A DNA stretch of 64,000 bases from an uncultured Solibacteraceae bacterium. Lineage in GTDB: Bacteria; Acidobacteriota; Vicinamibacteria; Vicinamibacterales; SCN-69-37. A program made the translations under genes and the position numbers. The stretch lies in NCBI GenBank assembly GCA_964423815.1, contig CAYRGW010000004.1, forward strand, positions 370 through 64,369, in the 5' to 3' direction. This document shows, piece after piece, positions 1 through 64,000 of the stretch. The notes beneath the pieces are model-generated. The model was not told where the DNA came from, searched no databases, and saw only the letters and a list, made by a program, of their open reading frames with translations. Positions within the stretch are counted from its first letter, which is position 1, and each line of letters starts with the position of its first letter.

Positions 1-9
1 CGCCCCGAC

Positions 10-240
10 ATGAAGTTCGAGGGCTCGTTCGACGACGAGCTCTTCGGTGTATTCGTCCTCGACAATGAAATGACCCGGATCGAGCGCACGGTCGACATCT
101 TTCCCACCTGCCGATGGGCTGACTGCATAGTGTCGATTGAGCGGGTGTCTTGGACGGCGTCCGAAGTCGTTGTTGTAGGTGCCGGCAGTTACGGTGACCA
201 GGCATTCCGCAAGACCTACAAAATTGGGCCGGCCCGATAG
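10..240 (+). CDS. Hypothetical protein, possibly 5'-truncated by the window edge; cassette-like ORF
   Basis: ORF track; stop TAG at 238-240 lies 11 bp before an attC-like site. Confidence 0.5.
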   Translation: MKFEGSFDDELFGVFVLDNEMTRIERTVDIFPTCRWADCIVSIERVSWTASEVVVVGAGSYGDQAFRKTYKIGPAR

Positions 241-251
241 TTGCGACGCCT

Positions 252-326
252 GCCCAACTCGGCATGCAGCCGACGGCGGCGTGTGCGATGATGGCGCCGC
301 CGCGCGGCTGATGCCAGTCGTCAGGC
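252..326 (+). mobile_element. attC-like integron cassette recombination site
   Basis: R'' GCCCAAC (252-258). Arm GGCAT-G-CAGCCG (261-272) pairs with CGGCTGATGCC (305-315), leaving one extrahelical G. Inner stem CGGCGGC/GCCGCCG. R' is GTCAGGC (320-326), with non-canonical GTC instead of GTT. Confidence 0.75.
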
Positions 327-348
327 GGACGAAGGGCGAGGCGAATCA

Positions 349-456
349 ATGAACCTGGCAACGTGGTCACCGTTTCAGTCGGATCAGGTTCGGAAAATGT
401 GCGCGCACTTGACCGCGGAGGCCGCGCCTCACCTCTCACATTGCACAGCCAACTGA
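349..456 (+). pseudogene. Short (35 aa) ORF, probable truncated cassette gene remnant
   Basis: ATG 22 bp after the attC R' box, the usual cassette start position; reads MNLATWSPFQSDQVRKMCAHLTAE... then stops early. Confidence 0.35.
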
Positions 457-538
457 TTACACCGGCAGAGCCAAATTGGATCCACAGTCAATCAACACCA
501 CCGAGCTAAACCTGGATCCGCGGACTCCCCAATCGTCG

Positions 539-1096
539 ATGCCGCATCGCTTCGCTGGAGCTTTGCTCTTGAAGTCGGCGCCCTATGAATCTTTAAAGGA
601 CGATCCACATTTGTGGCGGGAGAGCTTGTTAGTAGTGAGTGTGGTTGCCGTTTCCCACGGGGTGGGTGCAATTCTTCGATCCCCATCGCAGGGTTACGCT
701 GAACCTGCGTTGTTCACCTTCCTCTTCGGTTTCGTGGGCGAGATCCTGCTCTGGTTCGGGACGTCCGCATCGATCTATCTGGGCACGCGCGTGCATTCGC
801 TCCGGTCTGTTTCATTTGGCAACTTGGCGCGACCGCTCGGTTTCGCGGCGGCGCCAGGTCTTGGCGTGGTTGTGGCGGGTGCGCTTTCCGGCGCCGGGCG
901 ATCCGCAATCCCGATACTCGTCGTCATGGGCCTCTGGCGTTTGGCGGCGAGTTTCGTGGCGGTGCGGAGCGCACTTGGCGCGCGTACGGGTAGAGCAGCG
1001 GCGTGGCTGCTCCTCGGGCTGATTGCAGGTATCGCCCTTATGGGCGGGGGAACAGCGCTGTTGAACTTCACAAGGTCGAGCTTCACAGGGACCTGA
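539..1096 (+). CDS. Yip1-like multi-pass membrane protein
   Basis: ATG at 539 within ORF 476-1096; 5-6 hydrophobic helices; N-terminal YESLKDDP..ESLLVV resembles Yip1-domain proteins. Confidence 0.55.
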   Translation: MPHRFAGALLLKSAPYESLKDDPHLWRESLLVVSVVAVSHGVGAILRSPSQGYAEPALFTFLFGFVGEILLWFGTSASIYLGTRVHSLRSVSFGNLARPLGFAAAPGLGVVVAGALSGAGRSAIPILVVMGLWRLAASFVAVRSALGARTGRAAAWLLLGLIAGIALMGGGTALLNFTRSSFTGT

Positions 1097-1110
1097 CCGC
1101 CCGGCGCCAC

Positions 1111-1135
1111 GCAGCTTATCCTCGATACGTTAGCC
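1111..1135 (+). mobile_element. Right half of an attC-like site (L' + R')
   Basis: GCAGCTTATCCTCGATACGTTAGCC ends in a canonical GTTRRRY box (GTTAGCC, 1129-1135); left half not recognisable. Confidence 0.45.
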
Positions 1136-1283
1136 AGACAACGAAGCAATCGTCTCGATTGACGGAGGGTCCACGACGTGCCATACAAGGGAATCAGGAT
1201 CGGCTGGAGCGTCACGTTGCTGAACTTCGGGCAAACGACTCCAGGTCCCATGCAGCTGGACGCTAGACCAGACAGGGGTTGAG

Positions 1284-1595
1284 ATGAAGGTCTATCTGAC
1301 AATCGGCTCGGTACCTGAGCTGCGCGGCCTCCCCACCGAGGACCAGACGAGACTCTTTGTCGCCGCACGGAAGCGTGCTCGCCGGGAACTGCGGTCGAAG
1401 TACTGGGCATCGTTCATCGCCCTGATCGGTGGAACCACCATCCTGGTGGGCCTGCTGAGTCTGCGTTATGGTGGTGGTCCTCTCTTCGCGATGGCCGGTG
1501 CTGGCCTTGGTGGCCTCGCCTTCGGACAACTGGAGGTATCTTGGATCCGGTCGCGTCTGGGCGAGGCGAAACCCATCACCCTGTTCGCAGAATAG
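1284..1595 (+). CDS. Small membrane protein (2 TM)
   Basis: ORF track; two hydrophobic segments; purine-rich sequence upstream. Confidence 0.6.
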   Translation: MKVYLTIGSVPELRGLPTEDQTRLFVAARKRARRELRSKYWASFIALIGGTTILVGLLSLRYGGGPLFAMAGAGLGGLAFGQLEVSWIRSRLGEAKPITLFAE

Positions 1596-1620
1596 CAAGC
1601 AATCTCGGCCACGTATTCGT

Positions 1621-2334
1621 ATGATGCATCCTGTTCGCGCAAGTGCCCTTCTCGTTCTCGTTGGAGCCGTCTCTTCCGGCCCGGTCGCGATGGTGGTCGT
1701 CACGCGACTGGCTCCTCAGCCCGCGTGGCGTGATGCGGCGCTGTTCGGCGCGCACTACTCCTCAATCCAGGCGCTGCCATACCTGTTGGGGTTCGTTCTG
1801 CTCGGCGGCTTTGTACTGTTCGCGGCGGCCTGCGCCGCGCACGCCGGACGTGCACAGCGAGTCCTTGCGTTCGGCGGGCTGGTCTTCACGGCCGTGTACG
1901 CCTCAATGGTCTTCACCAATTACATGCTTCAGGTCGGATACGTCCCCCGCACCCTGGGAAACGACCCGCTGGCGGCCGCGCGAGTCACGATGGCCAATCC
2001 GAGCTCGCTCGGCTGGTTCCTGGAGATGTTTGGATATGCGGCGCTCGGCGTCGGCACCGCGTTTCTCGCATTCTGCTTCGGCGGGTCGGCCCGGGGTTCT
2101 GCGATCCGATGGCTGTTAGTGACGAACGCGGTCGTAAGCGTGCTCGGCGCTTTCTACACCAGTGCGACTGATCGTTGGGTCTTCTCTACCGCCGGCCTTG
2201 TGTCGTTCGGAGCGTGGAACGCACTCGTCATTACGTGCTTCGGCCTTATCGCATTCACGCCAGGTGGCGGACTGCTTCGCGAGGATGGCGTGAGTGCGGA
2301 GGGACAACCTGGTGACAGGCCACAGACCAGTTGA
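1621..2334 (+). CDS. Multi-pass membrane protein, DUF4386-like
   Basis: ATG at 1621 in ORF 1468-2334; about 6 TM helices. Confidence 0.55.
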   Translation: MMHPVRASALLVLVGAVSSGPVAMVVVTRLAPQPAWRDAALFGAHYSSIQALPYLLGFVLLGGFVLFAAACAAHAGRAQRVLAFGGLVFTAVYASMVFTNYMLQVGYVPRTLGNDPLAAARVTMANPSSLGWFLEMFGYAALGVGTAFLAFCFGGSARGSAIRWLLVTNAVVSVLGAFYTSATDRWVFSTAGLVSFGAWNALVITCFGLIAFTPGGGLLREDGVSAEGQPGDRPQTS

Positions 2335-2388
2335 CCGCCGGTCGGGACCGTGATCTGGGTTCAGGCATTAGCTTGGCGGAAGGTCGGC

Positions 2389-2790
2389 ATGGATTCCTTT
2401 GACATTCTGAGTGTGCTCTCCGGCGTGGTGGTCGTTGCCTTCGGCCTGTTCCTGATTGGCCTGGCGGTTCTGATCTTCACAGCGCCGTCGCGCGCCGAGA
2501 GATTTCTAAGAGGATTTGCCAGTTCAGCCCTGACACACTACACAGAGCAGGGAATACGTCTCGTTGTGGGTGCGGCCATGGTCACCTTTGCGAGTTCGAT
2601 GCGGTATCCAGAGCTGTTCGCGTTGTTTGGCTGGCTTATCATCGCCTCCACGGCAGTTCTGCTGCTGATTCCGTGGCAATGGCACAACAGGTTCGCCAAC
2701 TTGGTGATGCCGCCAGTGTTCCGACGCATGAGGTTATTTGCGCTTGGTGCGTTTGCGTTGGGAGCATTTATCCTCTATGGCGTGTTTTAG
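2389..2790 (+). CDS. Hypothetical 4-TM membrane protein
   Basis: ATG at 2389 after GGAAGG; hydrophobic throughout. Confidence 0.65.
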   Translation: MDSFDILSVLSGVVVVAFGLFLIGLAVLIFTAPSRAERFLRGFASSALTHYTEQGIRLVVGAAMVTFASSMRYPELFALFGWLIIASTAVLLLIPWQWHNRFANLVMPPVFRRMRLFALGAFALGAFILYGVF

Positions 2791-2859
2791 GTGTGAAATC
2801 GGTCGGCGCGGCCGTTGGTGAGGGCTGACGTCCGGGCGGCGAGTAGAGTGGCGGGACGC

Positions 2860-3423
2860 ATGCGAGAACCGTGTCCAGGTTGTGGCGCCTTGTTCGCCCC
2901 GCATTCCGGTCCGACGCACCGGTACATCGGTGCAAGTGCTGGCTGCTGGGCGATGTATTCGGAATGGCTGATCGGTGCGCCCCAGAGCCACGAAGCGCTT
3001 TCACTGTCGGAGGCTCCGCCGCGAGATCTTCCGCCGGTCGAAGCACCGGAATGGGCCGGCGCGCTTGTGGTCGATGCGTATGCCGCGCAGCATCACGGCA
3101 CACCGTCCCCACAGGCAATTCAATCTGTAGCCGTGCACCTGCTGGCGCTCCACGGGACACTGCGCCGCGGCGTCGACCCGTCTGGCGCCTTGTGGATTCG
3201 TCAGCGGGCGCTCCGTCGGCGAGGTGGGTTCCACTGGCTGTCGCCACCGGACCCCTCGCGTGCGTTCACGATCAGGCACTTGTACATCAGCGCGGGTGAG
3301 AACCCCGTCTGCTCACCGGCCGAGTACGTGGTGTCAGTGTACCGGGCGTGGACGGCCGAGCATGATGCACAAATCGATGAGTGGTATCGCGAATACGTCG
3401 ACGACCACAACGTGGCGCCCTGA
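2860..3423 (+). CDS. DUF5946-like protein
   Basis: CPGCG; HRYIGASAGCWAMY; VDAYAAQH; QSVAVHL motifs recalled for this family. Confidence 0.65.
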   Translation: MREPCPGCGALFAPHSGPTHRYIGASAGCWAMYSEWLIGAPQSHEALSLSEAPPRDLPPVEAPEWAGALVVDAYAAQHHGTPSPQAIQSVAVHLLALHGTLRRGVDPSGALWIRQRALRRRGGFHWLSPPDPSRAFTIRHLYISAGENPVCSPAEYVVSVYRAWTAEHDAQIDEWYREYVDDHNVAP

Positions 3424-3430
3424 TTCGGCT

Positions 3431-3477
3431 TGCAGCCAACAGCGGCCTGTGAAATTGTTTGGTGCCGCCGCGGCTGA
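3431..3477 (+). mobile_element. Eroded attC-like site (core hairpin only)
   Basis: TGCAGCCAACAGCGGCCTGTG...GGTGCCGCCGCGGCTGA closely resembles 265-311; sits between two cassette-like ORFs; no R' GTT box follows. Confidence 0.6.
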
Positions 3478-3492
3478 CTCAAGAGAAGAATC

Positions 3493-4062
3493 ATGAGCGA
3501 TCGGATCGACCACATCGTCAACGATCTCGAGCAGATCACTCGAAGCGCTCAGGCTGCTTTTGCGCCGCTGTCCAATGAGCAGCTCAACTGGAAGCCCGCG
3601 TCAGACAGCTGGAGCATCGCTCAAAACCTTGACCATCTCATCACGATCAACCAACTGTATTTTCCGTTGCTCGAAGCGTTGAAGTCGGGTCCTGCACAAC
3701 ACACGTGGTGGGAGAGACATTCACCCCTGAGCCGATTGCTCGGGAAGACCCTGATCAGGACCTTGAGTCCAGAGAATCAGAAGAAGACAAAAACGAGCTC
3801 AAAAGCTGAACCATCTGCCAGCCGGATTGATGATGCCATCGTTGATCGTTTTGTTCAGCACCAGACAGCGCTGATCAAACATCTGCGACAAATCCCACCC
3901 AGCGTCGACCGAAAGGAGACGATCATTACTTCCCCGTTGCTTCGATGGGTGACGTACAGCCTCGACGATTGCATTACCATCCTCGCGGTGCATGAAAAGC
4001 GGCACATCCTGCAGGCAGAGCGAGTGATGGAGGCCGGCGGCTTTCCCAGGGGAGGCGTATGA
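3493..4062 (+). CDS. DinB family protein
   Basis: WSIAQNLDHL and HEKRHILQ His motifs typical of DinB_2. Confidence 0.85.
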   Translation: MSDRIDHIVNDLEQITRSAQAAFAPLSNEQLNWKPASDSWSIAQNLDHLITINQLYFPLLEALKSGPAQHTWWERHSPLSRLLGKTLIRTLSPENQKKTKTSSKAEPSASRIDDAIVDRFVQHQTALIKHLRQIPPSVDRKETIITSPLLRWVTYSLDDCITILAVHEKRHILQAERVMEAGGFPRGGV

Positions 4063-4424
4063 GCCTTGCACAAACCAACCGGCTGATGTTTGGTCTCTCG
4101 GCAGCCGCCACCGGGTGGTGTTTCATCGCCGCGGTCTGGATGACCACACTTCCGATGATGAGCGGGGGGCGCCGACCGTCCGTTGGCGAGGCGATCGCCA
4201 TGGTCTCGGTGCCGGCGGTGGCGTCCGCGGGCGCAAGTTGGGCCGCGTGGCATGGCCGTCGTGGACTGCTGTTGGCAGCGGCGGTGGTTGTCGGCCTCTT
4301 CACGCTGATCATGGGCTTCTCGGTAGGCAACGCCTTCCTTCCTACGTGCGGCCTGCTCGCCTGGGCCGTCATCGCGAGCATTGATGCAGGTCCACGGTCC
4401 AGTGATCCCGACAGCGCAGTCTAG
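4059..4424 (+). CDS. Small 4-TM membrane protein
   Basis: ATGA overlap with the DinB stop; hydrophobic. Confidence 0.6.
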   Translation: MSLAQTNRLMFGLSAAATGWCFIAAVWMTTLPMMSGGRRPSVGEAIAMVSVPAVASAGASWAAWHGRRGLLLAAAVVVGLFTLIMGFSVGNAFLPTCGLLAWAVIASIDAGPRSSDPDSAV

Positions 4425-4490
4425 CGACGTCAAGACCAGGCCCGGTCGCAGTCGAAAGGCACTCGATGTTGTCGAGTGGCCACTGGGAAA

Positions 4491-5108
4491 ATGCAGGCCG
4501 ATCTCGTGAACCTGGAATCCTACAACGCGATTGCCGAGCGCTGGGACAAGCAGCGCGTCCACCTGTCTCCTGCCGAGGCCCGCATTCTGCCGCTGGTGAC
4601 ACACGGACTTGCGCCGGGCGCACGGCTCCTTGATCTCGGCTGCGGCACAGGACAGCCCGTGGCCACCCACTTCGCCACCGCCGGTTTTCATGTCACCGGT
4701 GTTGATCAGTCCTCAGCCATGCTCGCGCTCGCGCAACACCGCCTGCCGGATCACCAATGGCTGCTGGGCAGCATCGAGGATTTCCCGAAGGTTGACCACA
4801 TCGCGGCGGTCATCGCCTGGGACTCGTTGTTCCATATTCCGCGCGACCGGCACGCGGCGATCGTGCGCCGGGTGCGGGAGACCCTGCCCTCAGACGGGCG
4901 CTTCGCGCTGACCGTGGGAGGCTCGGAACACCCGGCCTTCACCGACACCATGTTCGATCGCACCTTCTTCTACGATTCACACTCGCCGCAACACACGGTG
5001 CTTCTGCTGGAGGCCTCCGGCTTTCGCATCGTCCACGAGGAATACCTGAATCGTCCAGATGGCGCGCGCGACAAGGGCCGTGTGGCCCTGGTGGCAGCCG
5101 CCGTGTGA
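4491..5108 (+). CDS. Class I SAM-dependent methyltransferase
   Basis: LLDLGCGTG motif I; GVDQS motif II; AWDSLFH. Confidence 0.9.
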   Translation: MQADLVNLESYNAIAERWDKQRVHLSPAEARILPLVTHGLAPGARLLDLGCGTGQPVATHFATAGFHVTGVDQSSAMLALAQHRLPDHQWLLGSIEDFPKVDHIAAVIAWDSLFHIPRDRHAAIVRRVRETLPSDGRFALTVGGSEHPAFTDTMFDRTFFYDSHSPQHTVLLLEASGFRIVHEEYLNRPDGARDKGRVALVAAAV

Positions 5109-5139
5109 GGCTGGTGATAGGCTGGCCGCTGACCTCCAA

Positions 5140-5967
5140 ATGAGCAACGTGAGTACCGGCGACAATCCTGACCCTGCTCCTGCCGAGACGGCCGCGCTGG
5201 AACGGGAGCGCTACGAACTTCTGCAGCGGCTGGAAGACTGGCTCGAAACCCCGATGCTGGTGCTCGCCTTTGTGTGGCTGGCCCTGCTGATCGTCGAGTT
5301 GCTCCAGGGTGAGAGCCTCTGGTTCGAGGTCGTCGGAACCACTATCTGGGGCATCTTTGTCCTCGATTTTGCGGTCGAGCTCATTCTTGCCCCACACAGG
5401 ATTGCGCACCTCAAGCGGAACTGGCTGACCGTCATTTCGTTGCTGATCCCCGCCCTCCGTCTCTTCCGCATCTTCCGTGTCTTTCGACTGCTCCGGCTGG
5501 CGAGGGCCACCCGCAGCCTGCGGTTGGTCCGTGTCGTCAGCTCGCTGAACCGCGGCATGCACGCCCTGAGCGCGAGCCTGAGCCGCCGCGGCTTTGGCTA
5601 CGTGATCGCCCTCACCGTGCTTGTCACATTCGCCGGCGCGGCTGGGATCTACGCCTTCGAGCACGAGTCACCAGGCGGCCCGCAGAGTTACGGCGAGTCG
5701 TTGTGGTGGACGGCCATGATCATGACGACGATGGGATCGCAGTACTGGCCACAGACGATCGAAGGCCGCGTGTTGTGCGTCATCCTGGCGTTGTACGCCT
5801 TCGGCGTGTTCGGCTACGTGACGGCCACCCTGGCCACCTTTTTTGTCGGCCGCGACGCCGAGAGTGAGGACGCGGAGCTGGCGGGTGCAAAACAACTCGC
5901 CGCCCTCAGCGAGGAAGGGAGAGCCCTGCGCGAGGAAATCCAGACCCGCCTGCCCGGCTTGAAATAG
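5140..5967 (+). CDS. Voltage-sensor-containing 6-TM ion channel (K+ channel fold, atypical filter)
   Basis: Arg-periodic S4 RLFRIFRVFRLLRLAR; pore helix SLWWTAMIMTTMGSQYWP. Confidence 0.8.
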   Translation: MSNVSTGDNPDPAPAETAALERERYELLQRLEDWLETPMLVLAFVWLALLIVELLQGESLWFEVVGTTIWGIFVLDFAVELILAPHRIAHLKRNWLTVISLLIPALRLFRIFRVFRLLRLARATRSLRLVRVVSSLNRGMHALSASLSRRGFGYVIALTVLVTFAGAAGIYAFEHESPGGPQSYGESLWWTAMIMTTMGSQYWPQTIEGRVLCVILALYAFGVFGYVTATLATFFVGRDAESEDAELAGAKQLAALSEEGRALREEIQTRLPGLK

Positions 5968-5975
5968 ACGGCCTC

Positions 5976-6004
5976 GCAACCGTTTCCGGGGACACCCTGT
6001 CCTA
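5976..6004 (+). promoter_or_regulatory. Putative ECF-sigma promoter (autoregulatory, leaderless)
   Basis: GCAACC-N16-TGTCCTA ending 5 bp before the ATG of the ECF operon; fits the AAC/GTC ECF promoter pattern. Confidence 0.5.
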
Positions 6005-6009
6005 TAGGC

Positions 6010-6420
6010 ATGGAGCAACAAATGCCACACAGCATCGGAGACGCCATCATCGTCGCGGCACTGGTCGCGGGGTTCGTTGGCTACCTCTACATCAAATACC
6101 TGGAAAAGCGTCGCCGCCTCGAGACGATCCACGCCGAACGGGTCATGGCGATGGAGAAGGGCATTCCGTTGCCGGAGCTGCCGCTGGAACCGTCAGCCCG
6201 CCCTGACACGGGCGCGGAATCGCGGCAAGTCACGCTCATCATCGGTCTCGTGCTGGCAATGTTCGGGATCGGCTCGATGATCACGTTGTCGCTGATCGAT
6301 GAGTTCCGTCGGGCGTGGCCGGCGCCACTGCCGGTGGCGTTCATCGGCATCGGTCTGGTGCTCTACTACGTGATGACCGCCGCACCGGATCACTCGTCGC
6401 CCACCCGCCGTGGACACTGA
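6010..6420 (+). CDS. DUF6249-like membrane protein preceding the ECF sigma
   Basis: TM, then RRRLETIHAERVMAMEKGIPLP, then 2 TM. Confidence 0.7.
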   Translation: MEQQMPHSIGDAIIVAALVAGFVGYLYIKYLEKRRRLETIHAERVMAMEKGIPLPELPLEPSARPDTGAESRQVTLIIGLVLAMFGIGSMITLSLIDEFRRAWPAPLPVAFIGIGLVLYYVMTAAPDHSSPTRRGH

Positions 6421-6973
6421 CGGCGTCCTGGTCGCCCGCTGCGTTGAGCACGGTGACGACCGCGCGTTTGCCGAATTGGTCCGGCGGCACCGTGACCCCA
6501 CATTTCGTCTGGCGCTTTCCATTCTCGGACGGGAGTTTCAGGGCGAGGCCGAAGAGGTGACGCAGGAGGTTTTTCTTCGCGCGCACCACGCCCTGTCCAC
6601 GTTTCGCGGCGAGGCAAAGTTCAGCTCGTGGATCTATCGCATCACGTTCAACCAGGCAGTGAACCTGAAGGAACGGGTCCGCTACCGCGCCCCACATCTG
6701 TCCGCCGACGTCCTGTCCGGCCTGGTGTCTTCGGAACCAGATCCACACGACCAGCTGGCGACGACGCGGAAACATCGCGCGCTGGCCGAGTGTATGGCGG
6801 AGCTGCCCGAGGTGTATCAATCCGCCCTGCGGCTGCACTACTGGCTCGGCGCGGGTCTTGGGGAAGTCGCGGAGTTGCTGCTGGTGCCGGAGAACACCGT
6901 GAAGTCGTATCTCCATCGGGCACGTCGCCTGCTGCACGTCATGCTGCAGGAGCGAGGATTCACAAATGTCTGA
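6410..6973 (+). CDS. ECF RNA polymerase sigma factor
   Basis: Region 2 AEEVTQEVFL..FSSWIYRITFN; region 4 EVAELL.VPENTVKSYLHRAR. Confidence 0.93.
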   Translation: MDTDGVLVARCVEHGDDRAFAELVRRHRDPTFRLALSILGREFQGEAEEVTQEVFLRAHHALSTFRGEAKFSSWIYRITFNQAVNLKERVRYRAPHLSADVLSGLVSSEPDPHDQLATTRKHRALAECMAELPEVYQSALRLHYWLGAGLGEVAELLLVPENTVKSYLHRARRLLHVMLQERGFTNV

Positions 6974-7265
6974 ACAGGATCACATGGATCAACTGCTCTC
7001 CCAGGCGATGTCCGCCCCGGCGCCGACGTTGTCCTCCGACTTCGACCAGCGGCTCACCCGGCGGATGCCCGCGCGGCTCGACCGGCGACGTCGCCTGATC
7101 CTGATCGCCTATGTCGTCGTGGCGCTGGTGGTTTCGGTCTGGTCGATGCTCGCGGTGGGACTGGGGTGGTCGATGGTCGCGGGGTTCGTCTTTGTGCCGC
7201 TTGGGGTGGTGGCGGTGGTGTTCCGGCGACACCTCCGAAACTGCGTTGCCATCGGCTCCTTATGA
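6966..7265 (+). CDS. Putative small membrane anti-sigma factor
   Basis: Overlaps the sigma stop; short soluble N-terminus + 2 TM. Confidence 0.6.
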   Translation: MSEQDHMDQLLSQAMSAPAPTLSSDFDQRLTRRMPARLDRRRRLILIAYVVVALVVSVWSMLAVGLGWSMVAGFVFVPLGVVAVVFRRHLRNCVAIGSL

Positions 7266-7339
7266 CAACACCTCGGCCGCGGCGCGGGTGGAGTCGCTCC
7301 GGTAACCAGTCGGGGTAGAATCACCCGCGAGGTTTCCCG

Positions 7340-8011
7340 ATGGCCCACGAACGAATGGATCGACGGACGTTATTGCACGGTGTCGGCGCGGCCACGGCCG
7401 GCCTGGTCGTTGGCTCGGTGAATCTGTCGGCGCAGGCGGCGCCCGCCGCACCTGCGGCGACCACCTTCCAGCCGATGCGGCACCCCCAGGACGCGTGGCT
7501 TGACGGCGTGCCGGGCAAACATCGGGTTGTGCTTGATGCAGTGTCGCCCGATGGCGCGGCCCAGGGCATCGGGTACTCCAACAACGTTTACAACGCGAAC
7601 CGCTCGGGGTACGCACTCGAAAACGCCGACATCGCGCTGGTCCTCGTGCTTCGGCATCACGCCACTGCCTTCGCCTTCAACAATGCGATGTGGAAAAAGT
7701 ACGGCAAGGTGTTCGCGGAGTTGACCAGCTACAAACATCCGACCGACCCGGGCCCGCCCACTTCAAACCCGCGCAACTCGGGTGAACGTCCGCCGCTTGA
7801 TCGTCTGGTCGCGCGCGGCGCGCACATCATCGTGTGTGGTCTGGCGACCAACCTCTACGCCGGGCAGATTGCCGGCGAGGGTGGCGATCGCACTGCCGTC
7901 TATAAGGAGCTGGAATCCAACATGGTGGCCAATGCACACATCATGTCGGCGGGTGTGGTCGGGATCACGCGCGCGCAGGAATACGGCTACAGCATGATTT
8001 ACGTCGGTTGA
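7340..8011 (+). CDS. Tat-exported DsrE-like protein
   Basis: DRRTLL Tat motif; VLVLRHH; single Cys in IIVCGLA; C-terminal AGVVGITRAQEYGY resembles DsrE/F folds. Confidence 0.6.
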   Translation: MAHERMDRRTLLHGVGAATAGLVVGSVNLSAQAAPAAPAATTFQPMRHPQDAWLDGVPGKHRVVLDAVSPDGAAQGIGYSNNVYNANRSGYALENADIALVLVLRHHATAFAFNNAMWKKYGKVFAELTSYKHPTDPGPPTSNPRNSGERPPLDRLVARGAHIIVCGLATNLYAGQIAGEGGDRTAVYKELESNMVANAHIMSAGVVGITRAQEYGYSMIYVG

Positions 8012-8021
8012 CGCGGTCGGC

Positions 8022-9353
8022 GTGCACGTCGATACCGGTCTTGTTCGTGCGCACGGCATCGCAGCCCTTGTCACGCTGCTGGTGTCGGTCACGTTTGGGC
8101 TGATCATTTCCATCCAGCTGTGGTGGCCCGACCTCGGGGCCGGCGTGCCTGCGCTCAGTTGGGGACGCCTCCGCTACGCACATACCCAGGGCATCATGCT
8201 CGGCTGGCTCGCGAACGCGTTTTTCGCGTTTCTGTATCACGCCGTGCCCAGACTCACCGGCAGGTCCGTAACCAGTCCGGCACTTGGCCGATGGTTGTTC
8301 GGCATCTGGAATCTCGCGGTGATGGTGCCTGGTTGGGTGCTGGTGCTGGCCGGCGTCAGTCAACCGCTCGAATGGGCGGAGTTCCCCCTCGTCGTCGACG
8401 TCTTCGTCGCCATCGGCATCGTGATGGCCGTGATTCAGTTTGTGCCGCCGTTTTTTGCGCGCGGGTTGGAATCGCTGTACGTCTCGAGCTGGTACATCAT
8501 CGGCGCGCTGGTCTTCACGACGTTGGCCTATCCGATGGGCAACATCGTGCCGGAGTTTGTGCCCGGCGCCGCCGGCGCCGCATTCAGTGGATTGTGGATT
8601 CACGATGCGGTCGGGCTGTTTGTCACGCCGCTGGCATTGGCGATCCTCTATTTCGTGATCCCCGCCGTGACGGGGAAACCCATCTACAGCCACTTCCTGT
8701 CGATGCTCGGCTTCTGGCTGTTGTTTTTTCTGTATCCGCTCAACGGCACACACCACTACGTGTTGTCGGTGATTCCGATGTCCGCGCAATTTACCGCGAT
8801 CACCGCGTCGGCGCTCCTTGGTGTCACGGTCATCCTTGTTGTGGCCAACCTCCTGTTGTCCCTCCACGGTGCCGGCGCATTCCCAAAGGACCTCGGCCTC
8901 AAATTTGTGGTGATGTCGACGATTTTCTATCTGATTGTCAGCGTGCAGGGATCCCTGCAGGCGTTCATGGCCGTCAATCAGGTCGTGCACTTCACCGACT
9001 GGGTCATCGGGCATTCACATCTGGCAATGCTGGGTTTTGCGACGTTCGCGGCGGCGGGTGGACTGGTGCACGCGTGGCAACGCACACCGGGCGTCCGTTT
9101 TAATGAACGGGTGGTGCATCGCGCCTATTGGTGGCTGTTTGCCGGTGTCGTGCTGATGGTGATCGATCTGACCATCGCGGGGCTCGTGCAAGCACAACTC
9201 TGGCAGTCCGGCGCGCCGTGGATGGAGTCCGTGGTCGCCTCACGCCACGCGTGGATTATGCGATCGGCGACGGGTGTGCTGGTGCTCGGCGGGTTTCTCG
9301 ATTTGCTGCAGGGGCTGTTGACCGGACCGCGCAATCCCGAGGTGAACACATGA
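8022..9353 (+). CDS. ccoN: cbb3-type (C-family) heme-copper oxidase subunit I-like
   Basis: Six His ligands in [20 protein letters not shown] and WVIGHSH; helix VII Tyr in LYPLNGTHH; about 12 TM. Confidence 0.85.
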
Positions 9354-10522
9354 AGCCGCTGCGCATGGCGTACCTTGTGGCCCTTGTAGCCGGCGTTGGA
9401 TTTTTCATCACGTCGGTCGTCTGGCTTGGTGTCTGGCCGGCGCGTGTGCTTGAAGAACAGGCGCGGGCGTTTGGTCCCACCGCCGCGCGTGTGCAGACGC
9501 CCAGCGAACTCCGGGGCCGCGAGATCTATGCACGGGAAGGCTGCGGGTACTGCCACACACAGCAGGTGCGATTCACCGCTGCCGATGAAGCCCGGTTTGG
9601 CGCACCCACTCTTGCGTGGGAGAGTCGCCGCGACGTGCCGCACATGCTCGGCACGCGGCGCATCGGCCCGGATCTGTCACGCGCGTCCGGCACCCGGCCG
9701 GAAGACTGGCATCTTGTCCATCTCTACAACCCCAGGCTTGTGGTGTCGCAGTCGGTCATGCCCGGTTATCCCTGGTTGTTTGACGATGGCCCGGACAGGC
9801 CGAAGCAGGCAGCCCTTGACGTGGTGGCGTACCTGCAGTCGCTCGGGCGCCCGCGGCTCCTGGCGGCGGTGGGCACAGACGATGTGATTGTTGTGAATCC
9901 TGCTTCGCGACGCCGAACCGGACCGTTGCCGACGCTGCCTGAGTCGACCGGTGCGCGCGGTCCGGAGCTGTACATGCAGCACTGCGCCTCGTGCCACGGA
10001 CCGGAGATGAAGGGTGATGGCCCAGGGACACGCGGGCTGCTGCCGTCGCCGACGTCGTTGGCCGATCGTTGGTATCGGTCCGAGCGGGTGCTTGAGGCGC
10101 TGTGGCACGGTGTGCCGGGCACCGCGATGCCCGCATGGCGGGACCTGCCGCTTGCCGATCTCGCGGCACTGGTGACACACGTGCGGCAGTCGACCGCCGA
10201 GGCGCGGCCCGATCAGCCCAGCGACACGCCCGCGCCTGATGCCACTGAGCGTGGCGCCCGCGTGTTTGCCGGCAACTGCGCCCAGTGCCATGGGCCCTCC
10301 GGCGCCGGTGACGGTCCGTCCGCCGGTTCACTCCAACGGCCTCCGACCAATTTCCGCCTGCAGCAAATGTCGTTTGCCGGGGTGGTGACCACCCTTGAGG
10401 AGGGGATTCCCGGCAGCATGATGGCCCCCTGGGGATCACGATTGAGCCGGGAGGACATGGCGGCGGTCGCTCATCACGTTCGAGGATTGTTCAGCGAAGA
10501 TGTTGTGAGGCCGAACCGATGA
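9350..10522 (+). CDS. ccoO: CcoO domain fused to two further cytochrome c domains (3 hemes)
   Basis: ATGA overlap; N-terminal TM; REGCGYCHTQQVR, GTRRIGPDL and SVMPGYPWLF are CcoO motifs; further CASCH and CAQCH. Confidence 0.88.
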   Translation: MKPLRMAYLVALVAGVGFFITSVVWLGVWPARVLEEQARAFGPTAARVQTPSELRGREIYAREGCGYCHTQQVRFTAADEARFGAPTLAWESRRDVPHMLGTRRIGPDLSRASGTRPEDWHLVHLYNPRLVVSQSVMPGYPWLFDDGPDRPKQAALDVVAYLQSLGRPRLLAAVGTDDVIVVNPASRRRTGPLPTLPESTGARGPELYMQHCASCHGPEMKGDGPGTRGLLPSPTSLADRWYRSERVLEALWHGVPGTAMPAWRDLPLADLAALVTHVRQSTAEARPDQPSDTPAPDATERGARVFAGNCAQCHGPSGAGDGPSAGSLQRPPTNFRLQQMSFAGVVTTLEEGIPGSMMAPWGSRLSREDMAAVAHHVRGLFSEDVVRPNR

Positions 10523-10674
10523 TGCCCGACCTTCTCGTGTACGCGGTCCTTGTCCTCACCGCCGGCTTTGTCCTCGCCTGGGCGCTGAGTCCCAGGCTCC
10601 GGGCGCGGATCGAGGCGCCGAAGTATCTGTTCGTCGAGGACATTCAACGTTACGATCGGACACACCATGACTGA
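10519..10674 (+). CDS. 51-aa single-TM protein, CcoQ-like small subunit (not in the ORF track)
   Basis: MMPDLLVYAVLVLTAGFVLAWALSPRLRARIEAPKYLF...; overlaps both neighbours; TM followed by E-x-PKY as in CcoQ-type subunits. Confidence 0.7.
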   Translation: MMPDLLVYAVLVLTAGFVLAWALSPRLRARIEAPKYLFVEDIQRYDRTHHD

Positions 10675-11629
10675 CCCGGCCACCACTCGTTCGTCGTCAG
10701 GCTGGACCGTCGCGTTGGCTGTCACCGGCGTGCTCGGCATGGTGGCGCTGGCTGCCACGTTGTTTGTGGTGGCTGACCGGGCCACCGTTGACGGCGAAGT
10801 GCAGGCCGAAGCCACGCCTGAATATGGCCGCCAGCTGATTGCGCAGACCGCGATGTTGATCGGCCCGAATCATCCCGATCCCGAGATGCGATACACGGGC
10901 AGCGGCCTCAATTGTGGGTCATGCCATCTGCAGACCGGCGAATTACCCGGGCAGTTGTCGCTCACGGAAACCTATCAGCGGTATCCACGGTTCTCAGGCC
11001 GGGATGGCCGAGAGGCCGACCTGAAGGATCGCATCGACGGGTGTATGGAGCGCAGCATGAACGGCCGCGTGCTTCCGCGTGATGGTGTCGAGATGAACGC
11101 GATGGTGGCGTACATCAAGATGCTCAGCGACGAATATGCCGCGATGAATCCGCTGGCGAAAGCGATCAACGAACCGGCACCCTTCCGCACGCCAAACCGC
11201 GCGGCCTCCCCCGAGGCCGGCAAGCTGGTCTACGACGACAAATGCGCCGTGTGCCACGGGCGCGACGGATCGGGTCTGCCCGCGTCGTCGGATCCCCGAC
11301 GGGGCTACGTGTTTCCACCGCTCTGGGGCGACGACTCGTTTAATAACGGCGCGGGCATGGGGCGCGTGATCACGGCATCACGGTTCATCAAGGCCAAGAT
11401 GCCGTTCGGCAAACCTGACCTCACAGACGATGAAGCGTTCGACGTCGCCGCCTTTATCAACTCGCAGCCGCGGCCGATGCTGAGTCCGGAGAAACTTGCG
11501 AGCGACTACCCGGACAGGGCGACCAAACCCATCGACTCCCCATATCCGCCGTACGCGGATCCCTTCACCGTCGATCAGCACCGCTTTGGTCCGTTCCAGC
11601 CGATCGAAGCGTTCTACAAAAAGAAGTAG
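10667..11629 (+). CDS. tsdA: Membrane-anchored TsdA-like diheme cytochrome c (thiosulfate dehydrogenase family)
   Basis: CGSCH, distal Cys in IDGCMERSMNG, CAVCH, PPLWGDDSFNNGAGM, FIKAKMP. Confidence 0.75.
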   Translation: MTDPATTRSSSGWTVALAVTGVLGMVALAATLFVVADRATVDGEVQAEATPEYGRQLIAQTAMLIGPNHPDPEMRYTGSGLNCGSCHLQTGELPGQLSLTETYQRYPRFSGRDGREADLKDRIDGCMERSMNGRVLPRDGVEMNAMVAYIKMLSDEYAAMNPLAKAINEPAPFRTPNRAASPEAGKLVYDDKCAVCHGRDGSGLPASSDPRRGYVFPPLWGDDSFNNGAGMGRVITASRFIKAKMPFGKPDLTDDEAFDVAAFINSQPRPMLSPEKLASDYPDRATKPIDSPYPPYADPFTVDQHRFGPFQPIEAFYKKK

Positions 11630-11635
11630 GTTGCC

Positions 11636-12448
11636 ATGTTCTCGCGACTTCTGGCCATCGGCGCTCTTGCGTTGTCCCTGTTGCCTGCCCAGGCGCAGAC
11701 GTGGACCCCACTTTTTAACGGCCACGATCTGACCGGCTGGACACCGAAGTTCGCCAAACACGAGCTGGGCGTCAACCTGCACGACACCTTTCGTGTGGAA
11801 GACGGTGTGTTGAAGGTGGCCTACGACAAGTGGACAAGTTTTGACGGCGAGTTTGGTCACCTGTTCTACGCGCAACCCTACTCGCACTATCGCATCGCCG
11901 CCGAATATCGATTTGTCGGCGAACAATTGCCGGCCGCCGCGCGGGGTGTCGGGTGGGCGGTCCGCAACAACGGTTTCATGCTGCATGCGCAGGACCCCAA
12001 AACGATGGTTCGTGATCAGGATTTTCCGATCTCGATCGAAGTGCAGTTCCTCGGGGGGTTAGGTACGGGTGTGCGACCGACCGCGAACCTCTGCACGCCG
12101 GGCACCCATGTGGTGCTTGGTGGGCAGCTCAGGACCGCGCACTGCACCAACTCCAACGCCAGGACGTATCACGGCGACCAGTGGGTGCGTGTCGAGGTGC
12201 TGGTGCTGGGCGACGACTTGATTCGTCACTACGTCGAGGGCGAGGTGGTGATGGAGTACACCAAGCCGCAGATCGGTGGCGGAAATGTGTCACCGACCGA
12301 TCCAGCCATCAAAATTGACGGCACACCGCTGACGGGCGGATTTATCGCGATCCAGTCGGAAACCGCACCAACGGAGTTCCGGAAGATCGAGATTCAGAAC
12401 CTCGAGCACTGCAAGGCGGACATCACGGCCTGCACCGGCCGTTGGTGA
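11636..12448 (+). CDS. DUF1080 (3-keto-disaccharide hydrolase-like) secreted protein
   Basis: Signal peptide; LFNGHDLTGW; SIEVQ; GGFIAIQSE; EFRKIEI. Confidence 0.9.
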   Translation: MFSRLLAIGALALSLLPAQAQTWTPLFNGHDLTGWTPKFAKHELGVNLHDTFRVEDGVLKVAYDKWTSFDGEFGHLFYAQPYSHYRIAAEYRFVGEQLPAAARGVGWAVRNNGFMLHAQDPKTMVRDQDFPISIEVQFLGGLGTGVRPTANLCTPGTHVVLGGQLRTAHCTNSNARTYHGDQWVRVEVLVLGDDLIRHYVEGEVVMEYTKPQIGGGNVSPTDPAIKIDGTPLTGGFIAIQSETAPTEFRKIEIQNLEHCKADITACTGRW

Positions 12449-12493
12449 GAGAAAAAGGAACGAACAGGTCGCCCGTGCACGTATTGTCCTGAC

Positions 12494-14296
12494 ATGGACA
12501 ACACCCCCCTTCGAGTCCGGCCCGGCGTCGCCCTGGTGATCCTGCAGTGGCTGTTGACCTACGTCCTGCCCGCCGTCGCTCCCAACGCTGAAGTGGCTGA
12601 GGTGCCCCTCAGTCTCATCGGGATGGTGGGTGGCCTCATCTGCGGTGTGGGCATTGTCATCTGGTGGCTCGCCTTCAGCCGCGCGCGGTGGTTCGAGCGA
12701 ATCGGTGCGCTGGCGCTGATCGTCGTCGCACTGCTCGTGACCAGAATCCTGGTCGATCCTTCGATTGAAAACGCGGGCATGGGTTTTCTGCTGTTTATTG
12801 GCGCAGTGCCCGGCTGGAGCCTGGCGCTCGTGGTGGGCGCGGCGGTCGCCACGAAACTTTCCGGCGCTGGTCGCATGGTCGCGTTGACCGTCGCGATAGT
12901 CCTGTCGTGTGTGCCGTGGATGCTGTTGCGGACCGGCGGCGTGGACTCAACCGGGTCCGAGTACCACTGGCGATGGACGCCCACACCCGAAGAGATCCTG
13001 CTCGCGCGTGGCGACGATGTGCCTCCCGTCGTCGCTGCACCGCCCGTGGTCTCTCCTGATCCGGTTGCACCCGAGGTGGTCGCCCCCGCCCTGAGCGAGG
13101 CCGTCCCCGGCCGAGTCGAAGGGCGAGTCGAAGGGCCAGTCGAAAGGGTCGAATGGCCCGGCTTCCGCGGCCCGCTTCGTGACGGTGTGGTGCGAGGCGT
13201 CCGCATCAACACTGACTGGACGACCTCGCCGCCGGTCGAGTTGTGGCGTCGCCCCATCGGTCCCGGCTGGTCATCGTTTTCAGTCCAGGGCGATCTGATC
13301 TACACGCAGGAGCAACGCGGCGACGATGAGCTCGTGTCGTGTTACCGGCTGTCAACGGGGGAGCCCGTGTGGGGACATCGCGATGCCGTGCGCTTCTGGG
13401 AGTCCAACGGCGGTGCCGGTCCACGCGCGACGCCCACCATCCACGAGGGGCGCATCTACGCGTTTGGCGCGACGGGCATTCTCAACGCCCTTGATGCCCG
13501 AACGGGTGCGCGCTTGTGGTCCCGTCAGGTGGCGACCGACACCAAGCGGGAGCTGCCCATCTGGGGTTTTGCGAGTTCACCGCTGGTCATCGGCGACCTG
13601 GTCATTGTGGCGACGGCGGGAACACTGGCGGCGTACGAGCGCGTGACCGGCGATCACCGATGGACCGGCCCCTCCTATGGCGGCAGCTACAGTTCGCCCC
13701 ACCGCGTGACGTTTGACGGCGTGGAGCAGGTCGTGTTGCTGGGTGGTCCTGGCGCGATCAGTGTGGCACCCGCAGACGGCACCGTTCTGTGGACGCATGT
13801 GTGGGAGCCCGGTCCGATCGTGCAACCGGCCTTGACGGCCGACGGAGACATTCTCATCAATGCCATCGCGACCACCGGCGGAATTGGTGTGCGACGGCTG
13901 GCGGTCACCCGCCCAGGCGGGGTGTGGACACTTGAAGAGCGCTGGACGTCGATCGGGCTCAAGCCGTATTTCAACGATCTCGTGGTGCACAAGGGCCACG
14001 CGTACGGGTTTGACGGCAGCATCCTGTCCGCCATCGATCTGACGGACGGCACACGCAAGTGGAAGGGTGGCCGGTACGGCAACGGCCAGCTCATCCTGCT
14101 GGCGGAGCAGGACCTGCTGCTGGCGATCTCGGAAGAGGGCGTACTCGCGCTGGTCTCCGCCACGCCGGACAAGTTCACCGAACTCGCGACCTTTCCCGCA
14201 CTCGACGGCAAGACGTGGAATCACCCGGTCGTTGTCGGCGATACTCTGCTCGTGCGAAACGGCGTCGAGATGGTGGCCTTCCGCCTTCCGCGCTGA
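12494..14296 (+). CDS. Membrane-anchored PQQ-binding-like beta-propeller protein
   Basis: N-terminal TMs; EWPGFRGP; ELWRRPIGPGWSS; repeated G..LW propeller motifs. Confidence 0.85.
   Translation: MDNTPLRVRPGVALVILQWLLTYVLPAVAPNAEVAEVPLSLIGMVGGLICGVGIVIWWLAFSRARWFERIGALALIVVALLVTRILVDPSIENAGMGFLLFIGAVPGWSLALVVGAAVATKLSGAGRMVALTVAIVLSCVPWMLLRTGGVDSTGSEYHWRWTPTPEEILLARGDDVPPVVAAPPVVSPDPVAPEVVAPALSEAVPGRVEGRVEGPVERVEWPGFRGPLRDGVVRGVRINTDWTTSPPVELWRRPIGPGWSSFSVQGDLIYTQEQRGDDELVSCYRLSTGEPVWGHRDAVRFWESNGGAGPRATPTIHEGRIYAFGATGILNALDARTGARLWSRQVATDTKRELPIWGFASSPLVIGDLVIVATAGTLAAYERVTGDHRWTGPSYGGSYSSPHRVTFDGVEQVVLLGGPGAISVAPADGTVLWTHVWEPGPIVQPALTADGDILINAIATTGGIGVRRLAVTRPGGVWTLEERWTSIGLKPYFNDLVVHKGHAYGFDGSILSAIDLTDGTRKWKGGRYGNGQLILLAEQDLLLAISEEGVLALVSATPDKFTELATFPALDGKTWNHPVVVGDTLLVRNGVEMVAFRLPR
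13089..13148 (+). repeat. REP-like palindrome plus tandem GTCGAAGGG units inside the coding frame
   Basis: CCCTGAGCGAG-GCCG-TCCC-CGGC-CGAGTCGAAGGG, then CGAGTCGAAGGG and CAGTCGAAAGGG. Confidence 0.65.
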
Positions 14297-14311
14297 TGGA
14301 ATGAGGACACG

Positions 14312-14833
14312 ATGGAGTTTGATCTGAAGGACGGCGTCGCCATTCTGCAGCGCACGCCGCAGACGTTGACGAGCCTGTTGTCAGGACTTTCTTCAGACTG
14401 GACGGACGCCACCGAGGGGCCAGACACGTGGAGTCCGTATATCGTGCTGGGCCATCTGATTCACTGCGAACGCGCAGACTGGATCCCCCGCGCGCGCATC
14501 ATTCTTGAACAGGGTCCATCACGCAGATTTACGCCGCTCGACCGACTGGCGCAGCTGCGCGAGGGGCGCGATCGGTCGCTGGACGACCTGCTCGACACAT
14601 TCGCCAAGCTTCGCGCCGGCAATCTCCAAACACTCGCCGGTTGGGAGTTGACCGACGTCGAGCTCGCGCTCGAGGGTGAACATCCCGAGTTCGGGGCGGT
14701 GACGATGCGGCAGTTACTGGCCACGTGGGTTGCCCACGACCTTGGCCACCTCGTCCAGATCAACCGCGTGCTGGCCAGGCAGTATCGCGATGCGGTCGGT
14801 CCGTGGCGGGCGTACCTCTCTGTGATGCGTTAA
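14312..14833 (+). CDS. DinB family protein
   Basis: WSPYIVLGHLIHCE; WVAHDLGHLVQI. Confidence 0.88.
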   Translation: MEFDLKDGVAILQRTPQTLTSLLSGLSSDWTDATEGPDTWSPYIVLGHLIHCERADWIPRARIILEQGPSRRFTPLDRLAQLREGRDRSLDDLLDTFAKLRAGNLQTLAGWELTDVELALEGEHPEFGAVTMRQLLATWVAHDLGHLVQINRVLARQYRDAVGPWRAYLSVMR

Positions 14834-14842
14834 CACGCGGGC

Positions 14843-14877
14843 CGAACCCGGAACCCATAACTTTGAACCCGGGAACC
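14843..14877 (-). repeat. Intergenic heptamer tandem repeat (GGGTTCN family)
   Basis: + strand CGAACCC GGAACCC ATAACTT TGAACCC GGGAACC. Confidence 0.6.
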
Positions 14878-14903
14878 TCGCGTCTGGGATTACACTTGCC
14901 CCC

Positions 14904-16025
14904 GTGCGGACGCTCGGAGTGGGACTTGTCGGGGTGGGCTGGGTCGCGAGCCAGCATCTGGCTGCCTTTGCGAACAACCCTCACTGCCGCATCGTGGCGC
15001 TGTGTGGACGCGATGAAACGCGCGCCCGAAAGCGCCTTGCCGCCGACGGCCTGACCTTCCCGGACGCGCGGTTCACGACGCGTTTTTCGGCCCTGCTCGC
15101 CGCGCCGGATATCGACATCATCTCCATCGCCACACCCAATCACCTGCACGCCGATCAGGCGGTGGCGGCGGCGAAGGCCGGCAAACACCTCCTGCTGGAG
15201 AAACCCACAGGTCTTGATGAGGCCGAGCTCAAACGGATTCGCGACGCCGTCCGCCAGGCGGGTGTGCGCACCATCGTGTCGTTTGAGTTGCACTACAACC
15301 CCTACCTGCGATTCGCCAGATGGCTGCGCCAGGAAGGCTGGCTCGGCAAGCTGATCTTTGCGCGTTTCCAGTACCTCTCGCGCGTGACCGACTGGTATTC
15401 CGGGTGGTCGTGGGTCCGCACCACAAAAAGCGGTCGGAGTCATCTGCTTGCCGCCGGCTGCCATGCCGTGGATGCACTCCGATGGTGCACCGGCCTTGAA
15501 GTGACCGAGGTCTCGGCCTTTGCCTCCACGATCACGGCCGGTTACCAGTGGCCGACGTCGGTCATCGCCAACCTGAAGATGACCTCGAGCGGTGCGAAGC
15601 GTGGACAACCCGTGCTCGCACAACTGGTCAGCTCCACCGATCTGCAGATGCCGTACGCCTTCGGCGTCGAGATGATGGGCGACCAGGCCACCCTGCGCGA
15701 TGACCTGATCCTCTGGCAGGACACGCCCGTGGATCTGGCCGCTCTCCGTCGGGCCTGTCCGTTCGACGATGTGACCCTGGTTGAGACGAAGACCTCCACC
15801 GGCGCTCCGGCGATTCGTATTGAGACGGCAATGCCCGGATCAGCGGATGTGGCGCATCATCCGTTTCAGGGCGAGATCGACGAACTGGTGGCCTGTGTCC
15901 TTGAGGACCGTGAGACCCACCTCAACGTGTTTGACGCCGAGGTCACGATGCGCGTGTGCCTCGCCGTGGATCGGTCGGCCGCGCGTGAGGGCCGCACGGT
16001 CAAGCTGACAAAGGGGACGCAATGA
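14904..16025 (+). CDS. Gfo/Idh/MocA oxidoreductase (no Tat signal)
   Basis: GLVGVGWVA Rossmann motif; TPNHLH; LLEKP. Confidence 0.9.
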
Positions 16026-16921
16026 CAGGTGACTGGACCAGACGCACGTTTCTGAAGACGACGGTTGGGGCGGTGGCGGCGGCGCCGCTCTCTCATGCCT
16101 GGCTGTCGGCGCAACCGGCCCCGCTGTTCAAGATTTCCCTGGCGCAGTGGTCGCTCCACCGCACGTTGCGCGCCAAGGAGATCGATCACCTCGATTTTGC
16201 GCGGGTGGCCAAACGTGACTTCGGCATCGAGGCCATCGAATACGTGAACTCGTTCTTCAAGGACAAAGCGCGTGATGCCGCCTATCTCGCCGAGATGAAC
16301 AAACGCGCAGCTGATGAGGGCGTCACGCAGTACCTCATCATGTGTGACGGCGAGGGGCGCCTCGGGGATCCGGACGCGGCCCTGCGCACCACCGCCGTTG
16401 AAAATCATCGCAAATGGCTCGAAGCCGCCACGGTGCTCGGGTGCGTGACCATCCGCGTGAACGCCGCGAGCGTCGGGTCCTTCGAAGAGCAGCAGAAGCT
16501 GGCTGCAGACGGCCTGCGGCAACTCACCGAAATCGCCGCGCCAATGAACCTCAACGTCGTGGTCGAAAATCACGGCGGGCTGTCGTCAGACGGCAAGTGG
16601 CTGTCCGGCGTGATGAAGATGGTGGGCCATCCCCGCTGCGGCACGTTGCCCGACTTTGGCAACTTCTACGAATACGACCGCTACCAGGGTGTGGCAGACC
16701 TGATGCCGTTTGCCAAGGCCGTGTCCGCCAAAACGCACGACTTTGACGAGCAGGGCAACGAGGCGCAGAAGGATTACCGACGCCTGATGAAGACCGTGCT
16801 GGATGCCGGGTACCGGTCGTGGGTCGGGATCGAATACGAGGGATCCAAACTGCCCGAGCGTGAAGGCATCGCAAAAACCAAGGCGCTTCTTGAAAAAGTC
16901 CGTGCGGAGATGACCAAATGA
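16022..16921 (+). CDS. Tat-exported sugar phosphate isomerase/epimerase (TIM barrel)
   Basis: TRRTFLK; VVENHGG; LPDFGNF; GIEYEG. Confidence 0.9.
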
Positions 16922-18222
16922 CCACACCCAAATCCCGTCGTCACTTCCTGAAAACCACCGCAGCGGCCGCGGTCGCTGCAGGCCTGGCCGGTCGAGAGGC
17001 CGACGCAGCCGAAGACCTCGAGCCCATTCCCCAGGCGCAGGCACGGCCCGCGCTCGGTCCGAACGATGTCGTGAAGATTGCGGTGATTGGCACCGGCGGC
17101 ATGGGGACCGGTCATGCGGAAGCGTTTGCGAGGAACGCGCGCGATGGACGGCCCGTGCGTCTCGAAGCCCTGTGTGATCTGTGTGATCCGCGGCTGGCCA
17201 ATGCGAAGGCACGGGTGGACAAGGTCCAGGGCGGAGACATCGCGACCTATCGCCGGCACGAAGAGGTGCTCGCACGTCCGGACATTCACGGCGTGCTCAT
17301 CGCCACACCGGAACACTGGCATGGCCGCATGGCCGAAGAGGCGATCAAGGCCGGCAAGGACGTCTACGTCGAAAAGCCGATGACGCTGAACCTCAAGGAT
17401 GCCCAGCGCCTGCGGAAAGTGGTGCAGGCGAATCCGTCGGCGATCGTCGTGGTTGGCACCCAGTACGTGATGACGCCGTCGTACGTGGCCGCTGAAAAAC
17501 TCATCGCGGAAGGCGCGATCGGCAAACCCGTCTGGAGCCAGACGAGTTATTGCCGGAACTCCAAGGTCGGTGAGTGGACCTACTACGCCATTGACCCCAA
17601 CTGGAAGCCCGGTGAGAACCTCGATTGGGCGCAGTGGTGCAAGCCGCTCGGCAAGGCGTCGTGGAATCCCGAGATCTACGCGCGCTGGCGCCGATACAAG
17701 AAATATTCATCCGGCATCATCGGCGACCTGCTCGTGCATCACGTGACGCCGACCTTGAAGGCGCTCAATGTGGGCTGGCCCACACGTGTGGTGGCCACCG
17801 GCGGTCACATGGTCGACAAAGCCATGGAAAACCCCGACCAGATCAACATCAGCATCGACTTCGAGAACGATCACACGATGGTCGTCGCAGGTTCGACGTG
17901 TAACGAGCTGGGTCTGGAGCGGATCATCCGCGGCCACAAGGCCAATCTGTTTGTGGGTGGACGCAACGCGATCATCCGTCCGGAGCGCATCTGGGCGGAC
18001 GAGATCGAAGAACGCGAAATTGCTCCGGAGGGTGAGGTCCTCGATCCTCAGGAGATGCTGCGTCGTCACTGGGTGGACAGCATCCGCACCCGAGAGAAAC
18101 CCAAGAGCGACGTTGAACTGGGCACCAAGGTCATGGTGATCGTGGACCTGGCGCAGCGCTCGTTCTGGGAACGTGCCGCCTTCGGCTTCGACCCGCGCTC
18201 GGGGAAGGTTCGCAAGCTCTGA
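16918..18222 (+). CDS. Tat-exported Gfo/Idh/MocA oxidoreductase
   Basis: SRRHFLK; IGTGGMG; TPEHWH; YVEKP. Confidence 0.9.
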
Positions 18223-18230
18223 GCACCGAC

Positions 18231-19046
18231 GTGCTGCGGTTCGCCACCGCAGCCATGGCGACGCGGTTCGAGCTGGTGCTGCCTGCGGCGCGCTCGACCT
18301 TGGCACTCGCGCCCATCGGCGAGCTGGTCATGGCCGAAATCGACGAGTGGCACCAGCGCCTGAATCGTTTTGCGCCCGACAGCTGGGTCACACATGCCAA
18401 TCGAACCGCCGCGACGACGGCGGTTCGATGTGATGAAGACGTGTGGGCGATGTTGGTGGATGCGCAGGCCGTGTGGCGGGCGTCAGGCGGGGCGTTCGAC
18501 ATCACACGCGGGCACGGCGACGCGCTCAGCCTCGACGCGACCACACGGACGGTGCGATTCTGCGACCCGGCGATGACGATGGACCTCGGTGGTATTGCGA
18601 AGGGCCATGCACTTGATTGTTGTGCCCGGATTCTCCGCGCCCATGGGGTGACCTCCGCGTTTTTGCACGGCGGCACCAGCAGCGGGATCGCGATTGGCCT
18701 CGACCCGACGGGTGAATCCTGGCACATCGGACTCCGGGACCCCGCCTTCACCAAGGCTACGGCGGGCAGGCCCCGGAACTCCGGGACTTCGGGACTTCGG
18801 ATTGTCGACTTCGCGTTTTCTGTCTCAGATGCCGGAGCGCAGACCCATCCGCACATCGTTGATCCACGATCAGGTGTGCCTGTCGAGGGAGCGATGACGT
18901 CGGTGGTGGTGACGGGACCGTCGGCGCGTCTGTGCGACGCGTGGTCAACCGCGTACGTCGTTCTTGGTCCAGCGGCGGTTGTCCGGGGACACACGAGAGT
19001 TGGCCAGACGATCAGAATTGGCGCACAATCTCCACGGCATGGATAG
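18231..19046 (+). CDS. apbE: FAD:protein FMN transferase (ApbE family), no signal peptide visible
   Basis: DLGGIAKG; HIVDPRSG; CDAWSTA. Confidence 0.85.
   Translation: MLRFATAAMATRFELVLPAARSTLALAPIGELVMAEIDEWHQRLNRFAPDSWVTHANRTAATTAVRCDEDVWAMLVDAQAVWRASGGAFDITRGHGDALSLDATTRTVRFCDPAMTMDLGGIAKGHALDCCARILRAHGVTSAFLHGGTSSGIAIGLDPTGESWHIGLRDPAFTKATAGRPRNSGTSGLRIVDFAFSVSDAGAQTHPHIVDPRSGVPVEGAMTSVVVTGPSARLCDAWSTAYVVLGPAAVVRGHTRVGQTIRIGAQSPRHG
18741..18803 (+). repeat. REP-like hairpin plus GGGACTT heptamers within apbE
   Basis: CCCGCC-TTCACCAAGGCTAC-GGCGGG-CAGG, then GGAACTCC GGGACTT CGGGACTT CGGATT. Confidence 0.55.
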
Positions 19047-20253
19047 ACGAACGTTTCTTGGTCAGACCCTCAGCGCGTTTGGTGGCGTGGCGCTGCTGCC
19101 CACGGCGGCAGACCTGCTTCCTTTTCTCACCCAGACGGCCGTCGTCAAAGTCGGCATTGTGGGTACCGGTCGTCACGGCCGGGCGATCATCACGGAGCTT
19201 CAGAAGATTCCGCAGGTCGAGATCGCCGCGGTGTGTGATCGATCCGAGGCACGCTTGGCGCTCGCCACGCAGCGCGCGCAGTCGGCCGCCACATTCACCG
19301 ACCACACGGTGATGCTTGCGCAACGGCCGGACGTGACCGCAATTGTGGTGGCCACGCCGACACACCTGCATCGGGCGATTGTGGAGGATGTGATCGCGGC
19401 GGGGCGTCATGTGTATTGTGAGGGGCCGATCGCGTCCACGGTCGAGGATTGTCGCGCGATGGCGGCCGCCGCGGCGTCGGCCAAGACGATCTGTCAGGCG
19501 GGATTTCAGGGTCGGTCCAATCCGACCTACAAACGGGCGCAGCCACTCGTCCGCACAGAACTCCGCGATCTTGTCTCGATGTCCGCGCAGTGGCACCGGA
19601 AGACGTCGTGGCGTTTTCCCTCCGGCGGTGGTGACACGGATGCACAGGCCAACTGGCGGCTGGACCCGGCAGTGTCGCTGGGATTGGCCGGCGAGGTCGG
19701 AGCGCAGCAGTTTGATGTGGCCCACTGGTGGCGCGGGTCGTATCCGGCTCGGGTCATCGGACGGGGCGGTGTTCGGCACCATAAGGATGGTCGCAGCGTC
19801 CCGGACACGATCGACCTCGACCTGATTTGGGCGGACGGTGTGACCCTGCGGTACAGCGCGACCCTGGCCAACTCCTCCGGCGCGCAATTTGAGGTGGTGA
19901 ACGGTGTCAATGGATCGATCCGGTTGAACTGGACCCACGGATGGTTGTTCAAGGAAGCCGACGCGCCGACCCAGGGCTGGGAGGTCTACGCCACACGTCA
20001 GCAGATTTTCAACGAGGAGGGCATTGTGCTGATCGCCAATGCCACGCAGTTGGCCGAGCAGGGCAACCTGCAAGCCGGTGCGGGCCTGCCACATCCGTCG
20101 TTGTACTACTCGCTGATGGACTTCCTCAAGAGTGTGACGGAAGGGGCACCGGTCGCCTGTTCATTGGCTGAAGGCGCGCGCGCGTCGATCGTCGGGATTC
20201 TGGCCAATCAGGCGATCGTGACGGGCCAGGAAGTCGTCGTCGCGCTGGACTGA
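19039..20253 (+). CDS. Tat-exported Gfo/Idh/MocA-like protein with EGP in place of EKP
   Basis: MDRRTFL; VGTGRHG; TPTHLH; YCEGP. Confidence 0.85.
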   Translation: MDRRTFLGQTLSAFGGVALLPTAADLLPFLTQTAVVKVGIVGTGRHGRAIITELQKIPQVEIAAVCDRSEARLALATQRAQSAATFTDHTVMLAQRPDVTAIVVATPTHLHRAIVEDVIAAGRHVYCEGPIASTVEDCRAMAAAAASAKTICQAGFQGRSNPTYKRAQPLVRTELRDLVSMSAQWHRKTSWRFPSGGGDTDAQANWRLDPAVSLGLAGEVGAQQFDVAHWWRGSYPARVIGRGGVRHHKDGRSVPDTIDLDLIWADGVTLRYSATLANSSGAQFEVVNGVNGSIRLNWTHGWLFKEADAPTQGWEVYATRQQIFNEEGIVLIANATQLAEQGNLQAGAGLPHPSLYYSLMDFLKSVTEGAPVACSLAEGARASIVGILANQAIVTGQEVVVALD

Positions 20254-20277
20254 CGCGCGCGCTGACCGGCTCCGAGG

Positions 20278-20964
20278 TCAGAAAGCGCCGGCGTACCACG
20301 CGAGAAATGATCGCCACGTTTCCGATGAAACAACGGGTCCCATCGTGATTTGGACGGCGACAAAAAACACCAGCGACAACGGATACGCAAGCTGCCGCTG
20401 ACCGGAGCGGTAGTCGCCGATGATGAGCGCGAGCAGAATCAGTTCCACGGTCAGAAAACTTCCGTGCAGCGCCTGCATGAAGTCCACATGTGGCGCGAGA
20501 ACGCGCGCGTACAGGCGAGTCAGCGCAGGTGGAAATGCCAGCAGCACCGTGGCGACCATGAACCGTTTGTGCGCGGCGGGGCGACGCACGTTCAGGAGCG
20601 CCAGCGTCACCAGGACGATCAAAAACGCGATCGAAGGAAGGTCGATAAAGGCCAGGAGCGGCGGCAGAAACGGCGGCATGGCCGTGTTGTGGTGCATCAC
20701 CTGTACCATGTACAGCGCGCTGCCGATCATGACGGGCAGGAGCGCCAGCGCGACCCAGGCGACACGCCGATGCCAGACGCGAAGCCCACGCGCCATCAGC
20801 CACGACTGCACAATGAGCGCGACCACCCATCCTGTGGCGGACACGCCGTGGACGGTGTGCCACGTCGTGCCACCAGTAAGCGGCTGAAAAAATGACGGCC
20901 AGAATCCGGCAACAATGGCTGCCAGGGCGACGAGCAAGTACCAGTGTGCAAAACGGTACGACAT
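20278..20964 (-). CDS. Hypothetical multi-pass membrane protein
   Basis: About 7 TM; His-containing motifs HGVS, WHRRV, HKRFM. Confidence 0.75.
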   Translation of the reverse strand: MSYRFAHWYLLVALAAIVAGFWPSFFQPLTGGTTWHTVHGVSATGWVVALIVQSWLMARGLRVWHRRVAWVALALLPVMIGSALYMVQVMHHNTAMPPFLPPLLAFIDLPSIAFLIVLVTLALLNVRRPAAHKRFMVATVLLAFPPALTRLYARVLAPHVDFMQALHGSFLTVELILLALIIGDYRSGQRQLAYPLSLVFFVAVQITMGPVVSSETWRSFLAWYAGAF

Positions 20965-21015
20965 GAACGCTCCGTGGCTGGGGTGGCCGATTCTACATCA
21001 GCACTACGATAGGAC

Positions 21016-22038
21016 ATGCGTGGGTTGTCCCCCATCGTTCTTGCAAGCGTGCTGCTGTCGGCCTGCGCCAGCGCGCCGACGGTCGAGTCATTTCCGCCGC
21101 TGACGCCCTCGGAACGTTCCTGTGTCGACCATGCCGATGGGGTGACCTGGGTGCGCACCGCGCCGCCCGCCCATCAGACGACGCTTGATGCGTGGTGTGC
21201 GTCCGTCGGGCCCCCGTGGCGTCACACGGGTGTGCCGGTCGCCCCGCCTCCCGAAACCCTCATCGTCATCAGCTGGAACATGAACGTGGGCCGTGGCAGT
21301 CTTGACGACCTGCTTGCCCACCTCAGAGCTGAGTTCAAGGAGGAGTTGCTGCAGGAACGAGCGGGCCTGGTGCTGCTCCTGCAGGAGGTGCATCGCGAGA
21401 GCGCCACCGTGCCCGCGTTGCCACGCTTCCCGCGCGCAGTGCCGAGGCAGATACGTCCGCCTGTGTCCGCACCAGACATTGAGCAACTCGCGCAGGCAGT
21501 GGGCATGTCTGCCGTCTATGTACCGTCAATGCGAAACGGTAGCGGCGCTGTTGATCCGCAGGACCGCGGCAATGCGATCCTCACCACCGAGACGCTCGGT
21601 GCGCCGACCGCCATCGAGTTGCCGTTTGGACGCCAGCGTCGTGTCGCCGTCGGTGCGACCATCCACGACATCCGGTTCATCTCGGTGCATCTGGATACGA
21701 GCCGCGCCCGCGTGTTGCAGGCGGAAGCGCTCGCCGCGGCCGACCTCCCGATCGTGTCGGGCACCGTGGTGGCCGGCGATCTGAATTCTGTTGAGGGGCG
21801 CAACGACGGCAGTCACAAAACCCTGGCCAGCCGCTTTCCCTCACAGCCCTGTGGCGACACGCGCACCCATGCGTGGCCGTGGCGACTTGAAATGTTCTTC
21901 GGGGGCTGGGTTGGCAGACTCGATCACATCTTCACGAGCCTGCCGGCGGGTCGGTGGTCAACCAGTTGTTCGACCGTTCCGCACTTCTTCGGATCCGATC
22001 ACCGGCCGCTGGTGCTGGTGCTGCGGGTGGTCCGTTAG
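21016..22038 (+). CDS. Endonuclease/exonuclease/phosphatase family lipoprotein
   Basis: Lipobox LSAC; SWN, LQE, RGNAI, HL, GDLN, RLDHIF and SDHRP motifs. Confidence 0.9.
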   Translation: MRGLSPIVLASVLLSACASAPTVESFPPLTPSERSCVDHADGVTWVRTAPPAHQTTLDAWCASVGPPWRHTGVPVAPPPETLIVISWNMNVGRGSLDDLLAHLRAEFKEELLQERAGLVLLLQEVHRESATVPALPRFPRAVPRQIRPPVSAPDIEQLAQAVGMSAVYVPSMRNGSGAVDPQDRGNAILTTETLGAPTAIELPFGRQRRVAVGATIHDIRFISVHLDTSRARVLQAEALAAADLPIVSGTVVAGDLNSVEGRNDGSHKTLASRFPSQPCGDTRTHAWPWRLEMFFGGWVGRLDHIFTSLPAGRWSTSCSTVPHFFGSDHRPLVLVLRVVR

Positions 22039-22039
22039 C

Positions 22040-22558
22040 TCACACCTCGGTCTTGCGGTGGGCCACCATGCGCAACGCGCCGTTGATCGCCGCGTGCAGG
22101 AGGAGGTACACCACAATCGCCACCACATACGAGATCATGAATTGTGATCCACCCACGGACGGATCATTGAGCAGCCCCTTGAAGGGCGCGAGCAGCGGGG
22201 AGGTGGCCGCGGCAATAAACCTGGCAAACCCCGCGCTCTCACGGGCGCCGAGCGCCTCAAGCAGGATCGAGATCCCAATGAGTCCGTAGATCAGGAAGAA
22301 CACGTAGTCCACGACCTGCGAGATACGCGCCGCGACGGTCCCGCGCTCAATCCGGGACTCGGTGGTTTCGACCTCGCGCACGGCCTTTGACTTCATCGAA
22401 TCAGCCAGTGCTTCGGTCCGCTCGCGTACTTCAGACGTCCGTACCACCGTCTCCGCCGCCACATCGTCATGCACCCGCTGGCTGACGTCGGACTTGATGG
22501 CCTCATGCTGGCGACGCTGGCGCTCTTCCTCGGCGGCGAGGGTCTGATCCTGATTCAT
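22040..22558 (-). CDS. YggT family membrane protein with charged N-terminal extension
   Basis: TSPLLAPFKGL YggT-like motif; AGGAG RBS. Confidence 0.75.
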   Translation of the reverse strand: MNQDQTLAAEEERQRRQHEAIKSDVSQRVHDDVAAETVVRTSEVRERTEALADSMKSKAVREVETTESRIERGTVAARISQVVDYVFFLIYGLIGISILLEALGARESAGFARFIAAATSPLLAPFKGLLNDPSVGGSQFMISYVVAIVVYLLLHAAINGALRMVAHRKTEV

Positions 22559-22662
22559 CTTTGGACTCCTGACAGAGAGTCCAGTGCAACACAGAAGGCG
22601 GACCAGCGGTGTGCCACAAGAGACATCGTTGGCGGAACGGGCTGGTAACCTGAACTTGTCCG

Positions 22663-23184
22663 ATGATCAAAATCCCTGCGCTTGCCCCAAGTCTCATCGT
22701 GTTGTTCCTCACCGCCGGGTCGATGGCGTGCGTCACGCTTGAGCAACTGCGCGGTCTGGTGCAGGCTCCGCAATTTTCCGAGGTGGACGATCGACGGGCG
22801 GAGATTCGGCTCGTGGGGCCGAGTGCCACGGCTCCGCTGGGCGGGGCGGCGATTCGGTTGTGGACGCGGGTCCACAATCCCAACGCCTTTGGTCTTACGC
22901 TCGCGACACTTCGCGGCTCGTTGTTTCTGGAAGGCAGCCGCGCAGCTGAGGCCGATTTTCCTCTCGGCCTGCCGCTGACGGCAGGCGGCGACTCGGTGAT
23001 TCCGCTCGACCTGCGCGTGAGTTTCTCAGACGTGCCCGGACTGGCCAATGCCATTCGCCGCGCGGTGTCCGGCGAGCCGCTGGCCTATCGGCTCAACGGC
23101 ACTGTTGGCGTTGATGCCCGTCAGTTCGGCACACCCACCTTCGGTCCGATGGATCTGCTGACCGGAAACATCCGGACACGCTGA
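22663..23184 (+). CDS. LEA type 2 (WHy domain) lipoprotein
   Basis: Lipobox-like SMAC; VHNPNAFGL; beta-rich. Confidence 0.8.
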   Translation: MIKIPALAPSLIVLFLTAGSMACVTLEQLRGLVQAPQFSEVDDRRAEIRLVGPSATAPLGGAAIRLWTRVHNPNAFGLTLATLRGSLFLEGSRAAEADFPLGLPLTAGGDSVIPLDLRVSFSDVPGLANAIRRAVSGEPLAYRLNGTVGVDARQFGTPTFGPMDLLTGNIRTR

Positions 23185-23221
23185 GCCCGGCCCTGGAGAG
23201 GGTCCAGCATCCACGCGGCCA

Positions 23222-23255
23222 TTGACACGTGGTGCATGCAATGTGCATATTGCAT
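23222..23255 (+). promoter_or_regulatory. Sigma70 promoter with palindromic TA operator
   Basis: TTGACA at 23222-23227; ATGCAAT-GTGCAT-ATTGCAT inverted repeat (23236-23255) over the -10 region. Confidence 0.65.
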
Positions 23256-23258
23256 GGT

Positions 23259-23507
23259 ATGGGCACCAAGACGATTTCTCTGAAAAACGAGGCCTATGCG
23301 CGGTTACGAGCGGCCCGGCGGTACCCCGATGAGTCGTTCAGCGAAGTCGTCCTGCGTGCGACGTGGCCGGAAGACACCGCGACGGCCGGGTCATTCTTGC
23401 GTTTGCTTCGGCAGCGACGCGTGCACTTCACAGACGATGAAATCGGCCGGATCGAAGAGCTGAAACGGGCCGATACGCCGCCGGAGGACAAGTGGGCCGC
23501 GCGCTGA
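23259..23507 (+). CDS. Antitoxin, VapB-like (UPF0330/DUF217 type)
   Basis: TKTISLKNEAYARL...ESFSEVVLR; overlaps the PIN toxin gene. Confidence 0.8.
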   Translation: MGTKTISLKNEAYARLRAARRYPDESFSEVVLRATWPEDTATAGSFLRLLRQRRVHFTDDEIGRIEELKRADTPPEDKWAAR

Positions 23508-23890
23508 TCCTGGAGACGACCTTTCTGATCGACCTGGATCGTGAGGAGCGACGGGGACAGCCCGGTCCGGCGGTCACGTTTCTTGAGCGCGAACCCGATG
23601 CACGCCTGTACGTCCCTTCAGCAGTGGCCGGCGAACTTGCCGGAGGGCCATCCTCGCGCGACCGCGACAAATGGGAAGCGTTTATCGGGCCGTTGTTCGT
23701 GCTGCCGCCCACACCCGACATCTGCTGGCAGTACGGCCGGATCGTCCGTCACCTGAAAGACAACGGCCAACTGATCGGCACAAACGATCTGTGGATCGCC
23801 GCGACGGCTGTCGTCCACAACATGCCCCTTGCGACGCGCAACGCCGCACACTTCAGGCGCGTGCCGGATCTGGAACTCGAGACGTACTGA
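23492..23890 (+). CDS. vapC: PIN-domain toxin
   Basis: ILETTFLID; VAGEL; IGTNDLWIAATA; TRN..HF. Confidence 0.88.
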   Translation: MGRALILETTFLIDLDREERRGQPGPAVTFLEREPDARLYVPSAVAGELAGGPSSRDRDKWEAFIGPLFVLPPTPDICWQYGRIVRHLKDNGQLIGTNDLWIAATAVVHNMPLATRNAAHFRRVPDLELETY

Positions 23891-23910
23891 GACGTGCGTA
23901 CTTTGCCCCG

Positions 23911-23919
23911 TGTTATGCT
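23911..23919 (+). promoter_or_regulatory. Putative extended -10 promoter of the lysine operon leader
   Basis: TGtTATGCT 13 bp upstream of the leader ATG. Confidence 0.4.
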
Positions 23920-23932
23920 CTCCCCCGACGTT

Positions 23933-24025
23933 ATGTCACTCGTTGCCAAGCGCATGCAGATGAAGATCAAGCGGGCCTCGCTCAAGCGGGTCCCGCGCGC
24001 ATTGGCGGACGTAATGACGGCCTGA
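23933..24025 (+). CDS. Putative leader peptide, 30 aa, Lys/Met-rich: MSLVAKRMQMKIKRASLKRVPRALADVMTA
   Basis: Read directly from the sequence (not in the ORF track); four AAG Lys and four Met codons; directly upstream of the terminator and asd. Confidence 0.75.
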   Translation: MSLVAKRMQMKIKRASLKRVPRALADVMTA

Positions 24026-24066
24026 CGGTTCTTTCACCACAAGTCAGCCCACTCTCTTTACCCGCT
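23990..24066 (+). promoter_or_regulatory. Attenuator protector (1:2) and antiterminator (2:3) hairpins
   Basis: 1:2 = GTCC(C)GC 23990-96 with GCGGAC 24005-10. 2:3 = GGCGG(AC)GTAA 24004-14 with TTACCCGCT 24058-66, enclosing GG(C)CTGAC/GTCAGCC. Confidence 0.65.
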
Positions 24067-24096
24067 GATGCGCGCAAGCGCCCAGCGGGTTTTTTT
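24060..24096 (+). terminator. Intrinsic terminator (attenuator 3:4)
   Basis: ACCCGCTG/CAGCGGGT stem, inner GCGC-GCAA-GCGC, followed by a T run (24090-24096); lies 46 bp before asd. Confidence 0.88.
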
Positions 24097-24142
24097 ATGT
24101 CTCCAGACAGGCGTAATGACCACGACGACAAGGACGATCGCG

Positions 24143-25186
24143 ATGAAGAAGATTGAAGTAGGCGTACTCGGTGCCACCGGCATGGTGGGGCAACAGTTCA
24201 TCAGCCGGTTGGCGAACCATCCCTGGTTCGACGTGACCTGGTTGGCCGCAAGTGAACGCTCTGAAGGGAAGCGCTACGACTCCGCCGCACCGTGGCGATT
24301 GTCAACGCCGACTCCAGACGCCGTTCGTCCAATGATCATGAATGCCTGCGAACCGGGCCGTGGCCCGAAGGTCGTCTTTTCCGCTCTTGATGCCTCCGTC
24401 GCAGGCGAGGTGGAAGCCGCCTTCGCCGCCGCCGGACACATCGTCCTCAGCAACGCACGCAACCACCGGATGGATCCGCTGGTGCCGTTGCTGATTCCTG
24501 AAGTGAACGCGGATCACCTGGCACTCCTGAAGGAGCAACAGGCCGCCAAAGGATGGTCAGGCGCCATCGTCACCAATCCCAACTGCTCAACCATCGTGCT
24601 TGCGATCGCCTTGGCCCCGCTGCGCCAGTTCGGTCTGACCCGCGTGGTGGTGTCGACGATGCAGGCGGTGTCAGGGGCTGGGTATCCCGGTGTGCCCTCA
24701 CTGGACATCCTCGGCAACCTGGTGCCGTATATCGGCGGCGAAGAAGAGAAGATCGAAGCCGAGACCAACAAGATCCTCGGCGCCGATGGTGGTCGTGACC
24801 CGCACCCGGTCGTCATCAGCGCACACACCAACCGTGTCCCGGTGATCGATGGCCACACGATGACGGTGTCGGTGGAGCTGGAGTCCCGGCCATCCGTGGA
24901 AGAAGTGACCGAGGCGTTCCGCCAGTTCAGTGGCCGCCCGCAGGCGTTGAAATTGCCCACGGCCCCTGTGCCGGCGATCGTCGTACACACTGAAGCGAAT
25001 CGACCGCAGCCACGGCTGGATGCCGACCTCGGTGACGGCATGGCGGTGTCGGTGGGCCGTGTGCGCACGTGCCCGGTCTTCACGCACCGGTTCGTGACGC
25101 TCGGCCATAACACCGTCCGCGGTGCCGCCGGTGCGTCCATCCTCAACGCGGAACTGATGCAGGCGGATGGGTCATGGTTGTCCTGA
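24143..25186 (+). CDS. asd: Aspartate-semialdehyde dehydrogenase
   Basis: GVLGATGMVGQ; NPNCST catalytic Cys; HNTVRGAAG; AAGGA RBS. Confidence 0.96.
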   Translation: MKKIEVGVLGATGMVGQQFISRLANHPWFDVTWLAASERSEGKRYDSAAPWRLSTPTPDAVRPMIMNACEPGRGPKVVFSALDASVAGEVEAAFAAAGHIVLSNARNHRMDPLVPLLIPEVNADHLALLKEQQAAKGWSGAIVTNPNCSTIVLAIALAPLRQFGLTRVVVSTMQAVSGAGYPGVPSLDILGNLVPYIGGEEEKIEAETNKILGADGGRDPHPVVISAHTNRVPVIDGHTMTVSVELESRPSVEEVTEAFRQFSGRPQALKLPTAPVPAIVVHTEANRPQPRLDADLGDGMAVSVGRVRTCPVFTHRFVTLGHNTVRGAAGASILNAELMQADGSWLS

Positions 25187-26520
25187 AGTTCGGGGGCACG
25201 TCGGTTGCCGACCGCGCCGCGTTGCAACGGCTGATCAGGATCGTTCGCGACACCGGAGGGCCGCAGGCCGTCGTGGTGTCCGCGCTTGGAGGCGCGACCG
25301 ACCGCCTGCTTGGAATCGCCGCCCAGGCGGGCGCTGGTGATGCCGACGGCGCGCGGATCATCGTGCAGCAACTGCTCGACCGGCACGTGGAAGTAGTGGG
25401 CGTCATCAGCGACGGGACCCTTCGCAAGGACGTCGAACGTTTCCTGCTCGCGGAGTTCGAGGAACTTCGCCGTGTCGTAGACGCGCTCAGTGTGCTGCGC
25501 GAAGTGTCGCCCCGATGGCTTGATGCGATTGCCGCCGTCGGCGAGATCTGCAGTAGTCGGATTGTCGCGGCCGCCCTCACCAGTGAGGGAGTGCCTGCGG
25601 CGTGGGTGGATGCGCGGCAGGTCATGGTCACCACAAACGCGTTTACTGCGGCGCCACCGTTGATGGCCCAGACCACTGTTCGCGCGCGCGCGGCGATGAT
25701 GCCACTCTTGCACGCCGGCACGGTTCCCGTCATGGGAGGATTTGTCGGCGCGACCGAGCAGGGCGTCACGACGACACTGGGGCGTGGAGGGTCTGACTAT
25801 TCCGCTGCAATCCTTGGCGCCTGCCTCGATGCGTCAGAAATTCAGATCTGGACCGACGTGGACGGGATGTTGACTGCGGACCCGCGATTGGTGCCCGGTG
25901 CGCGACTGGTGCCGCAGCTATCGTTTGCCGAGGCCTCCGAATTGTCGTACTTCGGCGCAAAGGTTCTCCATCCTTCGACGATCCTGCCCGCGGTCGACAA
26001 GAACATCCCGGTCCGTATCCTCAACTCGCGGAATGCGGGCGTGGCCGGCACACGCATCACTGCATCCCGTCCCGCGACCGGGCAGCCTCTCACCGCCGTC
26101 GCCAGCAAACGTGGTGTGACGGTGGTCGACATCGCCTCCACGCGCATGCTGATGGCCCACGGTTTCCTGCATCGTTTGTTTGGCGTGTTTGAAAAACATG
26201 CGACGTCGGTCGACGTGGTGACGACCTCTGAGGTCTCCGTGTCGGTGACGGTCGACGATGTCCGGCGATTGCCGGCCGTGATTGCCGAGTTGAGCGAGTT
26301 TGCCGATGTCACCCGCGAAGACGACATGGCGGTGTTGTGCGCGGTGGGTGAGGGCATCGCCGGGGACGCCCGGTTCGTGGGCGAACTGCTCCGCGCGCTG
26401 GGGCCCGTCCCCATTCGGATGTTGTCGCAGGCCGCCGAACGACGGAACATTACCCTGGTGATTCCCGATACTGAACTGCCCACCGCGCTTGCGCGGGTCC
26501 ACGAGGTCTTTTTCTCATGA
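25174..26520 (+). CDS. lysC: Aspartate kinase (lysine-sensitive type, two ACT domains)
   Basis: VLKFGGTSV; TTTLGRGGSDYSA; WTDVDG; ACT domains. Confidence 0.95.
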   Translation: MVVLKFGGTSVADRAALQRLIRIVRDTGGPQAVVVSALGGATDRLLGIAAQAGAGDADGARIIVQQLLDRHVEVVGVISDGTLRKDVERFLLAEFEELRRVVDALSVLREVSPRWLDAIAAVGEICSSRIVAAALTSEGVPAAWVDARQVMVTTNAFTAAPPLMAQTTVRARAAMMPLLHAGTVPVMGGFVGATEQGVTTTLGRGGSDYSAAILGACLDASEIQIWTDVDGMLTADPRLVPGARLVPQLSFAEASELSYFGAKVLHPSTILPAVDKNIPVRILNSRNAGVAGTRITASRPATGQPLTAVASKRGVTVVDIASTRMLMAHGFLHRLFGVFEKHATSVDVVTTSEVSVSVTVDDVRRLPAVIAELSEFADVTREDDMAVLCAVGEGIAGDARFVGELLRALGPVPIRMLSQAAERRNITLVIPDTELPTALARVHEVFFS

Positions 26521-27212
26521 CACGCATCCTTCTGCTCGGGCACGGGCGTATGGGACGACTGGTCGAATCACTCGCGTCCGAGTGTGACTGTCAGATCGTC
26601 CAGGTGGTCACCAGTGTCGGTGGCGCGATGGTGATCGAAGCGTTGGACCAACCGGTGGATGTGGCGATTGATTTCACGACACCCGACGCCGTGCTCGCCA
26701 ACGTGGTGGCGCTCGGTCGTCGCGGTATCAGTGTCGTGATTGGGACCACGGGCTGGCAGGCCGTGGAGCCTGACGTGCGCGCGGCCGTGGAACAGTCGGG
26801 GATCGGCGCGTTGGCCGCGTCCAACTTTTCCATCGGCCTGCACGTGTTTCGGCGCGCGGTGGCCGCTGCGGCGGAGGGGTTTGCCTCCGACGAGACGGTC
26901 GGGGCCTGGGTTCACGAAGCGCATCACATCCACAAGAAGGACGCGCCCTCCGGCACCGCGCTGACACTGCGCGCGACGGTCGAGCAGGCCGGTTACCGCC
27001 GGCCTGTTGATGTTTCGTCCACTCGGGCGGGCGCGATCCCCGGCACACACACGGTCGGGTTTGACGGTCCCAGTGAAACCGTCACCCTGACCCACACGGT
27101 GCGGGACCGCGCGGTCTTCGCCCGGGGCGCATTGGACGTCGCGCGCTGGCTGGCGGGACGACGAGGGTGGTTGACGATCGATGACTTCATAAGCGGGAGA
27201 GAGCAGCGATGA
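26517..27212 (+). CDS. dapB: 4-hydroxy-tetrahydrodipicolinate reductase
   Basis: GHGRMG; IDFT; VIGTTG; EAHHIHKKDAPSGTA. Confidence 0.96.
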   Translation: MTRILLLGHGRMGRLVESLASECDCQIVQVVTSVGGAMVIEALDQPVDVAIDFTTPDAVLANVVALGRRGISVVIGTTGWQAVEPDVRAAVEQSGIGALAASNFSIGLHVFRRAVAAAAEGFASDETVGAWVHEAHHIHKKDAPSGTALTLRATVEQAGYRRPVDVSSTRAGAIPGTHTVGFDGPSETVTLTHTVRDRAVFARGALDVARWLAGRRGWLTIDDFISGREQR

Positions 27213-28126
27213 GAGTTCCATTTACCGGCGTAGGCACAGCACTGATCACTCCGTTCACGGCCGATGGGTCGCTCGACGAACCGGCCATCAGCCGGCTCGC
27301 ACGCCGACAAATCAACGCCGGTGTGCATGTCCTCGTCCCCTGCGGCACCACCGGCGAGACGCCGACCCTGTCGTTTGACGAACGGCGTCGTGTCATTGAG
27401 TTGGTGGCCGCCGAAGCCACAGGCCGCGCGCTGGTGCTCGCCGGCGCGGGCGGTTACGACACCAAAGAAGTGATCCACATGGCCGCAATGGTGAAGGCGG
27501 CCGGCGCCGACGGCATCCTCTCGGTCACGCCGTATTACAACAAGCCGACTCCCGAAGGCCTCTACCAGCACTACGCGGCCATTGCAGGGTCCACCGATCT
27601 GCCGATCATCGTGTACAACGTGCCCGGCCGCACGGGCTGCAACATCGATCCGGCCACGCTGGTCCGTTTAGCCGGTATTCCCAATATCATCGGCGTCAAG
27701 GAAGCGTCCGGCAACATTTCGCAGATCGCCGAGATCTGCCACGCCGTGCCGTCGGACTTCATCGTGATGTCCGGAGACGATGCGATTACGTTGCCGCTGA
27801 TGGCGTTGGGTGGGCACGGGGTCATTTCGGTGGCCTCCAATGAGGTGCCGGCCGAGATGGTGCAGATGGTGGAAGCGTTTGAGCGCGGCGCGTTGGCCGA
27901 CGCACGGTTCTGGCACAACAAGTTGTTGCCGATCATGCAGATGAACTTCATCGAGTCCAATCCCGGGCCGGTGAAGTTTGCCATGGCGGCGATGGGACTG
28001 TGCGAGGACGTATTCCGGTTGCCGGTCGTGTCGCCGCGCCCGGCCTCGCGGGAAAAAATTCTCGGCGTGTTGCGGGATCTCGGACTGCCAGTGGTGGCCG
28101 GTGAAGGCGCTGGAGTACGGTCATGA
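27209..28126 (+). CDS. dapA: 4-hydroxy-tetrahydrodipicolinate synthase
   Basis: CGTTGE; TPYYNKP; YNVPGRT; GVKEASG; SGDD. Confidence 0.97.
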   Translation: MRVPFTGVGTALITPFTADGSLDEPAISRLARRQINAGVHVLVPCGTTGETPTLSFDERRRVIELVAAEATGRALVLAGAGGYDTKEVIHMAAMVKAAGADGILSVTPYYNKPTPEGLYQHYAAIAGSTDLPIIVYNVPGRTGCNIDPATLVRLAGIPNIIGVKEASGNISQIAEICHAVPSDFIVMSGDDAITLPLMALGGHGVISVASNEVPAEMVQMVEAFERGALADARFWHNKLLPIMQMNFIESNPGPVKFAMAAMGLCEDVFRLPVVSPRPASREKILGVLRDLGLPVVAGEGAGVRS

Positions 28127-28968
28127 GTGATCTGGCGGAGCGTATCGGCCTACTGTTTGCCGGCGGCACCGACGCGGACAAGGACGAGGCGCGTCGCGCC
28201 TTCCTGGAGTTGCAGCGCGCGCTGAGCGACGGCGAGATTCGCGCCGCCGAGCCTGATACGTCGGCGCCGAGTGGCTGGCGTGTGAACGCGTGGGTAAAGC
28301 AGGGCATTCTCCTCGGCTTCCGTTTTGGTGACGTCGTGGACATGTCGGGCGACCACGGGCGCTGGCCGTTTTACGACAAGGACACGATGCCGCTCAAAAG
28401 GCCAGGCCTGGGCGCCGGCGTGCGCATCGTCCCTGGCGGATCCACCATTCGGGAAGGTGCGTATGTCGCGGCGAGTGTGGTGTGTATGCCCCCGATGTAT
28501 ATCAATATTGGCGCGTACGTCGGCGAAGGCTCGTTGGTCGATTCACATGCGCTTGTCGGGTCGTGTGCGCAGGTCGGTCAGCGTGTGCATATTTCCGCCG
28601 CCGCGCAGATTGGTGGCGTGATTGAACCCGTTGGCGCGTTGCCGGTGATCATTGAAGATGATGTGCTGGTGGGGGGCAACACGGGGATCTACGAAGGCGC
28701 GGTCATCAAAACCCGTGCGGTGATCGCCGCCGGTACGGTGTTGACGGGATCAACGCCCGTGTACGACCTGGTGCACGGCGTGATCATCAAGCCGGAGCCC
28801 GGTCAACCTCTGGTGGTGCCGGCCGGCGCCGTGGTGGTTCCCGGCGCCCGAGCCGTGACGGTTGGTGCCGGCAAGGACTGGGGCCTGTCGCTGGCCACGC
28901 CGGTCATTGTGAAATACCGGGATGATCGAACGGACACACGGACTGAGTTGGAATCATGGATACGCTAA
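28123..28968 (+). CDS. dapD: Tetrahydrodipicolinate N-succinyltransferase
   Basis: W.VNAWVKQGILL.F; YDKD; hexapeptide repeats; GGVIEP. Confidence 0.95.
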   Translation: MSDLAERIGLLFAGGTDADKDEARRAFLELQRALSDGEIRAAEPDTSAPSGWRVNAWVKQGILLGFRFGDVVDMSGDHGRWPFYDKDTMPLKRPGLGAGVRIVPGGSTIREGAYVAASVVCMPPMYINIGAYVGEGSLVDSHALVGSCAQVGQRVHISAAAQIGGVIEPVGALPVIIEDDVLVGGNTGIYEGAVIKTRAVIAAGTVLTGSTPVYDLVHGVIIKPEPGQPLVVPAGAVVVPGARAVTVGAGKDWGLSLATPVIVKYRDDRTDTRTELESWIR

Positions 28969-28974
28969 GAGCGT

Positions 28975-29120
28975 TTCACATGGAGGCATGAAGGCATGGA
29001 GCGTGTCTGACAGGGGTTGGGAGCCCGGCTTTGCCGATCGTGCCAAGCCGCCGGAGGCGGCCCCAACCCTCGCTGTTCGAAGTCTCCTTGGTCTCTTCAT
29101 GTCTTCATGTCTCTATGTGA
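28975..29120. repeat. Nested palindromic element between dapD and the M20 gene
   Basis: Outer arms TCACATGGAGGCATGAAGGCATGGAG / CTCTTCATGTCTTCATGTCTCTATGTGA; inner AGGGGTTGGG/CCCCAACCCT, CGGCTT/AAGCCG and CCGCC-GGA-GGCGG. Confidence 0.7.
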
Positions 29121-29141
29121 GTGAACTTATGCGAGGGTTTT

Positions 29142-30140
29142 GTGGATCACGCAGAGCTGCTGTCGTTTGCGCGCGCGCTTGTTGACATTGACTCGACCAC
29201 CGGTCGCGAGCAGGAGGTGGCGGGCTTTATCGCGCGCACACTGCGCGATCGCGGGTGGTACGTCGATCAGCAGCCGCTGACCGACGGTCGATTCAACGTC
29301 ATCGCGCGCGTCGGCGATCCAACGGTGGTGATGTCGACACACTTCGACTGTGTGCCGCCGTTTTTTCCGAGCCGTGTCGAGGGTGGCCGTCTCTACGGAC
29401 GGGGCGCCTGCGACGCCAAGGGCATTCTTGCCGCGCAGGTTGCGGCGGCGGAGCGCGCCCGGCTCGCGGGGCGCACCGACGTCGGGCTGTTGTTTGTGGC
29501 AGGCGAAGAGCGAGGTAGCGACGGCGCCAAGGCCGCCAACGAGTGGGCGAACGCGTCGAAGATTCTGATCAACGGTGAACCTACCGACAATCGACTCGGG
29601 CTCGCGACCAAGGGTGTGTACCGCGCTCGACTGACCGCCAGCGGTCGGGCAGCGCATTCCAGCCTGCCGCACCTGGGTGAATCGGCCATCGAAAAAATGC
29701 TTGATGCCCTGGTCGCGCTGCGCGAGACCGAATGGCCGGTGGACGAGTTACTGGGGCCGACCAACTATTCGATTGGCCTGATGAGTGGCGGCGTGGCCCC
29801 GAACGTGATTCCACCCTCCGCTTCGGCCGAGCTGATGTTCCGGACGGTGAGTGACTATCGCGAGGTGCGCGACCTGCTGGAGGACGCGATTGGGACCTGT
29901 GCCACCATCGAAGACGTGCTGGTCGTGCCGCCCGTCCGGCTGCACACCATCGACGGATTCGACACCGCCGTCTTCGCCTACACCACCGACGTCCCGTTCC
30001 TGACCCATTGGGGTGTGCCGATGCTGCTCGGCCCAGGGTCGATCACCGTGGCCCACACCGATGACGAATCGATCGACCTCGCCGAACTCGACGCCGCCGT
30101 CGTCCTCTACGAACGCCTGCTGGCCATTAATCAGCCGTAG
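29142..30140 (+). CDS. M20 family metallo-desuccinylase/deacylase (probable DapE role)
   Basis: THFD; GRGACDAKG; GEE; NGEPT; VAH metal ligands; follows dapD. Confidence 0.8.
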   Translation: MDHAELLSFARALVDIDSTTGREQEVAGFIARTLRDRGWYVDQQPLTDGRFNVIARVGDPTVVMSTHFDCVPPFFPSRVEGGRLYGRGACDAKGILAAQVAAAERARLAGRTDVGLLFVAGEERGSDGAKAANEWANASKILINGEPTDNRLGLATKGVYRARLTASGRAAHSSLPHLGESAIEKMLDALVALRETEWPVDELLGPTNYSIGLMSGGVAPNVIPPSASAELMFRTVSDYREVRDLLEDAIGTCATIEDVLVVPPVRLHTIDGFDTAVFAYTTDVPFLTHWGVPMLLGPGSITVAHTDDESIDLAELDAAVVLYERLLAINQP

Positions 30141-30147
30141 CGCCGAT

Positions 30148-30206
30148 AGGGTTCTGGGTTCAAGGTTCTGGGTGCAGGGTGCACCCAGAACCATGAACCC
30201 AAGCCC
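30148..30206. repeat. Heptamer tandem repeat in inverted (hairpin) arrangement
   Basis: AGGGTTC TGGGTTC AAGGTTC TGGGTGC AGGGTGC, followed by the complementary ACCCAGAACCATGAACCC. Confidence 0.75.
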
Positions 30207-30226
30207 CGCTGGGGTAGGATCTGGGC

Positions 30227-31465
30227 ATGCGCAATCTGCTGAAAAATTCCAGCCTCGTCGTGGTGTGTGTGGCGGCCGTGTCTGCGGTGGCCTTGGGCCA
30301 GCAGGCGGGCATAAACCAGCAACCACCAAACGCCCCAACTCAGAAGCCCGCGTTTGACGGCCAGACGCGTGCACCGGAAAACAAGTCCAACGTCGCGTTC
30401 GACGTGGTCACGGTCGCCGAGGGCCTCTCAGCCCCGTGGGGACTGGCCTTTCTGCCGTCCGGCAAGATGCTCGTCACCGAAAAGGCCGGGCAGTTGAGAG
30501 TGGTCGCCGTCGACGGCACGATGTCGCCGCCCGTCGAGGGGATTCCCCCGGTGGACGGGCGCGGACAGGGCGGCCTGCTCGACGTGGCGCTGGACCCCGC
30601 GTTTGCGACCAACCAGCTCATCTACTGGAGTTTCTCCGAGCCGCAGGCCGAGCGCATGAACAACACGGCGGTCGCACGCGGCAAGTTTGTCGACGGCGCG
30701 ACCCCGCGAGTCGAGAACGTCCAGGTGATTTACCACCAGGCGCCGTCGGTCGCGTCCAGCGGGCACTTCGGTTCACGTCTGGCGTTTGGCCGTGACGGCA
30801 CGTTGTTTGTCACGCAGGGGGACCGCCAGGCGAATCCGAACCGTGAGCTCGTCCAGAAGATGGACACGCTCATCGGCAAGATTGTGCGCATCAATCCCGA
30901 CGGCTCCATCCCGAAGGACAACCCGTTTGTCGGCAAGGAGGGCGTGCGCCCGGAGATCTGGTCGATCGGTCACCGGAATTCGCAGGCCGCTGCGATTCAT
31001 CCGACCACCGGTGAACTCTGGGAAGTGGAACATGGCACCCGCGGTGGCGACGAACTCAACATCGTCCGCAAAGGGCTCAACTACGGATGGCCCGACGCCG
31101 CGTACGGCATCGAATACCGCGGCCAGCCGATTCGTGAGGGCCTGACGGCACGCCCCGGCACCGAACAGCCCACTTACTACTGGGATCCCGTCATCGCGCC
31201 GAGCGGCATGATGTTCTACACCGGTGACCTGTTCCCGGCGTGGAAGGGCAGCCTCTTTATCGGCGGCCTCGCGTCAACCAATCTCGTCCGCCTTGATCTC
31301 AAGGGCGACCGTGTCGTCGGCGAAGAGCGTCTGCTCAAGGACCTGCAGCCGGCGCCCGCGCGCATCCGCGACGTGCGACAGGGACCCGACGGTGCCGTCT
31401 ACATTGTCACCAACGCCACCACCGGGTCAGCCGGCGCAGTCCTGAAGCTCGTTCCGAAGAAATAA
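30227..31465 (+). CDS. PQQ-dependent sugar dehydrogenase (GSDH/YliI family)
   Basis: Signal peptide; PWGLAFLP; GQGGLLDV; HFGSRLAF; GHRN; [11 protein letters not shown]; NYGWP. Confidence 0.92.
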
Positions 31466-31467
31466 AG

Positions 31468-31533
31468 AAAAAAGACGTCGGGTGTCTTTTTCCGCTCTAA
31501 GCGATGCAGAAAAAGACACCCGACGTCTTTTTT
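31468..31533. repeat. Perfect 25-bp inverted repeat between convergent genes (likely bidirectional terminator)
   Basis: AAAAAAGACGTCGGGTGTCTTTTTC (31468-92), 16-bp spacer, exact complement (31509-33). Confidence 0.85.
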
Positions 31534-31960
31534 AATTGAACGCCCAGACGGCGAGCCCGACGATGGTCACCGCGAGGAAAAAGATCACCTTGCCGACCAG
31601 TTGAGCCTTGGTGATCGCTGCCGGGTCATCAGCCGCCACTTTTTTGGCGAGCGAATGCGCGAAGCCAATCGCCAGCGTCATCAGGATCACGACGGTGAGT
31701 TTCGCGTGGAAGAGGCCGGGCATGTTGCCAAAACCCTCCCACTTGGTGAACACCAGCGTGAGGCCGGTCAGCCAGAGGATCACAAGTCCGATGTCGCCGA
31801 CCCGCGCGATGGCCGGGGGAAACTTCTTCAGGGCGCGCCGCTCCTCGGGCGTCGCCTTCGCCATGAGGCCGGCCATCACCATGTTGCCGAAGCCGGCAGA
31901 AAACCCCATCGCAAGGCCAAGAAAGTGCAGCACGAGTAACGCGCGAACCGCTTCAAACAT
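31532..31960 (-). CDS. 4-TM membrane protein (CopD/DUF2269-like)
   Basis: LHFLGLA; FHAKL; four helices. Confidence 0.7.
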   Translation of the reverse strand: MFEAVRALLVLHFLGLAMGFSAGFGNMVMAGLMAKATPEERRALKKFPPAIARVGDIGLVILWLTGLTLVFTKWEGFGNMPGLFHAKLTVVILMTLAIGFAHSLAKKVAADDPAAITKAQLVGKVIFFLAVTIVGLAVWAFN

Positions 31961-32825
31961 TTTTCACTCCCATCGGTAGCGGGCGGGTCAGGCAGGTTGG
32001 CCCGCCACCACCCATCAACGAAATGTCCGCTCCATCGTAAACCCGCACGTCGGCGCCCGCACGTTCCAATGCGGCGCGAGTCTGTGGATTACCCTCCACC
32101 ATCACACATCGACGAGGCGCGACGGCCAGGACATTGGCACCCATTGAGTCAAATTCTTCATCAGGCACCTCCACGAGGCTGTACCCCAGGTCGAGCAGCC
32201 GCTCGCGGAACGACACCGGCATCAGCGGCGAATACACGACAGCCAGGTCCACATCGACGGGACTGATGATCGACATCAGGTGGAACACGTCCCCGGGGCC
32301 CCGATAGTGCGGCAAATGAACCACGATCAATTCGTCGATGGTGTCGCCGAGCAGATCGCGAAGCTGTCGGATGCCCTCGTCGTTGGTCCGGTAGCCGCGT
32401 CCCACGGCGGCCAGTCGGGGCCCAAGCCAGGGGAAGGCGCCCCCCTCGAGTTTTCCTGGTGCTTGTATCTCGCCAAGGACGGGGATCCCCAGCTGCCGGT
32501 ACGACTCGCCGAGCGCCGCAGGTTCCCCGGCACGCTGCGGTTTGCCCATCCGGCACAAAATGGCACCCCGCGCCGACACGATCGACGCATCCCGCACATA
32601 GATGGCGTCCAGCGTCAGGCCCTCGTGTGCCGCTTGGATGGGCACGACCGATGTGTGCGCGGCACACATGGAGGCAAACGCGTCGAATTGTTCACACGCT
32701 CTCGCGAGATCCGGAGGCGCGGTGAAGTGCAGGTCACGCCACTCGCGCGCGATCTTGTCCGCACTGCCGAACGCGTCGCGAGGGTGACGCACGAGGATCT
32801 GCGACCAGGGGCCGATGTCCGTCAT
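31953..32825 (-). CDS. Amidinotransferase / dimethylarginine dimethylaminohydrolase family protein
   Basis: DAIYVRD; R.GEP; GYRTN; FHLMS; GGGPTCLTRPL catalytic Cys. Confidence 0.88.
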   Translation of the reverse strand: MTDIGPWSQILVRHPRDAFGSADKIAREWRDLHFTAPPDLARACEQFDAFASMCAAHTSVVPIQAAHEGLTLDAIYVRDASIVSARGAILCRMGKPQRAGEPAALGESYRQLGIPVLGEIQAPGKLEGGAFPWLGPRLAAVGRGYRTNDEGIRQLRDLLGDTIDELIVVHLPHYRGPGDVFHLMSIISPVDVDLAVVYSPLMPVSFRERLLDLGYSLVEVPDEEFDSMGANVLAVAPRRCVMVEGNPQTRAALERAGADVRVYDGADISLMGGGGPTCLTRPLPMGVKNV

Positions 32826-34105
32826 TTGCGAGATACCCAGACATAGACAGGCAAACCAGCCATCAGCAGCAGGAAACCCCAATACACAGTTTCCGCTCCT
32901 GCGCCGCCGATCGCCCACAACGAATACGTGAACGCGAAGCCGGCAACGATGCGCATGCCGTGTGAGAGGGGAGTGCTCCCGACACGAAACGCCGCGAGCG
33001 CACAGAACGTGTAGGGAATCAACGTCGCCAGCGTCGCCAGCAGAATGATAAACGTGAACAGGTCGACCAGGCCGCGTGTGTAGTTGGAGGCAATCAACAA
33101 CGACGCCAGCGTGCCCGCAATCACCATCCCCGTCACGGGTGTGCCGGTCGTGGACAGGCGGGTGAAGGCGCTCGGGAACAGGCCGTCACGGGCCACCGCG
33201 AGTGGCAGCTGGCCCACGACGAGCGTCCAGCCATTCAGCGCGCCAAAACACGAAACAGCGGCGCCCAACGCGACGAGCGCTGCCGCGCCATTACCAAACA
33301 ACACACGGGCTCCATCGGCAAACGGCGCGGTGGACGAGGCCAGCACATCGGCAGGCACCAGCGACATCACGCCCATGGTGCTGACGATGTAGATGGCGGC
33401 GGCGAGGATGGTGCCCACGACCGTCGCTCGAGCGATGGTGCGCTGGGGATTGGCGATATTGCCGGCGGGAATCGTGGCGCACTCAAGACCGAGGAAGGCC
33501 CACAACGTGAGTGTGGCGACCTCCGTGATGCCGGCCGCGACCTCCCGCGGCCCCGTCGCCGTCACCACAAATGCCTCCGGGTTGAAGTAGAACAACCCGC
33601 CGATGCCCACGAGGGCCAGCGGCAGAATCTTCACCACCGTCGTCAGCACCTGCACCTGACCGGCGCGCCGGACGCCGGCAATGTTGATCCCGATAAACGC
33701 CCAGACCAGCGCAATCGCAAGAAGCGCCGCCAGGGCCGGTGTGCGGACGATCGAGGGGATGAAGGGGTCGAGATAGCCGACGCCCGCGACTGCGAGCGCG
33801 GCCAGTGTGGACCAGACCGAGATCCAGTATCCCCAGGCGACGAGAAAGGCCGGGACGTCGCCAAACGCCATCCGGGTGTAGGCATACGGTCCCCCGGCGG
33901 CTGGGACGAGGCGCGCCAGATGGGCAAAAACCAGCGCCAGGCAGGTCGCGCCCGCCGCTGATACCACCCAGCCGGCCAGGCTGAGACCCCCGAAGGCCGC
34001 CAGAGAGGCCGGCAGCAGGAAGACGCCGGAGCCAATCATGTTGCCCATGACCAGCGCGACGGCCATGCCGAACCCGAGCTGCTGCCGACCGGAGGATCCC
34101 GACAT
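32822..34105 (-). CDS. APC-family amino acid permease (AdiC/PotE-like)
   Basis: GNMIGSGVFLLP; GGPYAY; WAFLGLEC; 12 TM. Confidence 0.92.
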   Translation of the reverse strand: MSGSSGRQQLGFGMAVALVMGNMIGSGVFLLPASLAAFGGLSLAGWVVSAAGATCLALVFAHLARLVPAAGGPYAYTRMAFGDVPAFLVAWGYWISVWSTLAALAVAGVGYLDPFIPSIVRTPALAALLAIALVWAFIGINIAGVRRAGQVQVLTTVVKILPLALVGIGGLFYFNPEAFVVTATGPREVAAGITEVATLTLWAFLGLECATIPAGNIANPQRTIARATVVGTILAAAIYIVSTMGVMSLVPADVLASSTAPFADGARVLFGNGAAALVALGAAVSCFGALNGWTLVVGQLPLAVARDGLFPSAFTRLSTTGTPVTGMVIAGTLASLLIASNYTRGLVDLFTFIILLATLATLIPYTFCALAAFRVGSTPLSHGMRIVAGFAFTYSLWAIGGAGAETVYWGFLLLMAGLPVYVWVSRK

Positions 34106-34140
34106 GGCCGCGAACGTTATCACTGATAATTGCCCGGTCG

Positions 34141-35838
34141 ATGGTCGTCCGTATCCTGGCAGGTCTCATCCTCGTGTATGCCGCGTTCCTGCGGTTTGAC
34201 GCGCTCACACTGATCCATGGACCTGTCCTGACACCCGCGTGGATCGGGGCGATTCAGGAAACACGTCCGGCCGTCAGTGCCTTGCGGCCCGGACCGATGA
34301 CATGGGAGCGGTGGGAGGGTCGCTACATCAGTGATCCCTACACCTATCTTCAGTACGCGCGTGAACCGCGCGGCTTTTACGACGCACATCGCCGTGAACC
34401 CGGGTTTGTGTTTGCCACGCGGGTGTCGCTCTGGGTGTTCGGCGACCAGGATCTTGCCGTCAGTTGGGCCTCGGCGTTTTTCTCCGTGCTGGCTGTCTGG
34501 GGCACCTTCTTGCTGGGGCGCCTCGCGTTTTCTCCCGCTGTGGGCCTGATCGCGGCCGCAGGTCTCGCGATCGAGATGACGGTGATTACCTGGGCGGCTG
34601 GAGGATGGCGCGACGATGCGTTCATGGCGGCCGTGGTGTTTACCGCGCACGCCCTGCTCCGCATGCGGGCGTCGCCCACGATCGCCAATGCCGTATGGAT
34701 GGGTGTCGTGGCGGCTGCGGCGTGCCTGTTCCGCATCACGGCACTGTCGTTTGTGGCGCCTGCAGTGATCCTGTTGTGGTGGCTGATGCCGCTGGCACCA
34801 CGAGTACGACTTCAACGGATCGGCGTGGTGCTGCTGACGCTTGGGGTGTTGTTCGGGCCGTACGTGATCAACTGCTGGCGTGTGTATGGTGACCCGCTGT
34901 ATGCGATCAATGTCCACGCCGACATCTATCGCGAGGCCGAGGGGCAGCAGGTGGAGTCGACACAGACCGCCCGGGAATACCTTCGCGACAACTGGCGCCA
35001 GCGGCCCATGACGACCGTGGATACGGTCATCCAGGGGTTAACCACCTATCCGTTCCTCAACAAATGGGACGGGTTTGTGGTGTGGCATCCATGGTTAAAA
35101 ACGGCGCTGCAGGGGTTGGCGCTGATCGGGCTTGTGATCATGCTGGGCACGGCGACAGGACGTGTGCTTCTTGTGTTGCTGGTGTGTTCCCTGGTGCCGT
35201 ACGCCATCACCTGGAAGCTGATCGGTGACTGGCGGTTCACCGCGCATGCGTATCCGTTCTACCTGATCGCGGCCGGATGGGTGCTGGTGACAGTGCCCGG
35301 CATCAAATTAGTCCCGCGTCCCTCTCGCCGCGTTGCGCTCGCCTGGATCGGCGTCGCTGTGTTTGTGGGGATCGTCACCTGGGTCAGCGCAGCGGTGTTG
35401 CCGCTCCCGGCGGCGAGTGAAATGCTGCGCTTTGACCGTGCCGTGACGATGGCGGCAGGGTTCCAGGATCGTTCGTTTTTTCTGTCCGGGTGGGCCAGAC
35501 CCACAACTACCGGCAACGTGACCGCGCGAATATCTGTCAACGAAACAGCCACTCTCCGGCTGCCCACCATTCCTGGAGAGGCTTACGACCTGATGCTGCG
35601 GATGGACCCGTATCCTGCCCCGGCGTCGGACGCGGTGCTGCCGGTCGTCAGGTTATATGCCGATGGCCTGCCCGCCGGGCGCGTGCAGACCACGTGGGAT
35701 CCCAATCGCATCGGCGCCTACCTGGTGCCCATGCCTCCGCCGGTCCGATCCACCGTCGAGCTGCAGTTGATGGTCGAGCCCGTTGGCGCCGGTCCCAACC
35801 GCCTCCGGTTATGGTGGGTGCAGGTGCGGCGCCGGTAG
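34141..35838 (+). CDS. GT39/ArnT-like membrane glycosyltransferase with C-terminal soluble domain
   Basis: ISDP.TY; RREPGF; WRDD; multiple TMs. Confidence 0.75.
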   Translation: MVVRILAGLILVYAAFLRFDALTLIHGPVLTPAWIGAIQETRPAVSALRPGPMTWERWEGRYISDPYTYLQYAREPRGFYDAHRREPGFVFATRVSLWVFGDQDLAVSWASAFFSVLAVWGTFLLGRLAFSPAVGLIAAAGLAIEMTVITWAAGGWRDDAFMAAVVFTAHALLRMRASPTIANAVWMGVVAAAACLFRITALSFVAPAVILLWWLMPLAPRVRLQRIGVVLLTLGVLFGPYVINCWRVYGDPLYAINVHADIYREAEGQQVESTQTAREYLRDNWRQRPMTTVDTVIQGLTTYPFLNKWDGFVVWHPWLKTALQGLALIGLVIMLGTATGRVLLVLLVCSLVPYAITWKLIGDWRFTAHAYPFYLIAAGWVLVTVPGIKLVPRPSRRVALAWIGVAVFVGIVTWVSAAVLPLPAASEMLRFDRAVTMAAGFQDRSFFLSGWARPTTTGNVTARISVNETATLRLPTIPGEAYDLMLRMDPYPAPASDAVLPVVRLYADGLPAGRVQTTWDPNRIGAYLVPMPPPVRSTVELQLMVEPVGAGPNRLRLWWVQVRRR

Positions 35839-35865
35839 GCGACCTCGGCTATCCTGTCAGCTGAC

Positions 35866-37098
35866 ATGCCGAGTTACGGACAGCCCTACTGGACACGGAA
35901 AACCAAATCCGCTGCACGCAGCGCCCGTGCGACCGCCAAACCGCTGAAGGGCGACCACACCACCGATGTGGTCGTCATTGGCGGGGGACTCACCGGGTGT
36001 GCCACGGCCTATGCGTTGGCGCAGGCCGGGCTCAAGGTCGTGCTGCTCGAAGCAGAGACGGTTGCGTCAGGGGCGACGTCCCGCGCGATGGGCACCATCC
36101 TGCCCACGCCTGACGTGTCATACGCAGTGGCGACAAAGTCCGCCGGCACACGCCCGGCCAAAGTGTTTTTCACCGAGGTCCGGCGCAGCGCGAAGGATCT
36201 GGTGTCGGTACTGAAGAAGCTGCGCATCAGCTGTGAGCTTGCGCCGGCCGAGCTGCTGATCAACGCCCCGTTCACCAACGATGCGGCGTTGCTCAAGAAA
36301 GAAGTGGCGGCACGCAAGGCCGCGAAGCTGGATGGCACCTGGGTGGCGCAACCCACGTCGCAGGCCGCGCTCGCGACCGAAACCCAGGGTGCCATGCGAC
36401 TCAAGGACTGCGCGACGATGGATCCGGTCAAGGCGACGCGAGGGTTTGCCGACGCCGCGATCAAAAAAGGCGTGCGCATCATCGAACATGCACGTGTGAA
36501 GAAGACCACCTTCACGCGCAAGACCGTGACGGTCGTGCTCGACGGCGCCACCATCACCTCGACCGGTGTGGTCGTGGCGACCGGTGAACCCGGCAAGGTG
36601 TTCCATCAGCTTGAGCGTCACGTGCGGGCCACCCGCGGTTACATGGTGGTGACCGACCCCCTGACTGCCGCCATGCGCGCGGCCGTGGGCCCCCGGGCCA
36701 CGTTGTATACCGAGTCGACCGAGTCGCCGCGGTGGTTGCGCTGGCTGCCGGATGGGCGCGCGATGTTCACGGGCCTTGCCGGACCGGACGTGGCCGCGCC
36801 GCTGCGTGACAAGGCCGTGATTCAGCGCACCAATCAACTGATGTACGAGTTGTCGCTGCGGTATCCGGACGTCTCGGGTCTGCCGCCCGCCTTCGGCTGG
36901 GATCTGCCCGTCGTCACCACGGCGGACGGACTGCCCTGGATCGGTCCCCATCGCAACTATCCGTTTCACTTTTTTGCGATGGCGTTAGGATGGCACGGGG
37001 AATCGTGTGCGTGGCTGGCCGCGCAGGCGGCTGTGCGCCATTTCACCGGGAAGTCGACCAAAGACGACGCGTTGCTGGGTTTTGCCAGAGCGCTCTAG
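35866..37098 (+). CDS. FAD-dependent oxidoreductase (DAO/PuuB-like)
   Basis: DVVVIGGGLTG; GATSR; TADGLPWIG. Confidence 0.88.
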   Translation: MPSYGQPYWTRKTKSAARSARATAKPLKGDHTTDVVVIGGGLTGCATAYALAQAGLKVVLLEAETVASGATSRAMGTILPTPDVSYAVATKSAGTRPAKVFFTEVRRSAKDLVSVLKKLRISCELAPAELLINAPFTNDAALLKKEVAARKAAKLDGTWVAQPTSQAALATETQGAMRLKDCATMDPVKATRGFADAAIKKGVRIIEHARVKKTTFTRKTVTVVLDGATITSTGVVVATGEPGKVFHQLERHVRATRGYMVVTDPLTAAMRAAVGPRATLYTESTESPRWLRWLPDGRAMFTGLAGPDVAAPLRDKAVIQRTNQLMYELSLRYPDVSGLPPAFGWDLPVVTTADGLPWIGPHRNYPFHFFAMALGWHGESCAWLAAQAAVRHFTGKSTKDDALLGFARAL

Positions 37099-37117
37099 CA
37101 TCAGTTGAGAGAGGCCT

Positions 37118-38584
37118 ATGCAGCTTTTCACCACCACGGCGCTTCGTGAACATCTGCTGCGCCGCGCCGGCTTTGGTCTGACGCCTGCCGAACGTGATCA
37201 CTATCAGCAGGGCACGTACACCGAAATTGTCGATGAGTTGGTCGGGTTTGATCCCGCGACCACGGATGTTGATCACCTGATGCAGCAACCGGGGCATGTC
37301 GGCGTCACGGCGCGTAACGGTGTGTTCGCCCCGAACACCGTGATCAACGATGCGCGGCAGCGCTGGTTGTTCCGGATGGTGCACACGCCCGCGCCGCTGC
37401 AGGAAAAGATGGCGCTGTTCTGGCATCACCACTTTGCGACGGCGTACAGCAAACTGGCCGGGACCTACGGGGCCACCGAGGGCGCGCGCATGATGGACGC
37501 CAAGCCGTCCACCGACACGGCCGGCGTGCGTGGGCAGATTGAATTGTTCCGTCAGCTTGGCATGGGCCGCTTCCGTGATCTGCTTGTGGAGGTCGCCAAG
37601 GATCCGGCGATGATCGTGTGGCTGGATGGGCGGACCAACTTCAAACGTCAGCCGCAGGAAAATTTCGGCCGCGAGTTGATGGAGTTGTTCACCTTCGGGA
37701 TCGGCCACTACACGGAAGGTGATGTGTACGCGGCTGCGCGTGTGTTCACCGGATGGAACCTCGCGTTGCAGGGCACCCGTGACACGCCGACCTCGCGATA
37801 CAACTTCAACTACAACGCTTCGCAACACGACACCGACGCCAAGACGTTCACGTTTGCCATCTATCAGAACGGATCCAAAACGATTCCGGCCAGGGCGGCA
37901 GCCGGGGGCATGCAGGACGGGATTGATCTGATCGACGCCCTGGCCCGTCACCCGGAAACGGCGCGCCGCCTGGCGCGGAGGCTCTGGACCTGGTTTGTCA
38001 GTGATGTGGAAGCGCCTGATGAGGGGTGGGTCGAGAACATTGCGGGGATCTACCTGTCGAATGACACCGAGATCCGGCCCGTGATGCGCGCGATCTTCCT
38101 GAGCACACACTTCCGCAGTGCGAGTCGTTATTTCAGTCGTTATGCGTGGCCGGTGGAATACGTGGTGCGCGCGATGAAGGAAGTGGGCTACGTGGGGTTT
38201 TCGGTCAACGACACGTTGACCCCGATGCTCAACATGGGCCAGCAGCTGTTCGAGCCGCCTGACGTCAACGGCTGGGCGATCGGGCCGGCGTGGTTTTCGA
38301 CCGGCTCGATGCTCGCCCGGATGAACTTCGCCTCGACCCTGGTGACCAATCAGCGGTTCGAATTGCGGAACAGCTCACGTGCGTCGAAGGCGACGCCGGA
38401 GCAGTTGTACGCGTTTGTCACGAGCCGGCTGACGTTGTCCTCGATTCCCGCTCCGGTCAGGACGGCGCTGCTCGACTACGTCCGCGCGGGCGGCACGTGG
38501 ACCGGTTCGGAAGCCCAGTTGCTCAGCAAGACGGGTGGTTTGTTCCACCTGCTTGTGGGCTCCGGCGAATTTCAGTTCGTGTAG
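37118..38584 (+). CDS. DUF1800 family protein
   Basis: HLLRRAGFG; LQEKMALFWHHHFAT; DPAM..WLD; ENFGRELMELFT.G; EPPDVNGW. Confidence 0.93.
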   Translation: MQLFTTTALREHLLRRAGFGLTPAERDHYQQGTYTEIVDELVGFDPATTDVDHLMQQPGHVGVTARNGVFAPNTVINDARQRWLFRMVHTPAPLQEKMALFWHHHFATAYSKLAGTYGATEGARMMDAKPSTDTAGVRGQIELFRQLGMGRFRDLLVEVAKDPAMIVWLDGRTNFKRQPQENFGRELMELFTFGIGHYTEGDVYAAARVFTGWNLALQGTRDTPTSRYNFNYNASQHDTDAKTFTFAIYQNGSKTIPARAAAGGMQDGIDLIDALARHPETARRLARRLWTWFVSDVEAPDEGWVENIAGIYLSNDTEIRPVMRAIFLSTHFRSASRYFSRYAWPVEYVVRAMKEVGYVGFSVNDTLTPMLNMGQQLFEPPDVNGWAIGPAWFSTGSMLARMNFASTLVTNQRFELRNSSRASKATPEQLYAFVTSRLTLSSIPAPVRTALLDYVRAGGTWTGSEAQLLSKTGGLFHLLVGSGEFQFV

Positions 38585-38597
38585 AAGGGGACCGGGC

Positions 38598-39863
38598 ATG
38601 AAGGTCACTCGACGACAGTTTGTCAAAGGCGGCGTCACGGCGTTCACCGTGAGCATGGCGGCCCCGGCGTTTTTGTCGGACATCGCCCGGGCGCAGGGCG
38701 CCTCGCGTCGCAATCTCGTGGTCCTCTACCTGAGCGGTGGCAACGACGCACTCAGCACGCTGATTCCCTACACCGATCCGTTCTACTACTCCCGCAGGCC
38801 CACACTGGCGGTGCCTGCGGCCAACGTCCTGCAGGTGGGCGCGGACGCCTCCGGCAAGGCGCTCGGGTTGCATCCCCGCCTCACGGGACTGCGACAGATT
38901 TTCGACGCCGGCGATCTCGCGATCATCCAGCGCACGGGGTATCCCAACTCCAGCCGCTCACACTTTCTCGGGACTGATATCTGGTCCACGGCCAATCCGG
39001 CGAACTCCTCCGGCACGGGCTGGCTCGGACGGTACCTCGACGCCCTGCCGGATCCGATCGATCCGCTGGTGGGGTGGAGCACCGTGCGTGAACTGCCGCA
39101 CTCGCTGGAGGGACGCAAAGTCGGCGTTCCCGCCATTCCGAGCGTCGCCGGGTACGCCTTCTCGAGCCCGAACACCGGAGCCGAAGCGGCCTACTCGCGC
39201 TCGACCATGGCGAACATCGCGTCGCATGTGCCGGTGGACCGGCCCCACGTGGCGTTTGTCAACGGCACCTCGATGGCGGCGCTCGCCACACTCGATCGGG
39301 TGGCGTCGGTCGCCTCCTACACAGGCACCGTGCAATACGCCAACAACGGGTTGGCGCAGGCGCTCAAGGCGGTCGGTGGCGCAATCGCGCGCGGCATCGG
39401 CACCAAAGTGTTCTGGGTGCAGACCGGCGGCTTTGATACACACGCGGGGCAGGGCACCAATCAGGCGAACGGCTCCTATTCCAATTTGATGGGCACGGTC
39501 GGCGACAGTTTGTTCTCCTTCTACACCGACATGCGCAATCAGGGACTGCTGCAGGACACCCTGGTGCTGCAGTTCTCGGAGTTTGGTCGCCGCGTCATTG
39601 AAAACGGCAGCACCGGGACCGACCACGGCGCCGCCGGTGTGATGATGGCGCTGGGTGGCGGGGTCAACGGCGGTCTCTACGGCAGCGCCGCCAACCTCAA
39701 TCCCAATAACGCCGACGGGTCACTCGAAAACAACGGGAACGACGTGCGGTATGAAACCGACTTCCGTGGCGTCTACGCCCGTGTGCTTGACCAGTGGCTC
39801 GGCGCGGACTCGATTCCGATTCTTGGCGGCAACTTCCGCAACAACGCGTTGTCGTTTCTCTGA
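38598..39863 (+). CDS. Tat-exported DUF1501 family protein
   Basis: TRRQFVK; LSGGND; SRSHF; GGFDTH; SEFGRR..ENGS.GTDHG; DFRGVY. Confidence 0.93.
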   Translation: MKVTRRQFVKGGVTAFTVSMAAPAFLSDIARAQGASRRNLVVLYLSGGNDALSTLIPYTDPFYYSRRPTLAVPAANVLQVGADASGKALGLHPRLTGLRQIFDAGDLAIIQRTGYPNSSRSHFLGTDIWSTANPANSSGTGWLGRYLDALPDPIDPLVGWSTVRELPHSLEGRKVGVPAIPSVAGYAFSSPNTGAEAAYSRSTMANIASHVPVDRPHVAFVNGTSMAALATLDRVASVASYTGTVQYANNGLAQALKAVGGAIARGIGTKVFWVQTGGFDTHAGQGTNQANGSYSNLMGTVGDSLFSFYTDMRNQGLLQDTLVLQFSEFGRRVIENGSTGTDHGAAGVMMALGGGVNGGLYGSAANLNPNNADGSLENNGNDVRYETDFRGVYARVLDQWLGADSIPILGGNFRNNALSFL

Positions 39864-39873
39864 TCGGGCCCGA

Positions 39874-39899
39874 TTCAGGAAAACTCAGGAATTCTCAGG
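39874..39899 (+). repeat. Short 10-bp-period tandem repeat
   Basis: TTCAGGA AAA CTCAGGA ATT CTCAGG. Confidence 0.4.
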
Positions 39900-39950
39900 T
39901 GTGGCGGCCGGAGGTGCCCGCGGCGCCCGATCGCTGCTACTGTCTCGCCT

Positions 39951-40727
39951 ATGCCAATCCGACGACAGAGCACGATCATCGTGTGGAGCATTGTCGTGTG
40001 TGCCTGCGGGGGCGGAAGCGGCGGCGCGCCGACGCCGACCGCGCCGACGGTCAACGTGGCCGACGCCGGCGACGGCACACTCCTTCTGCAGCGCCTGCCG
40101 ATCGACCTTGCGGCCGTGGATTTTGCGGTGGTGGTCTCACGGCGTGAGGGTCGGGACCCGGACTGGCGCCCGCTTGAGGACTACGGTCGTGTGTTCCCCG
40201 CAAACTCGGCTCGTCCGACAGCGGCCGCCAATCCACAGCCGACCTTCTACGCGCCGCTGGGCACCCCGGTGGTGGCGGTGGTGACGGGCACGGTGACCAG
40301 CATCTCGACGCTCTACAGCAACGACTTCTCAGTGATGATCGGGTCACCAGGCCAGGGCGGCACCTGGGAGCATGAACACGTCATCAATGTGCGTGTAAAC
40401 GTCGGTGACCGCGTGACGGCCGGGCAGCACATCGCCGACGTGAGCAACTTCGAGTGTGCGTGGGGGCGGAACAACTCCCCCAGTGATCCGCTGTGTCAGT
40501 CGGGTCTGGGGCTGGTGGAACTCGGCCTGCTGTATGGCGGAAATCCTCCGAGCCATCGGTGCCCATTTGAGCCGGAGGTGGTCGATCCGGCCAGACGCGC
40601 CGACATCTTCAGCCAGCTTGATTCCGCCAGATCACGCATCAAGGCCGCGTTCGGAAACCCCAATCTGTTTGGCGAGTCGACGTGGGCCACGTCCCAGTGC
40701 GTCAGCCTGGCACGCGTCGCCGGGTAA
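39951..40727 (+). CDS. Lipoprotein with an M23-like (duplicated hybrid motif) fold
   Basis: Lipobox VCAC; APLGTPVVAVVTGTV; V.VGDRVTAGQHIA. Confidence 0.65.
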   Translation: MPIRRQSTIIVWSIVVCACGGGSGGAPTPTAPTVNVADAGDGTLLLQRLPIDLAAVDFAVVVSRREGRDPDWRPLEDYGRVFPANSARPTAAANPQPTFYAPLGTPVVAVVTGTVTSISTLYSNDFSVMIGSPGQGGTWEHEHVINVRVNVGDRVTAGQHIADVSNFECAWGRNNSPSDPLCQSGLGLVELGLLYGGNPPSHRCPFEPEVVDPARRADIFSQLDSARSRIKAAFGNPNLFGESTWATSQCVSLARVAG

Positions 40728-40728
40728 C

Positions 40729-43527
40729 CTAGCTGCCCCGGCGCGCGTCCTTGACGACCTGCAACATGTAAAAATCGGCGTCCGCTTTTTCCCACTGCTT
40801 GAGCAGGGCGTCAAAGTGTGCGTTCGCACCGGCGACATCCCCCTTCTGCTGCAGAAGTCGCGCAAGGCCAAGACGCGCGGCCATCACGGCCGGGTTGGGC
40901 CCAAGCACGTTGGCCGATTGTGTGGCGAGTCGATAACTGGCAATCGCATCGTCAATGGCGCCGGCGCGTTCGCGGAGCAGGCCGAGGTAGTAGTGCAACT
41001 CGAATGACCGGGGGTTCTGCGCGAGATAACTCTCGATGAGCGCGACCCCTTCACGGCTGCGCCCGTCGGCGGTCATCACGAGAGCCCGCGCCACGAGTGC
41101 GGGCTGCATCTGCTGGGGATCATTCGGATCCATCGCTTCCAGCCGCGGGACCCAGGTTCGAACCGTGTCGATTTCCCCGATGACGGCCAGCGACGCGGCG
41201 ATCTGCGCCACACCCTGTGGCGGGACGTCGGGCCCCATGAGGGTCTTGACCTTCGCAATCCAGTCCCCCCGTTGCACGACCGCCATGGTGATGATCTCGC
41301 CGGCAGCAATGCCGTCGGAGAGTTCGGTGTCCGAGCTGCCTCGTGCCTGCGCCTGAAGTTGTTCGATGATGCGACGGTAGTCGGCCAGCCGCCCATCCCA
41401 GATCGCCAGGTTGGCATCAGCAAAAAGAAGCTGCTGCGGGGCCGCCAGACTTCTCGCGACCGTTTCAAACTCCGCGGTGCGCGGGTGGCCTTCGATTCGC
41501 GCGACCGACCAGCGCGCAATGGCGAGATTCGGATCCGGTCGCAAGGCCAAAGCCCGTTCCACCTGCACAAACGCATCGTCGAGTCGGCCCAGGAACAACA
41601 AGGCGTAGGCGGCATTGCTGATGGGGAGCGGCTCGCCTGGTGCGATGGCCATCGCGGCTTCGTACTGTTCGAGCGCTTTGCCGAAGTCGGCGACCTGCAT
41701 CAACAAAACCCCGAGGTTGTTGCGCGCGGCGTAGTCACCCGGATAGGCCGCCACCATGGTCTCAAGCGTCCGACGCGCCGAGTTCCGATCGTTGACGACA
41801 CGTGTGGCGTGGCTCCACTCAATGTACAGACGCTCGTATTCACTCACACGATCGCGCAGAGCGTACGCCTGTTCGGTGTACTTGCGCGCGTCGTCGGTCC
41901 GGCCGATGTTGGCCGACACCACACCGAGTTTGGCGTAGGCCAGGGCAAATTGGGGGTCGTGCGTGATTGCCTGCTGGTAGAAGGCAATCGACGCCTCGTC
42001 GCCCCTGGTCTGCCGCATGCGGTGCGCGAGTCCGTACGCCTTCAACGCATCAAGCGACGCCGTCGTGGCATCGGTGATGGGGACGTCGTATTTCTGAATC
42101 GACGCCAGTGATTCTCCCAGACCTTCACGCAGACTGGTGACGGCCAGCCCGACCTGCGTCAGCACCTCTTCTTTGGACGACGCCTGGACCTGCTCCTGGG
42201 CGAGCGCTCCGCCCGACTCGCAGTTGTAGACCCCGAGGGTGATCACGTACGCCGACCCGAGCGCGGCGATGGATCCTTCCACGGACGCCTTCGCGCCTGC
42301 CCGCTGGCACACTTCACGCGCGGTGGCGCTCGACAGCGGTTCGTCAGCCGCCTTGGACATGAGCCGCAATGTGCGCTGGATGGTCTGTTCGGGCAGCAGC
42401 GTCACAAACGGTGACTGCTGCAACTGCACCGACACGGCCTGCCGCAAGGCATCGTCAAACACCACGTCGCCGGTGGTGTTGTTGAAGTCGGCGATGACAA
42501 CGAGGTCGCGTTCGATAAAGGCGGGCGTGGCATTCTTGACCCAATACCAGTAGCCCGCCGCGGCGACGACTGCCACGCCGAGGACCGCGAGCACGGGGCG
42601 CAGAGAACGTGTGGACACGGTCTTGTCGGTATTCGTCGATGCGACGGTGGGTGCTGCGACGGTTGTGGACGTGCGTCCCGTGGTGTCGCGTCGAAGACGG
42701 CTGAGTTCCGACAACAGATCGGCGGCCGTCTGGTACCGCATCTTGCGGTCCTTCTCGAGCGCGCGCGTGATGATGTGCACGAGGTCGACCGGCACCGCAG
42801 GGTTGACCTGCTGCACGGGCACCGGATCACGATTCAAAATGGCGTCAAAAACGACGGCCGTCGTCTGCCCCCCGAACGCCTGGCGCCCGGTGGCCATTTC
42901 GTAGAGCACAAGGCCGAGTGAAAACAGGTCGGTGCGGCCGTCAAGCGCCTCTCCTCGCGCCTGTTCGGGCGACATATAGTTCACCGACCCAATCGCCGTC
43001 CCAGGCATCGTCAGCGACTCGGAGGCCACCCGTGTTTCATCGGCCGCCGCGTGTCTGGTGCCTGCGGTGGCCACGCCGAAGTCCAGGAGTTTGGCCTGGC
43101 CACGGTTGGTGATGACGATGTTCGCGGGTTTGATGTCGCGATGCACGATGCCCTGGGTGTGGGCGGCGTTGAGTGCGTCGGCAATCTGGCAACCGACCTC
43201 GAGAATCTGCTCCACCGGAAGGGGTTCCCCGGCGATCAGGGTCTTGAGCGACGCACCGTCGAGCAACTCCATCACGAAGAAACGGCGTCCCTCGAAGATC
43301 CCGCTGTCATGGACCGTGCAGATGTTGGGATGACTGAGCGACGCGGCCAGTTTGGCCTCGCGTTCAAAACGTTCGGCCAGGTCGGGCGAAAGATTGAGCG
43401 TCTCGGGGAGAAACTTGATGGCGACGTGTCGGTCCAGCCTGGTGTCCTCGGCCTCGTAGACCACACCCATGCCGCCGCTGCCGAGTTGCCGAAGAATTTT
43501 GTACTGCTGGACCTGGGTGCCTTGCAT
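40729..43527 (-). CDS. Hanks-type Ser/Thr protein kinase with TM and TPR-rich C-terminus
   Basis: [10 protein letters not shown]; VAIK; HRDIKPAN; DFG; YMSPEQARG; DLFSLG; TPR-like repeats. Confidence 0.95.
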
Positions 43528-43535
43528 GCACCCGA

Positions 43536-44969
43536 TTATCTCCCGATTCTGTAGAGCCTGGTCTCGGTGCGGATGAAGATCGAGTTGTCTGCCACGGCCG
43601 GGGAGGCGAGGGTCATTTCGTCCAGCGAGTTCTGGCGCACTTCCCGGTACTCGGCTCCGGGCTCCACCACCACCATGGTGCCTTCCTCGTCGAGGAAAAA
43701 GATCCGGTTGCCGGTCACGATGGGTGAGGCCGAGAAGGTGTGGCCGATGCCGCCGACGCGCGCCTTGTACTGCTCCTTGCCGGTTTCCGCATCCAGCACC
43801 GTCATGATGCCGGTGTCATGGAGCAGATACAGGCGACCTCCGGCCAGCACCGGGGACGGGGTGTAGCCCGAGGCCCGCGGGTGTGACCAGGCGATGAACG
43901 TGTTGCTGGTCTCGTCCTCTTTCAGAGAGATGTCGCCGGCTGCCCCTGGTCGAATGGCAAAAAACGGTCGCGAGGCGTCGCCGCCCTGTGCGCCCGTTCC
44001 CACAAACAACATCCCGTTCGCCGCAAACGCCGAAGGCGTCGGCATCGTGGTGCCGGGAATCACGATGCGCCACAGCTCCTTGCCGTCCTCGGGGGAGTAA
44101 CTGCGGACCGAACGATGGCCCGTGACGATGACCTCGGTGCGTCCGGCATGGGTCCAGATGTACGGGGTGTTCCAGGACGAGTGCAGCAGTCCCTCCGACG
44201 CCCGCGCTGAACGCCAGAGTTCCGCGCCTGTTTTGGCGTCGAGCGCCGTGAGGAATGACTCCTGCTCGGAATCCTGCAGCAGGAACACTTTGCCGTTGTG
44301 CGCGACCGGCGAGGACGCCGTGCCGAAGTCGAGATAGATGCGCTGCGGCGGCCACTCCTTTTTCCAGAGCGGCGTGCCGTCGAGTGTGAACGCAAACATG
44401 CCGATGTTCTGTCCGAACGACACGTAGAGACGTTCGCCGTCGGTGAACGGGGTTTCGGAGGCGTACGTGTTCTTGCGGTGGCGCCCACCAAACGGCAGGC
44501 CTTTGTGGACTTCACGCTCCCACAACGGTTTGCCGGTGGCCGCGTCAAACGCGTAGAGCATGTAGCGGATGGCATCCGACTCTTCCGGGATCTCGTTGTC
44601 CCGCTCCCGCACCAGTCGGTTCACCTCTGCGGCCGGAATCCCCTTGGCGCGCAGTTCCGCGATGTAGTCGTTGCCATACAGGCCCGGTGAGGGCTGCTTG
44701 AACGGTTTATCGCTGATTGCCGATGTCAGATACACGACGTTGTTCCAGATGACGGGGGAAGACCAACCTCGTCCGGTCACTGGGACCGACCATTGGACGT
44801 TGTCCGTTTTTGACCAGGCGTCCGGGAGGCTTGCCGTCGCCACGCCGTTGGCGGTCGGGCCACGGAAACCCGGCCAATTGGTGGTGTCGGCAGCCGCACG
44901 CCCGGCGGCCACGGCGATTCCCATCACGCATACACCCACAACAACCCGTCGCAGCACTCCTGAGGACAT
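43536..44969 (-). CDS. Secreted PQQ-binding-like beta-propeller protein
   Basis: Start reassigned to ATG 44969 (signal peptide follows); NWPGFRGP; GRGWSSP; SSP motifs. Confidence 0.85.
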
Positions 44970-45018
44970 GGCCGCAGGATACCCCACAACCTTTTGACCG
45001 TCATTTCCGTCAAACCTC

Positions 45019-45039
45019 TCCATTAGAACTTCTGATGGA
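45019..45039. promoter_or_regulatory. Palindromic operator upstream of padR-1
   Basis: TCCATTAGAACTTCTGATGGA, a near-perfect 21-bp palindrome 11 bp before the ATG. Confidence 0.6.
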
Positions 45040-45050
45040 AGGATGCGCGC

Positions 45051-45395
45051 ATGACGAGACGGTCGGCACAGACGAGTGGAGATTTGTTGCAGGGCACGTT
45101 GGACCTGCTGGTCCTGCAGACGCTGCAACTGGGCCCGGCCCACGGGTATGCGATTGCCTCCACGATCGCGCGGCGCTCCGATGACGTGTTGCAGGTCGAG
45201 CAGGGGTCGTTGTACCCGGCGCTGCAGCGTCTGGAAGACCGCGGCTGGATCGGGTCGTACTGGGGGACGTCCGACGCCAATCGACGCGCGCGTTTTTACA
45301 AACTGACGCCGGCGGGGAAGAAACAACTGCTGGCCGAAGCCACGCGCTGGGAACAGCTCGCCCGCGCGGTCACACGTGTCATGCGTCCGGTGTAG
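45051..45395 (+). CDS. PadR family regulator (acidobacterial type)
   Basis: [11 protein letters not shown]; HGYAI; [12 protein letters not shown]; [11 protein letters not shown]. Confidence 0.93.
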
Positions 45396-45403
45396 GAGAC
45401 GAC

Positions 45404-48037
45404 ATGGCCTGGACACCCTGGTTCATCCGCCGGCGTCGTGACCGTGAGCGCGCAGAGGAACTGCAGTCCCACCTCGCGCATCACATCGAAGATCTGATCG
45501 GCCGGGGTGTGGCGCCAGACGAGGCGCGACGGCAGGCCCGTGTGTTGTTTGGCAATCCGCGGGCGACCCGCGAGGACGTGGAGGCCATGCAGACGTTGCC
45601 TGTGGCGGATGCCTTTGTACGCGACCTGAAGTACGCCGGTCGTGTGCTCCGGAAGTCCCCGGGTTTCACCCTCACGGCGATCGGCACGCTCGCGCTGGTG
45701 ATTGGTGCCAATACCGCGGTGTTCAGCCTTGCCAACGGTCTGCTGTTCACCCCGCTGCCGTATCCCGATCCGGATCGGCTGATGCTTGTGCACACCGATG
45801 TGACGACCCCTCGCGGCGTGTTTGGGTCGACCGCGCAGGATGCCTGGGGCTGGGAGGCGTTGCGCGATACACGCTGGGCGGATCGCGCCGCCGTCTTCAG
45901 TGACATGTTTTCGGGTGTGAACTTTGCGATCGGCACCCGCGCGCTGATCGTGGACCAGCAACGCGTCGGCGCCGGATTTTTCAAGGTCCTCGGCATCGCG
46001 CCGAGACTCGGCCGTGAGTTCGAGCCGGCAGAGGATGTGCCCAACGGTCCCCCCGTGGTGATCCTCAGTCATCAGGTCTGGCAGAGCGCCTTCGCCGGTG
46101 ACACAAACGTGCTGGGGAGGTCCGTGTTGTTGCGCGGTGAACCCTGGACGGTGGTCGGTGTGATGCCCGAAGGTTTTCGCAGCACGGTGCCTGCCGGCGT
46201 CTGGACACCGCTGCGCCCCTCGACGGCCGGGGAAGGCAGCGGCACCAACTATCGCATCCTGTTTCGTCTTCCGGCGGATGTCGCTCGAGGGGAGGTCGCG
46301 CCCGATCTCGCCAGAGCCATTGACCCCACGTATGTGCATCGCGATTTTCCTGATGGTGTCTCCGCCACGACACGTCTGGAATCACTCACCGACGCGATGA
46401 CCGCCGATATGTCCGAGGTCATCGGCATGCTGGGCGCCTCGGCGCTGACGGTCCTGCTGATCGCGTGTGTGAACTTGACCGGACTGCTGCTGGCGCGCGG
46501 GGAAACACGCACGAAGGAGATTGCCACCCGCATGGCCCTGGGCAGCGGTCGGCGCGCGGTGGTGCGCCAACTCATGGTGGAGAGCCTGGTGCTTGCGGCC
46601 TGTGGAGGCGCCGGTGGATTGCTGATTGGCTGGCTCGGGTTGAACGGCCTGCAGGCGTTGGCCGGTCAGGGGTACGCCGACTGGCAGCGGGTCACGATGG
46701 ACGCGCGCGTCGTGATCGTGTCGGGTATCGGCGCGGTGCTGACGTGTCTTCTGTTTGGCACCATTCCCGCCCTGCAGGCCAGTCGTGTCGACATTCAGGC
46801 GGCCTTCTCCGGCGGGGGCTCGCGCGCTGTGGCGGGCGGTGGGCGGCATTGGACCCGCCGCGGCCTGATCGTGGCCGAGGTCGCGCTTGGCCTGGTGTTG
46901 CTCGTCGCCGCCGGCTTGTTATTCCGGACGTTCGTCAACCTTCGCTCACTTGAGCCGGGGTTCGAGCCCGAGGGACTGGTGACGGCCTCGGTCTCCCTGT
47001 TGGACGCGCGCTATCCGGGCCCCGTGGAAGTGAATCGCCTGTTCGATCGGACGCTCGACGGGCTTCGCCGCGCGCCGGGGATTCACAGTTCGTCGGTGTC
47101 GCTCGGTCTGCCGTTTGAGCGTGTCCTCAACATGGGATTCCGCTTCCCGGAGGCCGACAAGGGTGAGACCGCCAGTGTGATGTACGCGTCATCGGAGTTT
47201 TTCGAGACGCTCAGGATCCCACTGCGGACGGGTCGAGGTTTTGCTGAATCGGACACCGCCGCCAGCCTGCCGGTGGTGGTCGTGAACGAGGCGTTCAGGG
47301 ACATCTATTCCGCCGAGCGTGAAGTTCTTGGGCGCCGGGTGCGATTGTCTGGTGCTGAACGCCACATTGTTGGAGTGGTGGCCGACGTACAGCAGCGGCC
47401 CGGGTTCATCGTCGAGGGCATGGTCCCGGGACCCGTGGTCGCCTCTCCAACGATCTACCTCCCCGTGCGGCAGGTGCCGGCGGGCATCGTCGGCACGCAC
47501 CTCTGGTTCCCGCCGGTGTTCAGTGTGCGGGCGGATAGTCCGGCGCGCGCCGAACAGGCACTGGCTGCGGCCGTCGCGTCCGCTGATCCACTGTTGCCGA
47601 TCGCCGGCATTCGCGAGATGTCCGCCGTGCGTGATCAGGCGACGAGTCAGGAGCAGATGCTCATGACCCTGGTCGGGACACTGGCGGCCGTCGCGCTGAT
47701 GTTGACCGCCATCGGTCTGCACGGCCTTGTGGCGAGCGCGGTCACCGCACGCCGGCGCGAGTTCAGCATCCGTATGGCGCTTGGGGCCACACCGGCAGCG
47801 ACGGTACGCTCGGTGCTGGCCGGTGGCCTCCGCCTCTCGGCGGTCGGCGCCGCGATCGGCGTGGCCCTGGCCATCCCCGCGTCGTCCCTGGTGGCGTCGT
47901 GGCTGTATGGCGTCGCGGAGCACGACGTGATGACCTATGTTGCCGCGTCGGCGTTCCTGCTGATCGTCGCCGGCCTCGCGAGCCTGCTGCCGGCCCTCAC
48001 GCTGCTGCGCCTGGATCCGGCGCAGACGCTGAGATGA
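45404..48037 (+). CDS. ADOP-type duplicated ABC permease (MacB-like)
   Basis: EEL.SHL N-terminus; RDLKYAGR.LRKSPGF; two MacB/FtsX halves (IACVNL; R.KEIATRMALG; RRREF.IRMALGA); no ATPase adjacent. Confidence 0.93.
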   Translation: MAWTPWFIRRRRDRERAEELQSHLAHHIEDLIGRGVAPDEARRQARVLFGNPRATREDVEAMQTLPVADAFVRDLKYAGRVLRKSPGFTLTAIGTLALVIGANTAVFSLANGLLFTPLPYPDPDRLMLVHTDVTTPRGVFGSTAQDAWGWEALRDTRWADRAAVFSDMFSGVNFAIGTRALIVDQQRVGAGFFKVLGIAPRLGREFEPAEDVPNGPPVVILSHQVWQSAFAGDTNVLGRSVLLRGEPWTVVGVMPEGFRSTVPAGVWTPLRPSTAGEGSGTNYRILFRLPADVARGEVAPDLARAIDPTYVHRDFPDGVSATTRLESLTDAMTADMSEVIGMLGASALTVLLIACVNLTGLLLARGETRTKEIATRMALGSGRRAVVRQLMVESLVLAACGGAGGLLIGWLGLNGLQALAGQGYADWQRVTMDARVVIVSGIGAVLTCLLFGTIPALQASRVDIQAAFSGGGSRAVAGGGRHWTRRGLIVAEVALGLVLLVAAGLLFRTFVNLRSLEPGFEPEGLVTASVSLLDARYPGPVEVNRLFDRTLDGLRRAPGIHSSSVSLGLPFERVLNMGFRFPEADKGETASVMYASSEFFETLRIPLRTGRGFAESDTAASLPVVVVNEAFRDIYSAEREVLGRRVRLSGAERHIVGVVADVQQRPGFIVEGMVPGPVVASPTIYLPVRQVPAGIVGTHLWFPPVFSVRADSPARAEQALAAAVASADPLLPIAGIREMSAVRDQATSQEQMLMTLVGTLAAVALMLTAIGLHGLVASAVTARRREFSIRMALGATPAATVRSVLAGGLRLSAVGAAIGVALAIPASSLVASWLYGVAEHDVMTYVAASAFLLIVAGLASLLPALTLLRLDPAQTLR

Positions 48038-48064
48038 GGCCGACGGGGCAGGGCGCGATAACTG

Positions 48065-48094
48065 TAGACAAAGTGTATAGAGACAATGTAGCCT
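48065..48094 (+). promoter_or_regulatory. Putative promoter/operator of padR-2
   Basis: TAGACA-AAG-TGTATA inverted repeat overlapping a TAGACA-N18-TAGCCT promoter-like pair. Confidence 0.45.
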
Positions 48095-48101
48095 GAACGG
48101 C

Positions 48102-48461
48102 ATGGCGCGCCGACCGGACCCTGTCTCCTTCCTGCCCCTGAAGACCGAAGTGGCCCTGATCCTGATGGCGCTCGACGGGCGGCCGCTGCACGGCTACGCG
48201 ATCATCAAGGACGTGCGGGACCGTTCCGACGGCAGCACGGAGTTGCAGACCGGCGCGTTGTACCGCCACCTCCGTCGGCTCCTCGAAGACGCACTCATTG
48301 TGGAAGTGGAGCGCCCCGACGGGGAGGAGAGCGACGACGAGCGGCGGCGGTATTACAAGGCCACCCCGCTGGGACGTGACGTCCTCGAGGCTGATCTCGC
48401 CCGCATGGCGCGCCTGGTGCACGCCGCCCGCGCACCACGCACGGTCCGGACACGATCCTGA
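48102..48461 (+). CDS. PadR family regulator
   Basis: LILMAL; LHGYAII; TGALYRHL.RL; RRRYYKAT.LG. Confidence 0.92.
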   Translation: MARRPDPVSFLPLKTEVALILMALDGRPLHGYAIIKDVRDRSDGSTELQTGALYRHLRRLLEDALIVEVERPDGEESDDERRRYYKATPLGRDVLEADLARMARLVHAARAPRTVRTRS

Positions 48462-51094
48462 TGCCGTCCTTCCTGTACCGGGCGTTGCTGCGACTGTATC
48501 CGCGAACCTTCCGCGCGCGGTTCGGCGACGAGATGATCGAGACGGCCAACACCCTCAGCCACGAACGCGGGCGGGCCCGACTCCTCGCCGCCAAGGACGT
48601 CGTCGTCTCCGCGCTGGCCGTGCGCAGTGACCTCCGACGTGAACGCCGGATGGGCCGCAGCCACACGGGCCTCCTGTCCGACGTGAGTGTTGCCACGCGC
48701 TCCCTGCGAAAGGTGCCTGGATTTACGATCGCAGCCGTGCTGACGCTGGCATTCGGGATCGGCGCACACGCCGTGGTGTATGCGATCGTCGATGCGATGT
48801 TGCTCAGACCGCTGCCGTTCGGCGATCGCAGCGATCGGCTGGTGACGTTGCACTCGACCCATCCCACGCAGGCAACCGATTGGGACAATTCCGAGCTGTC
48901 GTATGCCGATCTGCTCGACCTGCGCGACGGCACCGCGGCCTTTACGGCCGTCGAAGGGGTCCTCCACCGTAACTTCTCCGTCGCTGCAACCGACGATGCC
49001 GCGCGGGTCATCGGCGCGTCGATCACGCCAGGGTTGTTCCCGATGCTCGGTGTGGCACCCGCGCTTGGTCGTCACTTTCGCGACGAAGACGGGGCAGAGC
49101 CAGGGTTCGAACAGGTGGTCATGCTCAGCCACACGCTCTGGACGCGTCTGTTCTCGGCTGACTCCGCGATCGTCGGTCGATCGATTCTGCTCAATGCCCG
49201 CGCCGTCACGGTGATCGGTGTGATGCCGGCCGGCTTCCTGTTTCCGGAGCAACATCAGCTCTGGGTTCCGTATGCCGCGGACCGAACCGCGGCGAGAGCC
49301 AATCGTTCGATCCTTGGTGTGGGGCTGCTCGCGACACAGACCACGATTGGACAGGCGTCGGCGGATCTCGACCGCGTGGCCGCGACGCTGGCGACCGCAC
49401 ACCCCGACACCAATCGGGGGTGGGGCGTGCATGTCCTGACGCTGCGGGAGTTTCAGGTCGGAGACGGGCGTGGTCTTTCAGCGATGCTCGGCGCCGTGTC
49501 CCTGCTCCTGCTGGTCGCCTGCGCCAATGTCGCCGGGCTCCTGATTGCACGGGGTGTCTCCCGCGAACGGGAACTGATCACCCGTGCGGCACTCGGCGCG
49601 AGTCGTGGACGGCTGGTGCGTCTGCTTCTGACCGAGGCCGTTGTTGTGGCCGCAGTGGGGGGAATCGTGGGCACGGGCCTCGCCATGTGGGGATTGGCGG
49701 CGGTGCTCGGATCGGTGGCCGAGTTGCCCGCGTACTGGACCGAACCGAGAATCGATCTCCGGGTGCTCGCGTCCACCGCGCTGGTGACTGCGGTCGTCTC
49801 GCTCATGGCGGGTCTGGTGCCTGCACTGCGCCTGTCGAAGGTCGACCTGTCGGCGGCCGGGTCAGGGACGCGCTCGGTCGGTGCCAGTCGCGGGCATCGT
49901 CGCTTCCAGCGCGGCCTCGTGATTGCGCAGGTGTCGGTGAGTTTTGTCCTGCTCGTGGGCGCCACGTTGCTCGCCCGTTCGGCGGTTGCCCTGCAGCAGG
50001 CGGACCCGGGATTTGATGCGGCCAACATCCTGAGCGGCCGCTTCTACATCGCGGGTGACGCGTACGATCCTCCAGAGGACAGAGCGGCAGCAGTCAATCG
50101 TGTCGTTCAGGCGATCGCGGCGATTCCCGGTGTGACCTCGGCGTCCGCCACCATGAGTATCCCGGCCGACGACGGAGGACAGACGATTTTGTTGCGGCCG
50201 ACTGGCGCGGTCGAGGCCACCGGAGATGCGATTGGTGTGACGGCGATCTCGATGACATCGGGCCTGTGGGAGACCCTGGGATTGACACCGCGGGAGGGGC
50301 GCACCCTGACCACCGCCGAGGTGCTCGACCCGTTGTCCGACTCGGTGCTGGTCAACGACCGTCTCGCCCAGCGATTCTGGCCGGGCCAATCGGCCGTTGA
50401 TCGCACGCTGCAGACAGTGAATGCGCGCGGGGTGGTGACCAACACGTTGCGGGTTGTGGGTGTGACACCCAATCTCGTGTACGAGGAATTCGGCGAGACC
50501 ACGCCGCAGGCGGAACTGAACGTGTATCTACCCTACGGCCGGTCCGGTGGCCGCACGTTGGCGGTGCTCGCGCGGACCGCTGGCGCGCCATCCTCGTATT
50601 CAGAGTCGCTGCGGGCGGCTGTGCGATCGGTCGATCCGTCGTTCGCGACGTTTGATGTGTTGTCGATGACTGAGCGGCGCAGGCTGACCACGTGGGGCGA
50701 GCGATTCCTGGCCGGCACGTTCAGTGGATTTGCCGTCGCGGCGCTCGTCCTTGCCTGTCTGGGCACGTATGGACTGGTTGCGTACGCCGCAGCGCAACGA
50801 CGTCGCGAGGTCGGTGTACGACTGGCGATTGGCGCCACTCGCACGGACATCGTCTCGTTGTTTGTGCGTGGCGGGAGCATGCTCGGATTGCTCGGCATCA
50901 CTATCGGCCTGCCACTGGCCCTGGTCGTGGCGCGTGGGCTCAGTGAGGCGGGGATGTTGTTTGGGGTGTCGCCCTGGGATGTGCGTGTCTGGCTGGCGCT
51001 GCCGTGTGCGCTGCTCGCCGCCGTGCTGCTGGCCACGACCCAGCCCGCCTTCAGGGCGAGCCGGGTCGATCCATCGGAAGCCTTGCGCGACTAG
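48461..51094 (+). CDS. ADOP-type duplicated ABC permease
   Basis: LYRALLRLYP..FR.RFGDEM; PGFT; ACANVA; RRREVGVRLAIGA. Confidence 0.93.
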   Translation: MPSFLYRALLRLYPRTFRARFGDEMIETANTLSHERGRARLLAAKDVVVSALAVRSDLRRERRMGRSHTGLLSDVSVATRSLRKVPGFTIAAVLTLAFGIGAHAVVYAIVDAMLLRPLPFGDRSDRLVTLHSTHPTQATDWDNSELSYADLLDLRDGTAAFTAVEGVLHRNFSVAATDDAARVIGASITPGLFPMLGVAPALGRHFRDEDGAEPGFEQVVMLSHTLWTRLFSADSAIVGRSILLNARAVTVIGVMPAGFLFPEQHQLWVPYAADRTAARANRSILGVGLLATQTTIGQASADLDRVAATLATAHPDTNRGWGVHVLTLREFQVGDGRGLSAMLGAVSLLLLVACANVAGLLIARGVSRERELITRAALGASRGRLVRLLLTEAVVVAAVGGIVGTGLAMWGLAAVLGSVAELPAYWTEPRIDLRVLASTALVTAVVSLMAGLVPALRLSKVDLSAAGSGTRSVGASRGHRRFQRGLVIAQVSVSFVLLVGATLLARSAVALQQADPGFDAANILSGRFYIAGDAYDPPEDRAAAVNRVVQAIAAIPGVTSASATMSIPADDGGQTILLRPTGAVEATGDAIGVTAISMTSGLWETLGLTPREGRTLTTAEVLDPLSDSVLVNDRLAQRFWPGQSAVDRTLQTVNARGVVTNTLRVVGVTPNLVYEEFGETTPQAELNVYLPYGRSGGRTLAVLARTAGAPSSYSESLRAAVRSVDPSFATFDVLSMTERRRLTTWGERFLAGTFSGFAVAALVLACLGTYGLVAYAAAQRRREVGVRLAIGATRTDIVSLFVRGGSMLGLLGITIGLPLALVVARGLSEAGMLFGVSPWDVRVWLALPCALLAAVLLATTQPAFRASRVDPSEALRD

Positions 51095-51105
51095 TCGTCC
51101 CGACC

Positions 51106-51570
51106 CTACTCGCCACGCGGCTGCGCGAGCCGACCACCCGTTGCAAGGGCGAACGCCAGCGACGCATAAATCGCCGCGAGTGACACGTTTGATAGGCGCT
51201 TTTCGAAACCTGGGGTCAAACGGTTCGGCACGACGTGATAGTCGACGACGTACGCAATGCCCGCGGTGACAACGCCCTGTGCCAGCGCTACTGGCCGAGA
51301 TCGCTGTGCCTGCGACCGGAACAACAGGTGGTGAAGGGTTGCCCAGGGGATCATCGCGGCTGAATTGAGCGCCACGCCGTTGGCGGTGAACTTGGCTGAC
51401 ACTCCGTTCTGCTGTGCGGCCGTGTCCCCCCAGAAGATATGGCTGACGGCATTCACCGCCGCCGCGGGGCTGCCGCTCTCGAGCGCGCCGCACACCACAG
51501 TAGCGGCCGTCGTGGTCACGGCTGCTGCCGTAGCCGTCCGCATGATGGACTTCGTTAATTCGTAGGACAC
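51106..51570 (-). CDS. Hypothetical membrane protein downstream of the catalase
   Basis: ORF track; VNAVSHIFWG; YVVDYHVVP.RLTPGFEKRLS. Confidence 0.7.
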   Translation of the reverse strand: MSYELTKSIMRTATAAAVTTTAATVVCGALESGSPAAAVNAVSHIFWGDTAAQQNGVSAKFTANGVALNSAAMIPWATLHHLLFRSQAQRSRPVALAQGVVTAGIAYVVDYHVVPNRLTPGFEKRLSNVSLAAIYASLAFALATGGRLAQPRGE

Positions 51571-51591
51571 GTAATCTCCTGAGGGCCTGTA

Positions 51592-53928
51592 TTAGACGAC
51601 GGGTGGATCGGACTCTCGTTCGAGTACCCGGTGACCCGCGAGTGCATGGATAAACGCATCCAGGGAACCCGCGTCGCCGGCGGCATCACCGACGATGAGT
51701 CCCGGATCCGGATCGCCGGTGACCAGCGTGAGTGGAATCCCTGTGGCCGTCAGCAGTTCGGCGCTTTCGCCCAGCATGAGCATGGGTTTGCAGTGGCGAT
51801 ACTGATCCTTCAGGAACTCGGGCACGCGGCCATCGTTGAGTAGCACCTGCACCACCTCCTTGCCGCCGGCGACGATGACGGCGTCAAAGAGGACGGAGGG
51901 CATCGCGGCGATCGTGCCGTCGGCCTCAAGCACGTCACCGGTGATTGTGCTGACTTTTCCCAGCCGCGGCGCGATCACTCGTGGCACAGCGCCTTGCTCG
52001 CGCAGTCGTGCCGACGCGACAGTCACGCCTGCGGGATCAACCCCGTCCGCCACAAGAATCGCCACCCGACGGGTCGCGATTCGCCCGGCACCGGGTCGGG
52101 CGGTCAGCGACAACGCCGGTGACACGCCGACCTCGGGGACCACGTCTTCGGGTGCAGCCTTCGGCAGCGGTGCCGGCAACGGCGAGATGCCGAGACCATC
52201 GGCGACCGCCTCCGCCAGGGTCTGGTCGACGTTCAGCAAGCCGGCGACGATCCGCTCGCGGATGGCCGGGGTTTCGACGCGTGACAGTTCAAACGTAAAC
52301 GCGTTGGCGATGTGCGCCTGTTCGATCGGCGTCTGGCTGTTCCAGAAAAGCCGCGCCTGCGTGTAGTGGTCGGCAAACTTCTCGGGATTGCCGCGGACCT
52401 TGGACGGCTCGGGTTCGGTCGGCGGGGCATAGGACACAAACCCGGCCTGACCTGCCTGAAACGGACATCCCCCCGCGAGTGAATTGGGTTCGTAGGCCAC
52501 CCGGCCACGATTGATCGCCTGGCGGTGCATCCCGTCGCGCTGGTTGTTGTGGGCCTGCGCGACCGGCGCGTTGATCGGAATCTCGTGGAAGTTGGGTCCG
52601 CCCAGCCGGGAGATCTGCGTGTCCTGGTAGGAATGAATCCGCCCGGCAAGCAACGGGTCATTGCTGAAGTCCAGGCCCGGCACGATGTGCGCGGCACAAA
52701 ACGCCACCTGCTCCGTCTCGGCAAAAAAGTTGTCCGGATTGCGGTTCAGCACCATCTTGCCGACCGGGATCACCGGCACCAGTTCTTCCGGGATGAGTTT
52801 GGTGGGGTCGAGCACGTCAAACGTGAAGCCTTCAGCATCTTCTTCCGTGAAGATCTGCAGGCCAAGTTCGTATTCGGGGAATTCGCCCGCTTCGATGGCC
52901 TCCCACAGGTCACGCCGGTGGAAGTCCGGGTCGGCCCCGGAGATCTTCACCGCTTCATCCCACAACAATGAATGGGTACCGGCCGCGGGTGTCCAGTGGA
53001 ACTTGACGAAGTGTGACTCGCCCTCGGCATTGACGAGGCGGAACGTATGCACGCCGAACCCCTGCATCATGCGATAACTGCGTGGAATGGCGCGGTCACT
53101 CATCGCCCACATCAACATGTGGGTGATCTCCGGCATCAACGACGCGAAGTCCCAGAAGGTATCGTGCGCACTGGCGGCCTGCGGCATGGCGAAGTGCGGC
53201 TCCGGTTTGGCGGCGTGCACCAGATCGGGGAACTTCATGGCGTCCTGGATGAAAAAGACGGGGATGTTGTTGCCGACCAGATCCCAGTTGCCTTCGTCGG
53301 TGTAGAACTTCACCGCGAAGCCGCGCGCGTCACGGGCGGTGTCGGTGGACCCGCGTTCTCCCAGGACGGTGGAGAAGCGCACAAACACCGGCGTCTGTTT
53401 CCCGCCTTCCGCAAACAGTGACGCCCGCGTGAATTGGTCAAGCGGTTGGTAACATTCGAAGTAACCGTGCGCGGCGGACCCGCGCGCATGCACGATCCGC
53501 TCGGGGATGCGCTCGTGGTCAAAATGCGTGATCTTCTCGCGGAGGATGAAGTCCTCCAGGAGCGTCGGACCACGCAAGCCGGCTTTGAGTGAGTGCTGGT
53601 TGTCGCTGATGGGCACACCCTGATTGGTCGTGAGGCGCTGCCCGCTCCCATCAGCCCGCACACCATCCAGGGGACGAATCGTGCGGTTGGTGCCGATCGT
53701 GGCCCCGCCACTGCCGACCTTCTCCGAGTCCTGCATCTCGGTGACCGTGCTTGCGCCGACGATTGGGTCGTCGGGCACAAACGCCTCACCTTGCTGCGGC
53801 GTCAACGCGGCGTCGAGACCGTACTCCAGTGGCTTATTGGAATTGGTCTCGACTGCCGCCGAAAGACTGTTGGTCCCCTCCAGCTTCGCGGCTACGGGGC
53901 TCTGCGCCGGTCGCCTTGACTTCGCCAT
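51592..53928 (-). CDS. katE: Large-subunit catalase HPII with C-terminal DJ-1-like domain
   Basis: [15 protein letters not shown]; RFSTV; [10 protein letters not shown] heme ligand motif; [10 protein letters not shown]. Confidence 0.96.
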
Positions 53929-53930
53929 GA

Positions 53931-54605
53931 CTACTGCGCCAGCGCGTTGTCGTTTTCCGGGACCTGGCGCAGCAGCGATCGTGTCAGCGTGATGCCGTGC
54001 TGGTCGTATTTCACGATGCCGCGTTTCCGGAACTCATTCATGAACCGGTTGATGCGCCCACGCGTGGTGCCCACCATGCTCGCCAGTTTCTCCTGCGAGA
54101 CGGACGGGACGACACACGTGTCTTCAGATGGATCCGTCCGGCTTGCGAGCAGCAACAGCGCGCGCGCGAGCCGTTTCTTGGCCGAATTCAGCATCTGATC
54201 CACCAGGTCGTGCTCAAGGCGAATCGTACGCGTCAACATGCTGGCGACAAATCGCTCGCGAAACTGCTGCTCGTGCTGCAGCATCTGCCAGATCTGTTGA
54301 CGTGTGAACACTCGCACACTGCACGGCGTGACGGCGGTGGCGGTCACGATGCGACACTTGCGACCGGCGAGCACTTCCTCCCCGAGAAATGCGCCGACCG
54401 TCAGCGAGCCGACGATGGCTTCTTTGCCGGTCAGTGTCGCCATGGTCAGCATGACTTCTCCACTGACCAACTGCATCACATGGTCCTCGCGGTCACCCTG
54501 GAAGAAGATTACTTCTTTAGGGCAGAATTCAAGGACGCTGTGTGCCGTCTCTGCCAACACTGGCGTGGTGACGGGGGTGATTCCTGTGTCAATGGTTGTC
54601 TGCAT
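53931..54605 (-). CDS. Crp/Fnr family transcriptional regulator
   Basis: IFFQGD; FLGEE; HTH SQEKLASMVGTTRGRINRFMNEFRK; start reassigned to 54605. Confidence 0.9.
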   Translation of the reverse strand: MQTTIDTGITPVTTPVLAETAHSVLEFCPKEVIFFQGDREDHVMQLVSGEVMLTMATLTGKEAIVGSLTVGAFLGEEVLAGRKCRIVTATAVTPCSVRVFTRQQIWQMLQHEQQFRERFVASMLTRTIRLEHDLVDQMLNSAKKRLARALLLLASRTDPSEDTCVVPSVSQEKLASMVGTTRGRINRFMNEFRKRGIVKYDQHGITLTRSLLRQVPENDNALAQ

Positions 54606-54673
54606 AAAGCCTCGGCCACGTACACTGCAAATCCCGTGCACAAACGCTCCGGATCGCCCCATGTAAAGGGATG

Positions 54674-54706
54674 CCCATATTGGGTAACCGGGGGTCCCAA
54701 CTTGGG
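54674..54706. promoter_or_regulatory. Tandem CCCA-N3-TGGG palindromes
   Basis: CCCATATTGGG (54674-84) and CCCAACTTGGG (54696-706), 22 bp apart, between divergent genes. Confidence 0.5.
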
Positions 54707-54745
54707 AGTATGATCGGCGGTACGACGCACGTCCGGGGAGTCCTC

Positions 54746-55183
54746 ATGCCCGAGCCAGTTCAGACACTCAAGAACCACGCGAAATTTGTTCCCATCTACC
54801 ACTTCGTGGCGTTCCCGTTGCTCGTGCTCAATTTGGGATGGGCCTGGTTCCGGCTGTATGAACTGCGAACCATGGACAGCCTGGTGAGCGCACTCACCTC
54901 GCTGGCGTTGGTCATCCTGTTTTTTCTGGCCAGACTGTTTTCACTGCGGGTGCAGGACCGTGTGATCCGGCTTGAGATGCGGCTGCGCTTGCGCGAAGTG
55001 CTCCCGTTGGGCCTGCATCCACGCATCGGAGACTTCACGCCGGCACAACTGGTCGCGATGCGATTTGCCAGTGATGCCGAACTGCCCGACCTGGCGGTCG
55101 CGGTGCTTCGCGATCACATTCATGACAAGCAGGTCATCAAGCAGATGATCAAGGACTGGACCGGGGACCACCTGCGGGCGTGA
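54746..55183 (+). CDS. DUF6526-like membrane protein
   Basis: QTLKNHAKFVP.YH; QDRVIRLEMRLR; LRFASD-like AMRFASDAEL; IKDW.GDHLR. Confidence 0.8.
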   Translation: MPEPVQTLKNHAKFVPIYHFVAFPLLVLNLGWAWFRLYELRTMDSLVSALTSLALVILFFLARLFSLRVQDRVIRLEMRLRLREVLPLGLHPRIGDFTPAQLVAMRFASDAELPDLAVAVLRDHIHDKQVIKQMIKDWTGDHLRA

Positions 55184-55189
55184 GGGGGC

Positions 55190-55224
55190 AGGGTTCAGGG
55201 TTCAAGGTTCAGGGTTCAGGGTTC
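55190..55224 (+). repeat. Heptamer tandem repeat (A[G/A]GGTTC) x5
   Basis: AGGGTTC AGGGTTC AAGGTTC AGGGTTC AGGGTTC. Confidence 0.85.
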
Positions 55225-55245
55225 TGTTGATACGGAGGAGTGCAC

Positions 55246-55710
55246 ATGCGGAAGTTGATGATCGCGGCGGTGATGGTGATGGGCGTGGCGGCAGTGACGA
55301 TGGCTGCGCAGGAGAAGAAGTTTGGCGCGGCGTTGACCTTGACCGAGGTTACGAAGGTGTCGGACATCTACGCGAACCCTGAGAAGTTCAGCGGCAAACG
55401 TGTCCAGGTGCAGGGCCCGATCGTCGACGTCTGCGAATCGATGGGGTGCTGGCTCGCGCTGGGCAGCGACAAGGAGTTCGAGTCGATCCGCTTCAAGGTC
55501 GAAGACGGCGTGATCGTGTTCCCGATGTCGATCAAGGGCAAAAACGCCAAGGTGGAAGGCATCATCAGTGTCGAGACGTTGACCGTCGCGCAGCAGATCG
55601 CCCAGGGCGAAGAACACGCCAGGGAAAAGAAGACGACCTTCGACCCCAAGACCATCACGGGACCCAAAGTCGGCATCCAGATCAAGGGCGAAGGCGCGAT
55701 CGTTTTCTGA
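55246..55710 (+). CDS. DUF4920-like secreted OB-fold protein
   Basis: GGAGGAG RBS; signal peptide; DVC..MGCW; F..ED..I.FP. Confidence 0.8.
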   Translation: MRKLMIAAVMVMGVAAVTMAAQEKKFGAALTLTEVTKVSDIYANPEKFSGKRVQVQGPIVDVCESMGCWLALGSDKEFESIRFKVEDGVIVFPMSIKGKNAKVEGIISVETLTVAQQIAQGEEHAREKKTTFDPKTITGPKVGIQIKGEGAIVF

Positions 55711-55732
55711 CCGACTGTCGTTTGAACGCTCG

Positions 55733-56284
55733 ATGAAGTGGCGTCGGCTCAATAACGTCCTGCACCGGGACGTCGGATACCTGATTGTCGGACTCACACT
55801 GGTATTCGGCGTCTCGGGACTGGCGCTTAATCACGCGGCCGACTGGAACCCGTCCTATCGGCAGACACGCACGGTCGTCGACATCGCGCCACTCACCGCC
55901 GGTGATCGCGACGGACTGGTGGCCGAGGCGCTTCAAAAACTCGCCCTCACCGAGACGCCCCTGAACGCCTTCCGACCGGATCCTGCGACCCTGCAGATAT
56001 TTTTCGAGGGCCGCACCTACGTGGTGGACACACCGACGGGCAAGGTCATCATCGAAGAAACACGCCCCCGCCCCGTCCTCTTCGAGCTGAACCAGATGCA
56101 TCTGAACGCCTCGAAGGGGCTGTGGACGGTGTTGTCGGATCTCTACGCGGTGGCCCTCATCCTGATGGCCCTGACGGGGATGTTTGTGTTGCGTGGTCCT
56201 GTGGGCCTGGGTGGGCGCGGCAAATGGCTCGTGGGCATCGGCGCCCTGATTCCGATCGGTTACTGGGTCTACACGATCTGGTGA
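55733..56284 (+). CDS. PepSY-associated TM helix domain protein
   Basis: LHRDVGYL; SGLALNH; LNQMHLN; W..LSD.YA. Confidence 0.85.
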   Translation: MKWRRLNNVLHRDVGYLIVGLTLVFGVSGLALNHAADWNPSYRQTRTVVDIAPLTAGDRDGLVAEALQKLALTETPLNAFRPDPATLQIFFEGRTYVVDTPTGKVIIEETRPRPVLFELNQMHLNASKGLWTVLSDLYAVALILMALTGMFVLRGPVGLGGRGKWLVGIGALIPIGYWVYTIW

Positions 56285-58390
56285 TCAACACCCGAAGATC
56301 GCGCACGCCGCTTTTTTGAGGCCAAACCGCTCAAAGAATCCCCGTCCGCCGTGGAAGGGACACCAGTCCTCGGGCTCGGTGCCCGCGCGGAAATATTCGG
56401 TGCCCACGTGCGAGCGGAACTCGCCATCGGCGTCCAGTGATCCCTCCTGACATCCTCTGGTGGGCCGCAGGCCTGACCGCATACACACCTGGGCCGTCAC
56501 GATGTTGTTGGGTGTCTCGACCCAGCGGGCCGGCTGACCTTTGGTCGCCTCACGCATGAACCGCGCCCAGATCGGCACCACCAACCCTGTCGCGTAGCCG
56601 TTCGGGATGATGGTGCGAGGTTCGTCAAAACCCGCCCAGACACCGGCAACCAGCGTCGGTGTGAACCCGACAAACCACGCGTCCTTGTAGTCGTCGGTCG
56701 TGCCGGTCTTGCCGCCAGCCGGCAGGCGGAATCCATCAGATCGGGCGCGCGCGCCCGTGCCCCGGTTCATCACGTCGGCCAGCATGTCGGCCATCAGAAA
56801 TGCCGTGGATACAGAGACCGCACGATGGGATTCGGTCTCGTCCTGCCACAGCAGGTGGCCGTTGCGATCTTCAACGCGACGCACAAAGACCGGGGGGCGC
56901 ACCATGCCGCCATTGGCAAACGCGCCGTACGCGGTGGTCATCGACAACAACGTGACCTCACCGGACCCGAGCACCATCGAGGGCACGGCGGGGGGGCGCG
57001 CGAGGCCCAGGCCTTCCGCGTAGTTGACCGCTCTGGCCAGACCGACGTTGTTGAGGACCCGGACTGCCGCGCGGTTGTTTGACACGCGCAGCGCCTGGCG
57101 CATCGTCATCGCGTCGCCGCCCAGGCCGTGGGCCTCGTCAGGGCGCCACTGGCCACCGGAGATGCGGGTGGTCGCATTGAGGTCGGTGAGCAGGGTGGAC
57201 GGATTGGCGCCGGCATCCAGTGCGGCGGCAAACACGAACGGTTTGTAGGCGGAGCCTGCCTGGCGTTGGGCGTCCACGGCACGGTCGTAGGTGCTGTCGT
57301 CAAAGTCGCGCCCACCCACCAGTGCGCGCACGTGGCCGGTCTGCGGGTCGATCGCGACAAACGCGCCCTGGAGATACGCCGGCGCCTCGGTGGGGCCTTT
57401 GAAGCCGCGCCGTTGTTCGATGGATGTCAGGCCCGCGACCAACGCGCCTTCCGCGGAGCGCTGCAGTGCGGGATCCACGGTCGTATACACGCGCAGTCCG
57501 CCGTTCCACACGAGTTCCTCGCCGAAACGGTCCGTGAGTTCGCGAATGACGCGGTTGCGGAAGTATTCGCCGAAGCGGGGCTGGCTGAGCGCCCGCCGGA
57601 ACGTCAATGTCGAGGTTTTTGCGCGTTCGGCTTCGGCGGCGGTGATGGCGCCCACGGCTTCCATGCGCGTGAGGACCACCGCGCGACGCGCGAGGGCACG
57701 TTTCAGGTTGGCCGGCGGGGCGTAGGCCGACGGGGCCTGAATCAGACCGACCAGCAACGAGGCCTCATCAAGGGTGAGGGTGCGGGCGCTTTTGCCGAAG
57801 TACCCCTGCGCCGCCGCCTCGATGCCGTGGAATCCGCGGCCGAAGTAGATGCGGTTGAGATACATCTCGAGGATTTCGTCCTTCGAGAAGGCCCACTCCA
57901 GGCGAACGGCCAGCACAATTTCGCGTGTCTTGCGCCAGAACGATTTTTCGTCGGTCAGAAAAGACTTGCGCGCCAGTTGCTGGGTGATGGTGGACCCACC
58001 CTGCGCCAACTCGCCCTGTCGCACATTGGCGATGGTGGCCCCGAACATGCGGCGCATGTTGATGCCGTGGTGGGAGTAAAAGAGGTCGTCCTCGACCGCC
58101 AGGACCGCCTTGATCACCACCGGGGAGATGTCCTGGAGGGTCACCGTGGTTCGGTGTTCCTTGAAGATGCTGAACACCGGGCGATCACGATGGTCGTAGA
58201 CGAGTGTGGAGATCGGCATTTCAGCCGCCGAACGGATGCCGCCAGGACCCGGGACGATCAGGAACAGGTTGATGGCGACGACCACGAACAACAGGGACGC
58301 CACCCACACAGGCCAGGCCCATCGTCCCAGGCGCTGATGCCTGGCGCGTACGTGTTGTCCGAGAGTGAGCAGGTGCTCGCGAATCGCCAT
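56285..58390 (-). CDS. Class A penicillin-binding protein (PBP1A-like)
   Basis: TG motifs EDDLFYSH.G, GGSTITQQLAR, RKTRE; TP motifs SAYK, SNN, KTGT. Confidence 0.94.
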   Translation of the reverse strand: MAIREHLLTLGQHVRARHQRLGRWAWPVWVASLLFVVVAINLFLIVPGPGGIRSAAEMPISTLVYDHRDRPVFSIFKEHRTTVTLQDISPVVIKAVLAVEDDLFYSHHGINMRRMFGATIANVRQGELAQGGSTITQQLARKSFLTDEKSFWRKTREIVLAVRLEWAFSKDEILEMYLNRIYFGRGFHGIEAAAQGYFGKSARTLTLDEASLLVGLIQAPSAYAPPANLKRALARRAVVLTRMEAVGAITAAEAERAKTSTLTFRRALSQPRFGEYFRNRVIRELTDRFGEELVWNGGLRVYTTVDPALQRSAEGALVAGLTSIEQRRGFKGPTEAPAYLQGAFVAIDPQTGHVRALVGGRDFDDSTYDRAVDAQRQAGSAYKPFVFAAALDAGANPSTLLTDLNATTRISGGQWRPDEAHGLGGDAMTMRQALRVSNNRAAVRVLNNVGLARAVNYAEGLGLARPPAVPSMVLGSGEVTLLSMTTAYGAFANGGMVRPPVFVRRVEDRNGHLLWQDETESHRAVSVSTAFLMADMLADVMNRGTGARARSDGFRLPAGGKTGTTDDYKDAWFVGFTPTLVAGVWAGFDEPRTIIPNGYATGLVVPIWARFMREATKGQPARWVETPNNIVTAQVCMRSGLRPTRGCQEGSLDADGEFRSHVGTEYFRAGTEPEDWCPFHGGRGFFERFGLKKAACAIFGC

Positions 58391-58514
58391 CTACCTGATT
58401 ACTTCAAGGTTCGTTCCAGACCCACGGCAGCGGAAATACGGGCCGTTTTCGTCATCGCGCGTTTTGCGCGCAGGAAGTGCCCGCCGTTTCTACCGTACTG
58501 GTCCCTTTTGCTTC

Positions 58515-60017
58515 CTATGATGGCGGGGCTTCGCTGATCCCACATTCCTTCATCTTGTTCAGGAGCGTTTTGTAGCTCACGCTCAGGTAGGCGGCCGCTT
58601 TGCGCCGATTCCAGCGGAAGCGGGCCAATGCCTGGTCGATGGCCTTGCGTTGCGCGTGCAGGGCCGCCGTCTTGGCGAGGGCCTGCAGATCGATCTGACC
58701 GTCGGCGTCTTCGAGCAACTCCAGCGGCACGTCGTCGGGTTCGGCCGCAGGCGCCACCGGCGTGTGATCCACCTCGGTCGGCGCGGGCGCGGTGACCGCG
58801 GCGGCCGCCACGGGTTTTGGCGCGGGTTCGGCATGTCGCGGCCGGTTCAGTTCCGTCAGGATCATCCGTTCGTCCTGCAGGACCACAAAACGCTTCATTG
58901 TGTTTTCGAGCTCGCGGATATTGCCGGGCCAGGCATACCCCTCGAGCGTGTCGAGCAGGAGCTGGCTGGGGCGCGGCGCCGGTCGCCGATAGAGTCGTGC
59001 ATACCGGAGGAGAAAAAACTCAATCAGCGCGGGGATCTCATTGCGTCGCTGACGCAGCGGGGGAATCCGCAACTCGATGACCTGGAGACGGTAGTACAGG
59101 TCCTCGCGGAAGGCCCGATCACGCATCATCGAGTCGAGATCCCGATTGGTGGCGGCAATGACGCGGACGTCGACATCAACCGGTCGATTGCTGCCGAGTT
59201 TGGTGAACTGACGGTCCTGCAGCACGTGGAGAATCTTGGCCTGAAGGCCGATGGGCAGTTCGCCGATTTCATCGAGCATGATTGTTCCGCCGTCGGCAAA
59301 TTCAAATTTGCCGATCCGCGTCGTTCCAGCCCCGGTGAATGCGCCACGTTCGTGACCGAACAGCTCGCTCTCCAGCAGGTCGGCGGGTAATGCCGCGCAG
59401 TTCACCTTCACAAACGGCCGGGTGCGACGGCCCGAGCGGCGATGCAGCTCGCGTGCGATCACTTCTTTGCCGGTGCCGCTCTCGCCGCGCAGCAATACGT
59501 CCACCGAGCTGTCCGCCACGCGGTCGACCATGTCCATCACCGTCTGCATGGCGGGCCCGATGCTCCAGCACGGTTGGGTACCCTCAGGGTCTTCCGCCAC
59601 CTGGGCGCTGAGACGTGCCACTTCGGAACTGAGCGCCTCGCGCTGCAGTGCGTTGCGAATCGCGGCTTCAAGGGCGGCCTCACCCATGCCATCCGCGTCC
59701 CCGGGCTTGAGCACGTAGTCCGCGGCGCCCAGTCGCACGGCTTCAATCACCGTCGCCGGCGCGTGCCGACCCGACAACATGATCACCTGCGCAGCCGGAT
59801 GGGCCTGGCGAATGGCGCGCAAGGTGTCGAGACCGTCCATGTTCGGCATCAGGACGTCGAGCAGGATGACCTGCGGCGCCTGGCCCCGCGTGAGTGCGTC
59901 AAGCAGCTCGGTGCCGCTGTGGTACACGTCCACGTTGTAGGACTGGGCACGCAGCAGGGTGGCGAGAAACTCTGTGAAGTCCGGATCATCGTCAACGATG
60001 GCGAGGCGGGCATTCAT
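58515..60017 (-). CDS. Sigma54-dependent response regulator (REC-AAA+-HTH)
   Basis: IVDDD; LLDVLMP; GESGTGKE; GAFTGA; WPGNIRELEN; Fis-type HTH. Confidence 0.95.
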   Translation of the reverse strand: MNARLAIVDDDPDFTEFLATLLRAQSYNVDVYHSGTELLDALTRGQAPQVILLDVLMPNMDGLDTLRAIRQAHPAAQVIMLSGRHAPATVIEAVRLGAADYVLKPGDADGMGEAALEAAIRNALQREALSSEVARLSAQVAEDPEGTQPCWSIGPAMQTVMDMVDRVADSSVDVLLRGESGTGKEVIARELHRRSGRRTRPFVKVNCAALPADLLESELFGHERGAFTGAGTTRIGKFEFADGGTIMLDEIGELPIGLQAKILHVLQDRQFTKLGSNRPVDVDVRVIAATNRDLDSMMRDRAFREDLYYRLQVIELRIPPLRQRRNEIPALIEFFLLRYARLYRRPAPRPSQLLLDTLEGYAWPGNIRELENTMKRFVVLQDERMILTELNRPRHAEPAPKPVAAAAVTAPAPTEVDHTPVAPAAEPDDVPLELLEDADGQIDLQALAKTAALHAQRKAIDQALARFRWNRRKAAAYLSVSYKTLLNKMKECGISEAPPS

Positions 60018-60652
60018 GATGGAGACTCCTGCAGGGGAAACGTGATGATGAGGTCGCGCGCCGATCGGACGTGACCGGAGGCGACGGTGATGACGTGACA
60101 GGCGAGCGCGGCCGTCAGGCCGGGTGTCTGCCACGGGTCGAACGGGACGTCCTCGGGCGTGTCAGGTGCCGCGGCGAGGGGGATCAGAAACTGGAGGTCG
60201 TGTCGATCGCCGGTGTGCACGATGTGCACACGCGCCGGGCGACCCGGGGCGTGTTTGAGTGTGGCGAGTGTGGTCACCGCGTGTGCGAGTTGATCCACAT
60301 CGGCGGCCGCCTGCAACACCGGGCTTTTCCCCGTGGTGATTGCCGCCTCGTCTTCCGAATTCGCCTCGAACAACAATCCGGACACGCTGCACCGCTGGCG
60401 CACGCGGGCCACCAGGGTCGCTGCCGCGACCGGGCGCCGGACACCTTCGGCGGATGGAAGGAAACCCACCGCTTCGTCACACATGTGCGCGATGCGTGTC
60501 AGCGCGGTCGCGGTTTGTGACCAGGCCTTGTCGCGGGCCTCGAAGGTGTCGAGGCGCTCGAGACGGAGGAGCCGGACGTAACCTGCGGCGACGCTCAACG
60601 GGCTCCGCAGATCGTGCAGCAGGACATCCAGGACGCGTTCAAGCTCCGCCAT
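60014..60652 (-). CDS. Degenerate histidine-kinase-like protein (H-box, eroded ATPase)
   Basis: LLHDLRSPL H-box; no recognisable N/G1 boxes; ATGA overlap with the bEBP start. Confidence 0.65.
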   Translation of the reverse strand: MAELERVLDVLLHDLRSPLSVAAGYVRLLRLERLDTFEARDKAWSQTATALTRIAHMCDEAVGFLPSAEGVRRPVAAATLVARVRQRCSVSGLLFEANSEDEAAITTGKSPVLQAAADVDQLAHAVTTLATLKHAPGRPARVHIVHTGDRHDLQFLIPLAAAPDTPEDVPFDPWQTPGLTAALACHVITVASGHVRSARDLIITFPLQESPS

Positions 60653-60689
60653 GTCTTCCCTCCGACCCGTGATAGTTTGGCAGGGTCCC

Positions 60690-61067
60690 ATGAGCCGCCC
60701 GAAAGTACTCCTTGTTGACGACTACCTCGATGCGCTTGAGGTCTGGGCGCTGTTTCTGAGTTCCGAAGGTTTTGATGTCAACACCGCAGCCGATGGACCC
60801 ACGGCGCTGCGGATGGTCGAGTCCACCACGCCGGACGTCATCGTGATGGACCTCGATTTGCCAGGCATGAGCGGCATTGATGTCGCGCGTACCCTCCGGG
60901 CGCAGGCGGCGCATGCGCGCCTCCCCCTGATCGCGGTGACCGGGCACACCGGTACCAAACTCGACGCGGCGCGCGCGGCGGGTTTTGATGCGGCCCTGGT
61001 CAAACCGTGCGCGCCTGATGCACTGACCGCGCAGATCAGGCAGCTGCTGTTGATGCCTCGGCATTAA
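60690..61067 (+). CDS. Single-domain response regulator
   Basis: LLVDD; VMDLDLPGMSG; AVTG; VKP. Confidence 0.9.
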   Translation: MSRPKVLLVDDYLDALEVWALFLSSEGFDVNTAADGPTALRMVESTTPDVIVMDLDLPGMSGIDVARTLRAQAAHARLPLIAVTGHTGTKLDAARAAGFDAALVKPCAPDALTAQIRQLLLMPRH

Positions 61068-61116
61068 GTAAAAACTTCCAAAAAACCTGAGAGTTGGCAC
61101 GACGGGACTCATCTTG

Positions 61117-61132
61117 AGCAAGACAGGTGCCA
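61117..61132 (-). promoter_or_regulatory. Sigma54 -24/-12 promoter (leftward)
   Basis: Minus strand reads TGGCAC-CTGTC-TTGCT, a full match to TGGCAC-N5-TTGCW. Confidence 0.7.
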
Positions 61133-61214
61133 GCCCGTCATGACCCCTGGTGCCATGATGTGCCCTGAGGTTGCCCACAGTCGGTAACAAATTGCACACA
61201 TCGTCCAGATAGTC

Positions 61215-61230
61215 CGGCACGTGAGTTGCT
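61215..61230 (+). promoter_or_regulatory. Sigma54 -24/-12 promoter (rightward)
   Basis: CGGCAC-GTGAG-TTGCT, 12 bp before the ATG at 61243. Confidence 0.7.
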
Positions 61231-61242
61231 TGCATCCGGGGG

Positions 61243-61773
61243 ATGAAAGTGGCGCTCGCCCTGGCCTGTGCCGTGTTGTGTGCAGCAGCAGGACCACAGT
61301 CCGTCGCGCAGAGCCGGGAACGTGTGCCGGATCAGGCCCTGAAGGCGGCCTTCCTGATTCGATTCGCGGACTTTGTGGCCTGGCCCCCAGGCACGCCCGG
61401 GTCCGCCTTCACGGTCTGTCTCTCGGCGTCGCATGGTTTCGGTACGGCGGTTGAGGCCGCGACGAAGGGATCGAGTGTGCGCGGCCGGGCCGTGGTCGTT
61501 CGGCACCTGACCGGCACCGACGCGGTCGCGGACTGCCAGGTCCTGTATATCGATCGTGCGGACAGCCATCTCCTCCCGCTGACGCGCCGCCGGCCCATTC
61601 TCACGGTGGGTGAGGATGTGGGCTTCTGTCAACGAGGCGGGGTGATCAATCTCCGGATCGTGGACGACCGGATTCGATTTGAGGTCAGCCTCACCCATGC
61701 GCGGGGCAGTGGTCTCACCGTGGATGCACAACTCCTGCGGCTCGCCATCGCCGTGTACGGGGGTGGTCAGTGA
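61243..61773 (+). CDS. YfiR family periplasmic protein
   Basis: Signal peptide; LKAAFLIRFADFVAWP; CQVLYI; ILTVGE..F..GGVINL. Confidence 0.88.
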   Translation: MKVALALACAVLCAAAGPQSVAQSRERVPDQALKAAFLIRFADFVAWPPGTPGSAFTVCLSASHGFGTAVEAATKGSSVRGRAVVVRHLTGTDAVADCQVLYIDRADSHLLPLTRRRPILTVGEDVGFCQRGGVINLRIVDDRIRFEVSLTHARGSGLTVDAQLLRLAIAVYGGGQ

Positions 61774-63668
61774 AACACTGGTTCCGCTCCCAGCCCATCC
61801 ACCGCAAGTTGGTCCTCACGTCCATGCTGAAGACCACGGTCGTGTTGTCCATCGCCATGATCGCGCTGTTGGTGCTTGACGCGTGGCGGTTTCACGCCAT
61901 CGCCAGGCAGGACGCCCACACGCTGGGCAGCATGGTGGCTGAAGTGGTCCGTCCGGCGCTCGCGTTTGGACAGATGGACACGGTGCAGCCGGGCGTGGAG
62001 ATCCTTCGCCTGCGGCCGCAGGTCGAACGCGCGTGTGTCTACGGGAAAGACGGCGCCCTCCATGGGCGCTATGTCCGCACGCAGTCGCAGCCCTGTCCGG
62101 AAACTCTTCCCTCCGCAGATGGACCGTGGTACGTCCTCGACGCGCTTGTGCCCGTGGTCTCCGGCGAGGACGTGGTCGGCTACATCTACGTGAGCCGCGA
62201 TTGGCAGATTCTGCTGAACCGTCTGGAGACTGCCGGCCTCTCGAGCCTGGTGGTCCTCATCCTCGCGGCTGGTGTCATGTTCGTCCTGTCGCATCGACTG
62301 CACCGCACCATTTCGGAACCCATCAGCCAGCTGGCCTCCGCCACGGCCGAGATGGGGCGGACGGGTGTGTATGCCCTGCCGCCGATCGACGTGGCTCAGG
62401 ATGAAGTCGGTCAGCTGGTGACCTCCGTCGGCGCGATGGTCGAACGGGTGCAGCAGGTCACCTACGACTTGACGAGAACCAATGATGCGCTTCGGTTCGA
62501 GATCGAGGAGCGCCAGATGGTGGAGAAAGAACGTGAGGCGCTGCTTTTCCGCGAACAGGAGGCCAACCGCATCAAGGACGAATTCCTGGCCACGGTCTCG
62601 CACGAACTGCGCACCCCCCTCAACGCCATCGTCGGCTGGGCGCAGATTCTGTCCACAACCACTCCCGAACCGTCCACGATCGCCAAGGCGGCCGCCAGCC
62701 TGCATCGTAATGCGCAGACCCAGGCGCGTGTCATTGACGACCTGATCGATATCTCGCGCATCGTGACCGGCAAGTTGCGGGTGGACCCGACGCCGGTGGA
62801 CCTGCGCGCGGTCGTCGAGGCCTCGGTCGAAGCCATCCGGCCGATGGCCGGACACGGCGGCGTCACACTCACGGTCACGTTGCCGGAGGACGCGTGCGTC
62901 ATCATGGGCGACCGCACACGTTTGCAGCAGGTGGTCTGGAACCTGCTGTCGAACGCCGTGAAGTTTTCGCCCCAGGGGCACGTGCAGGTCGAGGTCCGGC
63001 AGGAAGGCGCATTCCTTGATCTCGTCGTCACCGACGACGGCCAGGGGATCGCGCCGGAATTCCTGCCCCATGTCTTTGACCGTTTCCGCCAGGCCGACTC
63101 GTCGGTGACGCGACAACACGGGGGACTGGGCATTGGCCTCGCGGTGGTCAAGGAACTGGTGGAGCTGCAGGGCGGCACGTTGCAGGCGCTGAGTGGAGGT
63201 CGTGGCAACGGCGCCACCTTCTCCATCCGTTTCCCCTGCGTGGATCATGTGGTGCCGTGCAACGACGAAGAAGAGCGGCTGCCCTCGCTTGCGGGCATCT
63301 CGGTGCTCGCGGTGGACGACAACACGGATTCGCTCGAAGTGCTTGAAGCGGTCCTTGCCGACGCGGGCGCCCGTGTCCGCACGGCCACCTCCGGCGCCGC
63401 CGCGTTGGAACGTTGGCAACGTGAGCCCGCCGACGTGTTGTTGTGCGACATTGCCATGCCGTACATGAGCGGCTACGAGTTGCTGCCCCGGATCAGGGAT
63501 CTCGACCGGCTCTCAGGGCGGATGACCCCGGCGATCGCCGTCACCGCACACGCCACCGATGAGCTGGTCGCCCGGAGCGCACAGGCCGGATTCCAATTAC
63601 ACATCGCCAAGCCCTTTGACCGTAAACAACTGCTGAAGGCCATCGTGACCGCACGGATCCGGATATGA
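61770..63668 (+). CDS. Hybrid sensor kinase (CHASE8-like, HAMP, HisKA, HATPase, REC)
   Basis: FLATVSHELRTPLNAI; NLLSNAVKF; DDGQGI; GGLGIGL; LLCDIAMP. Confidence 0.94.
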   Translation: MKHWFRSQPIHRKLVLTSMLKTTVVLSIAMIALLVLDAWRFHAIARQDAHTLGSMVAEVVRPALAFGQMDTVQPGVEILRLRPQVERACVYGKDGALHGRYVRTQSQPCPETLPSADGPWYVLDALVPVVSGEDVVGYIYVSRDWQILLNRLETAGLSSLVVLILAAGVMFVLSHRLHRTISEPISQLASATAEMGRTGVYALPPIDVAQDEVGQLVTSVGAMVERVQQVTYDLTRTNDALRFEIEERQMVEKEREALLFREQEANRIKDEFLATVSHELRTPLNAIVGWAQILSTTTPEPSTIAKAAASLHRNAQTQARVIDDLIDISRIVTGKLRVDPTPVDLRAVVEASVEAIRPMAGHGGVTLTVTLPEDACVIMGDRTRLQQVVWNLLSNAVKFSPQGHVQVEVRQEGAFLDLVVTDDGQGIAPEFLPHVFDRFRQADSSVTRQHGGLGIGLAVVKELVELQGGTLQALSGGRGNGATFSIRFPCVDHVVPCNDEEERLPSLAGISVLAVDDNTDSLEVLEAVLADAGARVRTATSGAAALERWQREPADVLLCDIAMPYMSGYELLPRIRDLDRLSGRMTPAIAVTAHATDELVARSAQAGFQLHIAKPFDRKQLLKAIVTARIRI

Positions 63669-64000
63669 CCACACCACTGCTCCGTCGATGCTCTCAGGTG
63701 ATGGGCTGTTTCACCCTCACTGCGTTGCTGATGTCGGCCGAGGCCGGAGCCCAGACACCGATGCAGGCGCAGGACCTCCGGTCATTGACGCTGGAGCAAT
63801 TGATGGCGGTGCCGGTCACGGTGACCAACCGGGTGCCACAATCACGCCTGACGACACCGGCCAGCGTGTTTGTGATGACGAGTGATGCGATCAGGCAGTC
63901 TGGCGCAACCACCTTGCCGGAAGTCTTGCGGATGGTCCCGGGCATACACGTCGCACAAATTGACGGCAACAAATGGGCGATTGGCATTCGCGGATTCACC
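63665..64000 (+). CDS. TonB-dependent receptor, N-terminal plug (runs off the window end)
   Basis: Not in the ORF track; ATGA overlap; signal peptide, then LTLEQLM...TPASVFVMTSDAIRQSGATTLPEVLRMVPGIHVAQIDGNKWAIGIRGF. Confidence 0.9.
   Translation, partial: MTTPLLRRCSQVMGCFTLTALLMSAEAGAQTPMQAQDLRSLTLEQLMAVPVTVTNRVPQSRLTTPASVFVMTSDAIRQSGATTLPEVLRMVPGIHVAQIDGNKWAIGIRGFT

Follow-up and report, generated by a model that had tools for sequence, protein, structure and literature searches.

Gene Content of the Locus

Within the window (the whole stretch of 64,000 nucleotides that was analysed), the region 7340-11629 carries five co-directional open reading frames, A to E, on the + strand, and all of their coordinates were confirmed. 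The original prediction of five tightly coupled genes, encoding a DsrE-like protein, a CcoN-like subunit, a trihaem CcoO fusion, a tiny transmembrane subunit and a TsdA-like protein, proved real as written, on ORFs and domain matches. Genes A and B are separated by a 10-nt gap, whereas B/C and C/D overlap by 4 nt each and D/E by 8 nt; this gene content was observed directly, and the translational coupling of the five genes is counted in favour of the dedicated thiosulfate:oxygen branch considered below. No other cbb3-related or assembly-type gene adjoins the five in the window. The features are as follows.

7340-8011, + strand: gene A, 223 aa, Tat-exported protein with a predicted DsrE fold (ORF call and structure model)
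8022-9353, + strand: gene B, 443 aa, divergent C-family (cbb3-type) haem-copper oxidase subunit I
8172-8186, + strand: haem b His of B (RYAHT)
8595-8612, + strand: CuB His of B (WIHDAV)
8730-8756, + strand: cross-link Tyr and HH of B (LYPLNGTHH)
9009-9020, + strand: haem b3/b His of B (GHSH)
9350-10522, + strand: gene C, 390 aa, trihaem subunit (CcoO plus CcoP/c4-like dihaem module), ATG at 9350
9542-9556, + strand: haem motif of the CcoO domain of C (residues ~47-166; FixO 7e-35)
9983-9997 and 10277-10291, + strand: haem motifs of the CcoP/c4-like dihaem module of C (residues ~194-380; two cytochrome c domains)
10519-10674, + strand: gene D, 51 aa, single-span membrane peptide
10667-11629, + strand: gene E, 320 aa, membrane-anchored TsdA-type dihaem thiosulfate dehydrogenase, by homology
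10703-10774, + strand: membrane anchor of E (residues 13-36; 24-residue N-terminal hydrophobic stretch)
10913-10927, + strand: haem 1 of E (CGSCH)
11042-11044, + strand: haem-ligand Cys126 of E
11243-11257, + strand: haem 2 of E (CAVCH)
11396-11401, + strand: Lys244-Met245 of E (FIKAKMP motif)

The TsdA Homologue and the Exported DsrE-Fold Protein

Gene E was found to match the SoxA/TsdA domain PF21342 with 41.8 bits, above the Pfam cut-off of 27, and to align with A. vinosum TsdA (AvTsdA, 4wq7; 7.6e-39) over about 200 residues, with Cys96, Arg82/92/99, Ser100 and Lys208-Met209 all retained; beyond Lys244-Met245, E continues into a C-terminal extension of about 47 aa. The identification of E as a TsdA had been made to depend beforehand on the pocket arginines, and these are present together with every catalytic residue that the alignment can address. 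Among 40 homologues, the three Arg, the Cys, the Ser and the Met are invariant, while position 208 varies. The adjacent Lys-Met pair had also been read as a sign of oxidative bias; the Lys does precede the Met in E, but most other oxidase-linked homologues carry Arg there, and mutagenesis indicated that residue 208 by itself does not fix the direction bias of TsdA enzymes, which are bidirectional and can run reductively (PMC5146829). The membrane anchor occurs in homologues with no oxidase nearby as well and is thus not evidence for a supercomplex.

Gene A begins with a signal of approximately residues 1-33 (7340-7438), with RR at residues 8-9 and AQA at 31-33, and encodes exactly one Cys, C166 (codon 7835-7837). 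Across 50 homologues this Cys never varies, and a set of charged residues near it in the sequence is likewise invariant. No match to A was found in Pfam or NCBIfam. Cys166 lines up with the Cys of a true DsrE family (PF02635), and the best Foldseek matches of the AF2 model (pLDDT 88) were the DsrE-like structures 1l1s, 2pd2 and 2qs7, with target TM values of 0.76-0.78. The Tat-exported, single-Cys DsrE-like protein that had been proposed is therefore upheld as a predicted fold with its sole Cys at the canonical position. Chemical precedent for such a protein is provided by DsrE3A, which forms a Cys-S-thiosulfonate with tetrathionate (PMC4175335). Many members of the A family (43-47% identity, from soil) are standalone, with no TsdA within 6 kb, and the family is almost missing from a sample of 400 gammaproteobacterial genomes.

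The Divergent Oxidase

Gene B matched Pfam COX1 (PF00115, 2e-59). Cbb3 CcoN proteins came out on top in both NCBIfam and the PDB (3mk7_A, 6e-40); against the NCBIfam ccoN cut-off of 583 bits, B scored 156. The six His that ligate haem and CuB, Tyr251 and the Ca-site Glu122/125 are all kept in 15 clade members, as are two clade-wide changes, H243G and E323Q. Gene C has an N-terminal membrane anchor and a CxxCH motif at each of residues 65, 212 and 310, and matched CcoO chains (~1e-28) and CcoP chains (~1e-8) in the PDB as well as ccoP TIGR00782 (3e-16). Judged from these residues and matches, B/C is a cbb3-type oxidase, as had been anticipated, with a complete O2-reducing site, and C is predicted to supply both CcoO and a CcoP-like electron-entry module. 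The description of this oxidase as lacking CcoP was consequently inaccurate, the C-terminal half of C being a CcoP/c4-like dihaem module fused to CcoO. The positions of H243G and E323Q are presumably in or near the cbb3 proton pathway and implicated in haem b3 tuning, so that the energetics of B may differ from those of canonical cbb3 oxidases; calling the enzyme high-affinity overstated the case, as it extrapolates from the family to a divergent clade changed at these two positions. Gene D is hydrophobic, and tblastn recovers it, with 37-88% identity, from the C-E interval of 15 related loci; D occupies the position of CcoQ but gave no significant match in a family search and has no detectable CcoQ similarity. 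B and C are fused as a single ORF in five loci.

Conservation of the Linkage and Genomic Context

A survey of 401 genomes of the phylum showed that every B orthologue from another genome of the host's order (10/10) is preceded by A and followed, about 2.5 kb downstream, by E, and that 11 of the 12 TsdA orthologues with at least 55% identity adjoin B. The same gene order was found at 14 additional loci in genomes and 18 in metagenomes and recurs in several uncultured lineages. Since it is repeated in many independent assemblies, the A-E order is not a chance arrangement, and the expected ccoN-like/tsdA/dsrE linkage is maintained from genome to genome and between phyla. In the TsdA tree, the oxidase-linked proteins form a single clade (100/100 support) spanning Acidobacteriota and Gammaproteobacteria. 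A single-Cys DsrE-fold gene, either A-type or of a small Sec type, adjoins members of this TsdA subfamily in three phyla (Acidobacteriota, Gammaproteobacteria and Bacteroidota), with or without the oxidase; the oxidase-free pairs are found in Flavobacteriaceae and some Vicinamibacterales. No A-type gene was found within reach of TsdA in five Flavobacteriaceae loci (in one of which the contig stops just after TsdA), two Thauera/Azoarcus loci and one Vicinamibacterales locus. Conversely, B-C-D occurs in loci L053-L055 without TsdA and with unrelated c-type cytochromes instead, so B-C-D is a general module that is not intrinsically dedicated to thiosulfate. Because TsdA+DsrE and B-C-D each occur apart, the operon is the union of two separable modules.

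The host is a groundwater acidobacterium with relatives in the Vicinamibacterales. Its genome holds one copy only of the SoxA/TsdA domain (gene E), no SoxB above cut-off, and no SoxX, SoxCD or RuBisCO, which fits the lithoheterotrophic acidobacterium originally envisaged. A separate canonical CcoN-O oxidase in the same genome serves general respiration. A sequencing-run search located the operon sequence only in DNA runs, and a description of such an operon, combining TsdA, an exported sulfur-carrier-like protein and its own divergent cbb3-type oxidase, was not found in the literature.

Proposed Function and Alternatives

The operon is best explained as equipping a heterotroph without Sox and RuBisCO with a dedicated respiratory branch from thiosulfate to oxygen, a reading to which we assign a probability of roughly 0.6. 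E would be tethered on the outer face of the cytoplasmic membrane, where its His/Cys-ligated haem 1 would convert two thiosulfate to tetrathionate. The two electrons would exit via haem 2 (His/Lys-Met) and pass, with C as the probable direct acceptor and possibly within a physical complex, to the CcoP-like dihaem module and then the CcoO haem c of C, and onwards through haem b to the haem b3-CuB-Tyr site of CcoN (B), where O2 would be reduced to water, perhaps with proton pumping; D would act as a small accessory subunit in the membrane. For the tetrathionate/thiosulfate couple, published protein-film electrochemistry reportedly gives a value near +0.2 V, which leaves a terminal oxidase as the sole energy-yielding acceptor and makes a private oxidase sensible. 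The most likely task of A is the sulfur chemistry of this reaction, carried out through its one reactive Cys; A could accept a thiosulfonate group either from tetrathionate, like DsrE3A, or from the Cys-thiosulfonate intermediate of TsdA.

The role of A could also be more central. Rather than joining two free thiosulfates, E might couple thiosulfate oxidatively to Cys166 of A, as SoxXA does to SoxY, with electrons still reaching the private oxidase and tetrathionate not being the main product. The Cys-ligated haem domain common to TsdA and SoxA (the SoxA model also matches E), the DsrE-fold neighbours in three phyla and the invariance around Cys166 agree with such chemistry; it is nonetheless unlikely, given a genome without SoxB above cut-off or another carrier-unloading enzyme, characterised TsdAs that require no carrier, the large A subfamily without TsdA and the TsdA loci without an A-type gene. 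A reading in which thiosulfate is oxidised mainly by A, and E serves as its electron acceptor, appears highly improbable. It would place A in the family of the thiosulfate dehydrogenase AFE_0042 of Acidithiobacillus ferrooxidans, which A resembles in outline and by description only. AFE_0042 is a periplasmic, tetrathionate-forming protein of ~25 kDa with a Tat signal and no cofactor (haem-free), which cannot reduce cytochrome c or ubiquinone (PMC6335251, PMC2754497). E, however, has its own complete TsdA active site, and the A family is almost missing from the gammaproteobacterial sample.

It is also quite improbable that E is a generic electron-entry cytochrome, or a tetrathionate reductase or detoxifier, in an ordinary microaerobic oxidase operon. 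The unrelated cytochromes in L053-L055 and the possible reductive direction of TsdA enzymes (PMC5146829) would accord with this, but invariance of the catalytic Cys, three Arg and Ser is not expected in a mere electron carrier, TsdA and its DsrE partner also form a module by themselves, and an electron-consuming reductase hard-wired to an oxidase would be senseless.

Comparison with Known Systems

The canonical cbb3 CcoNOQP of Pseudomonas stutzeri (3MK7/5DJQ) shares with B the ligands of haem b, haem b3 and CuB, a cross-link Tyr in helix 7 and the Glu residues of the Ca site, and with C the monohaem CcoO subunit and dihaem CcoP-type electron-entry module. B differs from it in H243G and E323Q, falls far under the ccoN equivalog cut-off and has 28% identity (tblastn) to the canonical CcoN of the same genome; moreover, CcoP is fused to CcoO, the unrelated peptide D takes the place of CcoQ, and TsdA and DsrE-fold genes lie within the operon. 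Like the thiosulfonate carriers DsrE3A/TusA of Metallosphaera cuprina (PMC4175335) and the DsrE-fold proteins MTH1491 (1L1S) and ST0148 (2PD2), A is predicted to have a DsrE-type alpha/beta fold, with one reactive Cys at the end of strand 3. DsrE3A accepts thiosulfonate from tetrathionate, the product of TsdA; DsrE3A is cytoplasmic and partnered by an Hdr-like system, whereas A is periplasmic by predicted Tat export. A is also about twice as long as the known DsrE-fold proteins, lacks a Pfam DsrE match and has an invariant N-terminal extension (H48, D51, W53). The pairing of E with A recalls SoxXA-SoxYZ, in which a SoxA-family Cys-ligated haem enzyme meets a small periplasmic protein with a single reactive Cys, but the carrier folds are unrelated (SoxYZ versus DsrE-like), and SoxB, SoxX and SoxCD of that pathway are missing from the host.

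AvTsdA (4WQ7, 4V2K) has, like E, two c-type haems with a Cys distal ligand on haem 1, a substrate pocket of three Arg and a Ser, and a Lys-Met pair at haem 2; E differs in having a membrane anchor in place of a cleaved signal peptide, in its C-terminal extension and in its location inside an oxidase operon without an adjoining tsdB or HiPIP partner gene. The TsdBA fusion of Marichromatium purpuratum (5LO9), whose TsdA half aligns with E (7.7e-30) over a stretch that takes in part of the C-terminal extension, embodies the principle proposed here, a TsdA hard-wired to its electron acceptor; there the acceptor is the fused TsdB dihaem cytochrome, whereas here, with no TsdB, it is presumed to be the oxidase subunit of the same operon.

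Organization of the Operon and Its Flanks

The five genes of the operon, designated A to E, occupy positions 7340-11629 of the window on the forward strand, in the arrangement listed below.

Features of the operon and its immediate flanks (window positions)
6410-7265: ECF sigma/anti-sigma pair, upstream of the operon
7340-8011, + strand: gene A, ORF of 223 aa, predicted DsrE-type fold
8022-9353, + strand: gene B, ORF of 443 aa with a GTG start, CcoN-like
9350-10522, + strand: gene C, ORF of 390 aa counted from the ATG at 9350, CcoO-CcoP-like
10519-10674, + strand: gene D, ORF of 51 aa, small peptide
10667-11629, + strand: gene E, ORF of 320 aa, TsdA-type
11636-12448: gene for a secreted DUF1080/3-keto-disaccharide hydrolase, starting 6 nt past the stop of gene E

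Genes A and B are separated by 10 nt, while C overlaps the stop of B by 4 nt and the C/D and D/E junctions overlap by 4 and 8 nt, respectively, an arrangement that makes the translation of all five from a single mRNA very likely. Consensus promoter and terminator scans of the operon gave nothing exceeding background, and among the sequencing runs searched for RNA evidence the sequence was present in DNA metagenome runs only. In both flanks, conservation with the cluster extends no further than the closest relatives. The upstream ECF sigma/anti-sigma pair was considered as a regulator of the operon and rejected, being absent upstream of every related locus and outside the conserved unit. Downstream of TsdA, the DUF1080 gene recurs in two close relatives (L014 and L015) but in none of the more distant loci examined; since it neighbors TsdA in close relatives only, its co-transcription is probably a positional accident. 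A PQQ_2 beta-propeller encoded further downstream (12494-14296) was evaluated as a candidate tetrathionate hydrolase and discarded, as its PDB matches were alcohol dehydrogenase and BamB propellers only; its conservation is limited to very close relatives.

The TsdA-Type Protein

The product of gene E matched the crystal structure of Allochromatium vinosum TsdA (AvTsdA, PDB 4WQ7) with an E-value of 7.6e-39 and the Marichromatium TsdBA fusion with an E-value of 7.7e-30. It carries a SoxA/TsdA domain (PF21342, 41.8 bits against a cut-off of 27) followed by a cytochrome c domain at residues 181-266, with haem motifs CGSCH at 83 and CAVCH at 193, the former opposite CRHCH of AvTsdA. The segment RIDGCMERSMNGR was found opposite RIGDCFERSLNGR of AvTsdA, so that Cys126 (in RIDGCMERS) coincides with Cys96 (in RIGDCFERS), the haem-ligand cysteine, and is the putative sixth ligand of haem 1. 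The substrate-pocket arginines, whose absence would have counted against the original prediction of a thiosulfate-to-oxygen operon, are all present in the alignment to AvTsdA, with R112, R122, R129 and S130 corresponding to Arg82, Arg92, Arg99 and Ser100 (4WQ7 numbering), respectively. Similarly, FIKAKMP of protein E aligns with FIKHKMP of AvTsdA, which contains Lys208-Met209, Met209 being a ligand of haem 2. Across 40 homologues from the fetched loci, no substitution was seen at the Cys, at any of the three Arg or at the Ser and Met, and the residue preceding the haem-2 Met varied, being K in the close relatives of the operon, R in other oxidase-linked proteins and N in Flavobacteriaceae and Thauera/Azoarcus. 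Judged by these catalytic residues, protein E is a predicted TsdA-type dihaem thiosulfate dehydrogenase. The Lys-Met pair had also been read as a sign of oxidative bias, and the pair is indeed present; a Lys-to-Met ligand switch has been confirmed in AvTsdA, but because a Lys placed in the Campylobacter enzyme failed to switch its directional bias (PMC5146829), the pair is consistent with an oxidative enzyme and is no proof of one.

Two features set protein E apart from AvTsdA, a hydrophobic anchor of 24 residues at the N-terminus and an extension of about 47 residues at the C-terminus, and homologues with no oxidase nearby share them both. The anchor is therefore a trait of the subfamily and not evidence of a supercomplex. 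A selenocysteine ligand, suggested by an in-frame TGA in the TsdA homologues of another acidobacterial family, was rejected when the TGA was recognized as the gene's own stop codon.

The Oxidase Subunits

Protein B belongs to the Pfam COX1 family (2e-59), and its best PDB matches were CcoN chains (6e-40 to 3MK7_A). It was aligned with 14 relatives, the canonical CcoN-O fusion of the same genome and Pseudomonas stutzeri CcoN (3MK7), whose residue numbers are used here. The six metal-ligand histidines (60, 207, 257, 258, 345 and 347), comprising two ligands of haem b, one of haem b3 and three of CuB, are His in B and in the 14 clade members. The cross-link Tyr251, located in helix 7 six residues ahead of the HH pair (LYPLNGTHH in B opposite VYIWAGPHH in P. 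stutzeri CcoN), is kept in all clade members, and conservation in the alignment also extends to Glu122/125 and to the channel residues Thr215, Tyr223, Ser240 and Tyr317. Every one of the 15 B-type sequences has Gly at position 243 and Gln at position 323, where the genome's canonical CcoN-O retains His and Glu. In the P. stutzeri cbb3 structure, Glu323 reportedly forms a hydrogen bond with the haem b3 His, and the proton pathway is said to include His243; we take the positions altered in the B clade (H243G and E323Q) to lie in or near this pathway. On the ccoN equivalog model TIGR00780, B scored 155.8 bits, below the cut-off of 583, and it shares 28% identity (tblastn) with the canonical CcoN-O paralogue, for which reasons it was assigned to a divergent subclade. 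By its active-site residues B is thus a C-family O2 reductase, but one of a distinct subclade and not a canonical CcoN; the high O2 affinity and proton pumping known from canonical cbb3 enzymes may or may not extend to it. The canonical cbb3 oxidase is encoded on another contig of the genome (C14, about 19700-21690, locus L008), where a single reading frame of 774 aa contains both CcoN and CcoO. Its retention of His243 and Glu323 marks the operon oxidase as a second, specialized C-family enzyme.

Protein C matched the FixO family (PF02433, 120.9 bits against a cut-off of 29.6; 7e-35), and its CcoO part, residues 47-166, matched PDB CcoO chains at about 1e-28. The remainder contains a dihaem module with matches to TIGR00782 (3e-16, profile positions 100-281) and to CcoP chains (about 1e-8 over residues 194-380). 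On these matches, C is a fusion protein in which CcoO is joined to a dihaem homologue of CcoP and cytochrome c4. The operon contains no separate CcoP gene, and since the CcoP-like function is built into C, the earlier description of the oxidase as working without CcoP was inaccurate. Protein D gave no family match, but a conserved counterpart lies between C and E in each of 15 related loci. In five loci (L015, L016, L020, L023 and L053), B and C form a single ORF of approximately 850-950 aa.

The DsrE-Fold Protein

Protein A gave no Pfam or NCBIfam match even at E-values up to 10 and no PDB sequence match, and a profile of its family against the PDB returned nothing meaningful. An AlphaFold model built with 50 homologues reached a pLDDT of 88 overall and of 87-98 per ten-residue block from residue 41 on. 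Its best structural matches in Foldseek were the DsrE-like proteins MTH1491, ST0148 and SSO1126 (1l1s, 2pd2 and 2qs7), with E-values of 7e-5 to 6e-2, probabilities of 0.87-1.0 and target TM scores of 0.55-0.78 for DsrE-like structures. A DsrE-type three-layer alpha/beta fold is accordingly what the model predicts for A. The sole cysteine, C166, is located at the end of the modeled strand 162-166 and is invariant in the 50 homologues, as are H48, D51, W53, H61, R62, D66, R105, H106, K120, E190, Q213 and E214. With hhalign, C166 was placed opposite the invariant Cys of a small secreted PF02635 family, a modest match (E-value 2e-4, probability 47%). In DsrE/DsrF-like proteins a reactive Cys closes the third strand, a position to which C166 may correspond.

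The family of A comprises 1,414 clusters at 50% identity (E-values up to 1e-3). Among the 92 full-length members of the best 150 representatives, an RR signal was present in nearly all and an F-[AM]-V-C motif in most, and some members of the family carry the JGI label "DsrE/DsrF family". No relatives were found on plasmids, the names of ten divergent clusters of the family included no Acidithiobacillus, and two 400-genome gammaproteobacterial samples yielded a single genome with the family, a Woeseiaceae already known. The operon has one copy of A; in many related loci, two to four tandem paralogues precede the oxidase (for example, L004:7974-10175, L059:2449-3899 and the genomes G288, G268 and G134 of the phylum sample), one of which is very divergent (profile E-value about 1e-13 to 1e-20). 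As a caution, metagenome contigs also revealed an abundant soil subfamily of about 227 aa, with 43-47% identity and a 9-residue insertion, whose genes are invariably solitary, neither TsdA nor an oxidase being encoded within 6 kb (L005, L079, L085, L086, L108, L111 and L121).

Conservation of the Linkage

The association of the genes was borne out in several collections. Of 401 genomes sampled evenly across the phylum, 14 carried a relative of B. In the ten cases where an orthologue of B (69-75% identity) came from another genome of the same order, E was always located about 2.5 kb downstream of it and A upstream, and a second, divergent paralogue of A was often present as well. Three more distant relatives of B from other families (42-57% identity) had neither E nor A, and their oxidase was paired with other c-type cytochromes. 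From the side of TsdA, B was adjacent in 11 of the 12 genomes of this sample with a TsdA of at least 55% identity. In a one-genome-per-species collection, the order A-B-C-D-E or B-C-(D)-E was found in MAGs labeled Vicinamibacterales, Bryobacterales/Solibacteraceae, Woeseiaceae and another gammaproteobacterium, as well as in one labeled Acidimicrobiia and one labeled Bordetella, for which binning errors are possible. Of 80 metagenome contigs fetched with the A profile, 18 had A followed by B and, as far as the contig extends, by the remaining genes. Finally, in a maximum-likelihood tree of the TsdA subfamily, the 16 oxidase-linked proteins all fell into one clade with 100/100 support, within which one locus with A and E only was nested.

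TsdA and a DsrE-fold partner were also found together with no oxidase. In two Vicinamibacterales genomes, A lies directly upstream of E, and in 18 Flavobacteriaceae loci, E is followed by an A-like gene (27-32% identity) and then by a small Sec-type DsrE; these loci include those of cultured Maribacter, Hyunsoonleella, Wocania and Robiginitalea, and strains with the trio are, for example, Maribacter polysiphoniae DSM 23514 and Hyunsoonleella aestuarii KCTC 23449. Among the Flavobacteriaceae loci L026-L046 (e.g., L028:7788-9939), the trio encodes a TsdA with a membrane anchor, a Tat protein resembling A and a small DsrE (PF02635) exported by Sec. In the Bryobacterales oxidase loci, A is absent and a small DsrE gene occurs within 3 kb. 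Since TsdA and its DsrE-fold partner occur without the oxidase, the operon combines two modules that can exist apart, namely TsdA with a DsrE-fold partner and the B-C-D oxidase, the latter placed between A and E.

Genome Context

The assembly (4.66 Mb, 189 contigs, estimated complete) has its nearest relatives among the Vicinamibacterales, and the sequence occurs mainly in groundwater metagenome runs and also in lake-water and sediment runs. The genome has four haem-copper oxidase subunit I genes, namely B, the canonical CcoN-O fusion and two further COX1-family genes. Protein E has its only SoxA/TsdA domain. When the genome was searched for a Sox system (SoxB, SoxXA and SoxYZ), no SoxB exceeded the curated cut-off (best match 336 bits, cut-off 550) and no SoxA/TsdA domain beyond E was found; likewise, there was no PF02635 DsrE match anywhere in the genome and no RuBisCO large subunit. 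Such a gene content fits a heterotroph for which thiosulfate could be an additional electron donor. The best SoxB match is a SoxB-like metallophosphoesterase (481 aa) encoded on contig C11 (63805-65250), outside any sox cluster and with no signal peptide by inspection; a tetrathionate-processing route with TsdA and a SoxB-like protein has been reported for Erythrobacter flavus (PMC7608252).

Proposed Function

Tetrathionate-forming thiosulfate oxidation is widespread in heterotrophs, and the route by which its high-potential electrons reach oxygen, and the attendant energy conservation, are usually left to generic cytochromes. The best-supported reading of the operon, to which a probability of roughly 0.6 is given, is a dedicated thiosulfate-to-oxygen branch. 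The intact catalytic residues, the complete O2-reducing site, the translational coupling and the strict, phylogenetically coherent co-inheritance all argue for this reading. The membrane-anchored TsdA would oxidize thiosulfate to tetrathionate, and electrons would pass from haem 2 of E to the CcoP-like module of C, then to the CcoO haem of C and on to the active site of B. We infer that E may be part of the complex and reduce C directly, that the oxidase may pump protons and that A may carry a thiosulfonate. The closest chemical precedent for A is DsrE3A, which reacts with tetrathionate to give a Cys-S-thiosulfonate (PMC4175335). By analogy with SoxXA and SoxYZ, TsdA might even load thiosulfate straight onto A.

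A more far-reaching reading joins these elements, with TsdA as a stoichiometric, membrane-tethered catalytic subunit of a distinct cbb3 subfamily (a "thiosulfate oxidase") and the Tat-exported DsrE-fold protein A as its obligatory cysteine carrier or co-substrate, together a minimal, Sox-independent periplasmic system for thiosulfate oxidation. This is considered unlikely; if true, such a minimal system would be common, in modular form, to Acidobacteriota, Woeseiaceae and Flavobacteriaceae. Under the dedicated-branch reading, TsdA would be hard-wired to its own oxidase and, if the path is right, the electron route could be read from the genes and tested as one unit. The carriers are mostly uncultured Vicinamibacterales, Bryobacterales and Woeseiaceae, to whose predicted physiology sulfur-supported respiration would then be added. 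The exported, Pfam-less DsrE-fold family is also flagged as a recurrent partner of TsdA.

Comparison with Known Systems

By published descriptions, protein A resembles in outline the haem-free thiosulfate dehydrogenase AFE_0042 of Acidithiobacillus ferrooxidans, with which it has in common a Tat signal, a size of about 25 kDa and the lack of a cofactor (PMC6335251, PMC2754497). A search of full-text literature, in which subscription journals are thinly covered, turned up no account of a tsdA gene in linkage with ccoN or with a DsrE-like gene, so that the absence of one is unproven. TsdA, cbb3 oxidases and DsrE proteins are each already known. Their union in one conserved operon appears to be new, and so do a separate subclade of CcoN accompanied by a fused CcoO-CcoP and the repeated association of TsdA with exported DsrE-fold proteins, findings of interest to the fields of sulfur oxidation and respiratory chains.

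What the first reader, a model, noticed from the sequence alone, without database searches (positions are those of the whole stretch)
23933..24096. Lysine leader-peptide attenuator controlling the asd-lysC-dap operon
Seen: an unannotated 30-codon ORF (MSLVAKRMQMKIKRASLKRVPRALADVMTA) with 4 Lys (all AAG), 4 Met, 1 Ile and 1 Thr, followed by three mutually exclusive hairpins. 1:2 is 23990-96 with 24005-10. 2:3 is 24004-14 with 24058-66 and encloses the leader stop codon. 3:4 is the terminator 24060-90 with a GCAA loop and a T run. The last Lys codon (23984-86) lies just 5' of segment 1. Known: this is the geometry of trp/his/thr attenuators, whereas lysine/DAP operons are normally controlled by the lysine riboswitch, and I know of no characterised Lys-codon attenuator. 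Inferred: a ribosome stalled at Lys18 masks segment 1, frees the antiterminator and gives read-through under lysine starvation; Met/Ile codons may add sensing of other aspartate-family amino acids.
Basis: partly seen in the sequence, partly recalled or inferred. Interest (0 to 1): 0.9.

Follow-up and report, generated by a model that had tools for sequence, protein, structure and literature searches.

The report
Lysine-sensing leader-peptide attenuator before asd
A tiny 30-codon gene rich in lysine, methionine and isoleucine codons, followed by competing RNA hairpins and a terminator, most likely lets ribosome stalling switch on the lysine/aspartate-pathway operon of this soil/groundwater acidobacterium; it is an uncatalogued, class-wide version of the textbook trp/thr attenuator in a lineage that has no lysine riboswitch.

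Summary
ATG 23933 to TGA 24025 encodes MSLVAKRMQMKIKRASLKRVPRALADVMTA. It starts 13 nt after an extended -10 box. It is followed by a strong intrinsic terminator (24060-24096), which ends 46 nt before asd (ATG 24143, not 24144).

Its "1:2" hairpin is weak and not conserved. The better anti-antiterminator is 23941-23953 with 23997-24013, which encloses a conserved hairpin P1 (23971-23996).

A covariance model finds the element in 159 of 301 Vicinamibacterales genomes. Outside that order it hit only one genome, in the same class. Every homologue read in full carries a uORF in the same frame, and 53 of 54 distinct leaders keep an R-K-R-type Lys codon. Before that core sit lineage-specific Lys, Thr, Ile or Met codons: 41% against 16% in the proteome.

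Sister leaders match their operons: R-K-R with few other such codons before dapBAD, Met-rich before hom-metY, Thr/Ile-rich before AK-hom. Neither this genome nor 30 relatives have a lysine riboswitch.

Best reading (about 0.7): a near-leaderless ribosome-mediated attenuator that senses Lys, plus Met and Ile here. It is a new variant of a known mechanism. No experimental data exist.

The parts
23911..23919 (+). Extended -10 promoter element TGTTATGCT (TGnTATGCT). The transcription start is inferred at about 23926-23928, which leaves a 5' UTR of about 5-7 nt with no Shine-Dalgarno sequence.
   Evidence: GTGTTATGCT is conserved in the genus and TATACT (often with a TTGACG -35 box) in other families. 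All 23 leaders with readable upstream sequence have it, 5-23 nt (median about 12) before the uORF start. No transcription-start data exist.
23933..24025 (+). Leader-peptide uORF of 30 codons plus TGA: MSLVAKRMQMKIKRASLKRVPRALADVMTA.
   Evidence: A homologous in-frame uORF of 19-35 codons is present in every homologue read in full.
23948..23986 (+). Sensor codon zone: K6 R7 M8 Q9 M10 K11 I12 K13 ... K18. All four Lys codons are AAG. K18 is the last position where a stalled ribosome still allows the antiterminator.
   Evidence: Ribosome-mask folding: with the A-site at K6 to K18 the antiterminator has probability 0.78-0.99 (M8 is an exception). With the A-site at R19 or later the terminator reaches 0.95 or more. 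Lys/Thr/Met/Ile codons make up 41% of this zone against 10% of the tail across 53 leaders.
23941..23953 (+). Segment 1 (CGUUGCCAAGCGC), the 5' strand of the anti-antiterminator. It pairs with 23997-24013.
   Evidence: RNAduplex gives -19 kcal/mol. It appears in the full-length minimum-energy fold. Across 23 relatives 70% of cells pair, against 26-43% when slid, and 9 pairs change on both sides.
23971..23996 (+). Hairpin P1 (GCGGGCCUCGC-UCAA-GCGGGUCCCGC), nested inside the 1:2 helix. It contains the two AAGCGGG (K-R) repeats. It may act as a pause or spacer hairpin.
   Evidence: Folding energy -16.7 kcal/mol. 87% of cells pair, against 23-58% when slid, and 5 pairs have compensatory changes.
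23995..24014 (+). Segment 2, the 5' strand of the antiterminator (GCGCGCAUUGGCGG plus GUAA). It spans codons 21-28 of the uORF.
   Evidence: Changes at the terminator bulge are compensated in L011, L012 and L014. 79% of cells pair, against 28-54% when slid.
24022..24047 (+). Small hairpin CUGAC...GUCAG that holds the uORF stop codon (TGA 24023-25). It lies in the loop of the antiterminator.
   Evidence: -5.7 kcal/mol. CTGAC and GTCAG are conserved within the genus.
24058..24075 (+). Segment 3. It is both the 3' strand of the antiterminator and the 5' half of the terminator.
24060..24096 (+). Intrinsic terminator: ACCCGCUG-AU-GCGC-GCAA-GCGC-C-CAGCGGGU followed by U7.
   Evidence: -21.9 kcal/mol. 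91% of cells pair across relatives, and U-A changes to C-G in 9 sequences.
24130..24145 (+). Shine-Dalgarno sequence AAGGAC and the asd start codon ATG 24143. Only 46 nt separate the T-run from asd.
   Evidence: In many relatives the gap is shorter still, so asd probably depends on read-through.
24143..30140 (+). Controlled operon: asd 24143-25186, aspartokinase lysC 25174-26520, dapB 26517-27212, dapA 27209-28126, dapD 28123-28968, and an M20 DapE-like gene 29121-30140. The first five genes overlap at their junctions.
   Evidence: Pfam hits and ORF coordinates.

Best explanation
This is a ribosome-mediated (leader-peptide) transcription attenuator of the asd-lysC-dapB-dapA-dapD(-dapE) operon.

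Inferred sequence of events:
- Transcription starts a few bases before the uORF AUG, at an extended -10 promoter.
- With charged Lys-, Met- and Ile-tRNAs plentiful, the ribosome runs through to codons 19-31. There it occupies segment 2 or its extension, and behind it segment 1 re-pairs with segment 2.
- Segment 3 is then free to form the terminator with segment 4, and RNA polymerase stops at about 24096.
- When those tRNAs are scarce, the ribosome stalls at K6, M8, M10, K11, I12, K13 or K18. This covers segment 1 and/or P1 and leaves segment 2 (23995-24014) free.
- Segment 2 captures segment 3 (24058-24075) as soon as it is made. The terminator cannot form, and transcription continues into asd.

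Shown here: the sequence features, their conservation, covariation, codon bias and thermodynamic bistability.
Inferred: the transcription start, translation of the uORF, and which amino acids are actually sensed.
For: 1. Anatomy. The uORF, four mutually exclusive segments and a terminator of -21.9 kcal/mol with a U7 tail are all present. The two global states are nearly isoenergetic: 1:2 plus P1 plus terminator is about -57 kcal/mol, and P1 plus antiterminator is about -54.

2. Ribosome-mask folding. With the A-site at K6 to K18 the antiterminator has probability 0.78-0.99. With the A-site at R19 to the stop the terminator has probability 0.95 or more. Prefix folding of 54 homologues gives the same polarity in most of them.

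3. Conservation. Model R1 hits 159 of 301 genomes of the order and 59 of 119 genera. It hits nothing outside the class in a 151-genome sample of the phylum. Every homologue read in full keeps an in-frame uORF whose stop lies 14-55 nt before the terminator.

4. Helix support against slid controls: terminator 91% paired, P1 87%, antiterminator 79%, 1:2 helix 70%, with slid versions at 23-58%. Compensatory changes at the terminator bulge are specific to the antiterminator.

5. Promoter. A -10 box lies 5-23 nt before the start codon in 23 of 23 leaders. The sequence upstream of it is unrelated between genomes, so the element belongs to asd and not to vapBC.

6. Codon bias. Lys is 6.8-fold enriched. 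Lys/Thr/Met/Ile codons make up 41% of the sensor zone, against 10% in the tail, 6-11% in the other frames and 16% in the proteome.

7. Sister leaders match their pathways:
- MTITVIMTTTMRK before asd-lysC.
- R-K-R with few other Asp-family codons before dapB-dapA-dapD.
- Met-rich before hom-metY.
- Thr/Ile-rich before AK-hom.
- Ile-rich before a LeuA/CimA-like gene.

8. No lysine riboswitch was found in this genome or in 30 relatives, while the positive controls were detected.
Against: - There are no transcriptome, Term-seq or Ribo-seq data for this organism. Public RNA runs hold only contigs from relatives.
- The Lys codons are few and scattered (4 of 30, never adjacent), unlike the runs in his, phe or thr leaders. 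In some homologues a single Lys codon is the only Asp-family codon.
- The Lys codon is embedded in a motif conserved at the nucleotide level, (CGA)AAGCGG(G). Its GCGGG is also complementary to the terminator arm CCCGC. Its conservation may therefore be structural rather than codon-driven.
- Arg is also enriched, 2.7-fold.
- A ribosome at the stop codon overlaps only 1 nt of the antiterminator core (A-site minus 15 = 24008), so termination relies on kinetics and on 1:2 re-pairing.
- Free RNA is predicted to favour the antiterminator at the prefix stage, and M8 behaves anomalously at equilibrium.
- Antiterminator duplex scores are only moderately better than shuffles in this G+C-rich RNA (median z = -1.8).
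- Luteitalea has a Thr/Ile-rich leader before an operon that includes dap genes, so the match between codons and operon is not strict.
Confidence: 0.7

Rival explanations
1. The attenuator is real and depends on the ribosome, but lysine is not the sensed signal. The invariant CGA-AAG-CGN core and the Arg-rich peptide would report arginine supply, decoding of the rare CGA codon, or general translation capacity (coupling of ribosome to RNA polymerase). The Lys codons would be by-products of RNA-structure constraints.
For: - Arg is 2.7-fold enriched.
- CGA makes up only 0.63% of codons genome-wide yet is the usual Arg codon before AAG in the other genera.
- AAGCGGG resembles the terminator 3' arm (C/G)GCGGGU, so it is constrained as RNA.
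Against: - Arg is equally enriched in the non-sensor tail (19%), whereas Lys falls from 18% to 1%.
- The operon makes lysine, not arginine.
- The dapBAD-specific leaders keep R-K-R and have few Thr, Ile or Met codons.
- Sister leaders clearly use cognate codons: Met for hom-metY, Thr/Ile for AK-hom.
Confidence: 0.12
2. The conserved basic peptide (core RKR...RKR) is a functional small protein, or the attenuated transcript is a functional small RNA. Control of asd in cis would then be secondary or absent.
For: The R-K-R core is conserved at the peptide level across the order. There is precedent for dual-function trp leaders in S. meliloti, peTrpL and rnTrpL (PMC7298713, PMC6614838).
Against: - Outside the core the peptide is not conserved. 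It changes frame-locally (L005 against the window) and varies in length from 19 to 35 residues.
- Only 46 nt or fewer separate the terminator from asd, which leaves no room for an independent promoter.
- The element always sits before Asp-family genes.
Confidence: 0.06
3. This is an RNA-only switch, such as an unknown riboswitch or a site for a protein or tRNA, and the reading frame is incidental.
For: The region has strongly conserved nucleotides and four covarying helices. P1 and the GAAA-type loops look like a structured aptamer.
Against: - There is no Rfam match.
- The frame, start codon and stop are kept in all homologues despite indels.
- The start codon sits at a fixed short distance from the -10 box.
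- The variable 5' part has no conserved structure but a strong amino-acid-specific codon bias that is absent in the other frames.
Confidence: 0.06
4. The hairpin is simply the terminator of the upstream vapBC pair, and the ORF is a chance open frame.
For: vapC ends at 23890 on the same strand, 170 nt upstream.
Against: Relatives without vapBC and with unrelated upstream genes keep the promoter, uORF and terminator in front of asd.
Confidence: 0.02

Closest known systems
E. coli thr operon leader thrL (Rfam Thr_leader RF00506) and the other classical trp/his/leu/phe/ilv attenuators
   Same: A short leader ORF rich in codons for the end-products of the pathway. Segments 1:2, 2:3 and 3:4 are mutually exclusive, and an intrinsic terminator sits directly before the first biosynthetic gene. 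Sensing is multivalent, as thrL senses both Thr and Ile. Homologues in other Vicinamibacterales families read MTRTTITITVTTRK, very like the thrL peptide.
   Different: - There is no sequence or covariance-model similarity.
- It controls asd and the lysine branch.
- Here the sensor is scattered Lys, Met and Ile codons rather than a run.
- It has an invariant R-K-R core.
- The stop codon lies after segment 2, not between segments 1 and 2.
- The transcript is probably leaderless or nearly so.
S. meliloti SEP5 sORF in the asd 5' UTR (Hadjeras et al. 2023, PMC10117765)
   Same: A small translated ORF with clustered Thr and Lys codons (6 Thr, 3 Lys) upstream of asd. The authors proposed it is a leader peptide.
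   Different: It is from an unrelated phylum and was reported as conserved only in Sinorhizobium. No RNA switch was described and no regulation was tested. I did not test sequence relatedness to the present element.
Leaderless polycysteine uORF attenuators of mycobacteria (bioRxiv 10.1101/834739) and actinobacterial leader peptides (PMC1262725)
   Same: The uORF begins at or next to the transcription start without a Shine-Dalgarno sequence. Codons for the pathway product control the downstream operon.
   Different: The amino acid and phylum differ. Here the read-out is a clear intrinsic terminator paired with an antiterminator. The leaderless status is only inferred from the position of the -10 box.
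Lysine riboswitch (L-box, RF00168)
   Same: It has the same regulatory niche: lysine-dependent premature termination before lysC, asd or dap genes.
   Different: The mechanism is entirely different, because the riboswitch binds the metabolite directly. It is absent from this region and from this genome and 30 relatives.

Membership tests
Classical ribosome-mediated (leader-peptide) transcription attenuators | Short translated ORF in the leader, enriched in codons for the end-product(s) of the controlled pathway | tested here: met
   A 30-codon uORF is present. Lys is 6.8-fold enriched, and Lys/Thr/Met/Ile codons make up 41% of the sensor zone against 16% in the proteome. Translation itself was not shown.
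Classical ribosome-mediated (leader-peptide) transcription attenuators | Intrinsic terminator between the leader ORF and the first structural gene | tested here: met
   The terminator spans 24060-24096, folds at -21.9 kcal/mol and has a U7 tail. It ends 46 nt before asd, and 91% of cells pair across relatives.
Classical ribosome-mediated (leader-peptide) transcription attenuators | Antiterminator that shares a strand with the terminator and whose other strand lies in or next to the ORF | tested here: met
   The helix 23995-24014 with 24058-24075 has 14-18 bp. Only 1 of 200 shuffles scores as well, and it shows compensatory changes.
Classical ribosome-mediated (leader-peptide) transcription attenuators | Anti-antiterminator (1:2) that is masked by a ribosome stalled at the sensor codons | tested here: met
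   The helix 23941-53 with 23997-24013 scores -19 kcal/mol and pairs in 70% of cells against 26-43% when slid. Masking simulations place the switch between K18 and R19. This is in silico only, and the geometry differs between families.
Classical ribosome-mediated (leader-peptide) transcription attenuators | Read-through rises when the cognate aminoacyl-tRNA is limiting | not testable with these tools
   No culture, reporter or RNA-end data exist. Public RNA runs hold only contigs from relatives.
Rfam Thr_leader RF00506 and other Rfam leader families | Match to the family covariance model | tested here: not met
   cmscan at E up to 10 found no leader family on the window leader. On the Thr-rich Luteitalea homologue it found only a chance Leu_leader hit of 12 bits against a cut-off of 50.
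Lysine riboswitch RF00168 | Match to the L-box covariance model | tested here: not met
   There is no hit in the region. There is no hit in the whole genome or in 30 relatives, while E. coli, B. subtilis, T. maritima and L. lactis controls were detected.
Leaderless uORF attenuators (actinobacterial type) | uORF start codon at the transcript 5' end with no Shine-Dalgarno sequence | tested here: inconclusive
   The -10 box ends 5-23 nt before the start codon (13 nt here). This implies a 5' UTR of about 0-8 nt in most leaders (longer in the two with 23 nt) and no Shine-Dalgarno sequence. No transcription-start data exist.

The most novel reading that the evidence does not exclude
Vicinamibacteria may run the whole aspartate-family regulon with one modular family of near-leaderless attenuators, in place of lysine riboswitches and perhaps other RNA sensors (only the lysine riboswitch was tested). 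The operons concerned are asd-lysC, dapBAD, hom-metY, AK-hom, hom-thrC and cimA/leuA. All share one terminator design.

In this reading the invariant CGA-AAG-CGN (R-K-R) core is a dedicated one-codon lysine sensor. Its sensitivity would be boosted by the rare CGA codon and the polybasic nascent chain. Lineages would tune the input by adding Thr, Ile or Met codons in front of it.
Probability: 0.3. Interest if true: 0.7.

Novelty: new variant of a known kind. Interest (0 to 1): 0.58.

Why it matters
Lysine biosynthesis genes are the textbook case for riboswitch control. I found no experimentally characterised lysine-codon attenuator in five of the six full-text literature searches. The nearest published hint is an untested Thr/Lys sORF before asd in Sinorhizobium.

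If this reading is correct, three things follow.
- An abundant but barely studied soil and groundwater class solves lysine and aspartate-family feedback with translation-coupled attenuation on near-leaderless transcripts.
- Very few sensor codons, sometimes a single Lys codon in an R-K-R context, would be enough.
- The same scaffold is re-coded for Lys, Thr/Ile, Met or Ile. That makes it a natural series for asking how many codons, and which context, an attenuator needs.

It also gives genome annotators a model (R1) for an uncatalogued cis-regulatory family present in about half of Vicinamibacterales genomes.

Tried and rejected
- **Rfam at permissive E-values**. Only chance hits came back, so there is no lysine riboswitch, Thr_leader or asd motif here.
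- **My first idea** was that the repeated AAGCGGG is the antiterminator strand because it mimics the terminator 3' arm. I set it aside. A ribosome stalled at or before it would mask it or leave it locked in P1. Folding and duplex searches instead pick 23995-24014 in most homologues. It remains a possible secondary pairing in L013, L020, L051 and L115.
- **Equilibrium full-length folding with ribosome masks over all 54 homologues** was uninformative, because the terminator dominates nearly everywhere. Prefix folding was used instead.
It was useful only for naming the order Vicinamibacterales.
- **A search of this genome for further copies of the same terminator type** found none with a leader ORF. 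R1 also hits only once in this genome.
- **RNA evidence.** No RNA run holds this organism. Metatranscriptome contigs from relatives span the leader but also include the promoter, so they say nothing about 5' or 3' ends.
- **A strict codon-to-operon correlation was rejected.** Luteitalea has a Thr/Ile-rich leader before asd-lysC-dapB-dapA-M20.
- **The vapBC terminator reading** was rejected on comparative grounds.
Full report
**What is in the sequence**

The gap between vapC (PIN domain, ends 23890) and asd is 252 nt. asd starts at ATG 24143, preceded by AAGGAC. A start at 24144 is out of frame. Downstream lie asd, an aspartokinase (lysC), dapB, dapA and dapD with overlapping junctions. An M20 DapE-like gene follows after a 152-nt gap.

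ATG 23933 to TGA 24025 encodes MSLVAKRMQMKIKRASLKRVPRALADVMTA, with AAG Lys codons at 23948, 23963, 23969 and 23984. The terminator 24060-24090 (ACCCGCUG-AU-GCGC-GCAA-GCGC-C-CAGCGGGU) folds at -21.9 kcal/mol and is followed by seven U. No Rfam family matches the region even at E = 10. That includes the lysine riboswitch, Thr_leader and the asd motif.

**Revised RNA geometry**

Folding the transcript up to the terminator loop pairs 23995-24008 (GCGCGCAUUGGCGG) with 24062-24075 (CCGCUGAUGCGCGC), 14 contiguous pairs. The helix is extended by 24011-14 with 24058-61.

- The duplex scores -31.4 kcal/mol, and 1 of 200 dinucleotide shuffles is as good.
- The full-length minimum-energy fold instead shows the terminator, a hairpin P1 (23971-23996, -16.7 kcal/mol) and an outer helix 23941-23953 with 23997-24013 that encloses P1.
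- The two global states are nearly isoenergetic: about -57 kcal/mol for 1:2 plus P1 plus terminator, and about -54 for P1 plus antiterminator.
- Free full-length RNA is predicted to be bistable, with P(antiterminator) 0.42 and P(terminator) 0.50.

**Ribosome-position simulation**

I masked 28 nt around each A-site codon. With the A-site at K6, M10, K11, I12, K13, R14 or K18 the antiterminator has probability 0.78-0.99. M8 is an equilibrium outlier. With the A-site at R19, R22, L24 or the stop codon the terminator has probability 0.95 or more.

A kinetic proxy is to fold each transcript to mid-terminator. Applied to 54 homologues, it gives the same polarity in most. The antiterminator is allowed while the ribosome is in the first 12-17 codons, up to the R-K-R core, and reduced beyond that. 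Equilibrium folding of full-length homologues was uninformative.

**Comparative evidence**

asd orthologues were located in 40 relatives.

- In 14 of 15 same-genus genomes aligned, and in most other families examined, the upstream region aligns with the window. The shared features are a -10 box, a uORF, the motif (CGA)AAGCGG(G), a GGCGG/GGUGG-containing segment 2 and the terminator ACCCGC(U/C)G...(C/U)(A/G)GCGGGU(n).
- The sequence upstream of the -10 box is unrelated between genomes. Where asd follows another gene directly (L010, L022, L026, L027, L029), the element is missing.
- A covariance model (R1) hits 159 of 301 genomes of the order and 59 of 119 genera.
- In a 151-genome sample of the phylum it hits only members of the same order plus one genome of the same class.
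- Record titles of loci that coincide with two of the handles name the order Vicinamibacterales, phylum Acidobacteriota.
- Across 23 aligned leaders the terminator pairs in 91% of cells, P1 in 87%, the antiterminator in 79% and the 1:2 helix in 70%. Slid versions pair in 23-58%.
- The AU bulge of the terminator plays no role in the terminator itself. Changes there are matched in segment 2 in L011 (CU with AGCGG), L012 (UU with CAAUGG) and L014. That is evidence specific to the antiterminator.

**Evidence that the frame is read**

- Every homologue read in full has an ATG or GTG ORF of 19-35 codons in the same frame. It ends 14-55 nt before the terminator.
- Indels restore the frame, for example +2 and +1 nt in L005 and L008.
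- A TATGCT- or TATACT-type -10 box ends 5-23 nt (median about 12) before the start codon in 23 of 23 cases. It has a TG extension throughout the genus and a TTGACG -35 box in several other families. This implies a 5' UTR of roughly 0-8 nt in most leaders with no Shine-Dalgarno sequence, that is, a leaderless or near-leaderless uORF.

**Codon content**

The proteome of this genome has 2.5% Lys, 6.7% Thr, 2.3% Met and 4.5% Ile.

- In the first 19 codons of 23 leaders Lys is 16.7% (6.8-fold), Met 2.5-fold and Arg 2.7-fold enriched.
- Over 53 distinct leaders, Lys/Thr/Met/Ile codons make up 41% of the zone from codon 2 to the last K of the core. They make up 10% of the tail and 6-11% of the other two frames of the same nucleotides.
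- Arg is equally high in the sensor zone and the tail (17% and 19%).
- 53 of 54 distinct leaders have at least one K-R, K-H or K-C dipeptide. Outside the window's genus it is nearly always spelled CGA-AAG-CGN.
- The codons before the core vary by lineage:
  - AKRMQMKIK in the window's genus.
  - SSSKQTKSK in a sub-clade.
  - TITGTTTTTATM, STITAIMTTTM and TITVIMTTTM in family f8.
  - TRTTITITVTT in a Luteitalea MAG.
  - TKKTTVTT, TKRTTKTT and similar elsewhere.

**Sister attenuators**

Second R1 hits in some genomes lie before other aspartate-family operons.

- In family f8, asd-lysC has the Thr/Ile/Met/Lys leader. There, dapB-dapA-dapD has its own leader that keeps the R-K-R core: MTRRFAAPRKRGRPNGG..., MCICAITTRKRS..., VSVSAIARKRSARKRY.... 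It has no long Thr/Ile/Met run, although two of them carry two Ile and one or two Thr codons.
- hom-metY is preceded by Met-rich leaders (...MCMSMAVSMRMDMRMCQ, ...IIIGMGMHMHMPMCQ).
- AK-hom is preceded by MQRRLTTISTINTRTRII.
- hom-thrC is preceded by ...MFAATTITCSMCMRIRMTRM.
- A LeuA/CimA-like gene is preceded by ...HICIIT.

This match between codons and pathway is what ribosome-mediated attenuation predicts. It is the best available argument that the R-K-R lysine codon is a sensor. The match is not perfect, because the Thr/Ile-rich Luteitalea leader precedes asd-lysC-dapB-dapA-M20.

Neither this genome nor 30 relatives contain a lysine riboswitch, while four control genomes do.

**What remains uncertain**

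- There is no experimental evidence. No RNA run holds this organism.
- The Lys codons are few and non-adjacent.
- The AAG sits in a nucleotide motif whose GCGGG is complementary to the terminator arm, so part of its conservation may be structural.
- CGA is a rare codon here (0.63% of codons), and its near-invariance is unexplained.
- The terminating ribosome barely overlaps the antiterminator core, so termination under plenty must rely on timing and 1:2 re-pairing.
- The identity of the anti-antiterminator differs between families. In f8, P1 itself, with GAAA as its loop, overlaps segment 2.

**Comparison with what is known**

In mechanism this is a classical attenuator of the thrL type, because it is multivalent. 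It matches no Rfam family.

Five of my six full-text searches were aimed at this question. They found no described lysine-codon attenuator and nothing for Acidobacteria. [quoted passage not shown]

The nearest publication is the S. meliloti SEP5 sORF, which has 6 Thr and 3 Lys codons and lies in the asd 5' UTR. It was shown to be translated and proposed, without test, to be a leader peptide (PMC10117765). Earlier notes of this scan report analogous asd leaders in Chitinophagaceae, Alphaproteobacteria and Chloroflexota. I treat these as leads, but they suggest repeated independent invention.

**Verdict**

It is a new variant of a known mechanism and a new cis-regulatory family confined to Vicinamibacteria. 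Interest is moderate to high, mainly for lysine sensing by very few codons, the invariant R-K-R core, the near-leaderless layout and the modular re-coding across the aspartate family.

Noticed in passing
window 24116-24142: Between the terminator and asd there is an in-frame ATG that would add MTTTTRTIA (5 Thr, 1 Ile in 9 codons) to Asd. In the closest relative (L002) the same stretch is a separate 9-codon ORF, MTPTTRMIA*, whose TGA overlaps the asd ATG. Only these two genomes have the insert. It may be a chance ACG/ACGAC repeat around the Shine-Dalgarno sequence, or a second, translational Thr sensor.
   Followed up: partly
window 23229-23890: A vapB (PF02697) and vapC (PIN) toxin-antitoxin pair lies directly upstream on the same strand. 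It is absent at this position in relatives, so it looks like an insertion next to the asd promoter.
   Followed up: partly
L191, L193, L192, L185 (second R1 hits in other Vicinamibacterales families): Methionine-rich leader peptides (for example ...MCMSMAVSMRMDMRMCQ, ...GMGMHMHMPMCQ) with the same terminator design precede hom-metY. Pfam confirmed homoserine dehydrogenase plus a Cys/Met PLP enzyme for L191 only; the others were read from the aligned sequence. This looks like a Met-codon attenuator, which is also rarely described.
   Followed up: partly
L189, L190, L186: Three further leaders were seen. A Thr/Ile-rich one (MQRRLTTISTINTRTRII) precedes aspartokinase-hom. A Thr/Met/Ile-rich one precedes hom and a PALP enzyme (likely thrC). 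An Ile-rich one (HICIIT) precedes a LeuA/CimA-like synthase.
   Followed up: partly
L181-L184 (family f8, genomes G050, G187, G236, G101): dapB-dapA-dapD has its own copy of the element, and its leader keeps the R-K-R core with few other Asp-family codons (MTRRFAAPRKRGRPNGGVAVLCA). The asd-lysC leader of the same family, read from other genomes (for example L046, L067), is Thr/Ile/Met-rich.
   Followed up: yes
All leaders outside the window's genus, for example L023, L024, L129: The Arg codon before the sensor Lys is almost always the rare CGA (0.63% of codons genome-wide), giving an invariant CGAAAGCG. Its role is unexplained. It could be a GNRA-like loop, a slow-decoding context or a complement of the terminator arm.
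   Followed up: partly
L007, L017, L019, between the terminator and asd: Short tandem repeats fill the spacer in some relatives: GGTTGGG-type units in L007, GAAAGTC heptamers in L019 and a duplicated element of about 60 nt in L017.
   Followed up: no
L139 (MAG labelled Cyanobacteriota), L106 (MAG labelled Woeseiaceae): These contigs carry weak to moderate matches to the leader model. L106 is nearly identical to L072, from an Acidobacteria MAG, so these may be mis-binned acidobacterial contigs.
   Followed up: no
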